Shown here: positions 1 to 64,000 of the stretch, piece after piece
How the letters are laid out: the number at the start of each line of letters is the position of its first letter
Numbering within the stretch: the first letter of the stretch is position 1
Assembly: GCA_044225365.1 (NCBI GenBank)
Contig: JBGAIQ010000018.1
Coordinates: forward strand, 1-64,000
Origin: Planctomycetota bacterium
GTDB taxonomy: Bacteria > Planctomycetota > B15-G4 > JADJEK01
Direction: 5' to 3'
Length of the DNA: 64,000 nt
Translations under genes and position numbers: made by a program
Notes under the pieces: model-generated
Databases searched by the model: none
The model's input: only the letters and a program-made list of their open reading frames with translations
What the model was told of the DNA's origin: nothing

Positions 1-124
1 GGTAGGCGTGCGCGATCCGATCCATGCGCAACGCATTCTTCAGCGTCTGCGCGACGGCCGGCTGGCCCGCGACCTCGTCGAAGGTCTGCGGTCGGTACTT
101 GCGTGCGATGACGAGGTAGCTCAT
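1..124 (-). CDS. dnaX: DNA polymerase III subunit gamma/tau, N-terminus (runs off window)
   Basis: Manual translation from ATG at 124: [41 protein letters not shown], the characteristic DnaX N-terminus; ffs/tadA neighbourhood. Confidence 0.95.
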
Positions 125-261
125 CGCGCTCGATCATAGTGGGGACGACGAACAGCCGCCAGTTCGCGTCGAGGCGTGGGGACGTGCGTCAGGAGAGAGT
201 GCGACCGGGTGCCGAATTGCTGCGCGGTCGACGTTGGCGAAAGAAACATGAGCGGCCCCGG

Positions 262-350
262 TGCGGCACGGCAAGCACCCGATGGAGCATGCTTATGGCT
301 GCTCCCGTCAAGGCCTGACCAAGTTCGCAGTCCACCGTCGCCCGTCGCGA
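262..350 (-). ncRNA. ffs: Signal recognition particle RNA (small bacterial type); ends approximate
   Basis: Minus strand GGTCAGG-CCT-TGAC-GGG-AGCAGCC matches the SRP helix-8 motif, with flanking complementary arms; lies upstream of dnaX as is common. Confidence 0.85.
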
Positions 351-411
351 TCGCTGCCGAAGACCGCTCATGCGTTTCGTTTCGAGCCGTGATGACGGCT
401 TGGATTTGAGC

Positions 412-504
412 TGGCGGAGAGGGAGGGATTTGAACCCTCGGGACAGGTTTTGCCCACCCACACGCTTTCCAAGCGTGCTCATTCGACCGCTCTGACACCT
501 CTCC
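412..504 (-). tRNA. tRNA-Ser (GGA)
   Basis: GGAGAGG acceptor stem, anticodon arm CACGC-TTGGAAA-GCGTG, long variable arm, GTTCAAATC T-loop, encoded CCA. Confidence 0.97.
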
Positions 505-544
505 GGATTGGATCGTTGTTGCGTTGTCCGTCAGACGAAAAAAG

Positions 545-635
545 TGGCGGAGAGGGAGGGATTTGAACCCTCGGAACCGGAAACCGATTCATCGGTTTTC
601 GAGACCGACCCATTCGACCGCTCTGGCACCTCTCC
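545..635 (-). tRNA. tRNA-Ser (CGA)
   Basis: GGAGAGG acceptor stem, anticodon arm TCGGT-CTCGAAA-ACCGA, long variable arm, T-loop, encoded CCA. Confidence 0.97.
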
Positions 636-758
636 GCACTCTGTCTGACTGAAAGTCGTTGTCTCTGTTCGTGTCGACCGCGGACGCCGCCACCGCCGAC
701 TCGAAGCCTAGTCTAATCGCGGCGCTCCGAATCGCATCGAAACATCGCGCCTCGGACG

Positions 759-1310
759 CTACTCGTCCAGCCCGCCCGGACCGCCTGAGCGGCCTGGACG
801 CTTGCGCCGGCGTTCGAAGAACTCGCGCATCAGGCGCGACGCTTCGTCCGCGAGCACACCGCCACGTACCTTCGCGCGATGATTGAGGCGCGAATTGCGC
901 AACACCTCGATCACCGAGCCGCAGGCTCCGGCCTTGGGATCCGGCGCGCCGAAGACGACCCGCCGCAACCTCGACCAAACCGCTGCACCCGCGCACATCG
1001 GACACGGCTCCACCGTCACGTAGAGGGTCGCGTCCGACAGTCGATCGTTCTCGAGCGCCGCCGCGGCCTGCGTGATCGCGAGCATCTCCGCGTGCGCCGT
1101 GGGATCGCGCAGCACCACCATTTGGTTGTGCGCCCGACCCACCACCGTACCGGCCGACACGATCACCGCGCCGATCGGCACTTCGCCCGCTTCGAATGCT
1201 TGCTGCGCGAGCCGCAGAGCGAGCGCCATGAAACGCTCGTCGCCGAGCGCTTCCGCGTCGCCCTCGCCGTGGGTTGCTTCCCGATCGTCGTCGAACTCGC
1301 CCGACGTCAT
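759..1310 (-). CDS. tadA: tRNA adenosine(34) deaminase
   Basis: GEVPIGAV, HAE and EPCPMC zinc-deaminase motifs, FF at C-terminus. Confidence 0.95.
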   Translation of the reverse strand: MTSGEFDDDREATHGEGDAEALGDERFMALALRLAQQAFEAGEVPIGAVIVSAGTVVGRAHNQMVVLRDPTAHAEMLAITQAAAALENDRLSDATLYVTVEPCPMCAGAAVWSRLRRVVFGAPDPKAGACGSVIEVLRNSRLNHRAKVRGGVLADEASRLMREFFERRRKRPGRSGGPGGLDE

Positions 1311-1449
1311 GGAACGCAGCCTCGTCGAGCGCCTCGCACGAAAGCCAAGTACGGAACTCCTCTCATGATCGAACGTGGCCCGTCGTGACGGACCTCGACT
1401 CGCTCATGGCGCGGTGCGACCCCAACACGGGTCCCTCACCGCTGATGTC

Positions 1450-1526
1450 TGGTACACCCGAGAGGACTCGAACCTCTAACCTACGGCTTCGTAGGCCGTC
1501 GCTCTATCCAGTTGAGCTACGGGTGC
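1450..1526 (-). tRNA. tRNA-Arg (ACG)
   Basis: GCACCCGTAGCTCAACTGGATAGAGC...ACGGC-CTACGAA-GCCGT...GGTTCGAGTCC...CCA. Confidence 0.97.
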
Positions 1527-1764
1527 TCGTGTGTTTGCGGCAGCCTTTTCAGACTGCACAGCAAAAGCGCGGTGTTTTACGGGTCTCGTGAGATCGCGTC
1601 AAGAGCGGCGCGGATTCGCAGGCGCGCAATGTCTTCGCGCGGCGTTCGTCGTCACGCGGGGCTTCGAAAAAAAAATCTCACAAATCGTTCAAGACGACTC
1701 CGGATGCCACCGATTCTCCGAGTGAGGGTGTTCCTCTTTCGTTTTCCTCACTCAAGGAGTTCTC

Positions 1765-1830
1765 ATGGCCGCGAAAAAGAAGGCCAAGAAGGCCGCCAAG
1801 AAGGCCAAGAAGGCCGCGAAGAAGAAGTGA
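1765..1830 (+). CDS. 21-aa Lys/Ala-only basic mini-protein (MAAKKKAKKAAKKAKKAAKKK), histone H1-like repeat
   Basis: AAGGAG at 1754-1759, 5 nt before ATG; mostly AAG/GCC/GCG codons; followed by hairpins; below the ORF-track size cut-off. Confidence 0.75.
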   Translation: MAAKKKAKKAAKKAKKAAKKK

Positions 1831-1891
1831 CTTCTCGCGCTCCGTGACTACGGAGCTCCAGTGGTTCGACACAATCGGCTGCTGGAAAGCA

Positions 1892-1957
1892 TTCAGGCAA
1901 GGCAGAGGCGACGTCGCTCGTGGATCGAGGGCGTCGCCTCGCTGCTTGCATGCTGAA
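1892..1957. terminator. Long GC-rich hairpin between convergent genes (probable bidirectional terminator)
   Basis: GAGGCGACGTC...GGCGTCGCCTC core with flanking TTCAG/CTGAA pairing. Confidence 0.5.
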
Positions 1958-1963
1958 GCGAAT

Positions 1964-3136
1964 TCAGATCGCGCGCAGGAAGAAGCACTTCAGGTAGCGC
2001 GACTCGGGAAGCTGCAGCAGGATCGGGTGGTCGATGTCCTGCTGGCCGCGTTCCTGGAGCACGAACGATCGCCCGGCGTCCGCCGCGGCGGCGCGCAGCA
2101 TGTCCTCGAAGAGCGGCTCGTCGACCTGGTAGGAGCACGACGCACTCACCAGGAGCCCGCCCTCCTTCAACAGCTTCATCGCGCGCAGATTGATCTCGCG
2201 ATAACCGCGCAGCGCATCGTCGCGTTCGGCCTTGTTCTTCGCGAAGGCCGGCGGATCGAGGACGATGAGGTCGAAACGCGCATCCTCCTTCACCATCGCT
2301 CGGAGCCGGTCGAACGAGTTCGCGCGCTCCGCGACCACGTTGGAGAGACCATTCCGCGCCGCGTTCGCGGCGATGCGCTCGACCGCGCTCTTCGAATCGT
2401 CGAACGCGAGCACGCTCCCGGCTCGCTTCGCCGCATGGAGAGCGAATCCTCCGGTGTACGAGAACGCATCGAGCACGCTTCCGCCCTGCGGCACGAGTTC
2501 GCCCGTCCGAATGCGATTCCTGCGCTGATCGAGGAAGAACCCCGTCTTCTGCCCCGCCGTGAGCTCGACCTCGAACTCGATTCCGTCCTCGTTCACCACC
2601 GTCTTCTCGATCGGCTCGCCCGCGAGCCATTTCACTTCGAGCGGCAGGTTCTCGAGCTTGCGGACGGACACGTCGTTGCGCCCGAGCACCGCTTTCACAC
2701 CCGGGATCTCGAGCGCCCACTTCGTGAGGTCGGGCAGCATGAGCTCGATGAAGTGCGAGAGACTCTGAAGGACGACGACCTCCGCATAGCGGTCGACGAT
2801 GAGACCTGGGAATCCGTCGGCCTCCGACGAGATGAGACGAGCGGCGTTCGACACTCTGGCGATCGGAGCTCGCCGCGCAACGGATGCGTGGAACCGCTCG
2901 CGCAATTGGTCCATCGTCGGCACGTCGATGTGCTCACCGAAGGCGAGGAAGCGCAAAGCGATCTTCGAATCGGCCGAGTACGCCGCGAACCCGAGCTGGC
3001 GCCGATCGACGTCGACGACGCGAACGATCGCCCCCGACGTCGCCACGCCGGTCTCGATCTGATCGCGGAACACCCAGGGATGGCGCCCATCCGCACGACG
3101 ACGACCCCGCGCACGCAAACGGAATTCAGCGATCAC
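1964..3136 (-). CDS. rlmI: RlmI/YccW-family SAM-dependent 23S rRNA m5C methyltransferase
   Basis: PUA-like HPWVF N-terminus, GQKTGFFLDQR, LDAFSYTGGF, DPPAF, SCS, PESRYLK motifs; start approximate. Confidence 0.85.
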   Translation of the reverse strand: MIAEFRLRARGRRRADGRHPWVFRDQIETGVATSGAIVRVVDVDRRQLGFAAYSADSKIALRFLAFGEHIDVPTMDQLRERFHASVARRAPIARVSNAARLISSEADGFPGLIVDRYAEVVVLQSLSHFIELMLPDLTKWALEIPGVKAVLGRNDVSVRKLENLPLEVKWLAGEPIEKTVVNEDGIEFEVELTAGQKTGFFLDQRRNRIRTGELVPQGGSVLDAFSYTGGFALHAAKRAGSVLAFDDSKSAVERIAANAARNGLSNVVAERANSFDRLRAMVKEDARFDLIVLDPPAFAKNKAERDDALRGYREINLRAMKLLKEGGLLVSASCSYQVDEPLFEDMLRAAAADAGRSFVLQERGQQDIDHPILLQLPESRYLKCFFLRAI

Positions 3137-3782
3137 GAAACCACTCCTCACAATCGAAATCGTCGAGCGAATCGAGCACTTGGTCGGCGAGCGAGAGATC
3201 GAGGCCTTCCGTCGCCTCGGTGCGCACCCCGACGACGCGCATGCCGGCGGCGCGCGCCGCGAGGATGCCGTTCGGCGCGTCCTCGATGACGAGGCAGTTC
3301 GCGGGATCGATGCCCCGACTCTTCGCCGCGAATAGAAAAAGATCGGGGGCCGGCTTGCCGCGACCCACCTGCTTCGCCGAGAACAGGCCGCTGAAGGACG
3401 AACGAAGCCCGAGCGATCGAACGATCGCCTCGATCAACTCCGGAGGCGACGACGACGCGACGACGGTGTCGACGCTCCGCACCTTGAGTTGCAGGATGAG
3501 CTCGCAGACGCCCGCATTCGGCTCGAGGCCGGCGCCGAGGAGTTCGAGCAATTCCGCGGTCTTCGCGCGCGCGTAGTGGCCAACGTCATGAAGGAGCCGG
3601 TGCTCGCGCTTGAGGATCTCGAACATCATCTCGTCCGTGTTCCCGAGGAATCGCTGGACGCCGCGAGGATCGAGAACGACCCCTTCCGCGGCGAGGACGC
3701 GGTTCAGGGCGTCGAGATGGATCGGCTCGGTATCGGCGAGGACGCCGTCCATGTCGAAGAGGACGAGATCGATGGAGCTCAT
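3126..3782 (-). CDS. HAD-family phosphatase (beta-PGM-like)
   Basis: FDMDGVLADT, ASS, KPAPDLF, EDAPNGI motifs. Confidence 0.9.
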   Translation of the reverse strand: MSSIDLVLFDMDGVLADTEPIHLDALNRVLAAEGVVLDPRGVQRFLGNTDEMMFEILKREHRLLHDVGHYARAKTAELLELLGAGLEPNAGVCELILQLKVRSVDTVVASSSPPELIEAIVRSLGLRSSFSGLFSAKQVGRGKPAPDLFLFAAKSRGIDPANCLVIEDAPNGILAARAAGMRVVGVRTEATEGLDLSLADQVLDSLDDFDCEEWFRDR

Positions 3783-3894
3783 GCAAACGTGAGAAACTAC
3801 ACGACGGCGGCGGCGGCGTCATGGACGAAGGACCGCGACGCTCCAATCGCTCGCGGCCTTCGAGGGGTCTTCGGTCTGTGCTACCCTTCCGTCG

Positions 3895-4068
3895 ATGAGC
3901 CGAATCGTCCCCATCCTTCCCGCGATCGCAGGCGCCTGGATCGTCGTTCTCGCAATCTACATCGGATTCACGGAATCGCGGCGCGACTCGCTCCTCGGCG
4001 GCGCGCTCCTCGCCTTCCTGATCGTCGGATGGCTCGTCGCCGGACGGCGCCGAGGGACGGCGCCATGA
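3895..4068 (+). CDS. Small two-TM membrane protein (57 aa), copy 1
   Basis: Manual translation MSRIVPILPAIAGAWIVVLAIYIGF...GTAP; ATGA overlap with next gene; paralogous to 4659-4850. Confidence 0.6.
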   Translation: MSRIVPILPAIAGAWIVVLAIYIGFTESRRDSLLGGALLAFLIVGWLVAGRRRGTAP

Positions 4069-4622
4069 CGGACGAGTTCGTCGTGTTCGAACCTAGCATC
4101 ATTGCGCTGGCCGCCGTGGCCACCCTTCCGCTGGCGTGGCACGCCGTGAAGACGCACGGGGTGTTCTTTGCGCTGATCTGGCTCGGACTCACGAGCGTGC
4201 TCTGTTTCCACTTCGAGCCGCGGGTGACAGTGTTCCTTTGTGACCCGTTCGATCTCGGTTTCGTGGTACGCATGAATCCGCCGTGGAAGCCCTACGGAAT
4301 GGCGCTCGACGGAGGGATCGCCTGTTACCTCGGCGCTCTGTTGGCGAAGGGCTACGTCGAGCGTACATCGCATCGCGGATCGATCCCCGTCTTCGTGCTC
4401 GTGTCCGCGCTCACGACTCCTCTGGTCGCACTGCCGCTCCTGCGCATCGGGGCGATTGCGAGTGAGGTCCCTTCGAATTTAGCGCACGGCCTTCCGACGT
4501 TCTCCGCGATCGGGGCGGGCTTCGGTCTCGCCTATCGACTCGTGAGCCTCGGGACGGAGAACAACGCCTTGAAGTTCTCGGTCCTCGGGTTCGCCGTCGC
4601 TCTCGCACTCGTGGCGATCTGA
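4065..4622 (+). CDS. Multi-TM membrane protein, copy 1 (weakly CruF/carotenoid-biosynthesis-protein-like)
   Basis: Hydrophobic helices; HAVKTHG.FALIWLGL motif shared with 4847-5455. Confidence 0.65.
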   Translation: MTDEFVVFEPSIIALAAVATLPLAWHAVKTHGVFFALIWLGLTSVLCFHFEPRVTVFLCDPFDLGFVVRMNPPWKPYGMALDGGIACYLGALLAKGYVERTSHRGSIPVFVLVSALTTPLVALPLLRIGAIASEVPSNLAHGLPTFSAIGAGFGLAYRLVSLGTENNALKFSVLGFAVALALVAI

Positions 4623-4658
4623 GCCCCCTCCTCGCCCCACGCGAGTTACATTACGCGC

Positions 4659-4850
4659 ATGAATCGGCTGATCGCAACGCTGCCCTCCATCGCCGTGCTG
4701 ATGCTCATCGGAGTGAACGTTTGGGGGGCGGGTCCTCATCACCGAGGTCGATGCCTGCTCGCGGCGCTGCCGCTGATCGCGATCCTCGTCGCGTATCGGA
4801 TCGCGACGCCGCTGGACCGTGCGGCCGCCGACGGGAGCGCCCCGCCGTGA
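4659..4850 (+). CDS. Small two-TM membrane protein (63 aa), copy 2
   Basis: MNRLIATLPSIA... resembles 3895-4068; GTGA overlap with next gene. Confidence 0.6.
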   Translation: MNRLIATLPSIAVLMLIGVNVWGAGPHHRGRCLLAALPLIAILVAYRIATPLDRAAADGSAPP

Positions 4851-5455
4851 TCCCCGACGTCTTCCTCGCGGTCGCACTCGGTGCGCTCAGCCTTCTCGTG
4901 GTCCACGCGGTTTCGAAGCATGGCCGGTCGTTCGCCGCGATTTGGCTAGGGCTTCCCTCGGTCGCACTCCTGGGCCTCGCTTTCCTGTTGAACTCGCGAC
5001 TGCGGATGCCGGACTTCGTCCCTGCGTGGCTGGAGTTCACGGGCGCGTTCTATGTCTCGGCCGTCTCCGCCAAGGGCCTCATGGAGCGATCGCGGCGAGG
5101 GGGTTCCCCGCTCTCGTTCGCGGCGGCGACTGCGGTGGTCGCAGCGGCATTCGCCGCATTCCTCGCCGAAGCCGATTCGCGCACGATCGTCGATTCGGGC
5201 GCCACCGATTGTCTCATGTCCATCGCATTGTGGTGGAACCCGATCCGCGCCGTTCCGAGCGGGTTCGTTCTCGGCTTCGTCGCATTCTGCTTCCTCTACG
5301 CTTTCGCGTACGGGTGGGTCAGTACGCGGACGTCGCGGAACGGGAAGAAGCTGGCGGTTCTCGGCGCCCTGTGCGGATTCCTCGCCGCGCCGGGACTCGC
5401 ATTTCGAGCCCTCGAGCCGTTCATGATTTGGCTCCTCGCGAAGCTCGTGAACTAA
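4847..5455 (+). CDS. Multi-TM membrane protein, copy 2
   Basis: HAVSKHG.FAAIWLGL, AKGLMER and AY..VS..T..N..K..VLG motifs shared with 4065-4622. Confidence 0.65.
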   Translation: MIPDVFLAVALGALSLLVVHAVSKHGRSFAAIWLGLPSVALLGLAFLLNSRLRMPDFVPAWLEFTGAFYVSAVSAKGLMERSRRGGSPLSFAAATAVVAAAFAAFLAEADSRTIVDSGATDCLMSIALWWNPIRAVPSGFVLGFVAFCFLYAFAYGWVSTRTSRNGKKLAVLGALCGFLAAPGLAFRALEPFMIWLLAKLVN

Positions 5456-5476
5456 ACGACCGCTCGCGATTCTGGT

Positions 5477-6157
5477 TCAGCCGTCGGCGTCGCGCGATCC
5501 GACGAGGCTCGGCCGACCCGGATCGAGCACGAACGAGAAGCGCTTCTCGTTGAACACGTCGATCAGCGCATCGGTCCCTTCGCGCACTTTGAGATCGAGT
5601 TCGCCCGCGGTGAGGAGCACGGGCCATAGCATGTTGAGCGGATCGCCGTCGATCTCGACGACGTGGTGCATGTCCTTCTCGGGATGCACGTTGCTGCGCA
5701 GCATGAGCACCGCGACGAGGTTCGATCCGGGGAAGAGCGGCGACGGCGGATCTCCGTTCGGGATCGAATGGCCGTGACCGACCCACGCGCGATGGGAGAA
5801 CGGAAGACGCGCCAGGACCCGCAGCAGCTCGAAGATGCTGTCGCCCGGTTGATCGACGTAGATCACGATCTCGGCCCTTCGCACTTCGCGTGCGAATTCA
5901 TCGGGCGCGATCATCGGCTCGTCGCTCATTCCGCTCGTGACCACCGTGTAGAACTCGCGTCCCGCGTGCCCAGGACCGAAGACGTGGAGATCGATCCGCG
6001 GCGACTCGTCCTCGCTGCCCTCGATCACTTCGAGCGCGGGGCCGAACAGGCGGCGATAGATCGAGGCGCGCGCGGCCCGACGCTCTTCGAGGGTCGACGG
6101 CACGCCCTCCGTCCCGCCGCACGAGATCTTGCGTTTGCCTTCGTTCGGCGCGCTCAT
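5477..6157 (-). CDS. Suppressor-of-fused (SUFU) domain protein
   Basis: IDLHVFGP...YTVVTSGMSD.PM...RAEI...GHGHSIPNG...LT..EL..K...G motifs typical of bacterial SUFU domains; overlaps spoVR stop. Confidence 0.8.
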   Translation of the reverse strand: MSAPNEGKRKISCGGTEGVPSTLEERRAARASIYRRLFGPALEVIEGSEDESPRIDLHVFGPGHAGREFYTVVTSGMSDEPMIAPDEFAREVRRAEIVIYVDQPGDSIFELLRVLARLPFSHRAWVGHGHSIPNGDPPSPLFPGSNLVAVLMLRSNVHPEKDMHHVVEIDGDPLNMLWPVLLTAGELDLKVREGTDALIDVFNEKRFSFVLDPGRPSLVGSRDADG

Positions 6158-7683
6158 TCGCTGCCTCCGCGCCCGACCGCGACCGGTTGCGAGGTCGCCG
6201 AGATCTCCTGCGTCGTGATCGAGCCCTTCGGGTCGTTGCAAGTCATGAGCACGCCCTTGCCCTCGACGGCACTCTCGAGATGGACCGGCCGATTCCAGAT
6301 CCGGCGCAGGTTCTTGAGGGTCTCCGACGCGAAGTCGATCTGTAGATCGACGCCATTCCACTCGTGCTTCAAGTAGAGCTCGCCGCGATTGCCGTGATTG
6401 CCGTCGGTGACGTAGATGAAGGGCTGTCCCCAATTCGTCAGCGAGTGAAGGAGCTGCGCCTTCACCTTCCGCCAGTCGCGATCGAGGATCTCGTGCTGCC
6501 CGGTCTTGCGATTGAAGCCATAGACGAAGAGCTTCTGCGCGACGCAGAACTCCTCGTGCATGAACGTGTCGAGGAACGTGACGTCGTTGTGGCTCTTCCT
6601 CACCTCGAAGATCTTGTCGCGACCGAGGCCGAGCCTTTGGTCGCGCTTGACCTGCGTCTCGTAGTCCTCGAGTTCCTCCCACTCCTTGCCGAACTTGCCG
6701 CGGTTCCAGCGATCCTCGATGTCGCGATAGAGCTCGATCCCGAGCTTGTACGGATTGAGTCGACCGGGGGACGTGGCGAGCGTGCCGCTGTGGTGATCGG
6801 CGTAATCGATGACCTCGGAGGCGGAGAGCACCTTCTTCGTCATCATCGTCGAGTGCCAGTACGAGGCCCAGCCCTCGTTCATGATCTTCGTCATCGCCTG
6901 CGGCGCGAAGTAGTAGGCCTCGTCGCGCACGATCTCGAGGATCTCGCCCTGCCAGCGCTTCAAGGGCGCGTGATCGAGCAGGAACTTGAGCACGTCGCGC
7001 ACGGGGGACGGCGGGAAGTGGGACTCCTGTTCGATCTCGCGCCGGATGCGATCCTTCTCGCGATCGATCTCATCGCGCGGATTGATGAACGCATCCATGT
7101 AGGACTTCGCCCGGAATTTCACGGGCTCGTCCTCGATGTGCCGCTGCGGCTCCTCGCGCGCCTTGGTGTCGCGCTTGATGAACATCGAGTGCGGATCGAT
7201 GAGGTTGTCGAGGGAGAGGCAGGCGTCGAGGAACGTCTCGACCTCTTCGATCCCGACTCGGTCGATCGCGCGGCGGATCACGGTTCCGTGATTCGCCATG
7301 TGATCCATCATCTTGCGATCGGTGCGGCTGAACCACAGGTTGTTCTTGAAGAAGTCGCAGTGCCCGAAGACGTGGGCCATGACGAGCTTCTGGTCCACCA
7401 TCAGGTTCGACCGCATGAGGTACGCGTAGCACGGATCGTTGTTGATCACGAGCTCGTAGATCTTCGAGAGCCCGTACGTGTACCCCTTCTCGAGTTCGTC
7501 GTACTCCATGCCGTAGCGCCAGTGCGGGTAGCGCGTCGGGAAGCCGCCGTACGCGGCGACCTCGTTCAACTCGTCGGAGTCGAGGAGTTCGAAGATCGTC
7601 TCGAAGAAGTCGAGGCCATACGCCCTGGCGTACCCTTCGATCTCCTTGCGCGCGGCTTCGAGCTCGGGCGTGAGCTGGCTCAT
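6154..7683 (-). CDS. spoVR: SpoVR/YcgB family protein
   Basis: [59 protein letters not shown]. Confidence 0.95.
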
Positions 7684-8801
7684 CGTCCGGTCCCCAGGAA
7701 ACGACGGATCGAATCGAGGATCGAATCGCGATCGGGGATCTCCGACGTCACGACTCGCTTCTCCTCGGGGAACGCTCGATCGAGGTCCTTCTTGAACTGG
7801 CCGCTGCCATAGGCCGAGCGTACCTGGCCGTAACAGAAGATGTTCGACTTCGGGAGGATGTCGTCCGTGAGCAGCTTGATGCACCGCTCCGTGTCGCGGC
7901 CGCTCCAGTTGTCGCCGTCGCTGAAGTGGAACGGATACACGTTCCATTCGCCCGGCGGGAATTGCGCGTCGATCATCCGCAGGCACAGCTCGTAGGCCGA
8001 GCTGATCTTCGTGCCGCCACTTTCGCGGAGGTGATAGAAGGTCTCGCGATCGACTTCGCGCGCGGCCGCATCGTGGACGATGTACCGCACCTCGAGATTC
8101 TTGTACTGCGAGCGCAGCCAGGTATCGATCCAGAACGACTCGGTGCGAACGAGATCCTTCTGCTCTTTCCCCATCGAGCCCGACACATCCATCATGTAGA
8201 TGATGACGGCGTTGAACTCGGGCTTCAGGACCTCCTTGCGCGAGCGGTAGCGCCGGTCGTCCTTGATCGGGATGATGATCGGATCCTCAGGATCGTAGAT
8301 GCCGGAGGCGATCTGGCGCTTCAGGGCTTCCTTGAACGTACGACGGAAGTGACGCAGCGATTCGGGCCCTTGCTGACTGACACCGGTGTAGCGTCCGCCG
8401 TAGTCCTCGATCTGGTTCTTGCCGCGCGGCTCGATGCGCGGGAGTTCGAGTTCCTCACCCAGGATCTGCGCCAGCTCCTCGAGCGTGATCTCGACTTCGA
8501 GCGGGTGCTTCCCGGGTTGATCGCCCGCTGCGCCTTCGCCCTCGCCTTCGTCGACCTTGTCGCCGGGATCCCCATCGCCCTGACCAATCTGGCCCTTCGG
8601 ATTCGGTCCGTATCGGAAGCGCGGCAGTTGGATCTGCGGCATCGGGATCGAGACGATGTTCTTGCCCTTGCGTCCGAGCATCTCGTGATGCGTGACGTAC
8701 TTCTTCAGGTCCTGCTTGATCTTTCCACGGACGATCTCGTGGAACCGATTGCGGTCCTTCTCGATCTTGCGCAAGGCGCCGAAGAGGTCGTCGTGGCTCA
8801 C
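7680..8801 (-). CDS. yeaH: YeaH/YhbH (DUF444) vWA-like protein
   Basis: [37 protein letters not shown]; located between prkA and spoVR. Confidence 0.93.
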
Positions 8802-8815
8802 GTGGATCGCCCGGT

Positions 8816-10852
<2,037 letters not shown>

Positions 10853-11090
10853 GCCTGCCTCCGAACCGCGGTGGATGTCGCGCACAAGCTAGACAGCGAA
10901 TCACGTCGGTGGAAGCTCGAATCGTGTGCTGCTCGCCTCCCTGTTCTCGACGCAATGGCGAGGGCACCTGAATAGCTTCTGCGGTTGCGGGCTCTCTTCG
11001 ACCGCATCGTGGACGATTTGCCGGCGCCGTTCGACGGCGCTTCGATCGCGCTCGATTCGGCCGGGCGAAGCCGGCAGCAGGCCGCGGTGC

Positions 11091-11133
11091 AAAAAAGAAG
11101 AGCGATGACCGGCTCTCCCGACGGTCACCGCTC
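11091..11133 (-). terminator. Intrinsic terminator
   Basis: Minus strand GAGCGGTGACCG-loop-CGGTCATCGCTC (12-bp stem) followed by TTCTTTTTT. Confidence 0.8.
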
Positions 11134-11285
11134 TCCTGAAGAGTGGCACTCCGCTCCGTTCAACGGAATGCCCAAGCCGAAGTCTCTCCTCCTCGACTCT
11201 GTCTCTCCGCACGAAACACACGACACCGCGCTGGCGAAGTCTGAACGCCAACTCGGGCGTGTCCAAAACCGTCCAGACCCGAGGC
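11091..11285 (-). ncRNA. Candidate GGA-hairpin small RNA (CsrB/RsmZ-like architecture) or structured leader of the prkA operon
   Basis: 9 GGA and 4 GGAGAG motifs, several in or at hairpin loops; terminator at 3' end; sigma54-like promoter at 5' end. Confidence 0.5.
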
Positions 11286-11293
11286 CATCTCTT

Positions 11294-11310
11294 ATCGAAG
11301 GCCGTGCCAA
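11294..11310 (-). promoter_or_regulatory. Putative sigma54 (-24/-12) promoter
   Basis: TTGGCACGGCCTTCGAT: perfect -24 TGGCACG; -12 has GA instead of the canonical GC. Confidence 0.45.
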
Positions 11311-11498
11311 TTGGCGGCGGCGGGTGCAATCGTTCGGGAATCGTTCGGATTCGAGACTCGACATTCGCGAATTCGGGAATTCGTTCCCGTTCTTGCTCAT
11401 TCTTGTCGAACCAGCCCGGATCGGAGCATGCGTCGACCGGACGCCCTGACGCGAATGTAGCAAGAATGAAACGCGCGAGGCTTCACGAACGGGGTCGA

Positions 11499-11572
11499 GA
11501 CTGGGAACGATCGTTCCCAGTCATCTCAAGCACCTATTTAAAAAGGACTTTTACGATCAGAACGATCGTTCT
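11499..11572. promoter_or_regulatory. Pair of palindromic operator-like sites (core GAACGATCGTTC)
   Basis: Perfect 24-bp palindrome GACTGGGAACGATCGTTCCCAGTC (11499-11522) and 14-bp AGAACGATCGTTCT (11559-11572), flanking an AT-rich tract. Confidence 0.55.
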
Positions 11573-11629
11573 TGCTCGCGAGGATCCGCCGTCCCCATGG
11601 CGGCGAAGGGCGAGCACGCGGGCTTCGAT

Positions 11630-12400
11630 TCAGAGCGCCTCGATGGTCATGTCGTCGACGGTGTACGCCGCGTGCTCGATCGAGGTCAGCGAATACTGGA
11701 ACGACGTCACGTCGGTTCCATCGCACAACATGCGGAGACCGCAGGCCGCGTACACGTCGGCTGGATCGTCGAGATTCGTGACCTTGACCCGCCAGGTTCC
11801 AACCTTTCCGGGTTGGAAGCTGAGGGACATCTCGATCCGGTACGGCACACCGAGCCCGACCCGATAGCTCGTCGGCGCATTGCCGACCTTCAGCATGCCA
11901 TCACTTCCGTACAAGGACATCGTCGCCAGTCGTCCAGTCCCGGGCGTCGTACGATTGTCGATGGCGCAGCACTCGAAGTTCGACGAACTATCCGAATCGA
12001 TTCGCCGCAACGTGAACGCGATGTAGGTTGGCGAACCGGGAGCCGCGCCGTTCGGGAACAGAGTCGTCTGGACTCCGCCCGGGCCCGGCTGGTAGTCGAT
12101 CAGCGAAAGACAATTGTTGGTGAGGTTCGCGTCGAGGCGAATGACATTCAGAGCCGTTTCGCCCGGTGTCTTGTTTCCCGCCATGAAGCCCACGGCCGAG
12201 TGAATCGCAGGAGAACTGGTCGCGCTGGCGCTGCCGTAGGGGCACGCACCGAGCGGATCATCGTCGAACGACTCGCTGAACAGGATGCGCGAACTCTGCG
12301 CGGTCGTCGAATGCGCGAACGAGAAGCCCACGACGCCGACGATCGCGACGCCGACGCTCTGCATCAGGGAACGAGCGCATACAGGCAATCGTGCAGCCAT
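11630..12400 (-). CDS. Exported hypothetical protein (probable beta-sandwich)
   Basis: N-terminal signal/TM segment, LFSESFDD start of mature part, VDDMTI end. Confidence 0.7.
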   Translation of the reverse strand: MAARLPVCARSLMQSVGVAIVGVVGFSFAHSTTAQSSRILFSESFDDDPLGACPYGSASATSSPAIHSAVGFMAGNKTPGETALNVIRLDANLTNNCLSLIDYQPGPGGVQTTLFPNGAAPGSPTYIAFTLRRIDSDSSSNFECCAIDNRTTPGTGRLATMSLYGSDGMLKVGNAPTSYRVGLGVPYRIEMSLSFQPGKVGTWRVKVTNLDDPADVYAACGLRMLCDGTDVTSFQYSLTSIEHAAYTVDDMTIEAL

Positions 12401-12557
12401 CTTCAAATCCTCGTCACGCGAAACGGGCGCCGCTCAGCACCACCGATCACGGAATCGGGAAGTCACGCTTTCGAGCCACGATTCGAAATCGACGCGAAAA
12501 AGCTTGGTGCAGCGCACCGCACCCTGGATCGAGATCATACACCGAATGCGCACGCCG

Positions 12558-15377
12558 TCAGGAGCTTTTCGACTCGGAGAAATCGCTTCCCAAGCGAATC
12601 GCCACGCCTCCCACGAGCATTGCGATGAAAGCGAGGAGGAGCCCGATTCGATAGCTCTTTGGGGAGTACTCGAACGTGACGTGCGAGTGCCCCTTGGGAA
12701 CCTCGACGGCACGGAAGGTGTTGTGAGTCCGCAGGATCGGTACCGATGCGGAGTCGACCTTCGCGCTCCAACCCGGAAAATCATTGTCCGTGAGAACCAG
12801 CAGCGCACGGTCTGAGGCCTCGATTTCGAGGTCCACTCGATTCAGGTCGTACTGCGTGAAGCGGACCGTGCCGGTTCCACTCAATCCGACCGGTGGCTCG
12901 ACATCGTTCAGGAACGCGTGGGTTCGCGGGTCCATCGCGAAGAGCTCCGCCTTGCGCGCGGACGTGAGGGGTTCACGCGCATCGACCGCCGAGGGAACGA
13001 GGAACGCCCGAGGCAGCGCGCCATGATTTCGATACACGCGCGAGCGGCCATCGCGTCCCGTGAACACGAGTTCGAACCCTGGGAGCTTCTCGAGCGGCAG
13101 CGGCGAGCCCGTCACCACGTAGGCGAGTCCGAACAGGTCGAAGTACGGATTCTTGAACTGAACCGTGTCGCGGTCGTAGCGAACGAACGGCGTGCCTCCC
13201 ACCAGCAGCTTCAACAGCCCGTCGAAGCGCGCGTTCTGCATCTGGTCGTAGGCGCGCACGACGGAGAGATCGTACGCGTGGTTCATGTTGGGCTGCAGGA
13301 TCACGTCCTCGCAGAGGACGCGGAACGGACCCGCGCCCGAAGCCATCGCCTTCTCCGCTTCCTGTGCGAGGAAGTCGGTGACACTCGTTCGCGGATAGAT
13401 CGTCTCGATCTTCTCCGCGGGGTTGTACACGACGGCGAACGTCACGAGTTCGATGGCGATCGCGACGGGAACGAGCCAAAGGATCGGCGCACGCAGAACG
13501 AGGATCGCGGCGACGAAACCGATTCCGAGTGCGATGCGCAGGAACGCAAGGAATCGATCGAAGGCGAGCGGGCGAGACACTTCCACATCCGTCGACGACG
13601 ACCGATGCTCGCCCCCATCCGGCGCCATGCAGACGGCATCGAGGACGTAACGACCCGCTTCCGCCTTCGACGCGTCCCAGCGATGCTGGAAGACACCGGT
13701 CGCATCGGGTTTCGCTTCGAACTCCACCCCGCCGATTCGCACGCGAACGCGTGCTCCAGCGACCTGCGGATCGACCCTGCCCACGACGTCGACGACGAGT
13801 TGCGACCCACCCTTGCCGTCGGGCAACGGTGTCAAGCGATCCCCCGAATGCGGCGATGTGATCTCGATCGCTGCATCGGACGCCGGGTTCTTCACGGCTC
13901 CCGGGAGCGGAACGATCGCGAGGAGCAGCGCGACGGGAAGGGCGCAGCCCACCCGTACGGCAGCGCCGCGATAGCGGTCGGAACCCCCGTTCCGGATCTC
14001 GTCGATCGCGAAAGCTCCCGCGAGGATCGCCCCCGTCGCGAACACCGGAAGCATGCGGGTACTCGCAGCGAGGTCGAAGAGCGGTAACTCACGGAGCAGG
14101 CCGTTCAGCGGTTCGACGAAGCAGGCGAAGCCCAACCCGAATGCCATCGTCGACAGACAGAATCGAACTCGCGCCTTGTCGACGGCCACGACCACGAAGA
14201 GCAGCGCGAGGGAGAGGAGCACGATCCCCACGTACCCGCCGTTGACATCGGGATACGCCTCGGGTCCGACGTAGGCCGTGCCGCGAGCCGGATTCCCGTA
14301 CGAGTCGGGATCGAGCAGGAGCGCGCAGAGGGGCCGTGCTCCGAGGAGCCTCCAGGCGACGACCGCGCCTCCCAGGATCGCGCCTGCGATACATCCGAGG
14401 GCGACGCCACCGAATCGGCCGCCCCGCTCCTTCCGCAGCAGTAGGAAAGCCGTGGCGACCGCCACCAGACCGGTGAGAGCGAGAGCCCCGCCTCGCGCCG
14501 AGAACAGTTCGATCCCGTTCCGCGCGATCTGATGCGAATGCAGTTCCTGCCGCTCGAGTCGGCCCGTGGAGCGCGCGAGGTATTCGACGAACGGGAGCAA
14601 CTGGAACGAACAGAGCATGAGCGCGAGCACGCCGTACGGAAGGAGCCGCACGAGGCCGCGCCATCCATCGTGATGAACGACCCATGAGCAAACGAGGATC
14701 CCGATCGCGAGCGAGGTCTCGGCGTGTCCGCCGAGGAATTGAAGTGCGAGCACGCCTGCGAGGACCATTCCCCTCAAAGGTGAGGGTCGCTCTCGAAATC
14801 GTTCCGTTGCCAGCAGGCAGAACGGAATGAGGCACGACACGTTCGCGAGCGAGTAGTTCAGCCACACGACCTGGTAGCCGAACAGCATGAAGCCGATCCC
14901 GGATGCGAGCGCAGCCACGCGTGACGTCCGAAGGCAGCGCGCGAGCAGATATCCGCCGATTCCCGCAACGAGTAGTTTGAACAGCGCGGCGTAGAACATT
15001 CCGCGAGCGACGCCGACCGCGGGGAGGAAGCACAACCACGTCGCCGGGAAGAACAACGCCGACGACAGGTTTCCCATCATCGGGAGTCCACCGCCCGAGA
15101 GCGGCGTCCAGAGCGGCAACTCACCGTTCTGGACGTGACGCGCCATGAAGGCGAGCCACGGATAGAAGACCATTGCGGTATCCGAGGGTCCCGGATTCGA
15201 CGCGACGAATCCGTCGGGCCGCACTTCCGCGAACGGGACTGCGTTCGAATCGTTGTAGAGTGGATCGACCGACACCGGCGCTCGATCGGATGGCAAGCAA
15301 CGCGCGAGAGCCGCCAAGGCGACGATCACGAGCAAGCCGAACGATGCGATTCCGATCAGGCGTCGATCAAGCTGCAA
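12558..15377 (-). CDS. YfhO-family (GT-C) membrane glycosyltransferase with inserted Ig-like domain; start uncertain
   Basis: GELPLWTPLSGGGLP, ALFFP, GGH.E, ALPRAFLV, DNDFPGWSAKVD, FRAVEVPKG.S.VTFEY.P. Confidence 0.85.
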   Translation of the reverse strand: MQLDRRLIGIASFGLLVIVALAALARCLPSDRAPVSVDPLYNDSNAVPFAEVRPDGFVASNPGPSDTAMVFYPWLAFMARHVQNGELPLWTPLSGGGLPMMGNLSSALFFPATWLCFLPAVGVARGMFYAALFKLLVAGIGGYLLARCLRTSRVAALASGIGFMLFGYQVVWLNYSLANVSCLIPFCLLATERFRERPSPLRGMVLAGVLALQFLGGHAETSLAIGILVCSWVVHHDGWRGLVRLLPYGVLALMLCSFQLLPFVEYLARSTGRLERQELHSHQIARNGIELFSARGGALALTGLVAVATAFLLLRKERGGRFGGVALGCIAGAILGGAVVAWRLLGARPLCALLLDPDSYGNPARGTAYVGPEAYPDVNGGYVGIVLLSLALLFVVVAVDKARVRFCLSTMAFGLGFACFVEPLNGLLRELPLFDLAASTRMLPVFATGAILAGAFAIDEIRNGGSDRYRGAAVRVGCALPVALLLAIVPLPGAVKNPASDAAIEITSPHSGDRLTPLPDGKGGSQLVVDVVGRVDPQVAGARVRVRIGGVEFEAKPDATGVFQHRWDASKAEAGRYVLDAVCMAPDGGEHRSSSTDVEVSRPLAFDRFLAFLRIALGIGFVAAILVLRAPILWLVPVAIAIELVTFAVVYNPAEKIETIYPRTSVTDFLAQEAEKAMASGAGPFRVLCEDVILQPNMNHAYDLSVVRAYDQMQNARFDGLLKLLVGGTPFVRYDRDTVQFKNPYFDLFGLAYVVTGSPLPLEKLPGFELVFTGRDGRSRVYRNHGALPRAFLVPSAVDAREPLTSARKAELFAMDPRTHAFLNDVEPPVGLSGTGTVRFTQYDLNRVDLEIEASDRALLVLTDNDFPGWSAKVDSASVPILRTHNTFRAVEVPKGHSHVTFEYSPKSYRIGLLLAFIAMLVGGVAIRLGSDFSESKSS

Positions 15378-15492
15378 ACTCGTCGTCCTCAAGGTCTTCT
15401 CGCAGTTCGACGAAACGATATCATCCCGCGGCTTGCGAATCTCGCGAACGATCGTGAGGATCGCCGGTTGCTCCCTCCACCCCGCAGGCCCC

Positions 15493-16212
15493 ATGATCAG
15501 CGCGGTCGTTCCCGTCTACAACGAAGCCCTATGCCTCGAAGCGTCGCTCGAGACGCTCTCGGCATACCTTCGTTCGCGGTACGGCGATGCCTTCGAGATC
15601 GTGGCGGTCGACGATGGCAGCCGCGACCGCAGTGTGGAGATCCTGCGAGCGAACGCGGAGAAGAAGCGCATCCGCGTGCTCGAGAATTCGGTCAATCTCG
15701 GCAAGGGCGCGACCGTGCGGCGTGGAATGCTCGAGGCGGCGGGCGATCCCGTGTTCTTCACGGACGCCGACCTCTCGACTCCGCTCGAAGAACTCGAGCG
15801 GTTCGAGGAGATGCTGAGATCCGGCAAGGACGTCGTGATCGGAACGCGCAAGCACGCCGCGGCGAGCATTTCGAAGGCACAGAACGCGGTCCGCACGTAC
15901 ATGGGACTCGGGTACACGAAGCTCGTGAATTCTCTGCTCGGACTCTCGCTCTCGGACTACACGTGTGGATTCAAGCTGTTCTCGCGTGAGGCCGCGCAAG
16001 CGATCTTCTCACGAAGTGTGACCGACGGCTGGTCGTTCGACGCCGAGATCATGTTCCTCGCGAAGCGGCTCGGGTTCGAGATCGCGGAGATCCCCGTGCA
16101 CTGGGAGGATAAACCGGATTCCAAGGTTCGGCTCGTGCGCGACACCACGCGCTCCTTCGCCGAACTCGTCGCCATTCGGCTGCGGGCCGCGCGGGGCGGA
16201 TACGGGCGATGA
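15493..16212 (+). CDS. GT2 polyprenol-phosphate sugar synthase (DPM/DPG synthase-like)
   Basis: SAVVPVYNE, VDDGSRD, NLGKG, FTDADLS, D.TCGFKLF, FDAE. Confidence 0.9.
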   Translation: MISAVVPVYNEALCLEASLETLSAYLRSRYGDAFEIVAVDDGSRDRSVEILRANAEKKRIRVLENSVNLGKGATVRRGMLEAAGDPVFFTDADLSTPLEELERFEEMLRSGKDVVIGTRKHAAASISKAQNAVRTYMGLGYTKLVNSLLGLSLSDYTCGFKLFSREAAQAIFSRSVTDGWSFDAEIMFLAKRLGFEIAEIPVHWEDKPDSKVRLVRDTTRSFAELVAIRLRAARGGYGR

Positions 16213-16411
16213 ATCCCCACGCGCTGAATCGATCGCGGTCGACCTTGGGCCAAAGCGCTAGAAATCGCGGCCCGCGGTTCCATCCCGGGCTAGACTCCCG
16301 ATCCGCCCGAGTCCCTCGCGTTCCAGTGAATGCCGTGGAACGGTCGGCACCCGATTCGACGGGTACCGACGGCGACCTTCGAGTTCCCAATCCCCGATCC
16401 TGCTGCTTCGA

Positions 16412-17818
16412 ATGACCTCACGCTACACGATCATCGGAGCCGGCCTCGCCGGTCTGTCGACCGGCTACAACCTCACCAAAGGTGAGAAGCAGGTCCGTCT
16501 GCTCGAACGCGAACCCTACATCGGCGGGCTCGCAGCTTCGTTCCAGCGCGATGGGTACACCTTCGATCTCGGCCCCCACCGCTTCCACACGCGCAACAAA
16601 CGCGTGAACGAACAGGTTCAGGATCTGCTCGGTGCGAACAAGCACTGGCGCGACCGGTTGTCCCGAATCTTCATGCTCGGGAAGTTCTTCAACTATCCGC
16701 TGAAAGCGGGCAACGTCGTCACGAGCCTGCCGCCGTGGTTGCTCATCCGCTCGTTCCTCGACTACCTCGCGATCCGGATCGAGAATCGGCTGCGGCCGAT
16801 CCCGGATGACTGCTTCCAGAATTGGGTGCTGAAGCGCTTCGGCAAAACGCTCTACCGCCTGTTCTTCGGCACCTACACGGAGAAGGCGTGGGGCATGCCC
16901 TGTACCCAGATCTCCGCGGACTGGGCGGCGCAACGGATCACGGTCCTCAATCTGATGGACACCGTCAAGAAGACGTTGATCCGACCGAAGAACGCCCCGC
17001 GCACACTGGTGTCGAAGTTCTTCTATCCGATCCACGGCGGCATTGGTTCGATCGCGGAGCGCTACGGCGAGGAGATCAAGAAGATCGCCGGCAACTCCAT
17101 CGACACCGGCATCCAGATCGAGCGAATCCGCTGGTCCGGGAAGCGCGTCGTTGGGATCGACTTCACCAAGGACGGGAAGCGCCACAGCGAGGACACCGAG
17201 TACCTCATCAGCACGATCCCGATCACGACCGCGATCGATCTGTTCGACCCCGAGCCGCCCGAAGCAGTCCGGAGTGCGCGGCAAGCGCTGCGATACAAAG
17301 CGATCGTCTTCGTGATGCTGCAGCTCGATCGCAAGAAGGTCACCGACGATCACTGGATCTACCTCCCCGAGCAACATCTGAAGGTGCATCGCATCTCGGA
17401 GTTCAAGAACTTCTCCGAGCACTGCACTCCCGACGGCAAGACGCTCGTCGCCGCCGAGATCACCTGCAACTACGAGGACAACATCTGGTCGATGGACAAG
17501 GCTCAGCTCATCGACCTCGCTGCAGCAGACCTCGAACGCGTAGGTCTGATCCGCCGCGCGGAAGTGATCGACGGCTACATCCATCGCGAACGCTACAGCT
17601 ACCCGCTCTACGACCTGACCTATCGAGACCACGTCGATACATGCCTGACGTGGATGAAGCAGTTCGAGAACTTCACGTCGACGGGGCGCCAGGGCCTCTT
17701 CCAATACGGCAACATGGACCACTCGATCGCGATGGGACTCGTGCTCGCCGAGCGGCTGCTGCGAGGCACCGGCGACGAACACGACAAACTGCTCGGCGAG
17801 GAAGAGAGCGTCGATTGA
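16412..17818 (+). CDS. FAD-dependent oxidoreductase (HemY/UDP-galactopyranose mutase-like group)
   Basis: IIGAGLAGL Rossmann motif, GGLA, FDLGPHRF, GRQGLFQYGNMDHS. Confidence 0.8.
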   Translation: MTSRYTIIGAGLAGLSTGYNLTKGEKQVRLLEREPYIGGLAASFQRDGYTFDLGPHRFHTRNKRVNEQVQDLLGANKHWRDRLSRIFMLGKFFNYPLKAGNVVTSLPPWLLIRSFLDYLAIRIENRLRPIPDDCFQNWVLKRFGKTLYRLFFGTYTEKAWGMPCTQISADWAAQRITVLNLMDTVKKTLIRPKNAPRTLVSKFFYPIHGGIGSIAERYGEEIKKIAGNSIDTGIQIERIRWSGKRVVGIDFTKDGKRHSEDTEYLISTIPITTAIDLFDPEPPEAVRSARQALRYKAIVFVMLQLDRKKVTDDHWIYLPEQHLKVHRISEFKNFSEHCTPDGKTLVAAEITCNYEDNIWSMDKAQLIDLAAADLERVGLIRRAEVIDGYIHRERYSYPLYDLTYRDHVDTCLTWMKQFENFTSTGRQGLFQYGNMDHSIAMGLVLAERLLRGTGDEHDKLLGEEESVD

Positions 17819-17861
17819 TCGTCCGCGCGCGGACGATCGCTTCGACCGACTCCAATTCCGA

Positions 17862-18782
17862 ATGAAGAGCTCCGCGGAAGTCATCTCGGCCGTCCCCAAG
17901 ATTCACGTCCCTTGCTACCTCTGCGGCAAGGACGAGCCGAAGACCCTGTTCGAACAGCCGCCCTACAAAGTGGTGCGCTGTCAGAATTGTGATCTCGTCT
18001 ACACGCTTCCGCGCCTGTCGCCCGAACAGATCAGGGCGATGTACCAAACGGCCTACTGGTCGTCCGACGCGGCGAAGGAGTTCGGCTACACCGACTACCT
18101 GAAGGACAAGGAACTCTACCTCGCCACCTATCGCATGCGCCGCGAGGTCATCACGTCCCGCAAGCCGCAGGCGGGCCGGATCCTCGATGTCGGATCGGCC
18201 GCCGGATACTTCCTCGCGACGATGGCGGAGATCGGCTGGGACTGTCACGGGATCGAGTTGTCTCAGTTCATGGCGGACAAGTCGCGCGAGTTGTTCGGTC
18301 TGAAGGACGTGCGTTCGGGCTCGATCCTCGACGCCGATTACGCGAAGAACAGCTTCGACGTCGTGACCTTCTGGGACGTCGTCGAACACCTCGAGGACCC
18401 GATCCCGCACCTGAAGAAGGCGCGCGAACTGCTGAAGGACGACGGGATCCTCGTGATCGAGACGCAGAACGTCGAGTCACGATTCGCGAAGGTGATGGGA
18501 TCGCGCTGGCAGCACTTCAAGATGGCGGAGCATCTCAATCACTTCGCGCCGAAGACGGTCGCCGTGCTTCTCGAGAAGGCCGGCTTTGCGATCGAAGAGA
18601 ACACGGGGAAGCGTGGCGGCAAGAAGATCTCGTTCGACTTCCTCGTCGAACGCGTCGGCAAGATCCACCCCGTGCTATCGATCCTCTTCTCACCGCTCCG
18701 TCTCATCGGCTCGGCCTCCCTCTACGTGAATCTCTTCGACGAGATGCTCGTCGTGGCACGCAAGTCGGCCGCGCGGGACTAG
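17862..18782 (+). CDS. Class I SAM-dependent methyltransferase with N-terminal Cys (Zn) motif
   Basis: CYLC...CQNC, ILDVGSAAG, DVVEHLEDP. Confidence 0.85.
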   Translation: MKSSAEVISAVPKIHVPCYLCGKDEPKTLFEQPPYKVVRCQNCDLVYTLPRLSPEQIRAMYQTAYWSSDAAKEFGYTDYLKDKELYLATYRMRREVITSRKPQAGRILDVGSAAGYFLATMAEIGWDCHGIELSQFMADKSRELFGLKDVRSGSILDADYAKNSFDVVTFWDVVEHLEDPIPHLKKARELLKDDGILVIETQNVESRFAKVMGSRWQHFKMAEHLNHFAPKTVAVLLEKAGFAIEENTGKRGGKKISFDFLVERVGKIHPVLSILFSPLRLIGSASLYVNLFDEMLVVARKSAARD

Positions 18783-18788
18783 AGCTCG

Positions 18789-19538
18789 ATGGAAGGCGTC
18801 GCCTACGACCAGTTCCTGTCGCTCGAGCGCGAGCACTGGTGGTTCATCGGCCGCCGCCGTTGCTACTTCTCCCTCCTCGAGCACTTCCTCCCCGCACGAA
18901 CCGACATGCGGATCCTCGACGTCGGTTGCGGCATGGGCGGGATGCTCCCCGAACTCTCCCGCTTCGGTAGACCGATCGGCATCGACGCCGATCGCCGTTC
19001 GATCGAGATCTGCCGCGAACGCGGTTTCGGAAACAGTTTCCTCGGTGGCGGTCAGGAGATCGCGGCGCGCGACTCCTCGATCGATCTCGTGACGTTCTTC
19101 GACTGTATCGAGCACCTCCCCGACGATCGCGCCGCGCTCGCCGACGCACATCGCGTGCTCGCGCCCGGTGGTCATCTCTTCATCTCCGTCCCCGCGTATC
19201 AGTTCCTGTTCTCGAACAACGATCGGGTCGCCCGTCATTTCCGCCGCTACACGCGCGGCGATCTCGTCTCCAAGGTCCGCGCCACGGGTTTCACGATCGT
19301 GAAGGCGACCTACGTCAACGTAACCCTATTCCCCCTCATCCTCCCGGCGGTCCTTCTCTACAAGGTGAAAGAAGCCGTCTGGCCGAAGCCGAACGACGAG
19401 CGCACGAACCTGTCGCACGTTCCACCGCGCGCGATCAACGCGGTGCTCGCGGCCATCTTCGGTGGCGAGGGCCGGATCTTGCGCCACCTCTCGGCGCCGT
19501 TCGGTCACTCCATCGCCCTGCTCGCGAAGAAGATCTGA
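18789..19538 (+). CDS. Class I SAM-dependent methyltransferase
   Basis: HWWF, ILDVGCGMG, IEHL.DD, HFRRY. Confidence 0.85.
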   Translation: MEGVAYDQFLSLEREHWWFIGRRRCYFSLLEHFLPARTDMRILDVGCGMGGMLPELSRFGRPIGIDADRRSIEICRERGFGNSFLGGGQEIAARDSSIDLVTFFDCIEHLPDDRAALADAHRVLAPGGHLFISVPAYQFLFSNNDRVARHFRRYTRGDLVSKVRATGFTIVKATYVNVTLFPLILPAVLLYKVKEAVWPKPNDERTNLSHVPPRAINAVLAAIFGGEGRILRHLSAPFGHSIALLAKKI

Positions 19539-19545
19539 AGGAAGC

Positions 19546-20643
19546 TCAGCGCGGCGCGATCTTGTCGAGGAGCTGCGCGAGGTGACGCTCGTACTCCAAC
19601 GGCTGATCCTGGATCGCAGCGCCGTGGCGCGAACCCGGCACGACCCACAACGTCTTGTCGCGTTCACCGAGCGACTCGAAGACTCGGCGAACGTCTTCGG
19701 GACGCATCATCTCGTCGTTCTCGCCCCCGACGACCAGAGCCACGACGGATTTCGAGAGTTTCGGCAACTCCTCGACGGGACGCACTGCATCGAACGAGAT
19801 CCCGCCGATCGCGCGGAGCGCGAGTTTGTTGAGGAACCGATAGGGTGCGGGAAAACCGATCCGGCTCTCCAACTGATGGTCGGCCGCTTCTTCGAGCGTC
19901 GCCATCGGAGAATCGAGGACGAGCGCGGCCGGCGGCGGATCGAGCCGTGGCGCGGCGAGGGAAACCGCCGCTGCGCCGAGCGACACGCCATAGACCACGA
20001 GCGGCAGACCCTGGGCTTCGTCCCGCGACCGAACGAACTCCACCGCGGCGATCACGTCGCCGGACTCGTCGCGTCCGAACGTGCACTTCTTCGCGCCGGA
20101 ACCGCCATGGTTGCGTAGTTCGAGCAGGAGAACCTCGACGCCGAGATCTCGGAGCTTCGATCCCACTCGTTCGATCTCGAGCGCGCCGCGGAAGAGGCCA
20201 TGCGCGAGCACGGCGACGGCGCGAGGCTTCGCATTCGCCTGCGGAGGCACGAGGAATCCGCGCAGCCTCAGACCGTCCTTCGATTCGATCCAAACGGTGA
20301 ATCGGTTCTCGCCGGTCTTCGGTTTGGGTTGATCCGCCCGCCGCAGTCGTTGCGCGATCGTCCAACGGCCAGTGTCGTCGATGTCCGGGCCCTGGTAGTA
20401 CGCCTCGTCCTCGCGCGTGTGGGTCGTGCTCGTCGCGAAGAAACTGACGAAGATCGGTTCGGCGACGAGGAAGGCAAGGGGCACGATCCACAGATGCGCG
20501 CGGTAGAACGGCGCGAAGAACCGCTGGGGCCGACGCCCGAGGAAGAAGAGCACGAGTCGCACGAGCAACGCGATCGCGGACAGGCCGGCGATCACGGCGA
20601 GGGCGGGCACCGAGACGAGCATGATCCAGAAGGGCGGTCTCAT
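19546..20643 (-). CDS. Membrane-anchored alpha/beta hydrolase
   Basis: Two N-terminal TMs, AHG, RNHGGS, GVSLG nucleophile elbow, catalytic D and H. Confidence 0.85.
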   Translation of the reverse strand: MRPPFWIMLVSVPALAVIAGLSAIALLVRLVLFFLGRRPQRFFAPFYRAHLWIVPLAFLVAEPIFVSFFATSTTHTREDEAYYQGPDIDDTGRWTIAQRLRRADQPKPKTGENRFTVWIESKDGLRLRGFLVPPQANAKPRAVAVLAHGLFRGALEIERVGSKLRDLGVEVLLLELRNHGGSGAKKCTFGRDESGDVIAAVEFVRSRDEAQGLPLVVYGVSLGAAAVSLAAPRLDPPPAALVLDSPMATLEEAADHQLESRIGFPAPYRFLNKLALRAIGGISFDAVRPVEELPKLSKSVVALVVGGENDEMMRPEDVRRVFESLGERDKTLWVVPGSRHGAAIQDQPLEYERHLAQLLDKIAPR

Positions 20644-20714
20644 TGCGATTCATCTCTCGTCGGCTGCGACGCGGTGAATAGAATCGGCCGCTCGTCCCTT
20701 GCAGGAGATTCGAC

Positions 20715-21992
20715 GTGACCGAATTCGATCCGACCGGGCCGCGCGGCGCATTTCGCGAAGTGCCCTACATGGGTGTGATCTTCGTGGTCGCCGAGGCCGT
20801 GAAGCGTGGCTTTTACAACGGGCACCCCGACTGGTGCAACCTTGGGCAAGGACAGCCCGAAGTCGGAACCCTCGCCGGGGCGCCGCGCCGTCTCGCCGAA
20901 GTGAGTCTCGATCCCACGGATCACGCCTACGGACCGCTCGAGGGAATCCCCGAGCTGCGTGAAAGTGTCGCGTCTCACTACAATCGGCTCTTTCGCAGAG
21001 AGCGCGGCAAGGACCGCTACGAGCCGCGCAACGTCGCGATCGTCCAAGGCGGGCGACTCGCGCTGACTCGCGCGCTCGCCGCGATCGGAAGCTGCGTCGT
21101 CGGGTACCAGGTCCCCGACTACACGGCGTACGAGGACATGCTCACGCTTCACCTCGCACGGATCCATACCGTCCCCGTGCGTACTCGAGCAGAGGACGGA
21201 TTCACGCTGACGGCGCGTCAATTCGAACGTGAGGTCGTCGACAAGGGCATCTCGGCGTTCATCCTCTCGAATCCGTGCAATCCCACCGGCGCGTTGATCG
21301 AGGGCGAGGCGTTGAAGAAGATCATCGACGTCGCGCGCAAACGTCGCGTGACGCTGATCCTCGACGAGTTCTACAGCCACTTCATCTACCGCGCGAACGG
21401 CGCGCCGGGCGCACGAGCGGTGTCGGGTGCCGATCACATCGTCGACGTCGAGCGCGATCCGGTCGTGCTGATCGACGGCCTCACGAAGAGCTTCCGCTAT
21501 CCCGGATGGCGAGTCGGTTGGGCGGTGGGTCCATCGGCGATGATCGAAAGCATGGCACGCACGGCCTCCTCGATCGACGGCGGCCCGTCGCGCATCGCGC
21601 AGCGCGCGGCGATCGAGGTATTGAAACCCGCCCGTGCGGACCAGGAAACCACCGCGTTGCGAGTCGCGTTCGCCAAGAAACGAGCGCTGATGCTCGACCG
21701 CTTGAAGCGCCTCGGAATCTCGTTCCCGATCGAGCCGCGAGGAACGTTCTATTGTTTCGGTGACCTCAGCAAGCTCGCCAAGCCGTTCGACAACGCCATG
21801 GACTTCTTCTGGCGCGCACTCGAGCACAAGGTCATGACGGTTCCCGGCGAGTTCTTCGACGTGAACCCGGGCAAGTTGCGCAAAGGACCATCGCCTTATC
21901 GCTCCTGGATGCGGTTCTCCTTTGGTCCGCCCCACGCCAACGTGAAGCTCGGACTCGAAAGGCTCGAGGAGATGCTCCGCGGCAGGTCATGA
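20715..21992 (+). CDS. PLP-dependent aminotransferase class I/II
   Basis: NLGQGQPE, SNPCNPTG, DEFY, TKS...PGWRVGW. Confidence 0.9.
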   Translation: MTEFDPTGPRGAFREVPYMGVIFVVAEAVKRGFYNGHPDWCNLGQGQPEVGTLAGAPRRLAEVSLDPTDHAYGPLEGIPELRESVASHYNRLFRRERGKDRYEPRNVAIVQGGRLALTRALAAIGSCVVGYQVPDYTAYEDMLTLHLARIHTVPVRTRAEDGFTLTARQFEREVVDKGISAFILSNPCNPTGALIEGEALKKIIDVARKRRVTLILDEFYSHFIYRANGAPGARAVSGADHIVDVERDPVVLIDGLTKSFRYPGWRVGWAVGPSAMIESMARTASSIDGGPSRIAQRAAIEVLKPARADQETTALRVAFAKKRALMLDRLKRLGISFPIEPRGTFYCFGDLSKLAKPFDNAMDFFWRALEHKVMTVPGEFFDVNPGKLRKGPSPYRSWMRFSFGPPHANVKLGLERLEEMLRGRS

Positions 21993-24211
21993 ACGGCTCG
22001 CGGGCACGAGTCATCGTCGCGCTGGGCGCCCTCGCGTGGAGCAGTGCTTCCATCGCCTTCACGAGAAAGGTCCAGGACCCGGCGCCAAGTCCGCCCCGAT
22101 CGATCCATACGCTCGCCGATCTGCTCGATGCAGCCGCTAATTCACTCGCCCACGGCGACGCGGACGCGGCCTTCTCGTCGTTCGAGGTCGCCCTGAGAAT
22201 CGCGAGTGGCCCGTGCGAAGAGTTGCTGACGAGGACGGCGAGGCTCGATGCGTACGTCCGGATCCTCCGCCCGGAGGGAGGCGATGCCGACGCGACGCGC
22301 ATCGAAGATCTACTCGCGACCGAATGCAGCGAATCGTCGGATGCCGAAAGACGGGCGCTGTTCGTCCTCGCGAGTTGGCAACATGGAATGGCGATGGCGC
22401 CGGGAATCGGCGCGTCGAGAGTTCAATACGACGAAGAGGCCGCCACGACGCTCGCTCGCAGCCTCGCCCTCGCGAAGTCCGATCCCGAGCGCGCCGAGGT
22501 CCTCGAGCTGTCGTCGCTCGTTCATGCCAGCCTGGCACGACTCGATCTCGCGATGGCGGATGTCCTCGCCGCCGCCCGGATCTTCGATGCGGAGCACGAT
22601 TCGGAGGGTGCGACGCGCTGCCTGCGGCGCCGTGCCTACGTCGCGTATCGCCAGGGCGACACGACGACGGCGCTCGCATTGCTCGCCGAACATCGAGCCG
22701 CGCTCGCGGCGGCTCGCGGCGACGAACCCGACACGACCGAGTCGAGGTCGAATGCGTACATCACGATCCTCGCGCAACTCGAGAGCGGCGATCTCGACTC
22801 CGCCGCCGCGTCGATCGACGACTTCGTGAAGCGATCCGCGCAGATCCTGGCGAGGATGACAATGTGGACCGACGTGCTCCGGACCCACGAGGCTTCGGCG
22901 CCGCAGGTCTCCGCACTCCTCTGGGCGCTTCTCCGCCACGGGAGGGCACACCCCGAAAACGCTGCGCGGGTTTCGAGCCTGGCAACCGCGCTGGCGGAGA
23001 GCACGAAGTCGCGCCTGCTGCGGATCGCGCTCGGCAATCCACTCCGCATGGATCATGTCGAGCGATCACGGGAGCGGGCGATCCCGAAGAAGATCGTGCT
23101 CGTCCGCTACGTCGAGACCCTCGACGAAACGACGCGCGAGCGACGCTACGCGGTGGTAGCCACCCATGGCGATATCGAGCGATTCGTCGACCTCGGACCC
23201 GCGACAGAGATCGACGAGAAGGTCCGCCATTTCATCGAGGTCGACCTCTCGCTCGCCGAGCCCATCGCGAGTGCCGAGCGATTCGCGAACGACGCGCACG
23301 ACCTCTTCGAGGGATTGCTCGGTGCAACGACCGACTGGCTCTCGTCCGAGAGCCCCACTCGGCTCGTCGTCATCGCCGAGGGCTCGATCGCTCGGGTGCC
23401 GTTCGATGCGCTCGTGGTTTCGAGAGGAGAAACGTCCGACTTCGCGAGCCTCGACTACCTCGTCCGCCACGTCGCGGTCGTCCATCTCCCGGGACTCTGC
23501 GTACTCGACGCATTGCCGACACCCGATGCGTGCGACCGGATCGTGGGCGTGATGGCATCCGATACCGCCGATGGCGCGAGCGCTCTGCGCTTCCTGGATC
23601 GCGAAGAATCCGCGATTCGAGCAACGCACGAACGCTGTTCGATCTTGTCCGGTTCTCGTGCGACGCGAAACAACCTCGAAGATCTGCTCGCGGGTCCGAA
23701 GATCGGCTGGCTCCATCTCGCGTGCCACGCCGAGCCCGATCCCACCGCACGGAACGCCGCGCGATTGCGCCTGGTGTCCGAGAGCGCGACGTCGCGGGGC
23801 GATTCCTGCCTGCGAGCGATCGAGATCCTCGCGCTCCCTCTCCCGCGAGGCACACGCATCGTGCTGTCCGGGTGTGGAACGGCGAGCGGTGATTTCGTGC
23901 GGGGCGAGGGCGTGGCCGGCATCTGGCGCGCATTCCTGGCAGCGGGCGCGAGCAGCGTCGTGTCGACCCTGCGGCCCGTCGACGATCGCTCTGCGGCCGA
24001 TTGGATGACGGTGTTCCACCGGACCGCGGCGCGGGGCGTACCTCTTGCCGAGGCCGCACGCGAAGCCGACCTTGCCGCCATCACGGGTGCGGGACGCACC
24101 ACGCTGCCGCGCGGGAGCAGGATTCACGACGGGGCGCATCCTGCCCTGTGGGCGGCGTACATCTGCATCGGCGACGACGGGGGCACATTGCCCGCGCGGC
24201 TGTCCCATTGA
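21989..24211 (+). CDS. CHAT-domain (caspase-like) protease with helical/TPR-like N-terminus
   Basis: AE..KSR.L, VPFDAL, HLACHA and LSGCGT catalytic dyad, GEG, AFLAAGASSVVSTL.PVDD, HPA.WAAY. Confidence 0.85.
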   Translation: MNGSRARVIVALGALAWSSASIAFTRKVQDPAPSPPRSIHTLADLLDAAANSLAHGDADAAFSSFEVALRIASGPCEELLTRTARLDAYVRILRPEGGDADATRIEDLLATECSESSDAERRALFVLASWQHGMAMAPGIGASRVQYDEEAATTLARSLALAKSDPERAEVLELSSLVHASLARLDLAMADVLAAARIFDAEHDSEGATRCLRRRAYVAYRQGDTTTALALLAEHRAALAAARGDEPDTTESRSNAYITILAQLESGDLDSAAASIDDFVKRSAQILARMTMWTDVLRTHEASAPQVSALLWALLRHGRAHPENAARVSSLATALAESTKSRLLRIALGNPLRMDHVERSRERAIPKKIVLVRYVETLDETTRERRYAVVATHGDIERFVDLGPATEIDEKVRHFIEVDLSLAEPIASAERFANDAHDLFEGLLGATTDWLSSESPTRLVVIAEGSIARVPFDALVVSRGETSDFASLDYLVRHVAVVHLPGLCVLDALPTPDACDRIVGVMASDTADGASALRFLDREESAIRATHERCSILSGSRATRNNLEDLLAGPKIGWLHLACHAEPDPTARNAARLRLVSESATSRGDSCLRAIEILALPLPRGTRIVLSGCGTASGDFVRGEGVAGIWRAFLAAGASSVVSTLRPVDDRSAADWMTVFHRTAARGVPLAEAAREADLAAITGAGRTTLPRGSRIHDGAHPALWAAYICIGDDGGTLPARLSH

Positions 24212-24272
24212 GAATCGGCGTGATCGCGCACGGCGAGTCGAGTAAGAGTAGGGGCGCGCGGCTGTGCGCCCG

Positions 24273-24306
24273 ATCCGTCATCCGTCATCCGTCATCCGCC
24301 ATCCGT
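24273..24306 (+). repeat. Short tandem repeat (ATCCGTC) x ~5
   Basis: atccgtc atccgtc atccgtc atccgcc atccgt, intergenic. Confidence 0.8.
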
Positions 24307-24345
24307 AGGGCCGCTTCAAGAAGTACATACTCCCAGAAGACGCCG

Positions 24346-24801
24346 ATGTCCCAGTCAAAGGCCAACGACGACGCAGAGATCGCCGCCGGGATCATCCTGT
24401 ACCGACGCACCGGGCGAGGTCGCGAGTTCCTGCTGCTGCGCAACGCCAAGCACCGCAGCTGGGGATTTGCGAAGGGGCACGCCGAAGCGAACGAAACGTC
24501 CGAAGAGACCGCGCGGCGCGAGACCCTCGAGGAGACGGGAATTCGTCATTTCGACCTCGTGGATGGCTTCGAGGAGCGAATCGAGTACTACATCCGGACT
24601 CGCGATGGAGATCGCCGGCGCAAGCTCGTCGTCTACTACCTCGCGGAGACCAAGTCCGACGCGGTGCGATCCGATGAGCACGATCAGATGGAGTGGATTC
24701 CGGCGGAAGCGGCACGCGATCGCATCGGACACGCCAATCTGAAGAGCGTGCTCGATCGCGCGATCGCTCGACTCGAGTTCCGGGATCGATCCACCGATTG
24801 A
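24346..24801 (+). CDS. NUDIX hydrolase (Ap4A hydrolase-like)
   Basis: WGFAKGHAEANETSEETARRETLEETG Nudix box; SDEH. Confidence 0.85.
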   Translation: MSQSKANDDAEIAAGIILYRRTGRGREFLLLRNAKHRSWGFAKGHAEANETSEETARRETLEETGIRHFDLVDGFEERIEYYIRTRDGDRRRKLVVYYLAETKSDAVRSDEHDQMEWIPAEAARDRIGHANLKSVLDRAIARLEFRDRSTD

Positions 24802-24903
24802 TCGCGCCTGATTTCGTGCGTGGGTCGAAGGCCGATCCACGCCGATGAGGATGTGCTAAGTTCCAGTGCTTCGCAGCCCAGCAGAAGAAAGCGATTCGAG
24901 ACC

Positions 24904-25422
24904 ATGCTCGACGACGTCAAGAAACTGATTCGCGACATTCCCGACTTCCCCAAGAAGGGGATCGTGTTCAAGGACATCACGCCGTTGCTCGCGAATGGCC
25001 CCGCGTTTCGAAAGGTGACGGCGGCGTTCGCCGAGAAGCTCGCGACGAAGCCGGTCGACAAGATCGTCGGCATCGAGTCGCGCGGCTTCATCTTCGGCGC
25101 AGCACTCGCTCACGCGCTCGGCATCGGTTTCGTCCCAGTGCGCAAGCCAGGGAAGCTCCCCTACCAGACCGTACGCGAGTCGTACTCCCTCGAGTACGGC
25201 ACCGATTCTATCGAAGTGCACCGCGACGCGGTCGCTCCCGGGGAGCGGGTTGCGATCGTCGACGATCTGCTCGCGACGGGTGGCACGCTCGGCGCCTGCG
25301 AGAGCCTCATGCGCAAGCTCGGAGGCAATGTGGTCGCGAGCCTCGTCGTCGTCGAACTCTCGTTCTTGAACGGTCGGTCGAAGTTGCGCGAGAACGAACT
25401 GATCTCGTTGCTGCAGTACTGA
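24904..25422 (+). CDS. apt: Adenine phosphoribosyltransferase
   Basis: IPDFPKKGIVFKDITPLL, ESRGF, RKPGKLP, LEYGTD, VDDLLATGGT. Confidence 0.97.
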   Translation: MLDDVKKLIRDIPDFPKKGIVFKDITPLLANGPAFRKVTAAFAEKLATKPVDKIVGIESRGFIFGAALAHALGIGFVPVRKPGKLPYQTVRESYSLEYGTDSIEVHRDAVAPGERVAIVDDLLATGGTLGACESLMRKLGGNVVASLVVVELSFLNGRSKLRENELISLLQY

Positions 25423-25742
25423 GACATCGCTCCGCGCGGGTTCAGTTCGCCGTCGGAACACCGCGAAAAGAGTCCTGGGATCTTCCGACGCAGACTTTCA
25501 GTGGATTCGTGAGCGCGACGATGGTGCCCGTAGAAGGCATCGATCGAGCATTCCGCAGCGGATGGGCGGAACATTCCGTCCGCGCCGTCCGTTTTCGAAG
25601 TTGCCGCTGTGCAGACTCTCGGCTACAGGTCAGGCGCAGTTCGGAGTGCTCGAGTTTTTTGCGGGCCGACCTCTTGGGTGGAGGTATATTCACCCGAACT
25701 GTGATTCTGGCGATTCCCCCGACGAGTCGCGCGGAGCAGCCC

Positions 25743-26252
25743 ATGGTGACCGACTTCGAAGAACGCCTGCGGAAGATTCGCGAAGAAAAGAGTCGCGAGT
25801 CCGAAGCCCACAAGCGACACGCGGATGAACTGGCGCACGAACGCCAGGTTCAGCTGGCGGATCTGTTCGAACGTCGCGAGCAGCTCGAGAGGGCGATCGA
25901 GCAGTACAGCGACAAGTTCATGGAGGTCGTTCCCGCCTTCACGCGTACGAAGTCCTTCTTCGAGGGCAAGTACAAGGTGGAGGTCAACAGCGACGAGATC
26001 GTGGTGGGAGACAACGGCCGTATGGGCAAGTTGTTCTCGCGCGTCACCTTCCTGTTGGACACCCAATCCATGGATGGGCGAATCGTCGTCCGCTGCAAGA
26101 AGACGGTCCGAAATCGCGACTTGGAGACGACGAGCACGGCGGTGGAGAGGTCCCCCGAAGCGCTCGAGACGTTCCAGCGCTACGCCGAGCAGCAGTTCAT
26201 CGAATTCGCCGGCGCCTACTTCGATGGAGAGCCATCGGCGAAGACTCGCTGA
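25743..26252 (+). CDS. Hypothetical cytoplasmic protein (coiled-coil N-terminus)
   Basis: GGAG RBS before ATG 25743; typical codon usage; terminator follows. Confidence 0.7.
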   Translation: MVTDFEERLRKIREEKSRESEAHKRHADELAHERQVQLADLFERREQLERAIEQYSDKFMEVVPAFTRTKSFFEGKYKVEVNSDEIVVGDNGRMGKLFSRVTFLLDTQSMDGRIVVRCKKTVRNRDLETTSTAVERSPEALETFQRYAEQQFIEFAGAYFDGEPSAKTR

Positions 26253-26280
26253 ACGAGGGTACTCGCGCGAATTCGATCCC

Positions 26281-26324
26281 GGACGGCGGCTCGCAGACCT
26301 TGCGATCCGCCGTTCTTGCTTTTC
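26281..26324 (+). terminator. Probable intrinsic terminator
   Basis: GGACGGCGG-CTCGCA-GACCT-TGCGA-TCCGCCGTTC followed by TTGCTTTT. Confidence 0.55.
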
Positions 26325-26695
26325 CCACTCCTCTCACGCCCCGCCAAACCCCACCGACTTGAGCCGCCGTCACCCGTTGGCGAACCATGGACACCGTGGT
26401 GAAAGCCGTTGGGCGACAGAGCTTTCGAGTCGCGCCGCGAAACGTCTGTCGGCATTTCGCGGTGCGCGAGTTGCGGCCCGTCGAGAATCGGACGACAAAG
26501 GATGCGCGGTATTCGGAAGCGCCAAAGCGGTACGACCGACGGGTCAAGATCTGCCGATGCCGCCCCCTCGAGTCGTACCGTTCCGATCTCGTCCACTTTT
26601 CACACTTTTCTCAGATTAAATAAACTACTTTTTTCGCTGGGAAGGCGCCTGGCGCCGGATAGAGTTCGCCCTGTTCAGTTCCGGGCGTCCGGAAC

Positions 26696-26808
26696 GGGCA
26701 CAAAGGCAAACTTCCCGAAAGGGAAGGACGCAAAGCTTCAGGACCTAAGCCGTCGGTCGAATCACTGTCCGAGTGACCACGCCGTCGGGATGGTAGCCAG
26801 TTGCCGCC
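26696..26808 (+). promoter_or_regulatory. c-di-GMP-I (GEMM) riboswitch
   Basis: GGCAAA-CTTCCC-GAAA-GGGAAG-GACGCAAAGC...CTAA...ATGGTAGCCAGTTGCC, the conserved GEMM signature with GNRA loop. Confidence 0.9.
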
Positions 26809-26853
26809 GCACCGGATCTTCGATCCGCCGGGGGCGTGAATATGGAGGTTCGC

Positions 26854-27711
26854 ATGCTTCGGGAAACCAAGTCGGTCCCTTCCGCGCAGAAGGCCGCAGC
26901 CCCAGTCGCTACGTTGGAGAACCCCACCCCGACCACCGGAACGGTGCCGTCGAGCGACGTGGACGACGTGTGGCGCGAGTACAAAAAGACCGGCGCCGAG
27001 GACCTCCGCAATCAACTCATCGTGCGTTATCTGCCGCTCGTGAAGTACATCTCCGAGCGCCTGCTGATGAGCCTCCCGAAGAGCATCGAACTCGAAGACC
27101 TCCAGAGTTCAGGCGTCTTCGGATTGATGGATGCGATCGACGGCTTCGACCTCGACCGCGGGATCAAGTTCAAGACCTACTGCACCACGCGCATCCGCGG
27201 CTCGATCCTCGACGAGCTGCGTTCGCAGGACTGGGTTCCCCGTCTCGTCCGCCTCAAGGCCCACCAGATCTCCAAGGCGGAACAGAGCCTCGAGGTCGAG
27301 CTTGGGCGCTGCCCGACGGCATTCGAGATGGCGAAGAAGCTCGGGATCTCGCTCGACGAATACGGCAACCTTCGCGAAGCTTCCTCCGCCCGCACGATCT
27401 TCTCGCTCAGCGAGAAGTGGGACGAGAGCGACGACGACGATTCACTCGCGAAGATCGAAGTGATCGAGGACAAGAACAGCGTCGACCCGGCCGAGAACCT
27501 CGGCCAGAAGGACGTCCTGAACGCGATCACTCGCAGCCTCTCCAAGAAGGAGAAGCTCATCGTGATCATGTACTACTACGAAGGACTCACGATGCGGGAG
27601 ATCGGTGACATCCTGAATCTCACCGAATCGCGCGTCTGCCAGATCCATTCGAACGTGATGTCGAAGCTGAAGGTGCAGCTCGACAAGGCGCGGACGAAGG
27701 TCGCTTCCTGA
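26854..27711 (+). CDS. fliA: FliA/WhiG-family RNA polymerase sigma factor (sigma28)
   Basis: RNQLIVRYLPLVKY, FKTYCTTRIRGSILDELRSQDWVPR, YYEGLTMREIG.ILNLTESRVCQIH; GGAGG RBS. Confidence 0.9.
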   Translation: MLRETKSVPSAQKAAAPVATLENPTPTTGTVPSSDVDDVWREYKKTGAEDLRNQLIVRYLPLVKYISERLLMSLPKSIELEDLQSSGVFGLMDAIDGFDLDRGIKFKTYCTTRIRGSILDELRSQDWVPRLVRLKAHQISKAEQSLEVELGRCPTAFEMAKKLGISLDEYGNLREASSARTIFSLSEKWDESDDDDSLAKIEVIEDKNSVDPAENLGQKDVLNAITRSLSKKEKLIVIMYYYEGLTMREIGDILNLTESRVCQIHSNVMSKLKVQLDKARTKVAS

Positions 27712-27727
27712 GAAAGTCGTTCCAAGT

Positions 27728-27760
27728 CGCGGCCCGGGGTGCGAAGCGCTCCGGGCCGCG
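27728..27760. terminator. GC-rich hairpin between convergent genes
   Basis: CGCGGCCCGGGGTGC-GAA-GCGCTCCGGGCCGCG. Confidence 0.6.
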
Positions 27761-29527
27761 TCATTTCTTCCGCGAAGCGCTCGAATCGGCGAGGATGCCC
27801 GTCGGACCGACTTTCAGACGACGGTCCATCGCGACGTCGACGAGCTTCGTGACCGCTCCTCCGACGAAGTGAATCTCGATCTCGTCGAGCTTCTCGACGG
27901 GCGCACCGAGAACGACGCGCGGATCGCTCGAAGCACAGTACGAACCGCAGGCAAGGCTCGAGACGATCCGCCGCTGATCCCCGAAACGGTAGATCACGCT
28001 CGCCCCGTAGGCACTCGCGCCTTTCGCATCGACGAGTTCGAGCTCGAGCGACTTTCCTACCCTCTTCGAATCGTTGCGCAGGAGCGCCGCAGGGCGGTTG
28101 TTCTGGACCAGCATGAGATCGACGTCGCCGTCGTTGTCGTAGTCGCCGCGCGCGACGGCGCGGACGACGCGCGGCACCTTCAGCGCCGCCGGGAGATCGT
28201 CGATCAACGACTTGAACGAGCCCTTGCCGTTGTTGATGAACAACTCGCTCCGTTCGGCATATGTGACTCCCGAACCGACCCAGACGTCGGCGATGTTGTC
28301 GATGATGTGACCGTTGCCGACGAACAGATCGAGATCGCCATCGAAATCGACGTCGAGGAAGGTCGTACCGAATCCAACGAAGGGCGACGCCGGCGGCGCG
28401 AGGCCCTTGAGATCCGTGAGATCCTCGAAGACGAGGTTCTTTCGATTGACGTACAGCGTGTTCGTTTCGCCGTCGAGATTGGTCACGAACAGGTCGGGGA
28501 GCAGGTCGTTGTTGCTGTCGCCCACCGCGATTCCCATTCCCGCTTCCGTGATTCCGTCGCGGTTGTACCCCGCATTCGACTTCTCGGTCCAGTCGACGAA
28601 ATGCCCCCCGTCGTTGCGAAACAGGAAGTTCGGCGTCGAATCGTTGGCGACGTAGAGATCGAGATCGCCGTCGACGTCGAGGTCCGACGCGATGACTCCG
28701 AGCCCCTTGCCATCGAGGTCGACGATGCCGGCCTGCGTCGTGACATCGGTGAAGGTACCGTTCCCGTCGTTGCGATAGAGCGAGTCCCGGGCGGACTTGA
28801 ATTGGTCGGGATGCGGATAGGCGAGGAACCCGTTCGGGTCCTTCGAGAGCCGTTTGTAGTCAGTGAGCGAGAACTGCACGTAGTTCGCGACATAGAGGTC
28901 GAGGTCCCCGTCGGCATCCATGTCGAAGAACGTCGCGGACGCGCTCCAGGCCGGATCGGCGACGCCCGCCTTCGTCGAGACATCGTCGAATGCCGTTCCG
29001 TCACGATTGCGCAGCAGGACGTTCGGTCCGTAGTTGGTGACGTAGAGGTCGACGCGCCCGTCCCCGTCGTAGTCGCCGGCGGTGACGCCCTGACCGTACC
29101 CGGTGCGACGCCCGTCGTTCGAGTCCGCCGTGAAGTCCTGGAACCGCCCGGCGCCGTCGTTGCGATAGAACCCGTTCTGCGCGGAGGCAAACCGGTCCTT
29201 CGTGTCCGCGAGGCCCCCGGATTGTCCGAGGAAGAGATCGAGGTCGCCATCGCCGTCGGCATCGAAGAACGCCGCGCTGCCACCCATCGTCTCGGGAAGA
29301 TGGCGATGGCCGATCGCGCCGTTCACGTGCGTGAAGGCGATTCCGGCTTCCTGAGTCACATCGACGAACTCGATGCCGCCCCGATTCACCGATACGGCGC
29401 CGTTCGGTGCCGGGGAGGGGAGCGCGTTGCCTTTCTCGGTCGAAACACCCCGCTTGCCGTCGTCGCAGGCCGGAGCGAGTCCGATCAACAGCAGGGCGAC
29501 GATGGACCCAGATCGAATCGAACTCAT
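27761..29527 (-). CDS. CRTAC1-like FG-GAP/VCBS repeat lipoprotein with ASPIC/UnbV C-terminus
   Basis: Lipobox-like LAPAC; repeated D.D.DGD.DL(Y/F)V.N motifs; FVDVTQEAGI; GSY..SS. Confidence 0.9.
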   Translation of the reverse strand: MSSIRSGSIVALLLIGLAPACDDGKRGVSTEKGNALPSPAPNGAVSVNRGGIEFVDVTQEAGIAFTHVNGAIGHRHLPETMGGSAAFFDADGDGDLDLFLGQSGGLADTKDRFASAQNGFYRNDGAGRFQDFTADSNDGRRTGYGQGVTAGDYDGDGRVDLYVTNYGPNVLLRNRDGTAFDDVSTKAGVADPAWSASATFFDMDADGDLDLYVANYVQFSLTDYKRLSKDPNGFLAYPHPDQFKSARDSLYRNDGNGTFTDVTTQAGIVDLDGKGLGVIASDLDVDGDLDLYVANDSTPNFLFRNDGGHFVDWTEKSNAGYNRDGITEAGMGIAVGDSNNDLLPDLFVTNLDGETNTLYVNRKNLVFEDLTDLKGLAPPASPFVGFGTTFLDVDFDGDLDLFVGNGHIIDNIADVWVGSGVTYAERSELFINNGKGSFKSLIDDLPAALKVPRVVRAVARGDYDNDGDVDLMLVQNNRPAALLRNDSKRVGKSLELELVDAKGASAYGASVIYRFGDQRRIVSSLACGSYCASSDPRVVLGAPVEKLDEIEIHFVGGAVTKLVDVAMDRRLKVGPTGILADSSASRKK

Positions 29528-30753
29528 CGCGCGCCCTCGGCTCGCTTCGCCATATCCTGCTTCTTGCGCAGGAGCACAGGGTCGTTCGGCGAGAGCTTCA
29601 GGGCCTCCTCGAGCGCGGCTTTCGCGCCAACGCGGTCGCCTGCGGCGAGGCGAGCTTCGGCCAGCGTATCGAGCATGTTGGAGTCCTTGCGACCCGTGAG
29701 GGACACGGCCTTCTCGGCGAGCTTCACGGCCCGGCGCCGGTCGTCGTCGGAGAGCGGTTTGCTCGCGAGATACCACGCGAATTGATTGGCGACCATCGCA
29801 TCGCTGGGCAGTGCTCGAATCGCGACTTCGAACGCCTTGCGACCTTCATCGGTCCGTCCCGAGGTGAGAAGCGCGAGTGCTTTCTTCACCCGCAGGATCG
29901 CGGAATCGGGGTACTTCGCGATGCCGCGATCGAGTTCGTCACATTCGCCGTCGACGTCCCCGCCGTTGTCGAGCACCTGCGCCACTCCCGCGTACGCTTC
30001 GATCGAGAAGGGATCGTCGAGTTGCCCCAGCGTCTCGAGGATCGCAAGCCGTTTGTGCGCTGCTGCGATCTCGGTTGCCTCGCCGTCGCGCCCGAGCGCA
30101 CGCAACAGTTTCGCGAGGTTGAAGTGTGCTCCGAGGTGGGACGGGACTCTTCGGATCACCTCGCGAAGCGCGACCTCCGCCGTCCCGGGTTGTTCGTTCC
30201 GGATCGCGAGCAGCCCCTTCTGGTACAGCCCTTCGATGTTGTGCGGATCGAGTTCCAAGGCTCGCGCGATGGATCTTCCCGCGGCCTCGATGGCATCGGG
30301 ATCGCGCCGCAACGCGAGTTCGCCCTCGATCACCTTTAGTTCGGCCGTCTCGCGGCGAGCGAGCGCGCTTCGGAGCGTCGATTCCGTTCCGTCGAGGTCC
30401 CCCATTTGGAGTTCGGTGCGACAGACGAGGACCGCTGCCTGCGCGTGTCCCGGATCGATCTCGAGCGCCTTCTTCAGTTCGTCGAGGCCGCGCTGCTGGA
30501 TCCCCCCGACGAGAAGGGTCGAGCCGAGTTCGAACCGCAGGCGCGCGTTGTCGGGGTCCCGGGTCACCTGCTGCGTGAGCTCGTCGACGCGGGCCTGGAC
30601 CTTGCGGTACGCATTGGTCGCGTAGGCGACTTTCTGATCCGACGACCGCGCGGCTGGGGAATGGGACGCTGGCGTGCCCGGAGCGGGCGCATCGCGACCG
30701 CAACCGAGAACGAGAACGCAGAATAGAAATCCAACACAGCGCAGCGACGCCAT
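29524..30753 (-). CDS. TPR-repeat lipoprotein
   Basis: VLGC lipobox; repeated ALE.DP TPR motifs; AWYLA...DTLAEA. Confidence 0.85.
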   Translation of the reverse strand: MASLRCVGFLFCVLVLGCGRDAPAPGTPASHSPAARSSDQKVAYATNAYRKVQARVDELTQQVTRDPDNARLRFELGSTLLVGGIQQRGLDELKKALEIDPGHAQAAVLVCRTELQMGDLDGTESTLRSALARRETAELKVIEGELALRRDPDAIEAAGRSIARALELDPHNIEGLYQKGLLAIRNEQPGTAEVALREVIRRVPSHLGAHFNLAKLLRALGRDGEATEIAAAHKRLAILETLGQLDDPFSIEAYAGVAQVLDNGGDVDGECDELDRGIAKYPDSAILRVKKALALLTSGRTDEGRKAFEVAIRALPSDAMVANQFAWYLASKPLSDDDRRRAVKLAEKAVSLTGRKDSNMLDTLAEARLAAGDRVGAKAALEEALKLSPNDPVLLRKKQDMAKRAEGAR

Positions 30754-30887
30754 GGCCGATCCCCGGAATATACCCTACGAAAATCTCCAATGGGCGCCGG
30801 ATCCGGTGCCCACGTCGCAGCCCCGACCAATGTGTTAGAAAGAGATCGGCCAGCGCCTCGGCCCACTTGTCTGCAACGAATCACGTC

Positions 30888-31673
30888 ATGACCGAGATCC
30901 ATCCCAGTCCTGCGCCGGATCCACGAGGGCCCGGCTCGCCTCCCATCGCCGGAATGGTCGCGATGGGTGTCATGGCCGCCGGCATTGCTCTCCTCGCGCC
31001 CTGGATCGTGGATCGTGCCGCGGTGGAGCACATCCTGTTGCTCGATCGGGTCGTCGAATGCGCATCGAAGCACGACGGATCGCCCAGCTTCGTCCGGACC
31101 ATCCTCGAGCGTGAGCGCTTTCACTTCGTCGCCAACCTCGAGACGATCGGCTCGGTCCTCGCCATCGGGTTCTTCTCCGCGGCGGCTTTCTTGAAGTCCT
31201 CGCGAACCCCGTTGCGACTCGCTCCGGCTCTGCTGCCCTTCGTGATCGCGGCCGTCGTGGCCGTGGCGTTCGAATTCGGGAATCAGGTCCTGCTCGCGAT
31301 GAACGGCGCGCGCGACGGGCTCTTCTCGGAGGATGTCTCGGCGCGAGACCGCCGTGCCTTCGATGCCGCCGTCGCGCCGTCGACGACGGTGATCGAACGC
31401 ACGCCCGAGACCGCGCGGATCGTCATCATCGACTTCTCGGACCCCCAAGTCGTCAAGAAGTTCGGCTACCTCGTGTATCCACGAAGGGTCTTCATGCCTC
31501 CCCGAATCGACTTCCGCTTCTCGGCGGAACAAGTGCGAAAGATTCTAAAGGAGCTGCCGCACGGCATCGACTGGTGTTTCGACGCCGGATACACCCACCT
31601 CGTCGATCTGCGCACGCTCGAACTCGCGAACGATCCGAGCGCGATCATCGACCTACGGGAACTCCCGCGATGA
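30888..31673 (+). CDS. Hypothetical membrane protein
   Basis: Three hydrophobic segments, YLVYPRRV motif; ATGA-coupled to the next gene. Confidence 0.65.
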   Translation: MTEIHPSPAPDPRGPGSPPIAGMVAMGVMAAGIALLAPWIVDRAAVEHILLLDRVVECASKHDGSPSFVRTILERERFHFVANLETIGSVLAIGFFSAAAFLKSSRTPLRLAPALLPFVIAAVVAVAFEFGNQVLLAMNGARDGLFSEDVSARDRRAFDAAVAPSTTVIERTPETARIVIIDFSDPQVVKKFGYLVYPRRVFMPPRIDFRFSAEQVRKILKELPHGIDWCFDAGYTHLVDLRTLELANDPSAIIDLRELPR

Positions 31674-33109
31674 ACTTCGCCTCCGGCGCCGCCCTGACCG
31701 CGATCGCGTGCGGATTCGCTGTGTTCGTCGCTGCCGGCGACGCTCTCGGATCCTGGATCGCTCCGAGCCTGCGACGCACGACGACGGGGCGCGTCGGAAT
31801 CGCGCTCGTGCTCGGGCCCGGCGTCGTGGCGTTCACAGCGTTCGTGGCGAATCTGTGCCGCGTCCCCTTCTCTCGTCCACTCTCGGTCGCGCTCGCGATC
31901 GCTGCGTTCGCCGCGTGGGCGATCGCAAGATCCAAGGGACCCGCGGTCACGGCGACCGAATCGCAGGACGAATCCGACCGAACCACTCGCGTTCGCAGGA
32001 TCCTCTTCGTTGCGCTCGTCCTCGGCCCCGTCGTCCTCGGATTCCTGTTCGCAGCGACCACGCCGCCGTACAAGGACGCTCTCGTCAACTGGAGCTACAA
32101 GTCGAAGATCCTGTGGCACGACGGAACCGTGTTCAGCGACGACTTCCAGCTCGAGAATCGTCACCTCTACCATCCGAACTATCCTCTTCTCGTGCCCCTC
32201 GCCGAGGTCTTCCTCTACGGCCTCGCGGGTACGGCGGACGACCCGCTCGACCGCCTCGCAAAGGGATTCCTCGCGCTCCCGCATCTCGGCATCTCGCTCG
32301 TGATCCTGGCGTTCCTCTCACGTCGCTCTGGACGCGTCCTCGCTCTCGCGCTGACGACTCTCGTCGCCGCCACTCCCCACTTCTACAAGGCCGACCTGCA
32401 GTTTCGATTCGCAGGGTCCGTGCCCTCCGGATACGGCGATCCGATGTTCGCTTCACTCGTGGCGCTCGTCGTCGTCGCACTCGCTTCGTGGCTGACCACG
32501 CGCGAACGCGGCGATCTGGTGCTTGCATCGACCGCCCTGGGTCTCGCGATCTTCACGAAGAACGAGGCGCTTCCGTTCACGCTCGCGATCGCCTCCGCGT
32601 GGGCGGTCGCGCTCGGCTGTGAACGGTCGCGTGGGATTTGGAAAGGGCTCCCCGATCCCAGATCGGCCGCGATCGCGTTCTGCGCGTTCTGCGCGTTCGC
32701 GATTCCATGGCTCGCGTTCCGCCACACGCTTCCGGAACGGGACGAGAACTATCAGCAACTGCTCACGCTCGACAACCTGCGGGCAGGTGCATGGCGATGG
32801 CCGTCGATCGTGGTGTTCGCGATCGAGTCGGCGTTCGCGAGCGACACCTACGGCTTGGTGTGGATCCTCCTGCCCATTGCGCTCGTCTTCTCTATCCGCC
32901 GCGGGTTCGACCCGCCGGTCGTCCTCGCAGGAGTCGCCATGCTCGCGATGATCGTCGTCTACGCCGCCGTGTTCGTCGTCACTCCGCTTCCGATCGTCGA
33001 CTCGCTCGTCACCTCGATCCCCCGCACGTTCTTCCATCTCACGCCGCTCGCCGTCGTCCTCGTCGGAATGCTGGCCAGCCCGCCGAATCCAGACCGAGAA
33101 TCCATGTGA
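31670..33109 (+). CDS. Multi-pass membrane protein, probable GT-C (ArnT/PMT-like) glycosyltransferase
   Basis: DA...W..K.K, HPNYPLLVP, GYGD, TKNEA motifs; about 12 TMs. Confidence 0.65.
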   Translation: MNFASGAALTAIACGFAVFVAAGDALGSWIAPSLRRTTTGRVGIALVLGPGVVAFTAFVANLCRVPFSRPLSVALAIAAFAAWAIARSKGPAVTATESQDESDRTTRVRRILFVALVLGPVVLGFLFAATTPPYKDALVNWSYKSKILWHDGTVFSDDFQLENRHLYHPNYPLLVPLAEVFLYGLAGTADDPLDRLAKGFLALPHLGISLVILAFLSRRSGRVLALALTTLVAATPHFYKADLQFRFAGSVPSGYGDPMFASLVALVVVALASWLTTRERGDLVLASTALGLAIFTKNEALPFTLAIASAWAVALGCERSRGIWKGLPDPRSAAIAFCAFCAFAIPWLAFRHTLPERDENYQQLLTLDNLRAGAWRWPSIVVFAIESAFASDTYGLVWILLPIALVFSIRRGFDPPVVLAGVAMLAMIVVYAAVFVVTPLPIVDSLVTSIPRTFFHLTPLAVVLVGMLASPPNPDRESM

Positions 33110-33945
33110 GTCCAACCGCGGAGACGAACGACGACGATCTGAGGACGCTCGTACGATGCACGTTACCGGGTGTCTTCGGCGCGCGATTCCGGGTGAGCGA
33201 ATCCTCGACGTCGACCAATCTCGACGCACGCCGGGCGATCGACGAGGAGGGCCCATTCGCCGTTCACGGCACCGTGTTCACGACGCTTCATCAAACCGAA
33301 GGTCGGGGAACTCGCGGCCGCAGTTGGTGGTCGCCGCCGGATTCGGCGGTCGCGATCTCGATCGTCGTCGCGCCGATGCGGCCACTCCCGAGTTCCGCTC
33401 CCGTGACCCTCATCGCGGCGCTCGCTCTCTTCGACGCGGCGAGCCGGGTCGGCGCCCACGTCGCGATCCGGTGGCCAAACGACGTCGTCGACCTCCAAGG
33501 GAGGAAGATCGCCGGAGTCCTTGCCGAGGCGCTCGCGACGAGTCCGCCGGCGCTGATCGTCGGTGTCGGGATCAACGTTCGCAAGTCGGCCTTGCAACCG
33601 CCACCTTTCCTCGGTCAACCCTTCTCCGATCTCGAGGCGACCATCCCGTCGCAAACGCAGGAGCCGCGCACGCTTGGTCGTGCCGCGTTCGTCCTACGGT
33701 TCATCCAGTGCTTCGAACACAGAATGGCGGCCTTCGTCCGGAACGGCCTCGCCGACACCATTCGCGACTTCAACGACCGCTCCTACCTGCGAGGTCGGCA
33801 CGTGGTACTGCGGCACGGCTCCTTGCGGCTCGAGGGGGTCTTCTTGGGCATGGATCCTCGATTTCGTGTCGAGATTTCGCCAAGCGAAGGCGAGGCGGTT
33901 GCGTTGCCTGCTGAGCAGCTCGAATTGCTCGAACATCGAGATTGA
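33106..33945 (+). CDS. birA: Biotin--[acetyl-CoA carboxylase] ligase
   Basis: STSTN, QTEGRGTRGRSWWSP, WPND, KIAGVLAE, GVGINV. Confidence 0.85.
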   Translation: MSPTAETNDDDLRTLVRCTLPGVFGARFRVSESSTSTNLDARRAIDEEGPFAVHGTVFTTLHQTEGRGTRGRSWWSPPDSAVAISIVVAPMRPLPSSAPVTLIAALALFDAASRVGAHVAIRWPNDVVDLQGRKIAGVLAEALATSPPALIVGVGINVRKSALQPPPFLGQPFSDLEATIPSQTQEPRTLGRAAFVLRFIQCFEHRMAAFVRNGLADTIRDFNDRSYLRGRHVVLRHGSLRLEGVFLGMDPRFRVEISPSEGEAVALPAEQLELLEHRD

Positions 33946-34020
33946 GGGAACCGACGAACGCCGCATCGGTCCTCTCGCTGCGCCCCAAAAGGCCCGACAC
34001 GGCCGGATCTGGAGTTCGCC

Positions 34021-36282
34021 ATGCAAGCTCAACGCGTACTGACCACGAGCCTCTTCTGCCTCGGATGCGCCGTCTTCGTTCCCGCCGCCCGATCGCAGGG
34101 CATTCTCTATGACATCGCGCCGCGTCGCCCGACGACCGATGTCGTTCGCGCCTCGAATCGATTGGTCCTGGAGGAGGAGCGCATCTCCGGCGACGTGACC
34201 GAGGCTCACGCTCGCTACAAGATCGTCGAGCGATTCCGCAATCCGAACGCGCAACCGATCGAGGGCGTCTATCTCTGCCCGATCCCGCGGGGCGCCACCG
34301 CACGCGGACTCGCGCTCGTCGTCGATGGCAAGCGGATGAACGGCGAGATCCTCGACAGTCAGAAGGCCGGCGACGTGTATCGCGACATCGTTCGTCGCAT
34401 GCGTGACCCCGCATTGCTCGAGCACGTCGGCGACGGACTCCTGCGCGCGTCGGTCTTCCCCGTACCCGCGAACGGCTGCGTCGACGTCGAGATCGACCTC
34501 GAAGCGCCGATCGACGACGTCGGCTCGGGCCTGCTCGAGATTGCCCTTCCCCTGAAGCAGGTCGCCGAAGCTCGGGCGCACCTCGAGATCGATCTCGCCC
34601 TGACGACCGATCGGCATCTCGACACGGTCTATTCGCCGACGCATCCGACGAAGCTGACCCGCAACGGCGACACCCATGCACGCATTCAATTCGAGGGAAT
34701 CGTCGATTCGCCGAGCGACTTCCGACTCTACTTCGCGTCCGACTCGACGAAGGGGGCACTGCGGATCGTCTCGAACCGGCTCGAGGGACGAGACGGCTAC
34801 TTCCAGTTGATGTGCGAAGCGCCCGACGACATCGCCTCCGGCGCCGCCCGCGACGTGGTCTTCGTGCTCGATCGATCGGGTTCGATGCAAGGTGAGAAGT
34901 GGGAACAGGCCGTTCGCGCGATGGCATTCGGCATCCGGTCGCTGCGCCAGGGCGATCGATTCGCTCTCCTCTCGTTCGCGACCGACGTGAGAGCGTTCAC
35001 GGATACCCTCGCCATCGCGTCCGACGCCAACAAGAAGGCGGCGATCGAGCACCTGAACGCCCTGCAGGCCGCGGGCGGCACCGACATCAGCAGCGCGCTC
35101 GGCCGTGCCATGCCGTATCTCGAGGCGAAGCCGGATCGTCTGCCGATGGTCGTCTTCGTCACCGACGGCCTCCCGACCGTCGGTGAAGTCGATGCGACAC
35201 GGATCCTCGATGCCACTACAAAGGGCAACCTCGCGAAGGCGCGGCTGTTCACCTTCGGCGTCGGATACGACGTCAATACCGTCCTGCTCGATCGACTCGC
35301 CGAGGACAACGCCGCGGAATCCGACTACGTCGCCCCGCAGCAGGATCTCGAGATTCCATTGTCCGCCTTCTTCGCAAAGGTCTCGGAACCCGCGATCGTC
35401 GGTCCGCGCCTCGCAGTCGAGGGCGCGGGAATCGAGTTCTTCGATGTCGAGCCGGCTCGCCTGAAAGACCTGTTCGTCGGCGATACATTGCGAGTCGTCG
35501 GGCGATTCCGTGGCGTCGGAAAGGCGAAGGTGACTCTCACCGGCACTCATGGCGGAAAACCGGTGGTCCTCCAGCGCGAGATCGGATTCGAAGCCGCGAA
35601 CGCGAAGAACGATCACCTGCCCGGGCAGTGGGCGTCGCGGCGCATCGGACATCTGCTGAACGAGATCCGCCTCCACGGGCAGACCAAGGAACTCGTCGAC
35701 GCAGTGACCGCACTCGGAACCGAATTCGGGATCGTGACGCCTTACACGTCGGGTCTCGTCGTTGCCGACGGAGTCGAGCGCGGCGGAGACCGTCCGGCGG
35801 CGTCCACCTCGGGCGATCGTGGAAACGGTCCCGCAACGGGCGGCGGACGCAGGGCGCCGGGTGATCGCGACGACGGTCTGACGAGCCTCCGAGCCGGGTC
35901 CGCGGCCAAGCCCTTGGCGCCGGGCTCGACCGACGCGGGCACGGCCCGCGCCAAGGTCTCGGGCGAGCAGGCAGTCCACGATGCCGTTGAGTTGAAGAAG
36001 CTCGAGAAAGGCGACATCGGCGCGCGACGGCTCGCCGATCTCGAGGGTTCGACCCGCAAGGTCGGAACGCGAACCTTCAAGAAGTCCGCGGGGACTTGGA
36101 CCGACTCCCAGTTCGCCGAGTCGATGCGCAAGGAGATGCACGAGATCGTGGCCTTCTCGGACGAGTACTTCGAATTCGCCTCGGCCCACAAGGATCTTGC
36201 CGACGTGCTCGCCCTCGGTGACGACTTGATTGTCGTCGTCGGAGATCGAGCTATTCGCATCCGACCGAACACCGGGGCCTGA
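34021..36282 (+). CDS. Exported VIT + vWA domain protein
   Basis: Signal peptide; FRNP...IEGVY VIT domain, DPALLE; DRSGSM MIDAS, GGTD, TDG, FGVGYDVN; IVTPYTS. Confidence 0.9.
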   Translation: MQAQRVLTTSLFCLGCAVFVPAARSQGILYDIAPRRPTTDVVRASNRLVLEEERISGDVTEAHARYKIVERFRNPNAQPIEGVYLCPIPRGATARGLALVVDGKRMNGEILDSQKAGDVYRDIVRRMRDPALLEHVGDGLLRASVFPVPANGCVDVEIDLEAPIDDVGSGLLEIALPLKQVAEARAHLEIDLALTTDRHLDTVYSPTHPTKLTRNGDTHARIQFEGIVDSPSDFRLYFASDSTKGALRIVSNRLEGRDGYFQLMCEAPDDIASGAARDVVFVLDRSGSMQGEKWEQAVRAMAFGIRSLRQGDRFALLSFATDVRAFTDTLAIASDANKKAAIEHLNALQAAGGTDISSALGRAMPYLEAKPDRLPMVVFVTDGLPTVGEVDATRILDATTKGNLAKARLFTFGVGYDVNTVLLDRLAEDNAAESDYVAPQQDLEIPLSAFFAKVSEPAIVGPRLAVEGAGIEFFDVEPARLKDLFVGDTLRVVGRFRGVGKAKVTLTGTHGGKPVVLQREIGFEAANAKNDHLPGQWASRRIGHLLNEIRLHGQTKELVDAVTALGTEFGIVTPYTSGLVVADGVERGGDRPAASTSGDRGNGPATGGGRRAPGDRDDGLTSLRAGSAAKPLAPGSTDAGTARAKVSGEQAVHDAVELKKLEKGDIGARRLADLEGSTRKVGTRTFKKSAGTWTDSQFAESMRKEMHEIVAFSDEYFEFASAHKDLADVLALGDDLIVVVGDRAIRIRPNTGA

Positions 36283-36402
36283 ACGGCGAGAAGCCAGGGC
36301 AAAAGCGTCGCGCCGTCGGATCACCGGCAGCGCGACGATTCTTTTTCCATCCACCGAGTTCTGAGCTTGAAAGCGCTCGAAGGGTGTGACGACAATCAAG
36401 AC

Positions 36403-37587
36403 GTGCGACTCTCGATCGTCATTCCGGCACTGAACGAAGAGCAAGCGATCGGCGCGACCGTCAACGCCTGCCTCGCGATCGCCCCGACGATTGCATCCGA
36501 AGCGGGCCTCGAGGGAGTCGAAGTCATCGTCGTCGACGACGGCTCCACGGATCGCACCGCGGAGATCGTGCGCGGAATTCCCGGCGCACGACTGATCCAG
36601 CACGACAAGAACAAGGGCTACGGCGCCGCGATCAACACGGGATTCGACCAGGCGAACGGCGAACTGCTCTCCTTCCTCGATGCCGACGGCACCTGCGATC
36701 CGAAGCTCTTCGGTCGGCTCGCGAAAGCCGTGATCGAGAACGATGCGGACGTCTGCTCCGGCTCGCGCCTCGGCAAGGGCAACCAGATGCCCCCGATCCG
36801 CTACCTCGGCAATCGCATGTTCGCTTTCATGATCAATCTCGTATCGCCACAGAAAGTCGAAGATCTCGCGAGCGGAATGCGGGTGATTCGTCGTTCCGCG
36901 TTGTCCCGATTGAAGCCGCTCCCGAACGGCATGCACTACACGCCCGCGATGAGCGCAATGGCGTTGTTCGACCCACAGCTCAAGATCGTCGAGATCCCGA
37001 TCCCCTATGCCGAACGCGTGGGCGAATCGAAGCTCTCCGTGTTCCGCGACGGTCGACGCTTCATGCGCGTACTCTTCGAGATCGCGCTGTCCTACCGCCC
37101 CTTCCCGTTCTTCGGCGGCCTTGGGATCGCCTGCTTCCTCGTCGCGGTGACGTACAGCGTCACTCCACTGCGCGAATGCCTGATCGACCATCGCGAACTA
37201 CCGCAGGACATGATCTACCGGATCTACACGATCGTCGTGCTCTTCATCGCATCGCTCGGTCTCATCGGCACCGGCCTGCTCGCGGAACGAGCGACCGCGA
37301 TCCTGCACCAGCGACGGATCCCCCAGACCCTCACCCACCGCGTGATCGATTGGATCCTGATGCGGCGGCCGTTCCTCGTCTGCCAGATCTTCGCCCTGTG
37401 CGCCTTGGCGGCGAGCTACCGCTCGGTGATCTCGTATCTCCGCATTGGCAAGGTCGAGGAGCATTGGATTCACGCGGTGCTCGGCGGGCTGTTCGCCCTC
37501 TCCGCCGCTCTCATGTTCTCGTTCGGCTGGATGAAGCGCGTCCTCGAGATGCTCGCCGAGCGCCACGCCGCTCGGCGAGGACTGTGA
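36403..37587 (+). CDS. GT2 glycosyltransferase with C-terminal TM region
   Basis: SIVIPALNEE, VDDGSTD, NKGYG, DADG, ERVGESKL. Confidence 0.9.
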   Translation: MRLSIVIPALNEEQAIGATVNACLAIAPTIASEAGLEGVEVIVVDDGSTDRTAEIVRGIPGARLIQHDKNKGYGAAINTGFDQANGELLSFLDADGTCDPKLFGRLAKAVIENDADVCSGSRLGKGNQMPPIRYLGNRMFAFMINLVSPQKVEDLASGMRVIRRSALSRLKPLPNGMHYTPAMSAMALFDPQLKIVEIPIPYAERVGESKLSVFRDGRRFMRVLFEIALSYRPFPFFGGLGIACFLVAVTYSVTPLRECLIDHRELPQDMIYRIYTIVVLFIASLGLIGTGLLAERATAILHQRRIPQTLTHRVIDWILMRRPFLVCQIFALCALAASYRSVISYLRIGKVEEHWIHAVLGGLFALSAALMFSFGWMKRVLEMLAERHAARRGL

Positions 37588-37698
37588 TCGGCCCACCCGG
37601 GCGACTTCCCCCGCTCCCAACGCCCGCCAATTGCCGATCGCCAATGGCCCTGCTCCGCGGTAGGATGCTCGATTCGTCCGGACCGTTGGAAAACGTCC

Positions 37699-38292
37699 AT
37701 GCAGATCCTGCTGGCATCGAACAACGCGAAGAAGCGCAAGGAATTGGAGCGCATCCTCCAAGGCCTGCAGCTCGCCGTTGCAACACCGAAGGACCTGGGA
37801 CTCGATCTCGTTCCGGAAGAAGACGGCGCTACCTTCGCGGCCAATGCACGGATCAAGGCGCTCGCCTTCGCGGCGCTCACCGACCTGCCGGTCCTCGCCG
37901 ACGACTCGGGACTCGTCGTCGACGCCCTGAAGGGCGAACCGGGAGTGCACTCCGCGCGCTACGCGGGCCTGCCGTCGAACGATGCCGCGAATCGAAAGAA
38001 GCTCCTACTGGAACTGCGCGGCATCCCCAGCGCACAGCGCCGCGCTCATTTCGTCTGCGCTCTCGCGCTCGTCCATCGGGGCAAGATCGTTGCGGAGGTC
38101 GAAGGGCGATGCATTGGACGCATCCTCGAAGGCGAGCAAGGCGAGGGCGGCTTCGGTTACGATCCCCTCTTCCTGCATGAGCCGTCGGGCAAGACGTTCG
38201 CCGAACTCGACCCGGATACGAAGGACCGCATCAGTCATCGGGGGACGGCGCTTCGCCTGCTCGCACCCGTCTTGAAGGAGCTTTGGAACTGA
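37699..38292 (+). CDS. rdgB: XTP/dITP diphosphatase
   Basis: ASNN.KK..E, ADDSGL.VDAL.G.PGVHSARY, GFGYDPLF, K..ISHR. Confidence 0.95.
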   Translation: MQILLASNNAKKRKELERILQGLQLAVATPKDLGLDLVPEEDGATFAANARIKALAFAALTDLPVLADDSGLVVDALKGEPGVHSARYAGLPSNDAANRKKLLLELRGIPSAQRRAHFVCALALVHRGKIVAEVEGRCIGRILEGEQGEGGFGYDPLFLHEPSGKTFAELDPDTKDRISHRGTALRLLAPVLKELWN

Positions 38293-38294
38293 CC

Positions 38295-40112
38295 GTGGAC
38301 TCGAGCTCGATCCGAAACTTCTGCATCATCGCGCACATCGACCATGGCAAGTCGACGCTTGCCGACCGTTTCCTCGAGATCACGGGCACGGTCCGCAAGG
38401 AAGCGCTGCTCGAACAGATGATGGACGGAATGGATCTCGAGCGCGAGCGCGGCATCACGATCAAGGCCAAGGCCGTGATGATGAAGTACAAGGCGAAGAA
38501 CGGGAAGGAGTACATCCTCAACCTGATCGACACGCCGGGTCACGTCGACTTCGGTTACGAGGTGAGCAAGGCCCTCCAAGCGTGCGAAGGCGCGTTCCTG
38601 CTGGTCGATGCCGCTCAAGGCATCGAGGCCCAGACGGTCGCGAACGCCCATCTCGCCGAACGCGTGAAACTCGAGGTGCTCCCCGTCATCAACAAGATCG
38701 ACCTTCCCACCGCGCGGCCCGAGCTCATCGAAGAGGAATTCGAACACATCCTCCTCATCGAGAAGGAACGCGTGCTGCGCTGCAGCGCGAAGACGGGCCA
38801 AGGCGTCGTCGATCTGCTCGAAGCTGTCGTGACTCGCGTCCCGGCGCCGCGTGGCGATGCAACGAAGCCTCTCCGCGCCCTGATCTTCGATGCCGTGTTC
38901 GACGACTATCGCGGCGTCATCGTCCACGTGCGCGTGTTCGATGGCTCGATCCAGAAGGGCATGCGCATCCGCATGAAGGGCGTGAGCGCCACGCACGAAG
39001 TACTCGAGGTCGGCGTGTTCAAGCCGCGCGAACTCGTCGCCCAGCCGGTCCTCAGCATGGGCGAGGTCGGCTACATGATCTGCAACATCAAGACGCTCTC
39101 GGACGTACGCATCGGCGATACGGTGTGCCCCGAGAAGGAAGCCGCGAACGTCGAAGCGCTGCCCGGATATCAGCCGCCGCTCCATATGGTGTTCTGCGGG
39201 ATCTACCCGGTGAACAACATGGACTTCGAGGCACTGCGCAAGGCACTCGACAAGCTCGCGCTCAACGACGCTTCGTTCTCGTACACACCGGAATCGTCCG
39301 AGGCGCTGGGCTTCGGATTCCGCTGCGGCTTCCTCGGCCTCCTCCACATGGAGATCGTGCAGGAACGCCTGGAGCGCGAGTCGAACATCGACATCGTCCA
39401 GACCGCTCCGAACGTGACCTACGAGATCCTGACGACGAAGAAGGAAGTCGTTCGGATCGAAAGCCCGTCACAGCTCCCCGAGCCGAACTACATCGAGGAG
39501 TTCCGTGAGCCGATCGCGAAGCTCGAGATCATCACTCCCGCGGAGTACGTCGGTCCGCTCATCACGCTCGCCGTCGAACGCCGCGGTCGCTTCAAGCATC
39601 AGGAATACATCTCCGAAACGCGCGTGATGCTCACGTTCGAAGTGCCGCTCGCCGAGATCATCTTCGACTTCTATGACAACCTGAAGTCGATCACCCGCGG
39701 CTACGGCACGATGGACTACGCCGTCACGGGGTACGAGGCCGCCAACCTCGTGAAGATGCGCATCCTCGTCTCGGCCGCCGAAGTCGACGCGTTGTCGACG
39801 ATCGTGCATCGCGATCAGGCGGAGTTCCGCGGTCGCAAGATGCTCGCAAAGCTCCGCGAGGAGATTCCGCGGCACATGTTCGAGGTCGCGCTCCAGGCTG
39901 CCATCGGCGGCAAGATCATCGCGCGCGAGAACATCCGCGCCATGTCGAAGAACGTCACGGCGAAGTGCTACGGCGGTGACGTGACGCGGAAGCGCAAGCT
40001 CCTCGAGAAGCAGAAGGAAGGCAAGCGCCGCATGAAGATGGTCGGGAGGGTCGAGATCCCTCAGACCGCCTTCCTTTCGGTCTTGTCGGTAAACCGTAAT
40101 TCCGAGAAGTGA
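38295..40112 (+). CDS. lepA: Translation elongation factor 4
   Basis: IRNFCIIAHIDHGKSTLADR, DTPGH, NKID, GFRCGFLGLLH, KCYGGD.TRKRKLL. Confidence 0.98.
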   Translation: MDSSSIRNFCIIAHIDHGKSTLADRFLEITGTVRKEALLEQMMDGMDLERERGITIKAKAVMMKYKAKNGKEYILNLIDTPGHVDFGYEVSKALQACEGAFLLVDAAQGIEAQTVANAHLAERVKLEVLPVINKIDLPTARPELIEEEFEHILLIEKERVLRCSAKTGQGVVDLLEAVVTRVPAPRGDATKPLRALIFDAVFDDYRGVIVHVRVFDGSIQKGMRIRMKGVSATHEVLEVGVFKPRELVAQPVLSMGEVGYMICNIKTLSDVRIGDTVCPEKEAANVEALPGYQPPLHMVFCGIYPVNNMDFEALRKALDKLALNDASFSYTPESSEALGFGFRCGFLGLLHMEIVQERLERESNIDIVQTAPNVTYEILTTKKEVVRIESPSQLPEPNYIEEFREPIAKLEIITPAEYVGPLITLAVERRGRFKHQEYISETRVMLTFEVPLAEIIFDFYDNLKSITRGYGTMDYAVTGYEAANLVKMRILVSAAEVDALSTIVHRDQAEFRGRKMLAKLREEIPRHMFEVALQAAIGGKIIARENIRAMSKNVTAKCYGGDVTRKRKLLEKQKEGKRRMKMVGRVEIPQTAFLSVLSVNRNSEK

Positions 40113-40189
40113 CTCGAAAACGATATCGGTAGTCTTTTCGCCGCTGAGATGGGGTCGGCCTCCCGTCGACTCGAGACCCGTTTGATCGC

Positions 40190-41791
40190 ATGAACGCATA
40201 CGACAGGCAGGCAGGAACCGAACCCACCCCCCAGCAGCGCGCTCGGGCGTTTCGTAATCTGTGCATCGGCGCAGCGATCGGAATCGTGCTCGGGAAGGCC
40301 GCGGAGGGCGTGCTCGACCACGACACGCTCCGCAATCCGCTGTGGGTCTATGGCCGCTACGTCTCGATCGCCCTGCTCGCCTGGATCGGCTGGCTCGTCG
40401 GAATCGGAAAAGAGCGGATCGTCTCCGAGAACGTGGAGTGCCTCGCGATCGCCATCGTGATGGCGCTGATCCTCAAGTACTTCCTCGTCGAGGCGTACAA
40501 GATCCCCACCGGCTCGATGCAGCCCACGATCCTCGGCAACGAGAATGCCTCGATCTTCGATCGTGTGCTCGTCAACAAGTGCGCGTACTTGATCGACGAG
40601 CCGAAGCGCTACGACGTGATCGTCTTCAAGTACCCGCTCAATCGCTCACAGAACTACATCAAGCGCTGCGTCGGAATCGGGCCCGAAGAGATCACGATCG
40701 AGAACGGCAACATCTATACGGCACCCGCCCTCGGGGATGGGAAGTACGGCAAGCGCACGATCGCCCGCAAGCCAGCCGACACGCGGGAAGCCGTCCTCAA
40801 GACCCTCTACCCGTCGGCGCTCGACGGAAAGACGTTCGCCACGGGATTCTCGACGACGAGCGGGAAGTACCACGAGGACGGTCGCTCGGTCGAATTCGAC
40901 GGCGCAGGCACGTTCCGCTTCAAGAAGGACGGGGAGTCGGTACGCGATCGCTATCTCGACGGCTACGACCCGGCATGGGGAATTCGCGACGATCGTGTGC
41001 TGGAGAACCAGGAAGAGGTTGGTGACCTCGCGATCGATTTCGATTTCGAGCCGACCGATGCCGCGCACGAGCTACGGATCGTGATCCATTCGAACTCCCT
41101 CGATCATCGCGCGACGCTCGGGATCGGCGAGGGCAAGGCCTGCACGATCGAGTCGGGCATTCCCGCGACGGGCTCTGGCACATTGACGCCGGGCCCGTTC
41201 GTGTCCGAGAGCGCGCCCGCCGTGCTCGGCGCCACCTGCGATTCGCCGCTGCGCGCCGGCAAGCGCCATCACATCGAGTTCTATCACGTCGACCAGGAGA
41301 TCGTGCTCGCGATCGACGGCGACGTACTCCTGAAGACGAACTACGAGATCGACGCGCCGCTCCCCGAGACCGAGAACAAGATCGAGGTGAGATTCGACGG
41401 CGGCGTGGAACTCCGTGATCTACGAGTGCGTCGCGACATCCACTATTTGACGGCGAACGGCGGCGTGAGTCAGAGTTTCGACGTGCCTCCGGGTCACCTG
41501 TTCGCGATGGGCGACAACACGCAGAACTCCCACGACGGTCGGCAATGGCATGCGCTGAAGCGCCAGCTTCCGAACAACGGGCCGGTGATCACGCTCGACA
41601 GCAACCAGGACATGCGGGCCGGTGTCACCGATATCTACGGCGAGCATTTCGATTACTCGCAGTACCAGTTGACCGACGCCGGCGTCGACAACGCGAACTA
41701 CCACTTCATCCCTCGCGAGTTCCTGCTCGGCAAGGCGCTCGCTGTGTTCTGGCCGATCGTTCCACACTTTCGCTGGAAGCTGATCCGATGA
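40190..41791 (+). CDS. lepB: Signal peptidase I (long form with large insertion)
   Basis: IPTGSMQPT (Ser), YIKRCVG (Lys), MGDN..NS.DGR; downstream of lepA. Confidence 0.92.
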   Translation: MNAYDRQAGTEPTPQQRARAFRNLCIGAAIGIVLGKAAEGVLDHDTLRNPLWVYGRYVSIALLAWIGWLVGIGKERIVSENVECLAIAIVMALILKYFLVEAYKIPTGSMQPTILGNENASIFDRVLVNKCAYLIDEPKRYDVIVFKYPLNRSQNYIKRCVGIGPEEITIENGNIYTAPALGDGKYGKRTIARKPADTREAVLKTLYPSALDGKTFATGFSTTSGKYHEDGRSVEFDGAGTFRFKKDGESVRDRYLDGYDPAWGIRDDRVLENQEEVGDLAIDFDFEPTDAAHELRIVIHSNSLDHRATLGIGEGKACTIESGIPATGSGTLTPGPFVSESAPAVLGATCDSPLRAGKRHHIEFYHVDQEIVLAIDGDVLLKTNYEIDAPLPETENKIEVRFDGGVELRDLRVRRDIHYLTANGGVSQSFDVPPGHLFAMGDNTQNSHDGRQWHALKRQLPNNGPVITLDSNQDMRAGVTDIYGEHFDYSQYQLTDAGVDNANYHFIPREFLLGKALAVFWPIVPHFRWKLIR

Positions 41792-42585
41792 GTGCAATGG
41801 CGACCGACCCACGTCTCGGCAGCGGAGACGGTCACGCGTCCGCGACCCAGCTCGATCTTCCCCTCCTCGCGGTGAAGGGTCTCGTCAAGATCTACGGCAC
41901 TCGCACCGTCGTCGATGGCGTTTCGTTCCACGTCTATCCCGCCGAGATCGTCGGCCTGCTCGGTCCGAACGGCGCGGGCAAGACGACTTCGTTCCACATG
42001 ACCGTCGGATTGATCTCGCCCGCGAAGGGTGCGGTCGAATTCGAGGGCAAGGACATCACGAACCAACCGATGTACAAGCGGGCACGCATGGGCATCGGCT
42101 ACCTGTCGCAGGAGAGGTCCACGTTCCGCCAGCTCACGGTCGAGGAGAACATCGTCGCCGTGCTCGAGGTCCGCGGGTACAGCAAGCCGCGTCGCCAGGA
42201 GATCGCCCAGGCGCTTCTCGAGGAGCTCGGGATCGCGTTCCTCGCCAAGAATCGAGCCGACACCCTCTCGGGCGGCGAGAGTCGCCGTCTCGAACTCGCT
42301 CGGACGCTGGCGACCGACCCTCGCCTGATCCTTCTCGATGAGCCGTTCTCGGGCGTCGACCCCAAGGCGAAGGAGGAGATCTCCGAGATCCTCGTCTCGC
42401 TGAAGAAACGCGGGATCGGAATCCTGCTCACCGACCACGACGTTCATTCGACTCTTGCGACTACGGATCGCTCGTACATCATCAGTGGCGGTAAGATCCT
42501 CCGCGAGGGTCTCCCCCGAGACCTGGCCAACGATCCCGAAGTTCGGCGCGTCTATCTCGGACAGAAGTTCCGCTACACGGAATGA
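41788..42585 (+). CDS. lptB: LPS export ABC transporter ATP-binding protein
   Basis: GPNGAGKTT, PMYKRARMGIGYL.QE, LSGGE, LLDEPFSGVDP, TDH, VRRVYLG. Confidence 0.93.
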   Translation: MSAMATDPRLGSGDGHASATQLDLPLLAVKGLVKIYGTRTVVDGVSFHVYPAEIVGLLGPNGAGKTTSFHMTVGLISPAKGAVEFEGKDITNQPMYKRARMGIGYLSQERSTFRQLTVEENIVAVLEVRGYSKPRRQEIAQALLEELGIAFLAKNRADTLSGGESRRLELARTLATDPRLILLDEPFSGVDPKAKEEISEILVSLKKRGIGILLTDHDVHSTLATTDRSYIISGGKILREGLPRDLANDPEVRRVYLGQKFRYTE

Positions 42586-42820
42586 GGCCGCGGAACGGTC
42601 CTGCGAGTATTGCGCACCGGAAGGGGAGAGAGTTCTCCCCATCGACGACCCAGGCCTCGTGTTTCAGACGTTCGACATCGCAGAGTCCTCGCTTCCGCCT
42701 TCGACCAGGGTTCGGCGGATCGTTTCGATTTTGCGAGGCATGTCGACCGGAAGCCTGCCGATTCTCCACCGGATGAGGAGTTTTGGGGGTGGAGACCGAC
42801 AGAGCCCAACGAGATAGGAG

Positions 42821-43882
42821 ATGCGCACCTTGGAGCCGACAGCCGATCGAATCCTGATCGTCGACGATGAAGTAGGTATTCGCAGTGCGCTCGCGAAGTA
42901 TCTGCGCGAGCGTGGCTACCCGCACGTCGACGAAGCCGAGAACGGAGATCAAGCCCTCGAGCTGCTGCGGCGCAACCGATACTTCTTCATGATCACCGAC
43001 ATCTCGATGCCGACTTTGACCGGTCTCGAGCTCCTCGCGATCGCCCGCCGCGAGCATCCCGAGACCGATATCGCGGTGATCACGGGACATCAGGAAGTCG
43101 ACTTCGCGATCCAGGCCCTCAAGAACGGCGCATTCGACTACTTCCGCAAACCATTCCGCTACGACGAGGTCGTTCAGACGATCGAGCGAGTGCGCCACGA
43201 GCAATTCCTCGAGCGACGTTCGCTCGAACTCGAACGGCTGCAAGAGCGTTCGCGCGCCGATGAGCGCCATCTCCAGGAACTGATGCTGGCCCTTGCCAAC
43301 ATCATCGACCTGAAGAGCCCCTACACTCGTGAACACAGCGATCGAGTGTCTCGCATCGCGGTCCTGCTCGGACGGCGACTCGGGCTTACGAAGCAGGAGC
43401 TCGATCACATCGCACTCGGCGCCAGTCTTCACGACATCGGCAAACTCGGCTGCCCCGATTGCATCCTCAACAAGCCTGGCGCACTGACTCGCGAGGAGTA
43501 CGAGATCATCCAGCAGCATCCGAGCCACGGCGCAGAACTGTGCAGCCACGTCTCGTCCCTGAAGCCGGTCCTGCCGATGATCCGGTGGCATCACGAGAAT
43601 CTCGATGGTTCGGGTTATCCCGACAAGCTCGTCGGCGACGCGATCCCACTCGGCGCGCGGATCGTGCGCATCGCCGACTATTGGGATGCGATCACCTCCC
43701 ATCGCTCCTACCGCAATCCCATGACCCCGGCCCAGGCCCGCTCGACGATCGAGACCGAGGCCGCGATGGGCCGGCTCGACTCCGTCCTCTGCTCCCACTT
43801 GTTCCACTGCCTGCACGACGGGGACCTGCAGCGCGTGAAAGCCGCCGACGGCCCACGCTTCGCCCACCAGACCGAGTACTGA
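42821..43882 (+). CDS. Response regulator with HD-GYP (cyclic dinucleotide phosphodiesterase) domain
   Basis: REC domain ILIVDD...ITDISMP...KPF; YT..HS.RV, LHDIGK, HHE..DGSGYP. Confidence 0.92.
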   Translation: MRTLEPTADRILIVDDEVGIRSALAKYLRERGYPHVDEAENGDQALELLRRNRYFFMITDISMPTLTGLELLAIARREHPETDIAVITGHQEVDFAIQALKNGAFDYFRKPFRYDEVVQTIERVRHEQFLERRSLELERLQERSRADERHLQELMLALANIIDLKSPYTREHSDRVSRIAVLLGRRLGLTKQELDHIALGASLHDIGKLGCPDCILNKPGALTREEYEIIQQHPSHGAELCSHVSSLKPVLPMIRWHHENLDGSGYPDKLVGDAIPLGARIVRIADYWDAITSHRSYRNPMTPAQARSTIETEAAMGRLDSVLCSHLFHCLHDGDLQRVKAADGPRFAHQTEY

Positions 43883-44039
43883 CCCAGCGCTGCGTCATTC
43901 CGCCGCCCTTGTCGTTCCGCGGGATCGCCCATAGACTTTCACGTTTGTTCTCGAGTCATCGAGCGCGAGCGGTCGGAACCCAGCGGGGGATCGATCGACG
44001 CACTCCCACGATGCGGCGGAGCACCGCGGCAGGAGCGAC

Positions 44040-44792
44040 ATGAACTTCATCGCCTGCGTGAAACGCGTTCCGGCGACCGACACGCAAGTGCGGGTCGGCA
44101 AGGACGGTCGATCGATCGATCCCGCATGCGCCGCGAATTACGTGGTCAATCCGTACGACGAGTTCGCCGTCGAGGAGTGCCTTCGACAGAAGGAAAAACA
44201 CGGCGGAACCGTGACGGTCGTCTCGCTCGGCGCACCCGAAGCGAAGAAGGAATTGACCGGCTGCCTCGCCGTGGGCGCGGACGACGCCGTGCTGATCAAG
44301 GATGCGGCGATCCAGCGCGACGCACTGTCGACCGGCAAACTCCTCGCCGCGCAGCTGAAGACGATGCCGTTCGACGTCGTCTTCTTCGGCAAGCAAGCGG
44401 TCGACCACGACAACGCGCAGGTCGGTCTCGTCGTCGGAACCCTCCTCGATCTGCCCACGCTCTCGGAGGTCGTCAAGGTCGAGATTGCGGACGGCAAGGC
44501 CACGGTGCACCGCGAATTCGAGGGCAAGACCGAGATCTGGGAGGTCTCCCTGCCCTGCGTCCTCACCGCGCAGAAGGGCCTCAACGAGCCGCGCTATGCT
44601 TCGATGAAAGGCATCATGGCGGCAAAGAAGAAGGTCATCAAAGAGGTCGATGTCGCGAGCGACGCCGGCCAACTCGAAGTCCTCGCCATGGAACCGCCGC
44701 CGCCGCGTCCCGCGGGCCGGATCGTGGGCGAGGGTGTTGCCGCAGTTCCCGAACTCGTTCGACTCCTGCGCGAAGAAGCCAAGGCGCTTTGA
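44040..44792 (+). CDS. etfB: Electron transfer flavoprotein beta subunit
   Basis: CVKRVP, NPYDEFAVEE, GKQAVD, NEPRYASMKGIMAAKKK. Confidence 0.95.
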   Translation: MNFIACVKRVPATDTQVRVGKDGRSIDPACAANYVVNPYDEFAVEECLRQKEKHGGTVTVVSLGAPEAKKELTGCLAVGADDAVLIKDAAIQRDALSTGKLLAAQLKTMPFDVVFFGKQAVDHDNAQVGLVVGTLLDLPTLSEVVKVEIADGKATVHREFEGKTEIWEVSLPCVLTAQKGLNEPRYASMKGIMAAKKKVIKEVDVASDAGQLEVLAMEPPPPRPAGRIVGEGVAAVPELVRLLREEAKAL

Positions 44793-44829
44793 GCGCTCCG
44801 CGGCGACGGAATAGATCAAGAGAGACCCT

Positions 44830-45798
44830 ATGACGACCGAGATCCTCGCATTCGCAGAAGTGCGCGACGGCAAGTTCAAGAAGTCCGCGCTCGAAGTGAC
44901 GACGGCTGCGCGTGGCCTTGCCTCAGGACTGTCCGCCAAGGTCGTCGCGCTCGCGCTCGCCGAAGGTGCAGTCGCGGATGCCGGCTCTCTCGGCAAGTAC
45001 GGGGCGGGCGAAGTGCTCGTCGGCAAGCCGTCCTCGCTCGCGCCGGACGCGATCGCGCGCGCGATCGCCGAAGTCGTCAAGGCACGCGGGTCGAACGTGG
45101 TGCTGTTGCCGCACTCTGCGCTCGGCAAGGACGTCGCCCCCCGACTCGCCGCGCTCCTCGACTGCGCGCAGGTCTCCGATTGCGTCGAACTGAAGGTCGA
45201 GAACGGCGGAATCGTCGCAAAACGCCCGGTGTACGCCGGCAAGGCTCGCTTCACGCTCAAGTCCACCGCAACGCGATTCGTGGCGACACTTCGTCCCAAT
45301 GTCTTCACACCGACGACGGCGGGCGACAAAGACGCAACCGTGAGTTCGATTGCGGTGACCGCGACCTCCAAACTCGTGTTGAAGCAGGTCGACGAACCGC
45401 AGGGCGCGAAGAAACTCGAACTCACCGAAGCCGACATCGTCGTCTCCGGCGGTCGCGGACTGAAAGGGCCCGAGAACTTCCCTCTCCTCGAGAAACTCGC
45501 CGAGACCCTGGGCGCCGCGGTGGGCGCGTCGCGCGCCGTCGTCGACGCGGGGTGGCGCCCGCACGGCGATCAGGTCGGCCAGACCGGCAAGACCGTGTCG
45601 CCGAGCCTCTACTTCGCGATCGGCGTCTCCGGCGCGATCCAGCACCTCGCGGGCATGTCGAGTTCGCGCGTGATCGTGGCGATCAACAAGGACAAGGAAG
45701 CCCCGATCTACAAGGTCGCGAACTACGGCGTCGTCGGCGACCTCTTCGAGATCGTTCCCGCGCTCACCGAGGCGATCGCCAAGGCGAAGGCGCACTGA
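44830..45798 (+). CDS. etfA: Electron transfer flavoprotein alpha subunit
   Basis: [52 protein letters not shown]. Confidence 0.96.
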
Positions 45799-45825
45799 CG
45801 TTTCGGAAGCTCGCGGCCTCGCTCC

Positions 45826-47400
45826 TCAGTGGCGGAAATGCCGTGTGCCGGTGAACACCATCGCGAGGCCGTGCTGATCCGCAGCGGCGATCACTTCGTC
45901 GTCGCGGCGACTGCCGCCCGGCTGCACGACGGCGCGCACGCCGGCCTTCGCGGCCTCGTCGATGCCGTCGCGGAACGGGAAGAAAGCATCCGACGCGAGG
46001 ACGGCGCCCCTCGCGCGTGAGCCGGCCTTCGTAACGGCGATTCGTACCGAGTCGACGCGGCTCATCTGACCCGCTCCGACGCCGACGAGCGACTCGTCCT
46101 TCGCGAGCACGATGGCGTTCGATTTGACGTGCTTGCACGCGATCCAGGCGAAACGCAGATCGCGCGAATCCTCTTCGGTGAGGCTCGTTCGCGTTCGCGG
46201 TTCGAAGGGTTCCGACCGGCCGAGTTCGTCGCGCGACTGCACGAGCAGACCGCCGCGGACCTTGCGCATGTCGAGATCCAAGGAATCGCTGGTGCCCACG
46301 CCACACGCGAGCAGCCGCACGTTCGCGCCCCACTTCTGCCGTCGTGTCAGGATCTCGAGCGCCTCCTCGTCGAACTCGGGAGCAATGATGCACTCGAAGA
46401 AGCTGTTCGGCCGCGCGACAATATCCGCGAGCGATCCATTCACCTTGCGATTGAACGCGAGGATTCCGCCGAACGCCGAAACCGGATCCCCCGCGAGTGC
46501 TTTCTCGAACGCCACGAGGATGTCGTCGGCCACGCCGGCGCCGCACGGGTTCGTGTGCTTGACGACGACCGCCGCGGGTCGCTCGAACTCTCTTGCGAGC
46601 GCGAGCGCCGCGTCGGAGTCGAGGATGTTGTTGTAGGACAGTTCCTTCCCGTGGAGGATCCGCGCGGTCGCGATCGACGGCTCGTGCGCGCCGGGAAGCC
46701 GACAGAACACTGCTTTCTGATGCGGATTCTCGCCGTATCGCAATGGGAGGACGTCGGTGACTCCGAGCCAGGTCGGAAGACTCAACGACCCCGACGGAGC
46801 GCCTCCGAACTCCTCGCGCGACGCCAGGAATCGCGCGATCGCGAGGTCGTACGCCGCGGTGCGCTCGAATACCTTGAGCGCGAGCTTCCTCAGCGTCGAC
46901 GCCGAGAGGCCGAGGTCGCTCCCGAGCAACTCTTCGAGCACGCACGGGTAATCGTCGGGGTCGACGACGACGGCGACGTGCTCATGGTTCTTCGCGGCCG
47001 AGCGCAACATCGAAGGCCCGCCGATGTCGATGTTCTCGATCGCCTTCTCGAGGGCCACCGTGGGGTCGGACACGACGCTCTCGAACGGGTAGAGATTGAC
47101 GCACACGAGATCGATTGGATCGAGCCCATGCTCCTTCATCTGCATTCGATGCGACTCGACGTCGCGACGCGCGAGCAGGCCGCCGTGGATCCTGGGATGT
47201 AGCGTCTTCACCCGCCCGTCGAGGATCTCGGGGAAACCGGTGAAGTCCGAGACGTCCTTCACGTCGATTCCGGCGTCGCGCAGCGTCTTCGCGGTGTTAC
47301 CGGTCGACAGGATCTCGACCCCACGCTTCGCGAGTTCGCGTGCGAAGTCCGCCGCGCCTCGTTTGTCGGTCAGGGAGAACAACGCGCGTCGAATCTTCAT
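45826..47400 (-). CDS. purH: Bifunctional AICAR transformylase / IMP cyclohydrolase
   Basis: [51 protein letters not shown]. Confidence 0.97.
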
Positions 47401-47401
47401 G

Positions 47402-48518
47402 TCATTTGCCCTTTCCGCCGCTCTCGGTGCCGCCGCGAGCCATTCGCAGGTATCCGAAGATGAAGTCGTCGAGGTCGCCGTTGAGGACGGCGTCGGCATT
47501 ACCCTTCTCGACTCCGGTGCGAGCATCCTTCACGAGCTTGTAGGGCTGCAGCACGTAGTTGCGGATTTGCCGTCCCCAACCGATCTCGGTCTTGTCGCCC
47601 TGGATGCCCTTCACCTTGGCCTCGCGCTCCGCCTCGGCTCGAGCATAGAGTTTGGCCGCGAGCATCTTCATCGCGGTGGCGCGATTCTTGTGCTGGCTCC
47701 GTTCGGCCTGGCAGGCGACGACGATTCCGGTCGGCAAGTGCGTGAGGCGGATCGCGGAGTCGGTCTTGTTGACGTGCTGGCCGCCGGCGCCGCCCGCACG
47801 ATAGGTATCGACGCGGAGATCCTCGGAGCGGATCGACACCTCGATCTCCTCGTCGAACTCTGGAATCACGTCGACCGAAGCGAACGAGGTCTGGCGTCGC
47901 GCTTGCGCGTCGAACGGGGAAATCCGAACGAGGCGATGAACGCCGGCTTCGGCCTTCAGGTAACCGTACGCGAACTGTCCCTTCACCAGAAGGGTGGCCG
48001 ATTTGATCCCGGCCTCGTCGTTCTTCTGCTCGTCGATCATCTCGAGCTGGAAACCGGACCGCTCGCACCACCGCACGTACATGCGAAGCAGCATCTCGGC
48101 CCAGTCACAGGACTCGGTGCCACCGGCGCCCGCTTGCAGCGAGAGATAGGCGTTGCGGTAGTCGTGCTCCCCCGAAAGCATCAGGTTGAGCTCGAGCTTG
48201 TCGAGCGTCTGTTGTGCGACTTCGATGAGCTGGCGAGCTTCGTCGGCGGCCGCGGAGTCCTCGGACGCCAACTCGACCATGACTTCCGCATCCTCGAAGC
48301 GCTTCTCGAGGTTCTCGACCGGATCGAGGATCGCACGTAGCTTCTTCAGCGCATCGACGGTCTTCGCAGCCTGCTCCTGGTTGTTCCAGAAGTCGCTTGC
48401 ACCCATCGTGTTCTCGAGACGCGTCCGCTCGGCCCGCAGTGCGGGAAGGTCAAAGACTCTCCTTGAGCTGGCCGACGCGGGTGCGAAGTTCGTGAAGACG
48501 ATCCTGGAGTTCAGTCAT
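47402..48518 (-). CDS. prfB: Peptide chain release factor 2 (programmed +1 frameshift)
   Basis: SPF and GGQ motifs; upstream frame MTELQD...KES-CTT TGA C with internal AAGGAG. Confidence 0.96.
48449..48464 (-). promoter_or_regulatory. prfB +1 frameshift site
   Basis: Minus strand AAGGAG-AGT-CTT-TGA-C. Confidence 0.93.
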
Positions 48519-48607
48519 GAAGCGGCTCCGTGCTGGGGAACCACGGAGTCTATCAGCTGGGCGCGACGGACAACGCCGAACGAGACCGATTTCGAATCAC
48601 GCGAAGA

Positions 48608-49177
48608 TCACGACGGAATCGCAGCCGCCGCGGATTGGATTCCCGCGACGATCGACTCCACGGTGGCGAGCCCACCCACACCCTCTTCCCCGCACGCAAG
48701 TCGCTTGCTTACCGGCTCGACGATGCTGAAACGGTTCCCACCCACTTCGCGGATGCGGGTGAGATTCGACCGAACGAACGGGTTCTCCCACATCTGGGTA
48801 TTCATGGCGGGCGCAAGGACGACGGGCTTGCCGGCCTCGAGAGCGAGGAGCAAGGAGCAAAGCGAGTCGGGAGCGAGGCCGTGAGCGAGGCGTCCGAGGA
48901 AATCGGCCGTCGCCGGCACGATCGCGACGAGATCCGCCCACCGCGCCCAAGCGATGTGGGGAATCGAGGGATCGGGAACGCCGTCGCTCGTGAGTTCTTC
49001 GACGAGGACGGAATGCCCCGATAGCGAAGCAAACGTGAGGGGCGTCACGAATCTCGTCGCGGCGGAAGTCATCGCGTAGCGAATCTCGAATCCGAGTGCG
49101 CGCAACGGCGAGGCGAGATCGCAGGCCTTGTAGGCCGCGATTCCACCGGTGACGCCGATCACGATCTTGTGAGGCAT
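48608..49177 (-). CDS. coaC: Phosphopantothenoylcysteine decarboxylase (stand-alone)
   Basis: GVTGGIAAYKA, HI, PATA, APAMN..MW, LACGEEG.G. Confidence 0.9.
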   Translation of the reverse strand: MPHKIVIGVTGGIAAYKACDLASPLRALGFEIRYAMTSAATRFVTPLTFASLSGHSVLVEELTSDGVPDPSIPHIAWARWADLVAIVPATADFLGRLAHGLAPDSLCSLLLALEAGKPVVLAPAMNTQMWENPFVRSNLTRIREVGGNRFSIVEPVSKRLACGEEGVGGLATVESIVAGIQSAAAAIPS

Positions 49178-49190
49178 GCTCTCTATCCCA

Positions 49191-49853
49191 TCACCCTTTC
49201 GCGACGAATGAAGAGGCCGCGAGTCGCTCCGCTTCGGCGACGAGGCCCGACCCGATCGCTCCGCGAGAGCCGAGGATCGTCGAGGATCCGTCACGGCGCA
49301 GCAGGTCGGCGCGATGTTCGTCGATGCCCACCTCTTCGAGCAGATTGGCGACGATGCCCTCGGCGCCGGCGCGCTCCATCGTGCGACGCGCGCGCGCGTG
49401 GAGTTCCTCGCGCGAGATGCCCGACTCCAGTTTGAACAGGATCAGAGGGAGATCGGGCCGCATGCTCTTCACGCGATCGGCGATCTTCGGCGTCGGCCGC
49501 ATCTCGATCACGAGTTCGGGGCGATCCGACTTGATCTTGCCATCGACCTTCACGGGCGCGTAGTCAGCGACCGCCGCCGCGTGGATCATCACGTCCGGTG
49601 CGCGCGCGGGATCGGTGACGAGTCGCTCGAGCAGTTCGAGGAGCGACGCCGCACTTCCGAATTCGAATGCGCATACCTTTTCGCTCGCGGCGGGAACGAG
49701 AGACGACGCTCCGTGGAGGAACAAGACCTCGTGACCCGCGTGGCAGAACGCCTGAGCGACCGACACGCCGAGTCGGCCCGTGGAGACGTTCGACACGAAT
49801 CGAACGTCGTCGATCGGTTCACGCGTGGGACCGGAAGTGATGAGTACGCGCAT
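49191..49853 (-). CDS. coaB: Phosphopantothenate--cysteine ligase (stand-alone)
   Basis: VLITSGPTREPIDDVRFVSNVSTGRLG, HAAAVADY, KIKS, FKLE, VAN. Confidence 0.9.
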   Translation of the reverse strand: MRVLITSGPTREPIDDVRFVSNVSTGRLGVSVAQAFCHAGHEVLFLHGASSLVPAASEKVCAFEFGSAASLLELLERLVTDPARAPDVMIHAAAVADYAPVKVDGKIKSDRPELVIEMRPTPKIADRVKSMRPDLPLILFKLESGISREELHARARRTMERAGAEGIVANLLEEVGIDEHRADLLRRDGSSTILGSRGAIGSGLVAEAERLAASSFVAKG

Positions 49854-49932
49854 GGCCTCTTCTCCGTCGCCGGGATGGTCGAAGGACGATTGCCCTTCGG
49901 TTCGTCCTTCGATGCGGGAGGCCCGGCTGGAG

Positions 49933-50703
49933 TTACCGCTTCTTCGGCGGCATGTACGTGCTGGGCGCGTAGTCGGCGTGAATGTTGTCGAGGCCGATCT
50001 CACCCGGCGTGCCCGCATTCTTCTGGAGCGCGAATCCGACGATCGGCTTGTTCGCAGAATTCGCGATCGTGCCAACGATGTGGACGTGGAAGGCGTCGAG
50101 TGGATCGATCGCTTCGCGTTCGATCACGTCGACGACGTACTGCCAATCGGCACTCGAGTCGGCACGAGAGTAGGTCGCCGTGAATCGCAGGTCGACGTTT
50201 TGCGGCACGACTTGACCCGTGTCCGTGCCGCCGACCCAGAGGATTCCGCCGTCGTCCGGACCAGTTGCGGGAACCATGTCCGACTGCGGAAGATCGATGA
50301 CGATTCCAATCTCGAACGGAAGGTTCGACGCGCCGAGCGTGAAATCGGTGCCCGCGGTGACGATGCCCGTCGTGATCAACGAGTCGGACTTGAATTGACA
50401 AGCGACCGCCGTCGGCGAACCGCCGGCGTTGAACGAATCGTCGATGACGAGCTTGTTGCCCTTCGTTCCATCGCTCTTGATCTTGACCGCATTTTGATCC
50501 GCGACGAAGACGTAGATCGAACCGACCGATGGGGTGAGCTTGCTGGTCGACGAGTCGAAATTCGCGTCGAAGATCGTCTGGGACACCGGCTTGGCGCCAG
50601 CAGCGATGGCGCCGTCGAGACCGCCCGTTGCGTACAAGGCCGTCGCCAGGGAGACGAGCGCGAGGCCACCAGAAACACGCAGGGCTCGTTGCGGGAGGGA
50701 CAT
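49933..50703 (-). CDS. Exported hypothetical protein (probable beta-sandwich)
   Basis: AAGGAG RBS; signal segment; IFDANFD start of mature part, LDNI near end. Confidence 0.72.
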   Translation of the reverse strand: MSLPQRALRVSGGLALVSLATALYATGGLDGAIAAGAKPVSQTIFDANFDSSTSKLTPSVGSIYVFVADQNAVKIKSDGTKGNKLVIDDSFNAGGSPTAVACQFKSDSLITTGIVTAGTDFTLGASNLPFEIGIVIDLPQSDMVPATGPDDGGILWVGGTDTGQVVPQNVDLRFTATYSRADSSADWQYVVDVIEREAIDPLDAFHVHIVGTIANSANKPIVGFALQKNAGTPGEIGLDNIHADYAPSTYMPPKKR

Positions 50704-50842
50704 GCGCATCAGCTCCTTCAAAGGACCAAAAGCGTTCGCGCCTTTCGACACGTTCTGGCCCTCGACTTGAGCAATGTAACACATGCTTCTTTACCCTGCG
50801 GCAGCATAATCCAGGCTCGATCCACCATCGCCCGGCCACCGC

Positions 50843-53800
50843 TCATCGATGCGGTTCGGGTGGCTCGGTGGAATCGCTTGGTCCGCCCGAGGCGCCGCCT
50901 CGGATTCGTTCCAAGATCTTGTACATCCCACGGATCGAGATCCCGAGCCGACGTGCCGCTTCGGCCTTGTTGCCCCGCGTCGCCGCGAGCGCTTCCTCGA
51001 CGATCGTCTTCTCGCAGGTAGCGAGGCGGTCGTGCAACGACCCATCGAGCCCACTGCCGAGCGGGGATTCGGCACGCACGGTCATCATGGGCGGCAGATC
51101 CGAGACTTCGACCAGGGGTTTATCGCCTCGCAGGAACAGTAGGCGTTTCACTTCGTTCTGCAGTTCGCGAACGTTGCCCGGCCAGGTGTACCGCTCGAGC
51201 ACGGCGAGCGCTTCCTCGGTGAAGCGCCGTGGCGGGATCTGTCCCGCGTTGCGAATCTCCTGAATCAGATGATCGATCAGCAGTCGCACGTCGCCTTCGC
51301 GTTCGCGCAGGGGTGGCAACTCCACCTGCGCCACTCCGATGCGGAAGTAGAGATCCTGCCGGAACGACTGCGCCTGGATCATCGCCTTCAAGTCGCGGTG
51401 CGTCGCGCAGATGATCCGAACATCGACCTGGATCGGATCCTTGCCGCCGAGGCGGTGGAACTCGCCGTACTGGATCACACGCAGCAATCTCTTCTGCACC
51501 TCCGGACTCATGTCGCCGATCTCGTCGAGGAAGAGACTGCCCTCGTGTGCGACCTCGAAGAAGCCCTTGTGATCGCGATCCGCGCCCGTGAACGCTCCCT
51601 TCATGTACCCGAAGAGCTCGGATTCGATGAGGGACTCCGTCATCGCGGCGCAGTTCACGGCGACGAAGTTCTTGGACTTGCGCGGACCGTTGTAGTGCAC
51701 CGCGCGAGCGATCAACTCCTTGCCGGTCCCGCTCTCGCCCTGGATGAGGACGGGGAAGTCTGTCTCCGTGATGCGATCGATGAGCTTCAGAACCTCGCGC
51801 ATCTTGGGACTCTGGGTGGCGATGTTCCGATAGTCGTATCGCAGTTCCTGCATGCGACGCTCGGCTTCGATCGTGTCCTTGGCCTCGGTGAGCTCACGCT
51901 CCTGTGCCTTCACCCGTCGCATCAACTCGGCATTCAGACGCTCGTTCTCCTGCTTCGCGCGCAACAGATCGTTCGTTCGCTCGAGATTCTCCTGGTAGAG
52001 GCGAGCCCGTTCGAGCGCGATGCCCGCGGCCCATGCGAAATCGGTGAGAACGGCGAGTTCACTCGAGTCGAAGCGATCGACGACGTCGGGATGATCGAGA
52101 TAGATGCTGCCGAGCACCTCGTTGCGACTGCGTAACGGCACGCACAGGATCGAGAGGACTCGAAGTTCGTGGATCGACGCGATCGAGCGCAGACGGGTGT
52201 CGGAGAGAGCGTTCGAGGTGAGGATCGGCTCCCCCGTGCGTGCGACTCCGCAGGCGATCGAGTGACTGATCTCGATCTCGGGGTGAGCGACGTCTTGCTG
52301 CGAGAAGTTGCGAGCGACTTTCACTTCGAGTTGCGCGCCGCGCACGAGCACGAGGAATCCGCGCCGCGCCCCGCACAGACCGATCGAGGAATCGAGGATC
52401 AGGTTGAGCAGGCGCTGTGGATCGAGTTCCGAGTTGATGGCCTTGTTGATCTCGATCAACCGCTCCATCCCGCGCATCCGGCGATCGAGGCCGGCGAATC
52501 CGACGGTTCCGGATCCTCGTGTCTCGACGGCTGCGAGATCGCTCCACCAATCCGTGGCGAAGTGGCCTGCACCCGCAAACGTGAGCCGGCCGAAGGTCTC
52601 GCGTGCGGCATCGGCGTCGGAGCGCGCGCCGCCGAGCAGACTCGCCGCCGTCCCCGCGTCTCCCGCCGAACGCGACTGCGCGAGGAGGCGCCCGCGACGC
52701 AATCGCGACGATCCACGGAGCGAAACGACGATCGCCCGCTCGAGCGCGAGGCCGGGCGCCATGACTCGCGCGAGGGCGGTCTCGAAATCGGCATCGACCG
52801 CGGCGTCTAGTCGTTCTACGGAATTCACCGCTCGAATCGCGATCAACTGCGCCAGTAGCCCGTCCTGCTCGTCGAAAACACCGATCTCGAGACCGGATGA
52901 AACGGCCGTCTCGCAAGCGTCCCGATCACCGCTCCGCAACTCCGCGACGGCGATCGCGAGCCACGCCTCGGCCTCGAGGCGCGTTGCGCTGCGCGAACCC
53001 GATTCGGCCAGCAACCTCTTCGCGATGCGACGAGCCCGTTGCGGCCGACCTCGAAAGGCATGGAACTCGGCAACTGCGAGGAGGATCTCGCTTCCGAACG
53101 ACGAAGAAGCATCGATCCGACTCGCGCGCAGCGCGGCAGCGAAGCGTACGCGTGCCTCGCGCTGTGCTCCGCGCCACGCCAGCAATCGACCGAACGCGGC
53201 GATCCCCACGGCGACGAACGCCGGCGAACCGCACAGACGGCGCAGATCGATGCTCTCACGGAGCATCCGTTCCGCGACGTCGAAGTTGCCGCTGCGCATT
53301 TCGGTATCGGCGCCGTAGCGCAGGAACGCCGCCCGACTTTGCTGCGTCGAGGCGCGCGAGAAGAGTCGCTTCCCGCGTAGCAGTGACGCACGCGCCGCCG
53401 ACAGGTCGCCCACCAGGTTCTCAGCATGGATCAACAGGATGAGCGCGTTCTCGGCTTGCGCCGGAATCGCGGCCGCTTCGAATGCCTCGACCGCCGCCTG
53501 GATGCGATCGATCGCTTGGCCGCCGCGACCGCGCAGGAGCAGCAGCCGTCCGAGATTCGACGATGCATGCGCGAAGATCTCAGCGCGCCCGATCCGCTCG
53601 CCCACCTCGGCCGCACGGTCGTACGCGGCGGCAGCCCCGTCGAAGTCTCCGAGATCGGAGAGTGCGCTCGCGCGCTCCATCCATGCCGAAGCGAGTTCCG
53701 GGGACGGTGCGACACCCGCCGCTTCGATCGCACGCGCCGCCGCTTCCGCGGCATCGCGCGGGCGACCCCGCTTGCGATGGATCTGGGATTCGACCGCGGA

Positions 53801-56035
53801 GAGAACGGCTCGCGTGGTTCCGAGCGCGCCTTCGACCGTCCGCCCTCGCGCGATCTCGGCCTCGGCTTCATCGAATGCGCCGCGACGGAGTTGGGAGCGC
53901 GCGAGGATCGCGTGACAACGCACGACGTCGTCCGCCGCTTCGGGACCGATCCGGGCAGACTCGCCGGAGCCGAGAGCGAGCGCGAGCGATTCGGTCGCGT
54001 GCGTGATCGCGCGCTCGTTGTCGCCAAGGAACGACGCGCAATCGGCGAGCGATCGCAACGCACGCCGCCGCGTGGAGTCCGTCGGCACGGATCGCCCGGA
54101 ATCCTCGAGGACGTGCATGAGGAAACGGGTCGCTTCCTTGGCGCGACCCGCGGCTCGGAGCTCGATGGCCGCGTCCAGCATCTCCCGCACTCCGAGATCG
54201 CGATCGCCCGAGTGCGAGAGGAGGAGACCCGCTTCCGCCTTGCGCAACGAATCGGGATGGATCTCACGCAGGATCGCGGCTCCGATCGCTCGCTGCCGAA
54301 CGATGACGGCCGCTGGAGTCGCCGTCCGGGTGGCGGCGAGCGCGAGCGCGTGGCTTGCGAGGGCGACCCGCTGATCCACGTCGCGCGTGACGCAACGACG
54401 TTCGATCAGTCGATCGAGCGCGAGAGGCGCAGCGGCACTCGACAGGCTGGGATGATTCGCCGCGACGAGCGTCGGATCGACTGCGAGCGGGGCGAATGCG
54501 AGGGTTCCCACCCATTCCGTTTCGAGCGCGGAGCAGGTCGCGAGTTGGAGCGATGCGGATTCGAGGGCTGCCGGATCCGCCACGAGGGGAATCGGGCGCC
54601 AACTCTCGACCAGGACACCGCCGGTGACCGCGCGGATCACCCCACACTCCACGAGGTGAGCGAGGCCCCGCCGCACGCCGAAGGGTGTGAAGCCGCGCGG
54701 ACCTCTCAGCGCAGGCAAAATTGCATCGGGCAATTCGATTTCGAGCGTCTTGCTCACCGCTTCGCGAACTTCCGCCTCGGTAGGACTCGCCACCTCGATG
54801 AGGATCGGCATCGCGTCGCGGATCGCACTCGGTAGAGGACTCTCGTCGTCGAGCAAAACGACGGTGCGTGCCGGCAACGCCGTGAGGGCGGTGGTGAATC
54901 CGTCGCTCGAGAACGCAGCAGCCGCATCGCGAAGGTCGATCCAGGCCGACGAAGGCGATGGCGATCCCGGCTCGTTCCGTCGCGAGAGCGGCGAGAGATC
55001 GACGCCCCGCGCTGCGAGATCGACCCGCAGTCGAGTCACGAGGTCATCGCTCCCACTCGGGAGCGCGATGACGACGGGACTCCTCCCGGGCGACAGATCC
55101 GTCGCGATTCGAACCGCCAGGTCCCGTTCGTCGCTGAATGGAATCGAACGAACGCGGGCGAGCATGTCTTCGTGCGGCGCGGCGACGCTCGCATGCCGAA
55201 CCACCGGCGAGATGCGCTCGAGGAGGTCCACCACCTCCTCCGCAGAACCGAGCCGACGATCGGGCTCCCGGCGAAGCAGCGCGGCGACGAGTTCGTCGAG
55301 TCCCGCGGGCAACGACTTGGCGATCGCTCTCGGGAGTTCGATGTCGGAGGCGAGGTGACGGCGAAGGACCTCCACTGCGTCGTCGCCGTGAGTCGGTGGT
55401 TCACCGACCAGCAGTTCGTAGATCACGATCCCGAGCGAGTAGAGGTCCGACCGAGTCGTCGCCCGTTGCCCATCGATGATCTCGGGAGCGAGATAGCGCA
55501 ACGTCCCGCTGCCCCGCGACGAGTCCGTAGCGGTCGTCGCGAACCCGAAGTCGATGAGAACCGCCCGCGAGCCGTCCGAACCCTCGCCCCGGCAAACCAG
55601 GATGTTCGCCGGTTTGAGATCGCGATGAAGGACGCCGCGGCGATGCACGAACGCGAGAGCCCGCGCGACCTCGGCGATACGAGAGAGCAGGACGTCGATC
55701 TTCGACTCGCTTGCGAGACTCCTCGTCGCCTCCAGAAGGTCGGCTCCGTCGAGAAATTCGTACACCGCGACGAACTCCCCGGATTCGGCGTCGAAGAAAG
55801 CGTCGAGGAGCCGGACGATCCCGGGATGCGAAACGCCCGCGAGCAATCGCGCTTCGCTGCGCGCGGCGCTTGCGCGATCGCTCGGGAATCGCTTCAAAGC
55901 GACCCGAGTTCCGGCTCGAGAATCGACCGCGAGCTCGACGCGGCCACTCGCACCTTCTCCCAGGAGGCGGAGCGGCGTATAAGAGAGCGGTTTGCCCTCG
56001 GACTCGTGGAACTCGGTACGGTCGGCGTCGGTCAT
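50843..56035 (-). CDS. Ser/Thr protein kinase - TPR - GAF - sigma54 AAA+ activator - HTH (1730 aa)
   Basis: LGEGASG, VALK, HRDLKPANI, DFG, YLAPE; GAF SILCVPL; GESGTGKE, ESELFG..KGAFTGA, FLDEIG, WPGNVREL; GNKAEAARRLGIS. Confidence 0.93.
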   Translation of the reverse strand: MTDADRTEFHESEGKPLSYTPLRLLGEGASGRVELAVDSRAGTRVALKRFPSDRASAARSEARLLAGVSHPGIVRLLDAFFDAESGEFVAVYEFLDGADLLEATRSLASESKIDVLLSRIAEVARALAFVHRRGVLHRDLKPANILVCRGEGSDGSRAVLIDFGFATTATDSSRGSGTLRYLAPEIIDGQRATTRSDLYSLGIVIYELLVGEPPTHGDDAVEVLRRHLASDIELPRAIAKSLPAGLDELVAALLRREPDRRLGSAEEVVDLLERISPVVRHASVAAPHEDMLARVRSIPFSDERDLAVRIATDLSPGRSPVVIALPSGSDDLVTRLRVDLAARGVDLSPLSRRNEPGSPSPSSAWIDLRDAAAAFSSDGFTTALTALPARTVVLLDDESPLPSAIRDAMPILIEVASPTEAEVREAVSKTLEIELPDAILPALRGPRGFTPFGVRRGLAHLVECGVIRAVTGGVLVESWRPIPLVADPAALESASLQLATCSALETEWVGTLAFAPLAVDPTLVAANHPSLSSAAAPLALDRLIERRCVTRDVDQRVALASHALALAATRTATPAAVIVRQRAIGAAILREIHPDSLRKAEAGLLLSHSGDRDLGVREMLDAAIELRAAGRAKEATRFLMHVLEDSGRSVPTDSTRRRALRSLADCASFLGDNERAITHATESLALALGSGESARIGPEAADDVVRCHAILARSQLRRGAFDEAEAEIARGRTVEGALGTTRAVLSAVESQIHRKRGRPRDAAEAAARAIEAAGVAPSPELASAWMERASALSDLGDFDGAAAAYDRAAEVGERIGRAEIFAHASSNLGRLLLLRGRGGQAIDRIQAAVEAFEAAAIPAQAENALILLIHAENLVGDLSAARASLLRGKRLFSRASTQQSRAAFLRYGADTEMRSGNFDVAERMLRESIDLRRLCGSPAFVAVGIAAFGRLLAWRGAQREARVRFAAALRASRIDASSSFGSEILLAVAEFHAFRGRPQRARRIAKRLLAESGSRSATRLEAEAWLAIAVAELRSGDRDACETAVSSGLEIGVFDEQDGLLAQLIAIRAVNSVERLDAAVDADFETALARVMAPGLALERAIVVSLRGSSRLRRGRLLAQSRSAGDAGTAASLLGGARSDADAARETFGRLTFAGAGHFATDWWSDLAAVETRGSGTVGFAGLDRRMRGMERLIEINKAINSELDPQRLLNLILDSSIGLCGARRGFLVLVRGAQLEVKVARNFSQQDVAHPEIEISHSIACGVARTGEPILTSNALSDTRLRSIASIHELRVLSILCVPLRSRNEVLGSIYLDHPDVVDRFDSSELAVLTDFAWAAGIALERARLYQENLERTNDLLRAKQENERLNAELMRRVKAQERELTEAKDTIEAERRMQELRYDYRNIATQSPKMREVLKLIDRITETDFPVLIQGESGTGKELIARAVHYNGPRKSKNFVAVNCAAMTESLIESELFGYMKGAFTGADRDHKGFFEVAHEGSLFLDEIGDMSPEVQKRLLRVIQYGEFHRLGGKDPIQVDVRIICATHRDLKAMIQAQSFRQDLYFRIGVAQVELPPLREREGDVRLLIDHLIQEIRNAGQIPPRRFTEEALAVLERYTWPGNVRELQNEVKRLLFLRGDKPLVEVSDLPPMMTVRAESPLGSGLDGSLHDRLATCEKTIVEEALAATRGNKAEAARRLGISIRGMYKILERIRGGASGGPSDSTEPPEPHR

Positions 56036-56180
56036 TTCGCTGGCCGATCATTCTACGGTCGCCGGGCAACGATCGAAGCGCAACGTTTTCAGCGTTGTCG
56101 GTCGAACCGTTCCCGAGGGATTGCCGTTCCTCGAGAACTCACTTCGGATTCGCGCATGGGTGGACGAGCAGGAGCAGAGG

Positions 56181-57701
56181 ATGAAGTACGGAAGTAGCAC
56201 TCGCTGGGCCCTCACTTGCGCCGCGGTATTCGTCGCGGCGTCGATCGCCCGCGCCGACATCGTCTTCCTCAAGGACGGGAAGAAGGTCGAAGGCAAGATC
56301 ACGCACAAGGACGACGCGCAGATCACGCTCGTGACCAAGCTCGGCCCGATGACGTTGAAGACCGCGGACATCGATCACATCGAAGCCGGTCGCACTCCCG
56401 AGGAGGAGGTGGCGTATCGGGTCGATCAAGCGAAGGGAGATGCCGCGAAGTTGTGGGACGCGGCGATGTACGCCCGCGAGAAGAAGCTGACCAAGCAGTT
56501 CAAGGAGATCGCGGCCTCCGTGGTGAAGGCCGATCCGAATCACAAAGAAGCGAACCAGGCGCTCGGCAACATCGAAGAGAATGGGAAGTGGTACACGCCG
56601 GCCGACTACGAGAAGGCCCAAGCGAAGTACGCCGCGCAGATGAAGGCGGAGGGCAAGGAATTCATTGAGGGGCTGTGGATGCCTCACGACAAGGCGCAGA
56701 TCTACCGCGGCTACGAGAAGGATCCGGAGACCGGAGAGTTCCTCCAACCCGTCGAGATCTATCGCAAGAAGTGGGCGAAACTCACGAAGCCGCTGCTCGG
56801 GATCGAACTCCAGACCAAGGAATCGGAGCACTTCGTCCTGCGCAGCAATCTCCCGGAAGACACCCAAGCGAACATCCTGAGCGTGCTCGAAGCCTGCACG
56901 ATGCACTTCTACGACCTGTTCAAGCTGAACGCGAAGGAGCATCGCGTCATGGACGGTAGTCCGTTCATCGGGCGACCGACCGCCGTCTACGTCCTTCCGG
57001 ACATCGGAGTCGTTCCGAAGTTCGTCGAGACCGGCGGCTACATGGAACAGATCTACAACACGCCGAAGGGCGTGAACGAGCGCTACACCACGGACAACTC
57101 GTTCCCCGTTTTCTTCCCGAGCCCGCTGATCGTCACGTCCCTGGGCGCCCATCTCATCAGCGGCCAGGAGGTGAGTCTCAACGGCTACCTGACGAACCTC
57201 GAGGGCAACATGCTGATCCGCCGCTTCAAGCGCGGCGGCAAGGTGCCGGGGTGGGTCGAGGCCGGGATCACGTATTACTTCGAGGCGCGCTTCAACAACT
57301 ACGCGACGCTCACGCTCGCCGAGTTCGCGGGATACGAGAACGTCCACCCCATCGATGACAGCTTGCTCTCGTTCCAGGCGTGGTATCAACGCGCGGCGGA
57401 TCCGCAGTTCCGAGCGACTCTCCCCACCTACGAGTCGATGCGCAAGCACCCGATCGAGGAACTCGACGCCGTGTCGATCGTGAAGTCTTACTTCCTCGTT
57501 CGCTGGCTCCTCGACACCGATACCGATCGCTTCGTCGATTACGTCCGCAAGGCCTACGAACAGAACACCGACGTACGACCGATCAAGGAGACGTCGGAGG
57601 AGCAGGCCTTCAAGGAAGTCTTCAAGATGACGGCGGACGAATTCGACGCCAAATTCCTCGACTGGCTCGCCAAGAACCCCCCGGTCCCAGCCCCGTTCTA
57701 G
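56181..57701 (+). CDS. Exported hypothetical protein; peptidase-MA/DUF1570-like C-terminus lacking HExxH
   Basis: Signal peptide ...ARA-DIVFLKDGKKVEGKI; DPNH.EA..ALG; SEHF; PGWVEAGITYYFE; SY.LV.WL. Confidence 0.75.
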   Translation: MKYGSSTRWALTCAAVFVAASIARADIVFLKDGKKVEGKITHKDDAQITLVTKLGPMTLKTADIDHIEAGRTPEEEVAYRVDQAKGDAAKLWDAAMYAREKKLTKQFKEIAASVVKADPNHKEANQALGNIEENGKWYTPADYEKAQAKYAAQMKAEGKEFIEGLWMPHDKAQIYRGYEKDPETGEFLQPVEIYRKKWAKLTKPLLGIELQTKESEHFVLRSNLPEDTQANILSVLEACTMHFYDLFKLNAKEHRVMDGSPFIGRPTAVYVLPDIGVVPKFVETGGYMEQIYNTPKGVNERYTTDNSFPVFFPSPLIVTSLGAHLISGQEVSLNGYLTNLEGNMLIRRFKRGGKVPGWVEAGITYYFEARFNNYATLTLAEFAGYENVHPIDDSLLSFQAWYQRAADPQFRATLPTYESMRKHPIEELDAVSIVKSYFLVRWLLDTDTDRFVDYVRKAYEQNTDVRPIKETSEEQAFKEVFKMTADEFDAKFLDWLAKNPPVPAPF

Positions 57702-57826
57702 AGCACTCCTTCGTCACGACGACCTGAACGAACGCATCGAAGTCGTTCCTCGAGCGTATACTGTGCCCGTCCACCCGTGGCACAATCCCGCTCGATTGCA
57801 ACTCGTATTCGAGGCTGAAGGCCGTA

Positions 57827-59344
57827 ATGCGAAAGAACATGCGATTCACCCGTCCACACGCTTCATCGTTCCTCCTCGCCGCTCTCGCAGCGGCGGTCCC
57901 GTGCGCGATCGCGATCGCCGACACCGTCACCAAGAAGGACGGAACGAAGATCGAAGGCAAGATCATCGAGCAGAACGACGCCGGCGTGACGATCGACACC
58001 ACGCTCGGTCAGCTCAAGATCCCGAAGGCGGACATCAAGGACGTTCAGACCGGCAAGACGTCCGCCGAGCAGTTCCAGGAGAAATGGGACGCGGTCGACC
58101 GCAAGGACGCGAGCGCACTGCTCGATCTTGCGAAGTGGTGCGAAGAGAACAAGCTCTCGCGTGAAGCGAAGAAGGTCTATCGCGAGATCGTCGACAAGGT
58201 CGAACCGAACAACGAGGCGGCGCGCCGCGCTCTCGGCTTCGTGAAGGTCGGAGACACCTGGAAGACGAAGACCGAGATCGACGCCGAGAAGAAGGCTGCG
58301 GACGACAAGGCCAAGGCCGAGAAGAACAAGAACGCGAAGCCCGACAAGGCGAAGACCGACAAGAACAAGAAGTCGGGCAAAGCCACCGCGGGCGGCGACC
58401 TCGAATTCCCGCCGGACATCAAACCGTTCATCGAGGCGGGCAAGGAGAACGCGACGGAGGACAAGAAGCTCGCGTCGTCGATGAAGGACGACCTGAGTCG
58501 AAACTTCTCGACGCTCACCTCCGAGAACTTCCGAATGGCGATCCAGCTCCCACCGGACGACGCCGCCACCCATCTGAAGATTGCCGAGAAATGCCTGTTC
58601 GACGCCAACGGCATGTTCGACCTCGGCGCGGACAACAAGACGTGGAGCGGCAAGATGATGATCTTCGAAGTCAACCAGAAGGGTGACTTCCACGATCTCA
58701 CCAACTGGGTCCACAAGAACTACGCCGAGATCCCGGACCAGATGCGGAAGTCGAACAAGGACTCCGGCGGCCTAACCTTCGGCTCCCCGAAGGGCCCGGT
58801 GTGCACGTTCTATGAATCGGGTGTTCCGCTCAAGAATGCGATCCCCCAGTGGGTCGGGATGTTCTTCATCACCGGTTACTCACGCAACGGCGTCCGCGAG
58901 TGGATGCGTCAGGGCTTCGCGATGAACCTCGCGATCCACGAGTTCGGCGTGAGCCTCCTCACGTTCGTCACCGACACGAAGTACGAGAACAACGTCGAGA
59001 TCGCCGACAAGAACTCGGACAACGCCTACAAGCTGCTCTGTTGGGACATGATCGAAGGCCGCCTCGAGACGGGCACGCATCCGTGGAACGAGCTGCGCAA
59101 GAAGGACCTCAACGCTCTCGACTACGCGGATCTCGCGAAGAGCTGGAGCATGGTCGACTTCCTCATGAACGAGAAGAAGGAAGAGCTGAAGAAGTTCCTC
59201 GCCATCTGCGCTCAGCACAAGGACGAGGAGGACGCGCTCCGCGCCGCCTTCGGCTTCGATGGCCTCGAACTCGACAAGCAATGGGAAGCCTACGTTCGCG
59301 CGAACTACGAGAAGGCGCCGCCCTCAGCGCCGAAGAAGAAGTAA
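57827..59344 (+). CDS. Exported hypothetical protein, paralog of 56181-57701
   Basis: Signal peptide ...AIA-DTVTKKDGTKIEGKI; LAKWC, EPNNEAARRALG; SENF; EWMRQGFA; YAD..KSWSMVDFL. Confidence 0.75.
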   Translation: MRKNMRFTRPHASSFLLAALAAAVPCAIAIADTVTKKDGTKIEGKIIEQNDAGVTIDTTLGQLKIPKADIKDVQTGKTSAEQFQEKWDAVDRKDASALLDLAKWCEENKLSREAKKVYREIVDKVEPNNEAARRALGFVKVGDTWKTKTEIDAEKKAADDKAKAEKNKNAKPDKAKTDKNKKSGKATAGGDLEFPPDIKPFIEAGKENATEDKKLASSMKDDLSRNFSTLTSENFRMAIQLPPDDAATHLKIAEKCLFDANGMFDLGADNKTWSGKMMIFEVNQKGDFHDLTNWVHKNYAEIPDQMRKSNKDSGGLTFGSPKGPVCTFYESGVPLKNAIPQWVGMFFITGYSRNGVREWMRQGFAMNLAIHEFGVSLLTFVTDTKYENNVEIADKNSDNAYKLLCWDMIEGRLETGTHPWNELRKKDLNALDYADLAKSWSMVDFLMNEKKEELKKFLAICAQHKDEEDALRAAFGFDGLELDKQWEAYVRANYEKAPPSAPKKK

Positions 59345-59369
59345 CGCGTCGACCGGCGCTGAAAGCACA

Positions 59370-59405
59370 CGGGGCGGTGGAGTCCGAGCGGACACCATCG
59401 CCCCG
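59370..59405. terminator. Hairpin between convergent genes
   Basis: CGGGGCGGTGGAGTCC-GAGC-GGACACCATCGCCCCG. Confidence 0.55.
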
Positions 59406-59434
59406 AATCGTTGCAGGCGAGACTCGGAAAGCTC

Positions 59435-60466
59435 TCACCCTCCGGCGGGGCTCAGGCTCTCGATCATGCTCTTCACTTCTTCGGGCTCGACCTTGCCCTC
59501 GATGTGAATCGTCGTGCCGTCCACGTCGAAGTAGGTCTTCACGTAGCCGCCGAGCACGTCGAAATGGACGTGGAGCGGAGCGTTGTCGGGGTAGTTGGGA
59601 GGCTCGATCTCGGGAGTGCCCGTCGCAGCGTACTGCGCTACGAAGATCTCCTGGAGACCGTCGGTGTACGAGAACGTCAGCACGGGGTGCGTGGCGATCG
59701 TTGCGAGCTTCACGGACGCGAGCGAGAAGCCACTCGGGATGTACGAGGAGACGAAGGACTTGAAGTTGACGAGACCCGCGAATTGCGTGCTCGACACGTC
59801 GACGGGCGGCGTGATCGGCAGATCGGGGAACGCGTCCTTCTTGGCGTTGTACGTGAAATCGACCTCGATCGTCTCCATCTCCGCAGCGAGCGCGTCGGTC
59901 GGGAGGTACTCGAGATACTTGAGGGTGACGTAGGTCTCCATATCGGACCACACGAGATAGTGTGGACGATCGGATTGCTTCGGATTGACCTCGGACACGA
60001 CGCACGGTCGCCCCGCCACCACCGCCGTGGCGGAGAGCGGATTCACCGTGTAGTTCTGGAGGAAACGCCCGGCGTCACGGATCGCGAAGTCACGACCCGA
60101 CGCGACGAAGCGACCACGGCCACCGTCCAGCAACTTCTGCATGAGCTGGAACTGCTGATACTCCTCCGGTGTCATCGTCTGCGGCGTGTCGCCGTTGAGC
60201 ATGAGCAGTTCGACTCGCGAGCGGCCATCGTCTGCCTGGACGAACTTCTCCGTGTAGCTTGCGATCTCGGGCCCGGAGAACGAGGTGTACCGCCGCACCG
60301 CGAGGAAATCGGCCTTCTTCGAAGCCGACACCGCAGCACTCGACCCGAATCCCGAAGCCGCGAACTTGTTGCCCGGGCCGCAGGCGGTGACCGATGTCAG
60401 GATCAACGCGACGGGAAGCCCAGTGAGCGCCAACCAACGACGGTGATCGAAACGGAAGCGAGTCAA
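59435..60466 (-). CDS. RseB/MucB-like lipoprotein
   Basis: TTG start after GGAGG, overlapping anti-sigma stop; VTAC lipobox; VAGRPC.V....P...DR..Y.VW.D.ET...LK; YIPSGF; YTDGL..I. Confidence 0.75.
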   Translation of the reverse strand: MTRFRFDHRRWLALTGLPVALILTSVTACGPGNKFAASGFGSSAAVSASKKADFLAVRRYTSFSGPEIASYTEKFVQADDGRSRVELLMLNGDTPQTMTPEEYQQFQLMQKLLDGGRGRFVASGRDFAIRDAGRFLQNYTVNPLSATAVVAGRPCVVSEVNPKQSDRPHYLVWSDMETYVTLKYLEYLPTDALAAEMETIEVDFTYNAKKDAFPDLPITPPVDVSSTQFAGLVNFKSFVSSYIPSGFSLASVKLATIATHPVLTFSYTDGLQEIFVAQYAATGTPEIEPPNYPDNAPLHVHFDVLGGYVKTYFDVDGTTIHIEGKVEPEEVKSMIESLSPAGG

Positions 60467-61152
60467 CGCCCACCTCCGCCTGCGTCCCTGCGACTCGAAG
60501 GAATCGAATCCGAACGTGCACGTTCGAAGCGGCTCGGACCGAACGGAACGGCGATCGGATCGACGGTGACGAAGTTCTCGCGGGTCGCCGATTGCGCGAC
60601 CCCCGGCCGAACCACGTTGAAGTCCGAAGCGAATCGGAACGAACCCACACGATGCGCCGAGCGACCGGAGAGCAGTGTCGACGAAACGCCGAGCAGCAAC
60701 AACGCAGCAACCGCCGCGCGCAGCAGCTCCGCGCCGGATGGCCGATAAGCGCGACGTCGCGCCGCCAGCGCCGTTCGAGCCCGTTCGGCATGGATTCCGC
60801 CGAGCACCCGGTCGGCAAAGCCCTGCGGCGCGGATCGCCGCGGCAGCAGACCGAGGGTCGCTTCGATGCCGGAGACACTGCGCGCATGCGTTGCGGACGC
60901 TCGTTGTGAAGCGTGCGCGAACCCGGCCATTCGCTGGGTGAAGAGACGCACGGATTCGGGCGCGGGGACTCGCGGAAGCGTCGCCACGAGCGTACGCAGG
61001 CAACGGGCACGTTCGACGCGAGAACGCAGATCGGGGACGCACTCGAACATCGACTCGAATCGTCGGCCATCCTCGGCCGACAGCCCCCCATCGATGTACT
61101 CGACGATGAGTTCGTCGATCGATTCGCGTCCGAAGGCAGCGGGATCGATCAT
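60463..61152 (-). CDS. Membrane-spanning anti-sigma factor (RseA/RsiW-like)
   Basis: LIVEYIDGGLS...FE anti-sigma N-terminus, AP..F..RV, single TM; coupled to ECF sigma. Confidence 0.75.
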   Translation of the reverse strand: MIDPAAFGRESIDELIVEYIDGGLSAEDGRRFESMFECVPDLRSRVERARCLRTLVATLPRVPAPESVRLFTQRMAGFAHASQRASATHARSVSGIEATLGLLPRRSAPQGFADRVLGGIHAERARTALAARRRAYRPSGAELLRAAVAALLLLGVSSTLLSGRSAHRVGSFRFASDFNVVRPGVAQSATRENFVTVDPIAVPFGPSRFERARSDSIPSSRRDAGGGGR

Positions 61153-61754
61153 CCTTCCCCCCTGCCCGAGAGCGCGTCGAGAGCTGGCTTGAGCAGCCCT
61201 TCCAGGTTGGCATGCGCGCGATTCAGTCGAGACTTCACCGTTCCGACCGAGCACTCGAGCACTTCGGCAACTTCGTCGTAGGACAGCCCCTCGATGTAGC
61301 GCAGGACGACGATCGATCGGAGCTTCGGGCTGAGACGGGTGATCGCAGCCTGGACCTTGCTCTCGACGAATTCAGCCTCGCTCCAGGCATCCGCACCAGA
61401 TGCACCCTCGTCCGCAAGTCCGGCGAGAGCGACTCCGCCTGCTCCGTTCTCCGACAGCATCGGCGGCAGCGCATTCGTTCGGCGGCGTTTGTCGATGCTC
61501 AGGTTCACGGTAATGCGGTAGATCCACGTAAAGAGACGAGAACTGAATTGGAATTCGCCCAGCTTGCGGAAGATGGTCAGGAACACTTCCTGCGCAACGT
61601 CCGCCGCATCGGCCGAATTGCCAAGAACGCGAAGGGCAGTGTTGAAGACCCGGTCCTGGAAGCGCTCGACCAGCTCCCGGAACGCGGCTTCGAACTCCGC
61701 CGGATCGCCTGATTGGCAGCGGCGGACGATCTCGAAATCGTTATCGTCAGTCAT
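61149..61754 (-). CDS. rpoE: ECF RNA polymerase sigma factor (RpoE/SigW-like)
   Basis: AFRELVERFQ.RVF, DVAQEVFL, TWIYRITVN, LSYDEVAEVLECSVGTVKSRLNRA. Confidence 0.9.
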   Translation of the reverse strand: MTDDNDFEIVRRCQSGDPAEFEAAFRELVERFQDRVFNTALRVLGNSADAADVAQEVFLTIFRKLGEFQFSSRLFTWIYRITVNLSIDKRRRTNALPPMLSENGAGGVALAGLADEGASGADAWSEAEFVESKVQAAITRLSPKLRSIVVLRYIEGLSYDEVAEVLECSVGTVKSRLNRAHANLEGLLKPALDALSGRGEG

Positions 61755-61774
61755 CCCGTCGCCTGCACGGTCGT

Positions 61775-61803
61775 TTCGACGCAGCTCCACGAACGTAAGT
61801 TCC
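61775..61803 (-). promoter_or_regulatory. sigmaE-type autoregulatory promoter
   Basis: Minus strand GGAACTT-N16-GTCGAA, 20 nt upstream of the ECF sigma ATG. Confidence 0.75.
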
Positions 61804-61953
61804 GCACAAACCGTCCGCAAAACGAACGCCGACTGGTTCCGAGACATTTCCGTAAGACTTTACGGATCCGAGCCTTGTGAAATCCGAATCAAGCCTTCGC
61901 CAGAGCAGGCGGATTCGGGAGCGCGAAAAAAATGGGAGCGAACCGCTCCCGGC

Positions 61954-62937
61954 TCAAAGGCCGAGGAGCAAGTCGACGTCGAGAACGATCTTGTCGTCCG
62001 CCGCGGACCCCGTCATCGAGCAAATCCCGCCGTTACAGGCGAACGTCCCCGTGGTGCATCCGATCGACAGCACGACGCTCTGCAGGACGCCCGGCGTCTC
62101 GGTCGGGATCTGGGTATCGACCGACCCGCAGACCTCGTTCGAATCCCAGCCCAAGACCGATCCGTTCGTGTCCTGCGGTTCCGCCGAGCCCCCGTCGCTT
62201 CCGCCGTCCGAACTTCCACCGCTCTTGAGCGGGGTGTAGACCCATCGGAAGAACTTGCCGTTGTGGGCAGCAAGCGTGATCGAATCGCCAATCGGCTCGG
62301 CGGCGACATGACCAACGGCCGCGAAGGCGACCGACCCGTATCCTCGGATCGTCTCGGTCGGAACCCGGAACGTCAGGATCGCCATCTGATACGGGCCCCA
62401 GAACGCGAAGCTCACGTCGGACAGCAAGGCCGGGAGCTGGTCGGTCATGTCGACGAGCGAGTGAGCCCCGGTCGGCGACTTCGCCGCGACGTAGAGCTTG
62501 AATCCGTCGATCAGCGAGAGCGCACCCGGGATGATGTACAGGGAGACGACGATGTCGGAACCCTGCTGGTACGAACCGATCGTCAATTTCGGCACGACCG
62601 GGTGAACGACGCCCGGGGAGAACACGTCATGTCGACCCGACAGGCAGAACTCGAAGCCGTCCGGCTGCCCATCGCCATCGCAATCCGGATTCATCGGGGA
62701 CGCATCCCACGCCGGATTCGAGGAGACGACGTTGAGGTAGGACTCGAAGCTATCGGGCAGTCCGTCGAGGTCGGAATCCTGATTCGCCGTCGAACCCGAT
62801 CCCGCATACGCCACCGTATCCGTGCGCGAAACGCCCAATGCGAGCAGGATCGCAAATACCACGATGCCACAACGACGCCACGCGGGGGCGCCCTGACGGC
62901 TTCGAGAATGGGCAACGGGTGCGGCGATGGGAGTCAC
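61954..62937 (-). CDS. Exported hypothetical protein with Ca-binding DxDxDG (TSP3-like) motifs and Cys-rich C-terminus
   Basis: Signal/TM segment; DSDLDGLPD, DCDGDGQPD; four Cys near the C-terminus. Confidence 0.7.
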   Translation of the reverse strand: MTPIAAPVAHSRSRQGAPAWRRCGIVVFAILLALGVSRTDTVAYAGSGSTANQDSDLDGLPDSFESYLNVVSSNPAWDASPMNPDCDGDGQPDGFEFCLSGRHDVFSPGVVHPVVPKLTIGSYQQGSDIVVSLYIIPGALSLIDGFKLYVAAKSPTGAHSLVDMTDQLPALLSDVSFAFWGPYQMAILTFRVPTETIRGYGSVAFAAVGHVAAEPIGDSITLAAHNGKFFRWVYTPLKSGGSSDGGSDGGSAEPQDTNGSVLGWDSNEVCGSVDTQIPTETPGVLQSVVLSIGCTTGTFACNGGICSMTGSAADDKIVLDVDLLLGL

Positions 62938-63104
62938 CTGAGGGATTCTCGGCGCGAGGAAACGCGAGGGAAAGGCGCCCTCGCGCGGGATGAATCATAT
63001 ATCGCCCACCCCCGTCCAAGCAACGCATCCTTCAGCGAGTTGGAGAATCTACGAAGTTCTCCGGACTCCGCCAAACTCATGATTGAAACGGATTTCAGGA
63101 CCGA

Positions 63105-64000
63105 TTACGGGGCGATCGAGGCCCCCACAGGTCTTTTCACTTCGAACTTCAGTTCGCCGTCCTGGCCTCCGGAATCGACCACGATCGTATCGCCGTCGCG
63201 GACCTCCCCGGAGAGCAGCTTCATCGCGAGCGGGTTCTGGACGCGCTCTTGGAGCAGCCGCTTGACCGGGCGAGCCCCGTAGACGGGATCGAAACCCTGA
63301 TCGGCGATCCAGCCCTCGGCGGCGTCCGTCAGCGTCAGGATCACATTGCGCGCGGCGAGGCGGTCCTTCAGGTGGGCGAATTGGAGGCCGACGATCTTGC
63401 GGATCTGAGCCGGTTGCAGTCGATCGAAGACGATCACTTCGTCGATACGATTCAGGAACTCGGGGCGGAAGGTTCGGCGCAGGACCTCGAGCGCCTTGCC
63501 CTTGCGCACGCTTTCGGGCGCACCGTCATGGGCCGCCAGCTCTTGTGATCCCAGGTTCGATGTCATGATCACGATCGTGTTGCGGAAGTCGACGGTCCGT
63601 CCACGGCCGTCCGTCAAGCGACCATCGTCGAGGAGTTGCAAGAAGACGTTGAATACGTCGGGATGAGCCTTCTCGATCTCATCGAACAGCACGACCGAGT
63701 AGGGGCGACGGCGCACGGCTTCGGTGAGTTCGCCGCCTTCGTCGTAGCCGATGTAGCCCGGAGGCGCGCCGATGAGGCGCGATACGGAGTGCTTCTCCAT
63801 GTACTCCGACATGTCGATGCGAATCATCGCTCGAACGTCGTCGAAGAGATACTCCGCGAGGGCTCGAGCGAGCTCGGTCTTTCCGACGCCGGTCGGACCG
63901 AGGAAGACGAAGGACCCCGTCGGCCGATTCGGATCCTGAAGTCCGGCGCGAGCGCGGCGTACGGCGTTCGCGACCGCGATGACGGCCGCGTCCTGTCCGA
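63105..64000 (-). CDS. clpB: ATP-dependent chaperone ClpB, C-terminal part (runs off window)
   Basis: [78 protein letters not shown]. Confidence 0.95.

Follow-up and report, generated by a model that had tools for sequence, protein, structure and literature searches.

A 21-codon gene for a lysine- and alanine-only peptide, kept beside tRNA-Arg in a planctomycete family, as a candidate tail-only polycation

Can a reading frame of 21 codons, specifying almost nothing besides lysine and alanine, be a gene in its own right, and if so, what would its product do in the cell? The question is raised by a 64,000-nucleotide stretch of a Planctomycetota genome (assembly GCA_044225365.1, contig JBGAIQ010000018.1, positions 1 to 64,000; hereafter the window), in which a first-pass annotation, made from the letters alone, had singled out such a frame next to a tRNA-Arg gene. 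Here we examine the frame and its surroundings, its conservation in related genomes, its occurrence in RNA libraries and its likeness to known basic proteins, and weigh what a peptide of this kind may bind.

The small gene and its conservation at a syntenic site

The small gene (Table 1) reads ATG GCC GCG AAA AAG AAG ... AAG TGA, with the ATG at 1765 and the TGA at 1828-1830. Its product, MAAKKKAKKAAKKAKKAAKKK, is made up of only Lys and Ala after the start Met (12 Lys, 8 Ala and no Arg), with a calculated mass of 2256 Da and a pI of 11.0. Lys is encoded by 11 AAG and one AAA codon and Ala by 6 GCC and 2 GCG codons, in agreement with the earlier description of a 21-aa mini-protein with 12 Lys and mostly AAG, GCC and GCG codons. 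The term 'protamine-like', which had also been applied to it, is loose because the peptide is free of arginine, the dominant basic residue of protamines. The strong Shine-Dalgarno sequence claimed for the frame was found as AAGGAG at 1754-1759, separated from the ATG by a 5-nt spacer (ttctc). Since the 16S rRNA of the host ends in ...CACCTCCTTTCT, AAGGAG can pair with it over all 6 bases. The same hexamer is rare at -18 to -4 of the long ORFs of the genome, being present in 46 out of 5236, as compared to 11 for a control window placed farther upstream.

Table 1. Features at the small-gene locus, in the coordinates of the window
Feature	Position	Strand	Remarks
tadA	759-1310	-	farther left of the small gene, with two tRNA-Ser genes
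tRNA-Arg(ACG)	1450-1526	-	left flank, divergent from the small gene
Conserved upstream block	1667-1693	+	9-A run (1667-1675), then AAATCGTTCAAG (1682-1693); from the 10-ortholog alignment
CACCGAT motif	1708-1714	+	CCGA invariant, 14 nt after TCAAG in 10/10 orthologs
Leader hairpin	1720-1753	+	GAGTGAGGG ... CCTCACTC; T-rich loop holds CGTTTTCC (1740-1747)
GGGTG motif	1726-1730	+	11-12 nt after CCGAT in the ortholog alignment
Near-identical RNA-library contigs	1732-1901		runs X16 and X18, two studies; strand not given by the contigs
Shine-Dalgarno AAGGAG	1754-1759	+	invariant in 10/10 orthologs; complementary to the 16S 3' end
Small K/A gene, CDS	1765-1830	+	21 codons and TGA
Two small 3'-UTR hairpins	1839-1886	+	1839-1856 and 1857-1886; from folding; counterparts in no ortholog
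Long GC-rich hairpin	1888-1954		between the convergent genes; from folding; probable terminator
23S rRNA (cytosine-C5) methyltransferase, RlmI-like	1964-3151	-	convergent with the small gene; NF053718

The surroundings bear out the view that the frame forms a stand-alone unit divergent from tRNA-Arg, with the tRNA gene at 1450-1526 on the minus strand on one side and the convergent RlmI-like gene at 1964-3151, also on the minus strand, on the other. The latter matched NF053718 with E = 1.9e-113, below the curated cut-off of the model, and its assignment therefore stands at the family level only. The two genes next downstream of the small gene (1964-3151 and 3126-3782) both lie on the opposite strand, and the locus holds no co-directional gene downstream of the small ORF. 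A 481-aa ORF on the plus strand (1844-3289) was set aside; it has no family match and runs antisense to the methyltransferase gene.

When 15-residue windows were scanned in six frames over the 6.53-Mb genome (65% G+C), the highest Lys density was that of the small ORF (9 K), followed by frames with 8 K. The AAG-GCC repeat of the small ORF has no stop in any of the three frames. An open frame as such is therefore no evidence, and the case for a gene rests on its kept start, Shine-Dalgarno sequence, composition and position. We compared the region 1527-1963 with 41 relatives by blastn. The AAG/GCC repeat was matched in many places, and in five genomes of the same family the match extended about 90-105 nt upstream of the ATG. 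Orthologs were gathered from these five loci and then, for the rest of the family (12 genomes in all), from the tRNA-Arg(ACG) loci. An ORF starting with MA(A/V)KKK was present at the syntenic site in all the 10 same-family genomes from which the locus was recovered, representing 7 genera. The locus itself is missing from the other two, fragmented MAGs with 88% and 84% completeness, in which only other tRNA-Arg isoacceptors were recovered. The order tadA, tRNA-Arg(ACG), small ORF and convergent rlmI-like gene is the same in all 10, with one contig stopping before rlmI. The flanking proteins of the relatives are 57-65% (RlmI) and 60-67% (TadA) identical to the copies of this genome. AAGGAG and ATGGC, 5-9 nt apart, are invariant in all the orthologs. 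Conservation of the ORF and its ribosome-binding site in related genomes, on which the first-pass annotation had staked its claim, was thus found: the ORF, the ATG and AAGGAG are all in place at the syntenic site in 10 of the 10 recovered loci.

The ten orthologs differ in length (19, 20, 20, 20, 21, 34, 34, 38, 48 and 95 aa), and their sequences are almost pure repeats of K/R plus A/T/V, as in MAAKKKAKKKAAKKAGKKKK and MAAKKKATKKKATKKKVAKKK...; some have a few Arg residues. Such a five-fold change in ORF length at kept composition points to selection on the peptide, and the 19-95 aa range fits a function that scales with charge rather than one that needs a fixed binding pocket. In three within-genus pairs, identity was 0.92-1.00 over the CDS, as compared to 0.69-0.95 at -60 to -1, 0.61-0.77 at -120 to -61 and 0.51-0.59 at -240 to -121. 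Within the spacer, constraint is thus strongest on the CDS, which is conserved within genera even at synonymous sites.

Upstream motifs, 3' hairpins and RNA-library contigs

Alignment of the ten upstream regions revealed several conserved elements (Table 1). All 10 orthologs retain the A-rich run and TCAAG, the latter preceded in most of them by approximately TCG(C/T) (together 1685-1693 in this genome). Judged by its sequence, the block at 1667-1693 is probably part of the promoter, comprising a UP-like A-tract and a -35-like element, and the upstream motifs taken together look like a promoter with a UP-like A-tract plus a short pyrimidine-rich leader. A scan for the sigma-70 consensus, however, returned no site. 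Within the leader, a sequence of the CGTTTTCC type, CGTTT(C/T)CC, is kept in most orthologs. We also considered, and rejected, a wider regulon sharing this promoter. The motif [CT]TCAAG-N14-CNCCGA[TA] was found at 9 places in the genome, which show no pattern, and an HMM of the 10 upstream regions matched only the small-gene locus (next best E = 0.61).

Folding of 1700-1965 gave a z of -6.4, and none of 200 shuffles folded as well. RNAalifold found 0 consensus pairs across the 10 leaders and Rfam matched only tRNA over 1300-2200; a conserved leader fold or riboswitch was accordingly dropped. A leader peptide or attenuator was likewise rejected, as the downstream genes are on the opposite strand and a terminator-like hairpin follows the stop codon in 10/10 orthologs. 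With no downstream gene on its strand and no conserved RNA fold, a cis-regulatory role of the small gene is unlikely.

The highly structured 3' region described in the first-pass annotation is there, with the hairpins at 1839-1856 and 1857-1886 as given, but the third is placed at 1888-1954 rather than at 1892-1957. The two small hairpins are lineage-specific. They were also compared with the CACGGAGG-type palindromic repeat of the genome, of which they are not copies, because each of the two sequences occurs once in the genome; hence they are not a repeat element. A strong GC-rich hairpin is present 20-70 nt past the stop codon in 10/10 orthologs, followed by a T-run in several (genomes G003, G005, G006 and G008). 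Behind the 1888-1954 hairpin of this genome the plus strand has no T-run, and the terminator scan raised no flag there. The hairpin is, from its sequence and position, probably a terminator, and it possibly serves both the convergent genes. Since all 10 orthologs have a strong hairpin after the stop, we interpret the structured 3' region as a putative terminator region rather than a separate RNA element.

Words of 1400-2400 were shared by twenty sequencing runs, of which five were RNA libraries. Four of the RNA runs, chosen by this word sharing, were compared with the stretch as assembled contigs, the comparison being confined to RNA runs. A contig of 190 nt from a sediment RNA library (X16) matches 1732-1901 with 2 differences, and one of 160 nt from a freshwater RNA library of another study (X18) matches 1733-1892, also with 2 differences; both contigs have the same two changes (1862 T>C and 1863 G>A). 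In both runs, the depth was zero at 1536-1705 and 1910-2045. Near-identical contigs of two further runs, X17 and X20, cover tRNA-Arg (1400-1542 and 1446-1528, respectively). Among the matches listed, which are the longest records, the few pieces over rlmI were far more divergent, with 6 and 8 differences in 52-67 letters. The listed near-identical contigs thus fall on the two units predicted to be short and highly expressed, namely the small gene and tRNA-Arg. Contigs carry neither strand nor level and RNA libraries can hold DNA, and we take them as moderate evidence for expression of the small gene. The X16 and X18 contigs start just past the GGGTG motif, at 1732/1733, which gives a weak hint that the 5' end of the transcript is at or slightly upstream of this point. 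Neither the uncovered parts nor the low word sharing of runs X11-X20 says anything on absence or habitat. High depth at 1774-1841 in four metatranscriptomes was discounted as a signal of this gene; the contigs concerned are 85-95% alike and represent K/A-coding repeats of other organisms.

The gene is there, conserved together with its translation signals and present in RNA libraries, and we are highly confident that the small ORF is a conserved, expressed coding gene.

Known polycations and further copies in the phylum

The peptide and five relatives (25-95 aa) were searched against Pfam at E up to 10, whereupon 0 families were obtained; composition filters may hide matches in such a search. 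NCBIfam, at the same E limit, gave no match for the same six sequences except that of the 48-aa relative with NF038053 (Burkholderiales histone H1-like), at 7 bits and E = 6.3 against a cut-off of 80. HMMER scoring of the 48-aa ortholog against 1983 database proteins sharing words with it returned none at E up to 1, which has no bearing on novelty. On exact look-up, the peptide and nine relatives were absent from a 15-billion-protein collection, as is to be expected of ORFs below the length limits of gene callers. An order-wide protein search with the 21-aa peptide is insensitive, since its match to itself reached only E = 0.45, and a search of genome contigs with the RlmI-like neighbour reached distant phyla only (best identity 46%). 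In the ESM Atlas, the nearest to the 38-aa ortholog were unnamed clusters of hypothetical proteins of 31-40 aa (scores 0.96-0.97). The nearest cluster bearing a Pfam family (score 0.89) has HC2 on 17% of its members, which, given the low recognition value, is no more than a lead. None of the tests run placed the peptide in the Hc2, H1, protamine or ribosomal-protein families. Its likeness to Hc2 and H1 lies in composition and presumed physics, and no HMM family links it to any studied DNA-binding protein.

Among bacterial proteins, Hc2 is well over 100 aa, has Lys/Ala-rich repeats and condenses DNA by charge. The small-gene family resembles Hc2/HctB (PF07382) in its short Lys/Ala-rich repeats, variable length and absence of a globular domain. 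In contrast, the peptide and its five relatives have no PF07382 match, the peptide is only 21 aa long, and the host has no known developmental cycle; moreover, the low complexity of the sequence leaves kinship undemonstrable. AlgP of Pseudomonas and BpH1 of Bordetella are also rich in Lys and Ala and are much longer than 21 aa. The tails of HupB/MDP1, Ku (PAKKA repeats), HBHA, AlgP and BpH1 share with the peptide the Lys/Ala composition and, presumably, DNA binding by charge. In HupB/MDP1, Ku and HBHA, however, the tail is fused to folded domains, whereas the small gene is the tail alone, with its own promoter region, Shine-Dalgarno sequence and terminator, and its repeat has no proline. The disordered Lys/Ala-rich tail of MDP1/HupB is reported to be needed for DNA compaction (PMC10810275), and the PAKKA repeats of Ku to modulate DNA binding (PMC3553676).

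The C-terminal domain of eukaryotic linker H1 is likewise a disordered K/A-rich polycation, but the peptide has neither a winged-helix domain, for which 21 residues leave no room and of which Pfam gave no match, nor S/TPKK motifs. The H1 of trypanosomatids acts as a chromatin protein although it consists of a tail only and has no globular domain. It is 3-4 times longer than the peptide and there is no sign of common descent. Thx, bS22 and bL37 are very small basic components of ribosomes, of fixed length and with conserved specific sequences. The small gene is like them in size and basic charge, but its orthologs are repeats varying from 19 to 95 aa and match no NCBIfam ribosomal model. The literature searched, in which few subscription journals were covered, yielded no report of a lysine-rich nucleoid protein of Planctomycetota and nothing relevant on tail-only or unannotated lysine-rich small proteins. 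Bacterial histones are the topic of PMC10627809, PMC11390915 and PMC12701072, and condensed nucleoids are described in the PVC group, including Planctomycetota (PMC3177640).

The genome of the window has a second tiny gene, at C100:27889-27969, encoding the 26-aa MAVAKKASKAKASSKKPMASKKAKKK and equipped with its own Shine-Dalgarno sequence and terminator hairpin. It is located behind a gene for an RluA-type pseudouridine synthase and is syntenic with a 25-aa gene in 3/3 genomes of another genus. A census of the phylum, based on a single N-terminal pattern (MAAKKKxxK), gave 65 matches in 44 of the 401 genomes sampled, as compared to none with the reversed pattern, and all 65 were inspected. Eleven of the 65 are polycation-only ORFs of at most 50 aa (families f1, f38, f47 and f59), and two are longer polycation-only ORFs (128 and 155 aa). 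Nine more, as judged by eye, are look-alikes of DUF1931 histones with a K/A tail as their N-terminus, and the remaining matches are either unrelated or lie in longer proteins whose N-terminal tail is rich in K/A. The same kind of K/A tail heads DUF1931 histone homologs in the phylum, including the copy of this genome. The tiny genes checked in f1, f38 and f59 have their own Shine-Dalgarno sequence and hairpin, and look-alikes of 20-50 aa are present in three further families of the phylum, which is probably Planctomycetota. Their neighbours are cutA1 in f59 and genes for a Zn-dehydrogenase and an enoyl-CoA hydratase in f38, while in one genome (G132) an HU gene lies directly downstream of the 128-aa member on the same strand.

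A second MAAKKK match in the window, at 44616, lies inside a 250-aa ORF (44040-44792), which was taken by eye as an electron-transfer flavoprotein and is irrelevant to the small gene. PSD1 (DUF1553) domains number 18 in this genome and 0 in 14 control genomes, in line with the host being, as is probable, a planctomycete. As a further planctomycete marker, DUF1559 (PF07596) is uninformative, since it had 0 matches in this genome and the control genomes were also without a match.

What the peptide may bind

From its composition, a nucleic-acid-binding function of the peptide is plausible. A charge of +12 in 21 residues, the absence of a hydrophobic core, signal peptide or partner gene, and the five-fold range of length point to binding of polyanions by charge and valence. 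The reading that we favour, with an estimated likelihood only somewhat above even, is that the small gene is real and encodes a tail-only polycation, similar to an H1 tail, which binds nucleic acids by charge and helps in compacting or bridging the nucleoid. The gene would be transcribed separately and translated strongly. Its 21-residue product, with 12 Lys and without a fold-forming sequence, would be the smallest form of a length-variable polycation family. It may bind the phosphate backbone of nucleic acids through charge alone, with no sequence preference, and the resulting neutralisation of charge would compact or bridge the nucleoid. The DUF1931 bacterial histone of the same genome could act beside it. 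Accumulation of the peptide, its binding to DNA and an effect on the nucleoid are steps that we infer.

The data are compatible with either DNA or RNA as the target. DNA is the best-supported one because of the tails of MDP1/HupB and Ku, the tails of the DUF1931 homologs and the long member adjacent to HU, while RNA or ribosomes are the main rival. RNA is the larger pool of polyanion in the cell, and a free peptide with a charge of +12 need not prefer DNA. Both tiny genes of this genome adjoin genes for RNA modification (tadA and the rlmI-like gene in one case, the RluA-type gene in the other), a hint of RNA or ribosomes that limits the favoured reading.

If RNA is the target, the peptide would be a ribosome-associated polycation or an RNA chaperone that screens the charge of rRNA or tRNA during folding, assembly or hibernation. 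We rate this as clearly less probable than action on the nucleoid, and yet as the strongest of the alternatives. It draws on the company of the small gene, which in 10/10 orthologous loci is surrounded by tRNA-Arg, tadA, two tRNA-Ser genes and the rlmI-like methyltransferase gene, on the position of the MAVAKKASKAKASSKKPMASKKAKKK gene behind a pseudouridine synthase gene, and on the precedent of Thx, bS22 and bL37 as very small basic ribosome parts. However, the small gene is not co-transcribed with its neighbours, as these lie on the other strand, and the neighbours of the other families (cutA1, Zn-dehydrogenase and enoyl-CoA hydratase, HU) are unrelated to translation. Orthologs of low complexity and 19-95 aa are also unlike ribosomal proteins, which fit fixed pockets of rRNA, and none matched an NCBIfam ribosomal model.

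Binding by charge alone is not specific for nucleic acids, and the peptide might instead bind polyphosphate, acidic lipids or envelope polymers, or be exported as a cationic peptide of the antimicrobial type. The DNA runs that share words with the locus are labelled as bioreactor and activated-sludge metagenomes, which would suit such a role, but the peptide has no signal peptide and no hydrophobic face (Ala being its only residue other than Lys), and its neighbours in the contexts examined include no transporter, immunity or polyphosphate gene. Being pure speculation besides, we hold this alternative to be improbable. Even less probable, in our estimate, is that translation of poly-Lys or the RNA itself is the function, as a sensor or regulatory RNA, with the peptide as a by-product. 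The strongly structured transcript of this genome (z = -6.4) and the conservation of synonymous sites within genera are in line with a functional RNA, but there is no co-directional downstream gene to control, the leader has no conserved structure or Rfam match, only the terminator-like one of the 3' hairpins extends beyond this lineage, and the ORF changes five-fold in length while keeping its composition. That the ORF arose by chance in an AAG/GCC-rich spacer, as its mere 21 codons, a repeat open in three frames and the absence of the exact sequence and nine relatives from the 15-billion-protein collection might suggest, is virtually eliminated by synteny in 10/10 loci, an invariant Shine-Dalgarno sequence and ATG, peak conservation in the CDS, the terminator hairpin and the RNA-library contigs.

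We return to the favoured reading of a polycation acting on the nucleoid. A broader version of it would be that free histone-tail peptides are a missing, abundant class of planctomycete chromatin which, together with DUF1931 histones and HU, results in the condensed nucleoids reported for the superphylum; at 21 aa, the present peptide would rank among the smallest of them. Gain and loss of repeats, as in the range of 19-95 aa among the orthologs, would then tune compaction. We advance this version tentatively and consider it unlikely as it stands. If true, it would provide a bacterial counterpart of protamines or of tail-only H1, discarded so far by gene callers and composition filters.

The small gene is a minimal stand-alone form of the known theme of histone-H1-like Lys/Ala polycations, and its physics is unsurprising. 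Compaction of DNA by Lys/Ala tails is known from their fusions to HU, Ku or H1; the 21 codons of the small gene encode nothing but such a tail. It has been retained across genera, with flanking proteins that have diverged to about 60% identity, and is present in environmental RNA libraries. Such genes fall below the limits of gene callers and are missed by HMMER searches. If the peptide is abundant, it would be a candidate for neutralising or compacting DNA or RNA in Planctomycetota.

The conserved tadA/tRNA block and RNA-library contigs over the repeat

The gene of tadA, the tRNA adenosine-34 deaminase, directly adjoins tRNA-Arg(ACG), which is the tRNA edited by the tadA product in bacteria, and has two tRNA-Ser genes on its other flank. 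The block, next to the 21-codon Lys/Ala gene, was retained at all ten orthologous loci of the same family. Over the AAG/GCC repeat at window positions 1774-1841, hundreds of metatranscriptome contigs piled up, 85-95% alike, from four RNA-library runs (X16, sediment; X17; X18, freshwater; X20). Among the contigs listed, length differences over this stretch were mostly of 3 nt. It seems that environmental RNA commonly holds K/A-repeat coding sequences from other organisms.

Features discussed in this section, with their coordinates
Feature	Location	Strand	Remarks
tadA, tRNA-Arg(ACG) and two tRNA-Ser genes	window 412-1526	-	
Tiny polycation gene, 26 aa, MAVAKKASKAKASSKKPMASKKAKKK	own genome C100:27889-27969 = L143:290-370		unannotated; outside window
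Very basic short C-terminal frame (…MSKDRGAQKRETKKPKKDAAKGKKK)	own genome C13:25755-26252	-	outside window
128-aa polycation gene and HU gene	L033:798-1527, genome G132	-	
DUF1931 homolog, 68 aa, short K-rich N-terminus	own genome C14:30721-30924 = L142:322-525		outside window
Larger proteins with MAAKKK... tail	L041-L044, L046-L050, L176, L179, L181, L183-L188 and others		MAAKKKxxK pattern matches

Other small basic genes

The same genome carries a second tiny polycation gene, on contig C100, with its own SD and a terminator hairpin, preceded by a gene for an RluA-type pseudouridine synthase and followed by one whose product has a sigma-70 region 2 domain; a syntenic 25-aa gene was found in 3/3 genomes of another genus. 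A look-alike of the basic C-terminal frame on contig C13 is present in a relative's locus, L014, and the two may represent a further small basic gene family.

In G132, a genome of the phylum, the product of the 128-aa gene consists purely of K, A, T, V and R, and directly downstream on the same strand lies an HU gene (PF00216 match, E = 4e-29). This polycation looks like an HU tail encoded by a separate gene, the adjacency being known from G132, whose order comprises four genomes only, all fragmented.

Lys/Ala tails on larger proteins

Residues 8-67 of the 68-aa protein on contig C14 matched the solved 'DUF1931 domain-containing protein' 9qt0 (E = 3e-16), of the bacterial histone-fold family. 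Longer MAAKKK... K/A tails occur in relatives within the phylum (9 of the 65 pattern matches), and by eye the domain behind these tails looks like that of the C14 protein. Many larger proteins of the phylum begin with such a Lys/Ala-rich tail, 20-70 residues long and followed by unrelated domains. In this phylum the tail seems to be a module that is commonly added on.

Follow-up and report, generated by a model that had tools for sequence, protein, structure and literature searches.

A predicted sigma-54-type promoter and terminated small RNA upstream of prkA-yeaH-spoVR in a family of uncultured Planctomycetota

Genes surrounding the locus

The window, by which we mean the whole 64,000-nt stretch of contig JBGAIQ010000018.1 that was analyzed and to which all coordinates refer, belongs to a Planctomycetota assembly (GCA_044225365.1) of 6.53 Mb with 65% G+C, distributed over 103 contigs and 94.3% complete. 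Along the minus strand, the gene order was as follows: a gene for a YfhO-like membrane protein (12558-15494), an ORF of 258 aa (11630-12406), a gap of 778 nt, prkA (8816-10852), a DUF444 gene (yeaH-like), and spoVR. Pfam recovered the PrkA AAA domain (3.8e-85) and the PrkA C-terminal domain (8.2e-92) in the prkA product, followed by DUF444 (4.2e-88) and SpoVR (2.1e-136) in the products of the next two genes. The gene identities given in the initial annotation, which had placed a small RNA upstream of prkA-yeaH-spoVR, were thus borne out. The prkA start lies 239 nt past the U-tract of the RNA unit described below, and no regulator genes were found within approximately 10 kb of the RNA locus.

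The gene next upstream of the unit codes for 258 aa; its product has an N-terminus resembling a signal peptide and a predicted ConA-like lectin fold, the model being of modest quality (pLDDT 61). The best fold matches of this model were legume and L-type lectins and alginate lyases, and no Pfam match was obtained for the protein. Homologs with 28-33% identity were present in all six genomes that bear the RNA and in G009, where the gene sits at the end of its contig; a search with the 258-aa query found none in the other five genomes of the family. As the RNA and this gene are present or absent in the same genomes, they appear to have been gained or lost together, and this co-inheritance may be a matter of mere physical linkage.

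Downstream of the unit, prkA has a proximal sigma-70-like promoter of its own, TTCCAC-N16-CTAGCT, at approximately 10914-10887 (minus strand). In two genomes without the RNA (G008 and G003), the prkA promoter reads TTGAGC-N17-CTAGTT or CTAGTG. Of the words sampled from 10600-11700, 10% were present in a metatranscriptome run, whose two contigs covered only 10680-10836, a segment internal to prkA. These contigs fall outside the RNA unit and are uninformative on its transcription.

Promoter region and predicted RNA

Between 11309 and 11091 on the minus strand, the sequence reads as originally described: a -24/-12 box, then approximately 194 nt, and a terminator with a U-tract. The sigma-54-type box TGGCACGGCCTTCGA (11295-11309, minus strand) has TGGCACG at 11309-11303. 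Boxes were found at the same place and with the same spacing in the five relatives carrying the unit, reading TGGCACGCCGTTCGC in three genomes and TGGCACGGCGATCGC and TGGCCCGCGGCTTGC in the remaining two. The box of the host genome takes the form TGGCACG-N4-TCGA, while the five relatives have TCGC or TTGC at -12; the host copy thus departs from the -12 GC of the relatives by an A in place of the C. Promoters of this class have GG at -24 and GC at -12 with fixed spacing (TGGCAC-N5-TTGC type). Across the host genome, the usual -12 form was TCGC (21, versus 1 for TTGC).

Upstream of the box, the palindrome GAACGATCGTTC occurs twice on the minus strand. The proximal copy (11505-11516) starts 207 nt upstream of TGGCAC, and the distal copy (11560-11571), 55 nt from it, begins 262 nt before the T of TGGCAC. 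The palindrome was present upstream of the box in all six RNA-bearing genomes, with centres 158-256 bp from the box. Paired sites 55-59 nt apart were found in the host genome, at locus L029 (G001, the second copy being one letter off) and at locus L030 (G004); the three genomes of genus g6 had a single site at -164/-165. Only four copies of the 12-mer exist in the 6.5-Mb host genome, two of them at the RNA locus, and the other two had no adjoining sigma-54 box. Proximal sites at 158, 169, 181, and 201 bp are roughly whole helical turns apart, a phasing that weakly supports an activator site. Just upstream of the -24 box, two direct GAACGAT half-sites (11329-11346, minus strand; 11346-11340 and 11335-11329) were seen in the host genome only.

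The host genome encodes a sigma-54 gene (Sigma54_DBD, 5e-59), and 31 matches to Sigma54_activat were obtained in it, of which about 24 were strong. No gene for an enhancer-binding protein (EBP) was found on the RNA-bearing contig in G001, G005, or G010. From its position and conservation, GAACGATCGTTC is likely the binding site of such a protein. Box, sigma-54 gene, EBPs, and upstream palindrome together would make up a promoter that depends on an EBP and has its own upstream activator site. The proposal of a sigma-54-like promoter was strengthened by the conservation of the box in place and spacing, and of the upstream palindrome, in six of six genomes. Genome-wide promoter counts compared with reversed-pattern controls were uninformative; an apparent enrichment of TGGCAC-N4-YGCA was traced to cytochrome CXXCH codons read in antisense.

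The predicted non-coding RNA comprises approximately 194 nt (11091-11284, minus strand), as judged from its fold, its motif counts, and homologous units in five relatives. Its 5' end (about 11284) was placed approximately 12 nt past the G of the -12 element, and its 3' end at the end of the U-tract. Nine GGA and four GGAGAG motifs, the numbers originally reported, were counted in the 200 nt from 11290 to 11091 (minus strand). The background was provided by 260,524 genomic segments of 200 nt, taken genome-wide on both strands, with a mean of 3.79 for GGA (sd 1.98) and 0.063 for GGAGAG. Nine or more GGA were found in 4,638 of these segments (1.8%), and four GGAGAG in only two. The GGAGAG motifs, at 11208-11203, 11189-11184, 11136-11131, and 11118-11113 (minus strand), form the sole cluster of four in the genome, which has eight other clusters with three.

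The fold of the whole RNA (RNAfold) had an energy of -98.6 kcal/mol (z = -3.83), and none of 200 shuffles was as stable. The GGAGAG motifs had been placed in or at the loops of consecutive hairpins; this held for two of them, which were predicted to be unpaired, and failed for the other two, which were paired. A 9-bp hairpin (11174-11199, minus strand) exposes one GGAGAG (11184-11189) in its loop AGGAGAGA at 11183-11190, with an unpaired probability of 0.96, and the GGAGAG of the terminator loop had a value of 0.80. The first GGAGAG was paired with CUCUUC (0.04), and the base of the terminator stem is formed by the third (0.00). The penultimate hairpin, of 11 bp (11145-11172, minus strand), has the loop GAACGG, and its GGAG motifs are in the 3' arm. 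The terminator hairpin (11096-11137, minus strand) was found by a consensus scan and had an energy of -29.1 kcal/mol; RNAfold gave it a stem of 16 bp, replacing the earlier figure of 12 bp. Within its loop region (11112-11121) is the invariant GGGAGAGC, and the U-tract occupies 11091-11095.

Conservation and distribution among relatives

When the 261-nt unit was compared with 40 relatives by blastn, only one meaningful match was obtained, to the terminator of G004 (E = 0.0028). As the search by DNA similarity was nearly empty, homologs were sought via gene order. The N-terminus of PrkA was present in 36 of 41 genomes (host counted), and 1.4 kb of upstream sequence was read at 30 loci. The unit was found in six of these 30 regions, namely in the host, in three genomes of genus g6, in G001, and in G004. 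The features by which it was recognized, a box and a terminator with a GGGAGAGCC loop, were present in all six. In every carrier, the unit lay between the secreted lectin-fold gene and prkA, and in the five relatives it comprised 161-198 nt of hairpins.

Terminators in all six copies had stems of 14-16 bp, folded at -26.5 to -31.5 kcal/mol, and ended in 4-6 U. The terminator loop NNGGGAGAGC was present in each copy, and the loop columns GGGAGAGC, together with the closing CCG/CGG, were invariant. The GGAGAG in this loop had unpaired probabilities of 0.80-0.96. Each relative carries two GGAGAG per RNA, and the exposed pair was 71-98 nt apart across the copies. The counterpart of the internal site lies in the hairpin loop UUGGAGAGAG in genus g6 (unpaired probability 1.0) and is unevenly exposed elsewhere, with 0.45 in G004 and 0.12, that is, mostly paired, in G001. 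The conservation of GGAGAG in exposed loops was upheld, for the terminator loop in six of six copies and less consistently for the internal site.

A full-length MAFFT alignment was convincing for the 3' half only. In the alignment of the two 3' hairpins, 93.0% of cells were paired, compared with 76.4% in shuffles and 36-46% in slid controls. Changes on both sides affected 15 of the 24 pairs, which none of 500 shuffles reached, although these changes come from four independent lineages, all of one family, and thus from few events. The terminator helix had 15 modelled pairs, 10 of them with compensatory changes, and 97.8% of cells paired; for helix 1 (the hairpin at 11145-11172), five of nine pairs were changed on both sides and 84.9% of cells were paired. 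A covariation analysis of prkA upstream regions, suggested in the initial annotation, thus revealed compensatory changes in the 3' hairpins of the six copies. Covariation of a terminator stem would be expected whatever the role of the RNA. An invariant loop within a drifting, covarying stem, however, suggests that selection acts on the RNA.

This comparison demonstrated that the predicted promoter and its upstream palindrome are conserved, as are the stem and loop motif of the terminator and the order of the genes. The view of the element as a discrete, terminated, and apparently non-coding unit is supported by the comparison of the six copies.

Within the family, six of 12 genomes carried the unit, and these represent four of its seven genera. 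A covariance model was built on the 3' domain of the six copies, which scored 70.6-97.8 bits, while anything else reached 34.8 bits at most. No further copies passing inspection were found in the 42 genomes of the order, which makes up the whole class, nor in a sample of 151 genomes of the phylum. Weak matches scoring 20.9-32.1 bits (five, in the order) or 34.8 and 25.7 bits (two, in the phylum sample) were ordinary terminators or coding sequence. A family-wide search with the loop pattern gave 12 matches in nine of 12 genomes, and the six without a hairpin and U-tract were attributed to chance. At 80 metagenome prkA loci (66-72% identity), the element was not found (best E = 0.42), and a strict pattern had 0 matches in metagenome contigs. 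A looser pattern retrieved at least 119 stretches from public genome contigs; 80 of these were scored with the model, which yielded three true elements and 77 chance matches. The three public records with the element are labelled Planctomycetota bacterium or uncultured Phycisphaeraceae, in agreement with the proposed non-proteobacterial lineage.

No unrelated known element matched the unit in Rfam, where the region 10500-12000 had no match at E <= 10 and the elements of three relatives (L025, L029, and L030) had none at E <= 1. A full-text literature search retrieved no published regulatory RNA from Planctomycetota. The main text of PMC12316311 does not mention prkA, yeaG, sRNA, or non-coding, and the promoter predictions in its supplement might include the box. 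On these grounds, the unit looks like a previously undescribed sRNA gene confined to one small family of uncultured Planctomycetota.

Readings of the unit and comparison with known systems

Several searches were directed at a partner of the RNA. No complementary CUCUCC sites were found in the six loci, and complementary 8-mers near possible gene starts numbered 10-11 of 275-299, which was judged unremarkable without a formal control. Genome-wide, GGAGAG lay in the loop of a hairpin of at least 6 bp in 196 of 4,247 cases (4.6%), compared with 4.2-5.2% for six control hexamers. Hairpin loops with GGAGAG were thus not in excess, and no sibling RNA was found elsewhere in this genome. The 3' end of the 16S rRNA is the canonical CCUCCUUUCU; GGAGAG was rejected as a Shine-Dalgarno sequence, the ribosome-binding sequence here being GGAGG.

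The reading that we consider probable is that of an independent non-coding RNA gene of approximately 194 nt, activated by an EBP and sigma-54 and acting in trans. A separate gene is favored by the strong terminators, by the lack of any conserved alternative pairing, and by the proximal promoter that prkA has of its own; Pxr and CrcZ/CrcY, discussed below, were counted as precedents. Counted against it were the -12 GA of the host copy where the relatives have GC, the small number of independent lineages (four) with covariation from few events, the inconsistent exposure of the internal GGAGAG among copies, and the empty outcome of the complementarity and hairpin-loop searches for a partner. The same applies to the missing EBP gene on the contig of the RNA in three relatives and to the tandem position before prkA, which fits a leader too.

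Such a leader would make the unit part of prkA-yeaH-spoVR expression: a second, starvation-responsive promoter driven by sigma-54 would be followed by a conditional terminator with read-through, and the short RNA would be a by-product. We regard this reading, the main rival, in which read-through would take place once some factor has bound the GGAGAG loop, as unlikely. It draws on the position of the unit, which lies directly upstream of prkA, co-oriented and 200-300 nt away, in six of six genomes, and on the invariant terminator loop as a possible handle for an antitermination factor. According to bioRxiv 10.1101/254623 and PMC4664914, yeaG of E. coli is activated by NtrC, which also suits a leader. 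It is opposed by the very stable stems with good U-tracts and by the finding of no conserved antiterminator pairing. The spacer to prkA is unconserved save for the proximal promoter motifs, which relatives without the unit also carry, and the unit is co-inherited with the lectin-fold gene upstream.

It is less probable still that no functional RNA is made, in which case the hairpin would be the terminator of the lectin-fold gene, the box and palindromes would serve another purpose as DNA sites, and GGAGAG would be kept at the DNA level. The hairpin does follow the 258-aa gene in the same orientation, but it lies approximately 500 nt past the stop codon, with the conserved box and palindrome in between. 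Moreover, the penultimate hairpin covaries too, and the invariant loop in a covarying stem is difficult to reconcile with selection on DNA.

The initial annotation had proposed a CsrB/RsmZ-like sponge that titrates CsrA/RsmA, and had asked whether csrA and fliW are present in the genome. The CsrA model (PF02599) was without a match in the host genome (94.3% complete) and across all 42 genomes making up the order and class, 19 of which were at least 90% complete; the positive controls E. coli, B. subtilis, and T. maritima were detected. FliW was likewise not found in the host genome. As these genomes are without detected CsrA, the RNA is probably not a CsrA sponge, and no CsrB-type match was obtained in Rfam. 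The conserved word is GGAGAG(A/C)C and not A(N)GGA, and relatives have two such sites only, which speaks against a many-site protein sponge. The enrichment of GGA (nine in 200 nt, a level that 1.8% of genomic segments reach), the two GGA-containing loops predicted to be exposed, and the occurrence of CsrA elsewhere in Planctomycetota, as stated in PMC12316311, are in its favor. The CsrA-sponge reading is nevertheless largely refuted, and we consider it very improbable.

No ORF was conserved across the RNA copies, no relatives were found for the larger overlapping ORFs, three of the five relatives (L025, L027, and L030) had no ORF of at least 10 codons in the RNA, and the ORFs of L026 and L029 were unrelated in sequence and position, all of which indicates a non-coding unit. 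A leader-peptide attenuator, earlier offered as the alternative because a 16-codon TTG ORF follows GAGGAG and stops in the 5' arm of the terminator, is refuted by the comparison and the least credible reading of all, as this ORF is confined to the host genome and the six copies share no conserved alternative terminator/antiterminator pairing.

For the independent RNA gene, we infer a course of events that extends from transcription and the ends of the RNA to the binding of an EBP, an effect in trans, and a partner. An EBP would bind the pair of GAACGATCGTTC palindromes, located 200-260 bp upstream, and would activate sigma-54 RNA polymerase at the TGGCACG-N4-TCGA box, and transcription would end at the very stable intrinsic terminator. 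The mature RNA would show two exposed GGAGAG sites approximately 70-100 nt apart, one in the internal hairpin and one in the invariant terminator loop, and these would be its likely working surface. Action in trans might then consist in holding an RNA-binding protein, possibly dimeric, other than CsrA, Hfq, or ProQ, or else in pairing with a C/U-rich RNA. Hfq was found in none of the 12 family genomes, and ProQ was not found in the host genome.

A more specific version, which we put forward tentatively and hold to be rather unlikely as it stands, is that the RNA is a decoy, its target being a global RNA-binding regulator so far unrecognised and specific for GGAGAG in hairpin loops; the RNA would be switched on by an EBP and sigma-54 and situated beside the PrkA module. 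If true, this would be a new protein-RNA regulatory pair and not a Csr homolog. More generally, the unit offers a concrete way into post-transcriptional control where CsrA, Hfq (in the family), and ProQ (in the host) were not found. Its fixed position before prkA-yeaH-spoVR suggests a link between sigma-54 signalling and a poorly understood starvation module. Being present in one narrow family of uncultured genomes, and with a putative function, it matters for now mainly as a lead.

Among known systems, the RNAs CsrB, RsmY, and RsmZ have GGA-containing hairpin loops, one of them in the terminator loop, and the promoter of this family is of the GacA type. The unit resembles them in its GGA-containing loops, the terminator loop included, and differs in its sigma-54-type promoter and few sites, with no CsrA found and no Rfam match. 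Qrr, controlled by the NtrC-type regulator LuxO, and GlmY, controlled by GlrR, are sigma-54-dependent base-pairing or decoy sRNAs of Gammaproteobacteria that depend on Hfq or RapZ. The arrangement of a putative EBP site and a sigma-54 promoter before a short terminated RNA is common to both and to the unit; in contrast, the unit belongs to a different phylum and has no sequence similarity to these Hfq- or RapZ-dependent RNAs.

CrcZ and CrcY of Pseudomonas depend on CbrB and RpoN and hold a protein via repeated short motifs, according to PMC5113210. The unit shares with them a promoter of the sigma-54 and EBP type and possibly the holding of a protein through short motifs. The motifs of CrcZ, however, are A-rich Hfq/Crc motifs, whereas those found here are GGAGAG, about two of them exposed, in a family whose genomes gave no Hfq match.

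Pxr of Myxococcus xanthus, as described in PMC5684412, has a predicted sigma-54 promoter with an enhancer region and is a starvation-linked RNA of a bacterium without hfq. Unlike Pxr, the RNA described here is longer and carries GGAGAG loops, has no sequence or Rfam similarity to it, and follows a gene for a secreted lectin-fold protein, with no EBP gene on the contig in three relatives. Like Pxr, it is predicted to be a small RNA of few stem-loops, with a sigma-54-type promoter and an upstream enhancer region, in a lineage in which no Hfq was found. By this comparison, the predicted unit is a narrowly distributed addition to the small RNAs controlled by EBPs and sigma-54.

Sigma-54 sequences and haem-binding codons

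The canonical sigma-54 consensus TGGCAC-N5-TTGC[AT] was not found anywhere in the whole G000 genome (0 occurrences), despite the presence of genes for sigma-54 and about 24 enhancer-binding proteins. In the candidate sigma-54 boxes of this genome, the -12 element was TCGC. The pattern TGGCAC-N4-YGCA was fourfold enriched genome-wide, and its 53 sites proved to be the antisense of CXXCH haem-binding codons, six of them lying within about 1.3 kb of contig C41. It follows that the genome encodes many multihaem cytochromes.

Palindromes and GGAGAG-type repeats

In relatives G011 and G001 (loci L026 and L029), the upstream palindrome GAACGATCGTTC is followed after 20-40 nt by a second, perfect palindrome, TGTTTC-N6-GAAACA, which lies between GAACGATCGTTC and the sigma-54 box. 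It was degenerate in G010, G005 and G004, and only GTTTCA was present at this position in G000. It could be the site for a second regulator or a DNA-bending site.

Elsewhere in G000, a single copy of GAACGATCGTTC was located at C97:63231, about 30 nt upstream of a putative MarR-like ORF, and may be the operator of a different regulator with the same core. On contig C17 (about 21624, plus strand), three tandem 9-nt repeats, GGGAGAG(A/C)(T/G), were observed immediately 3' of an ATG that has GGAGG in front of it. The repeats look like the start of a gene with a repetitive 5' end, in a context unrelated to the RNA.

The prkA promoter region

A sigma-70-like prkA promoter, TTCCAC-N16-CTAGCT, lies at about 10887-10914 (minus strand) of the window, and G008 and G003 carried one of like form (TTGAGC-N17-CTAGTT or CTAGTG). 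Relatives that carry the RNA and relatives that lack it (loci L023-L031) share a conserved motif, (CTTGAG-N5-6-)CTCAAGAAA(A)CC, some 100-130 nt upstream of prkA. This motif, which was not evident in G000, probably serves prkA as an operator or promoter element.

The putative lectin-fold protein family

The RNA unit is adjoined upstream by a gene for a 258-aa protein (window 11630-12406, minus strand), with homologs at L029:28-732, L030:21-767 and L025:2606-3358. The family occurred only in RNA-bearing genomes, plus G009 (at a contig end). It had no match in Pfam; its members share a signal-peptide-like N-terminus and the motifs FxESFDDDPVG and IDNRTTPGTGR, together with FDIDNV at the C-terminus. 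The predicted structure of the 258-aa protein (pLDDT 61) showed likeness to ConA-like lectins and alginate lyases.
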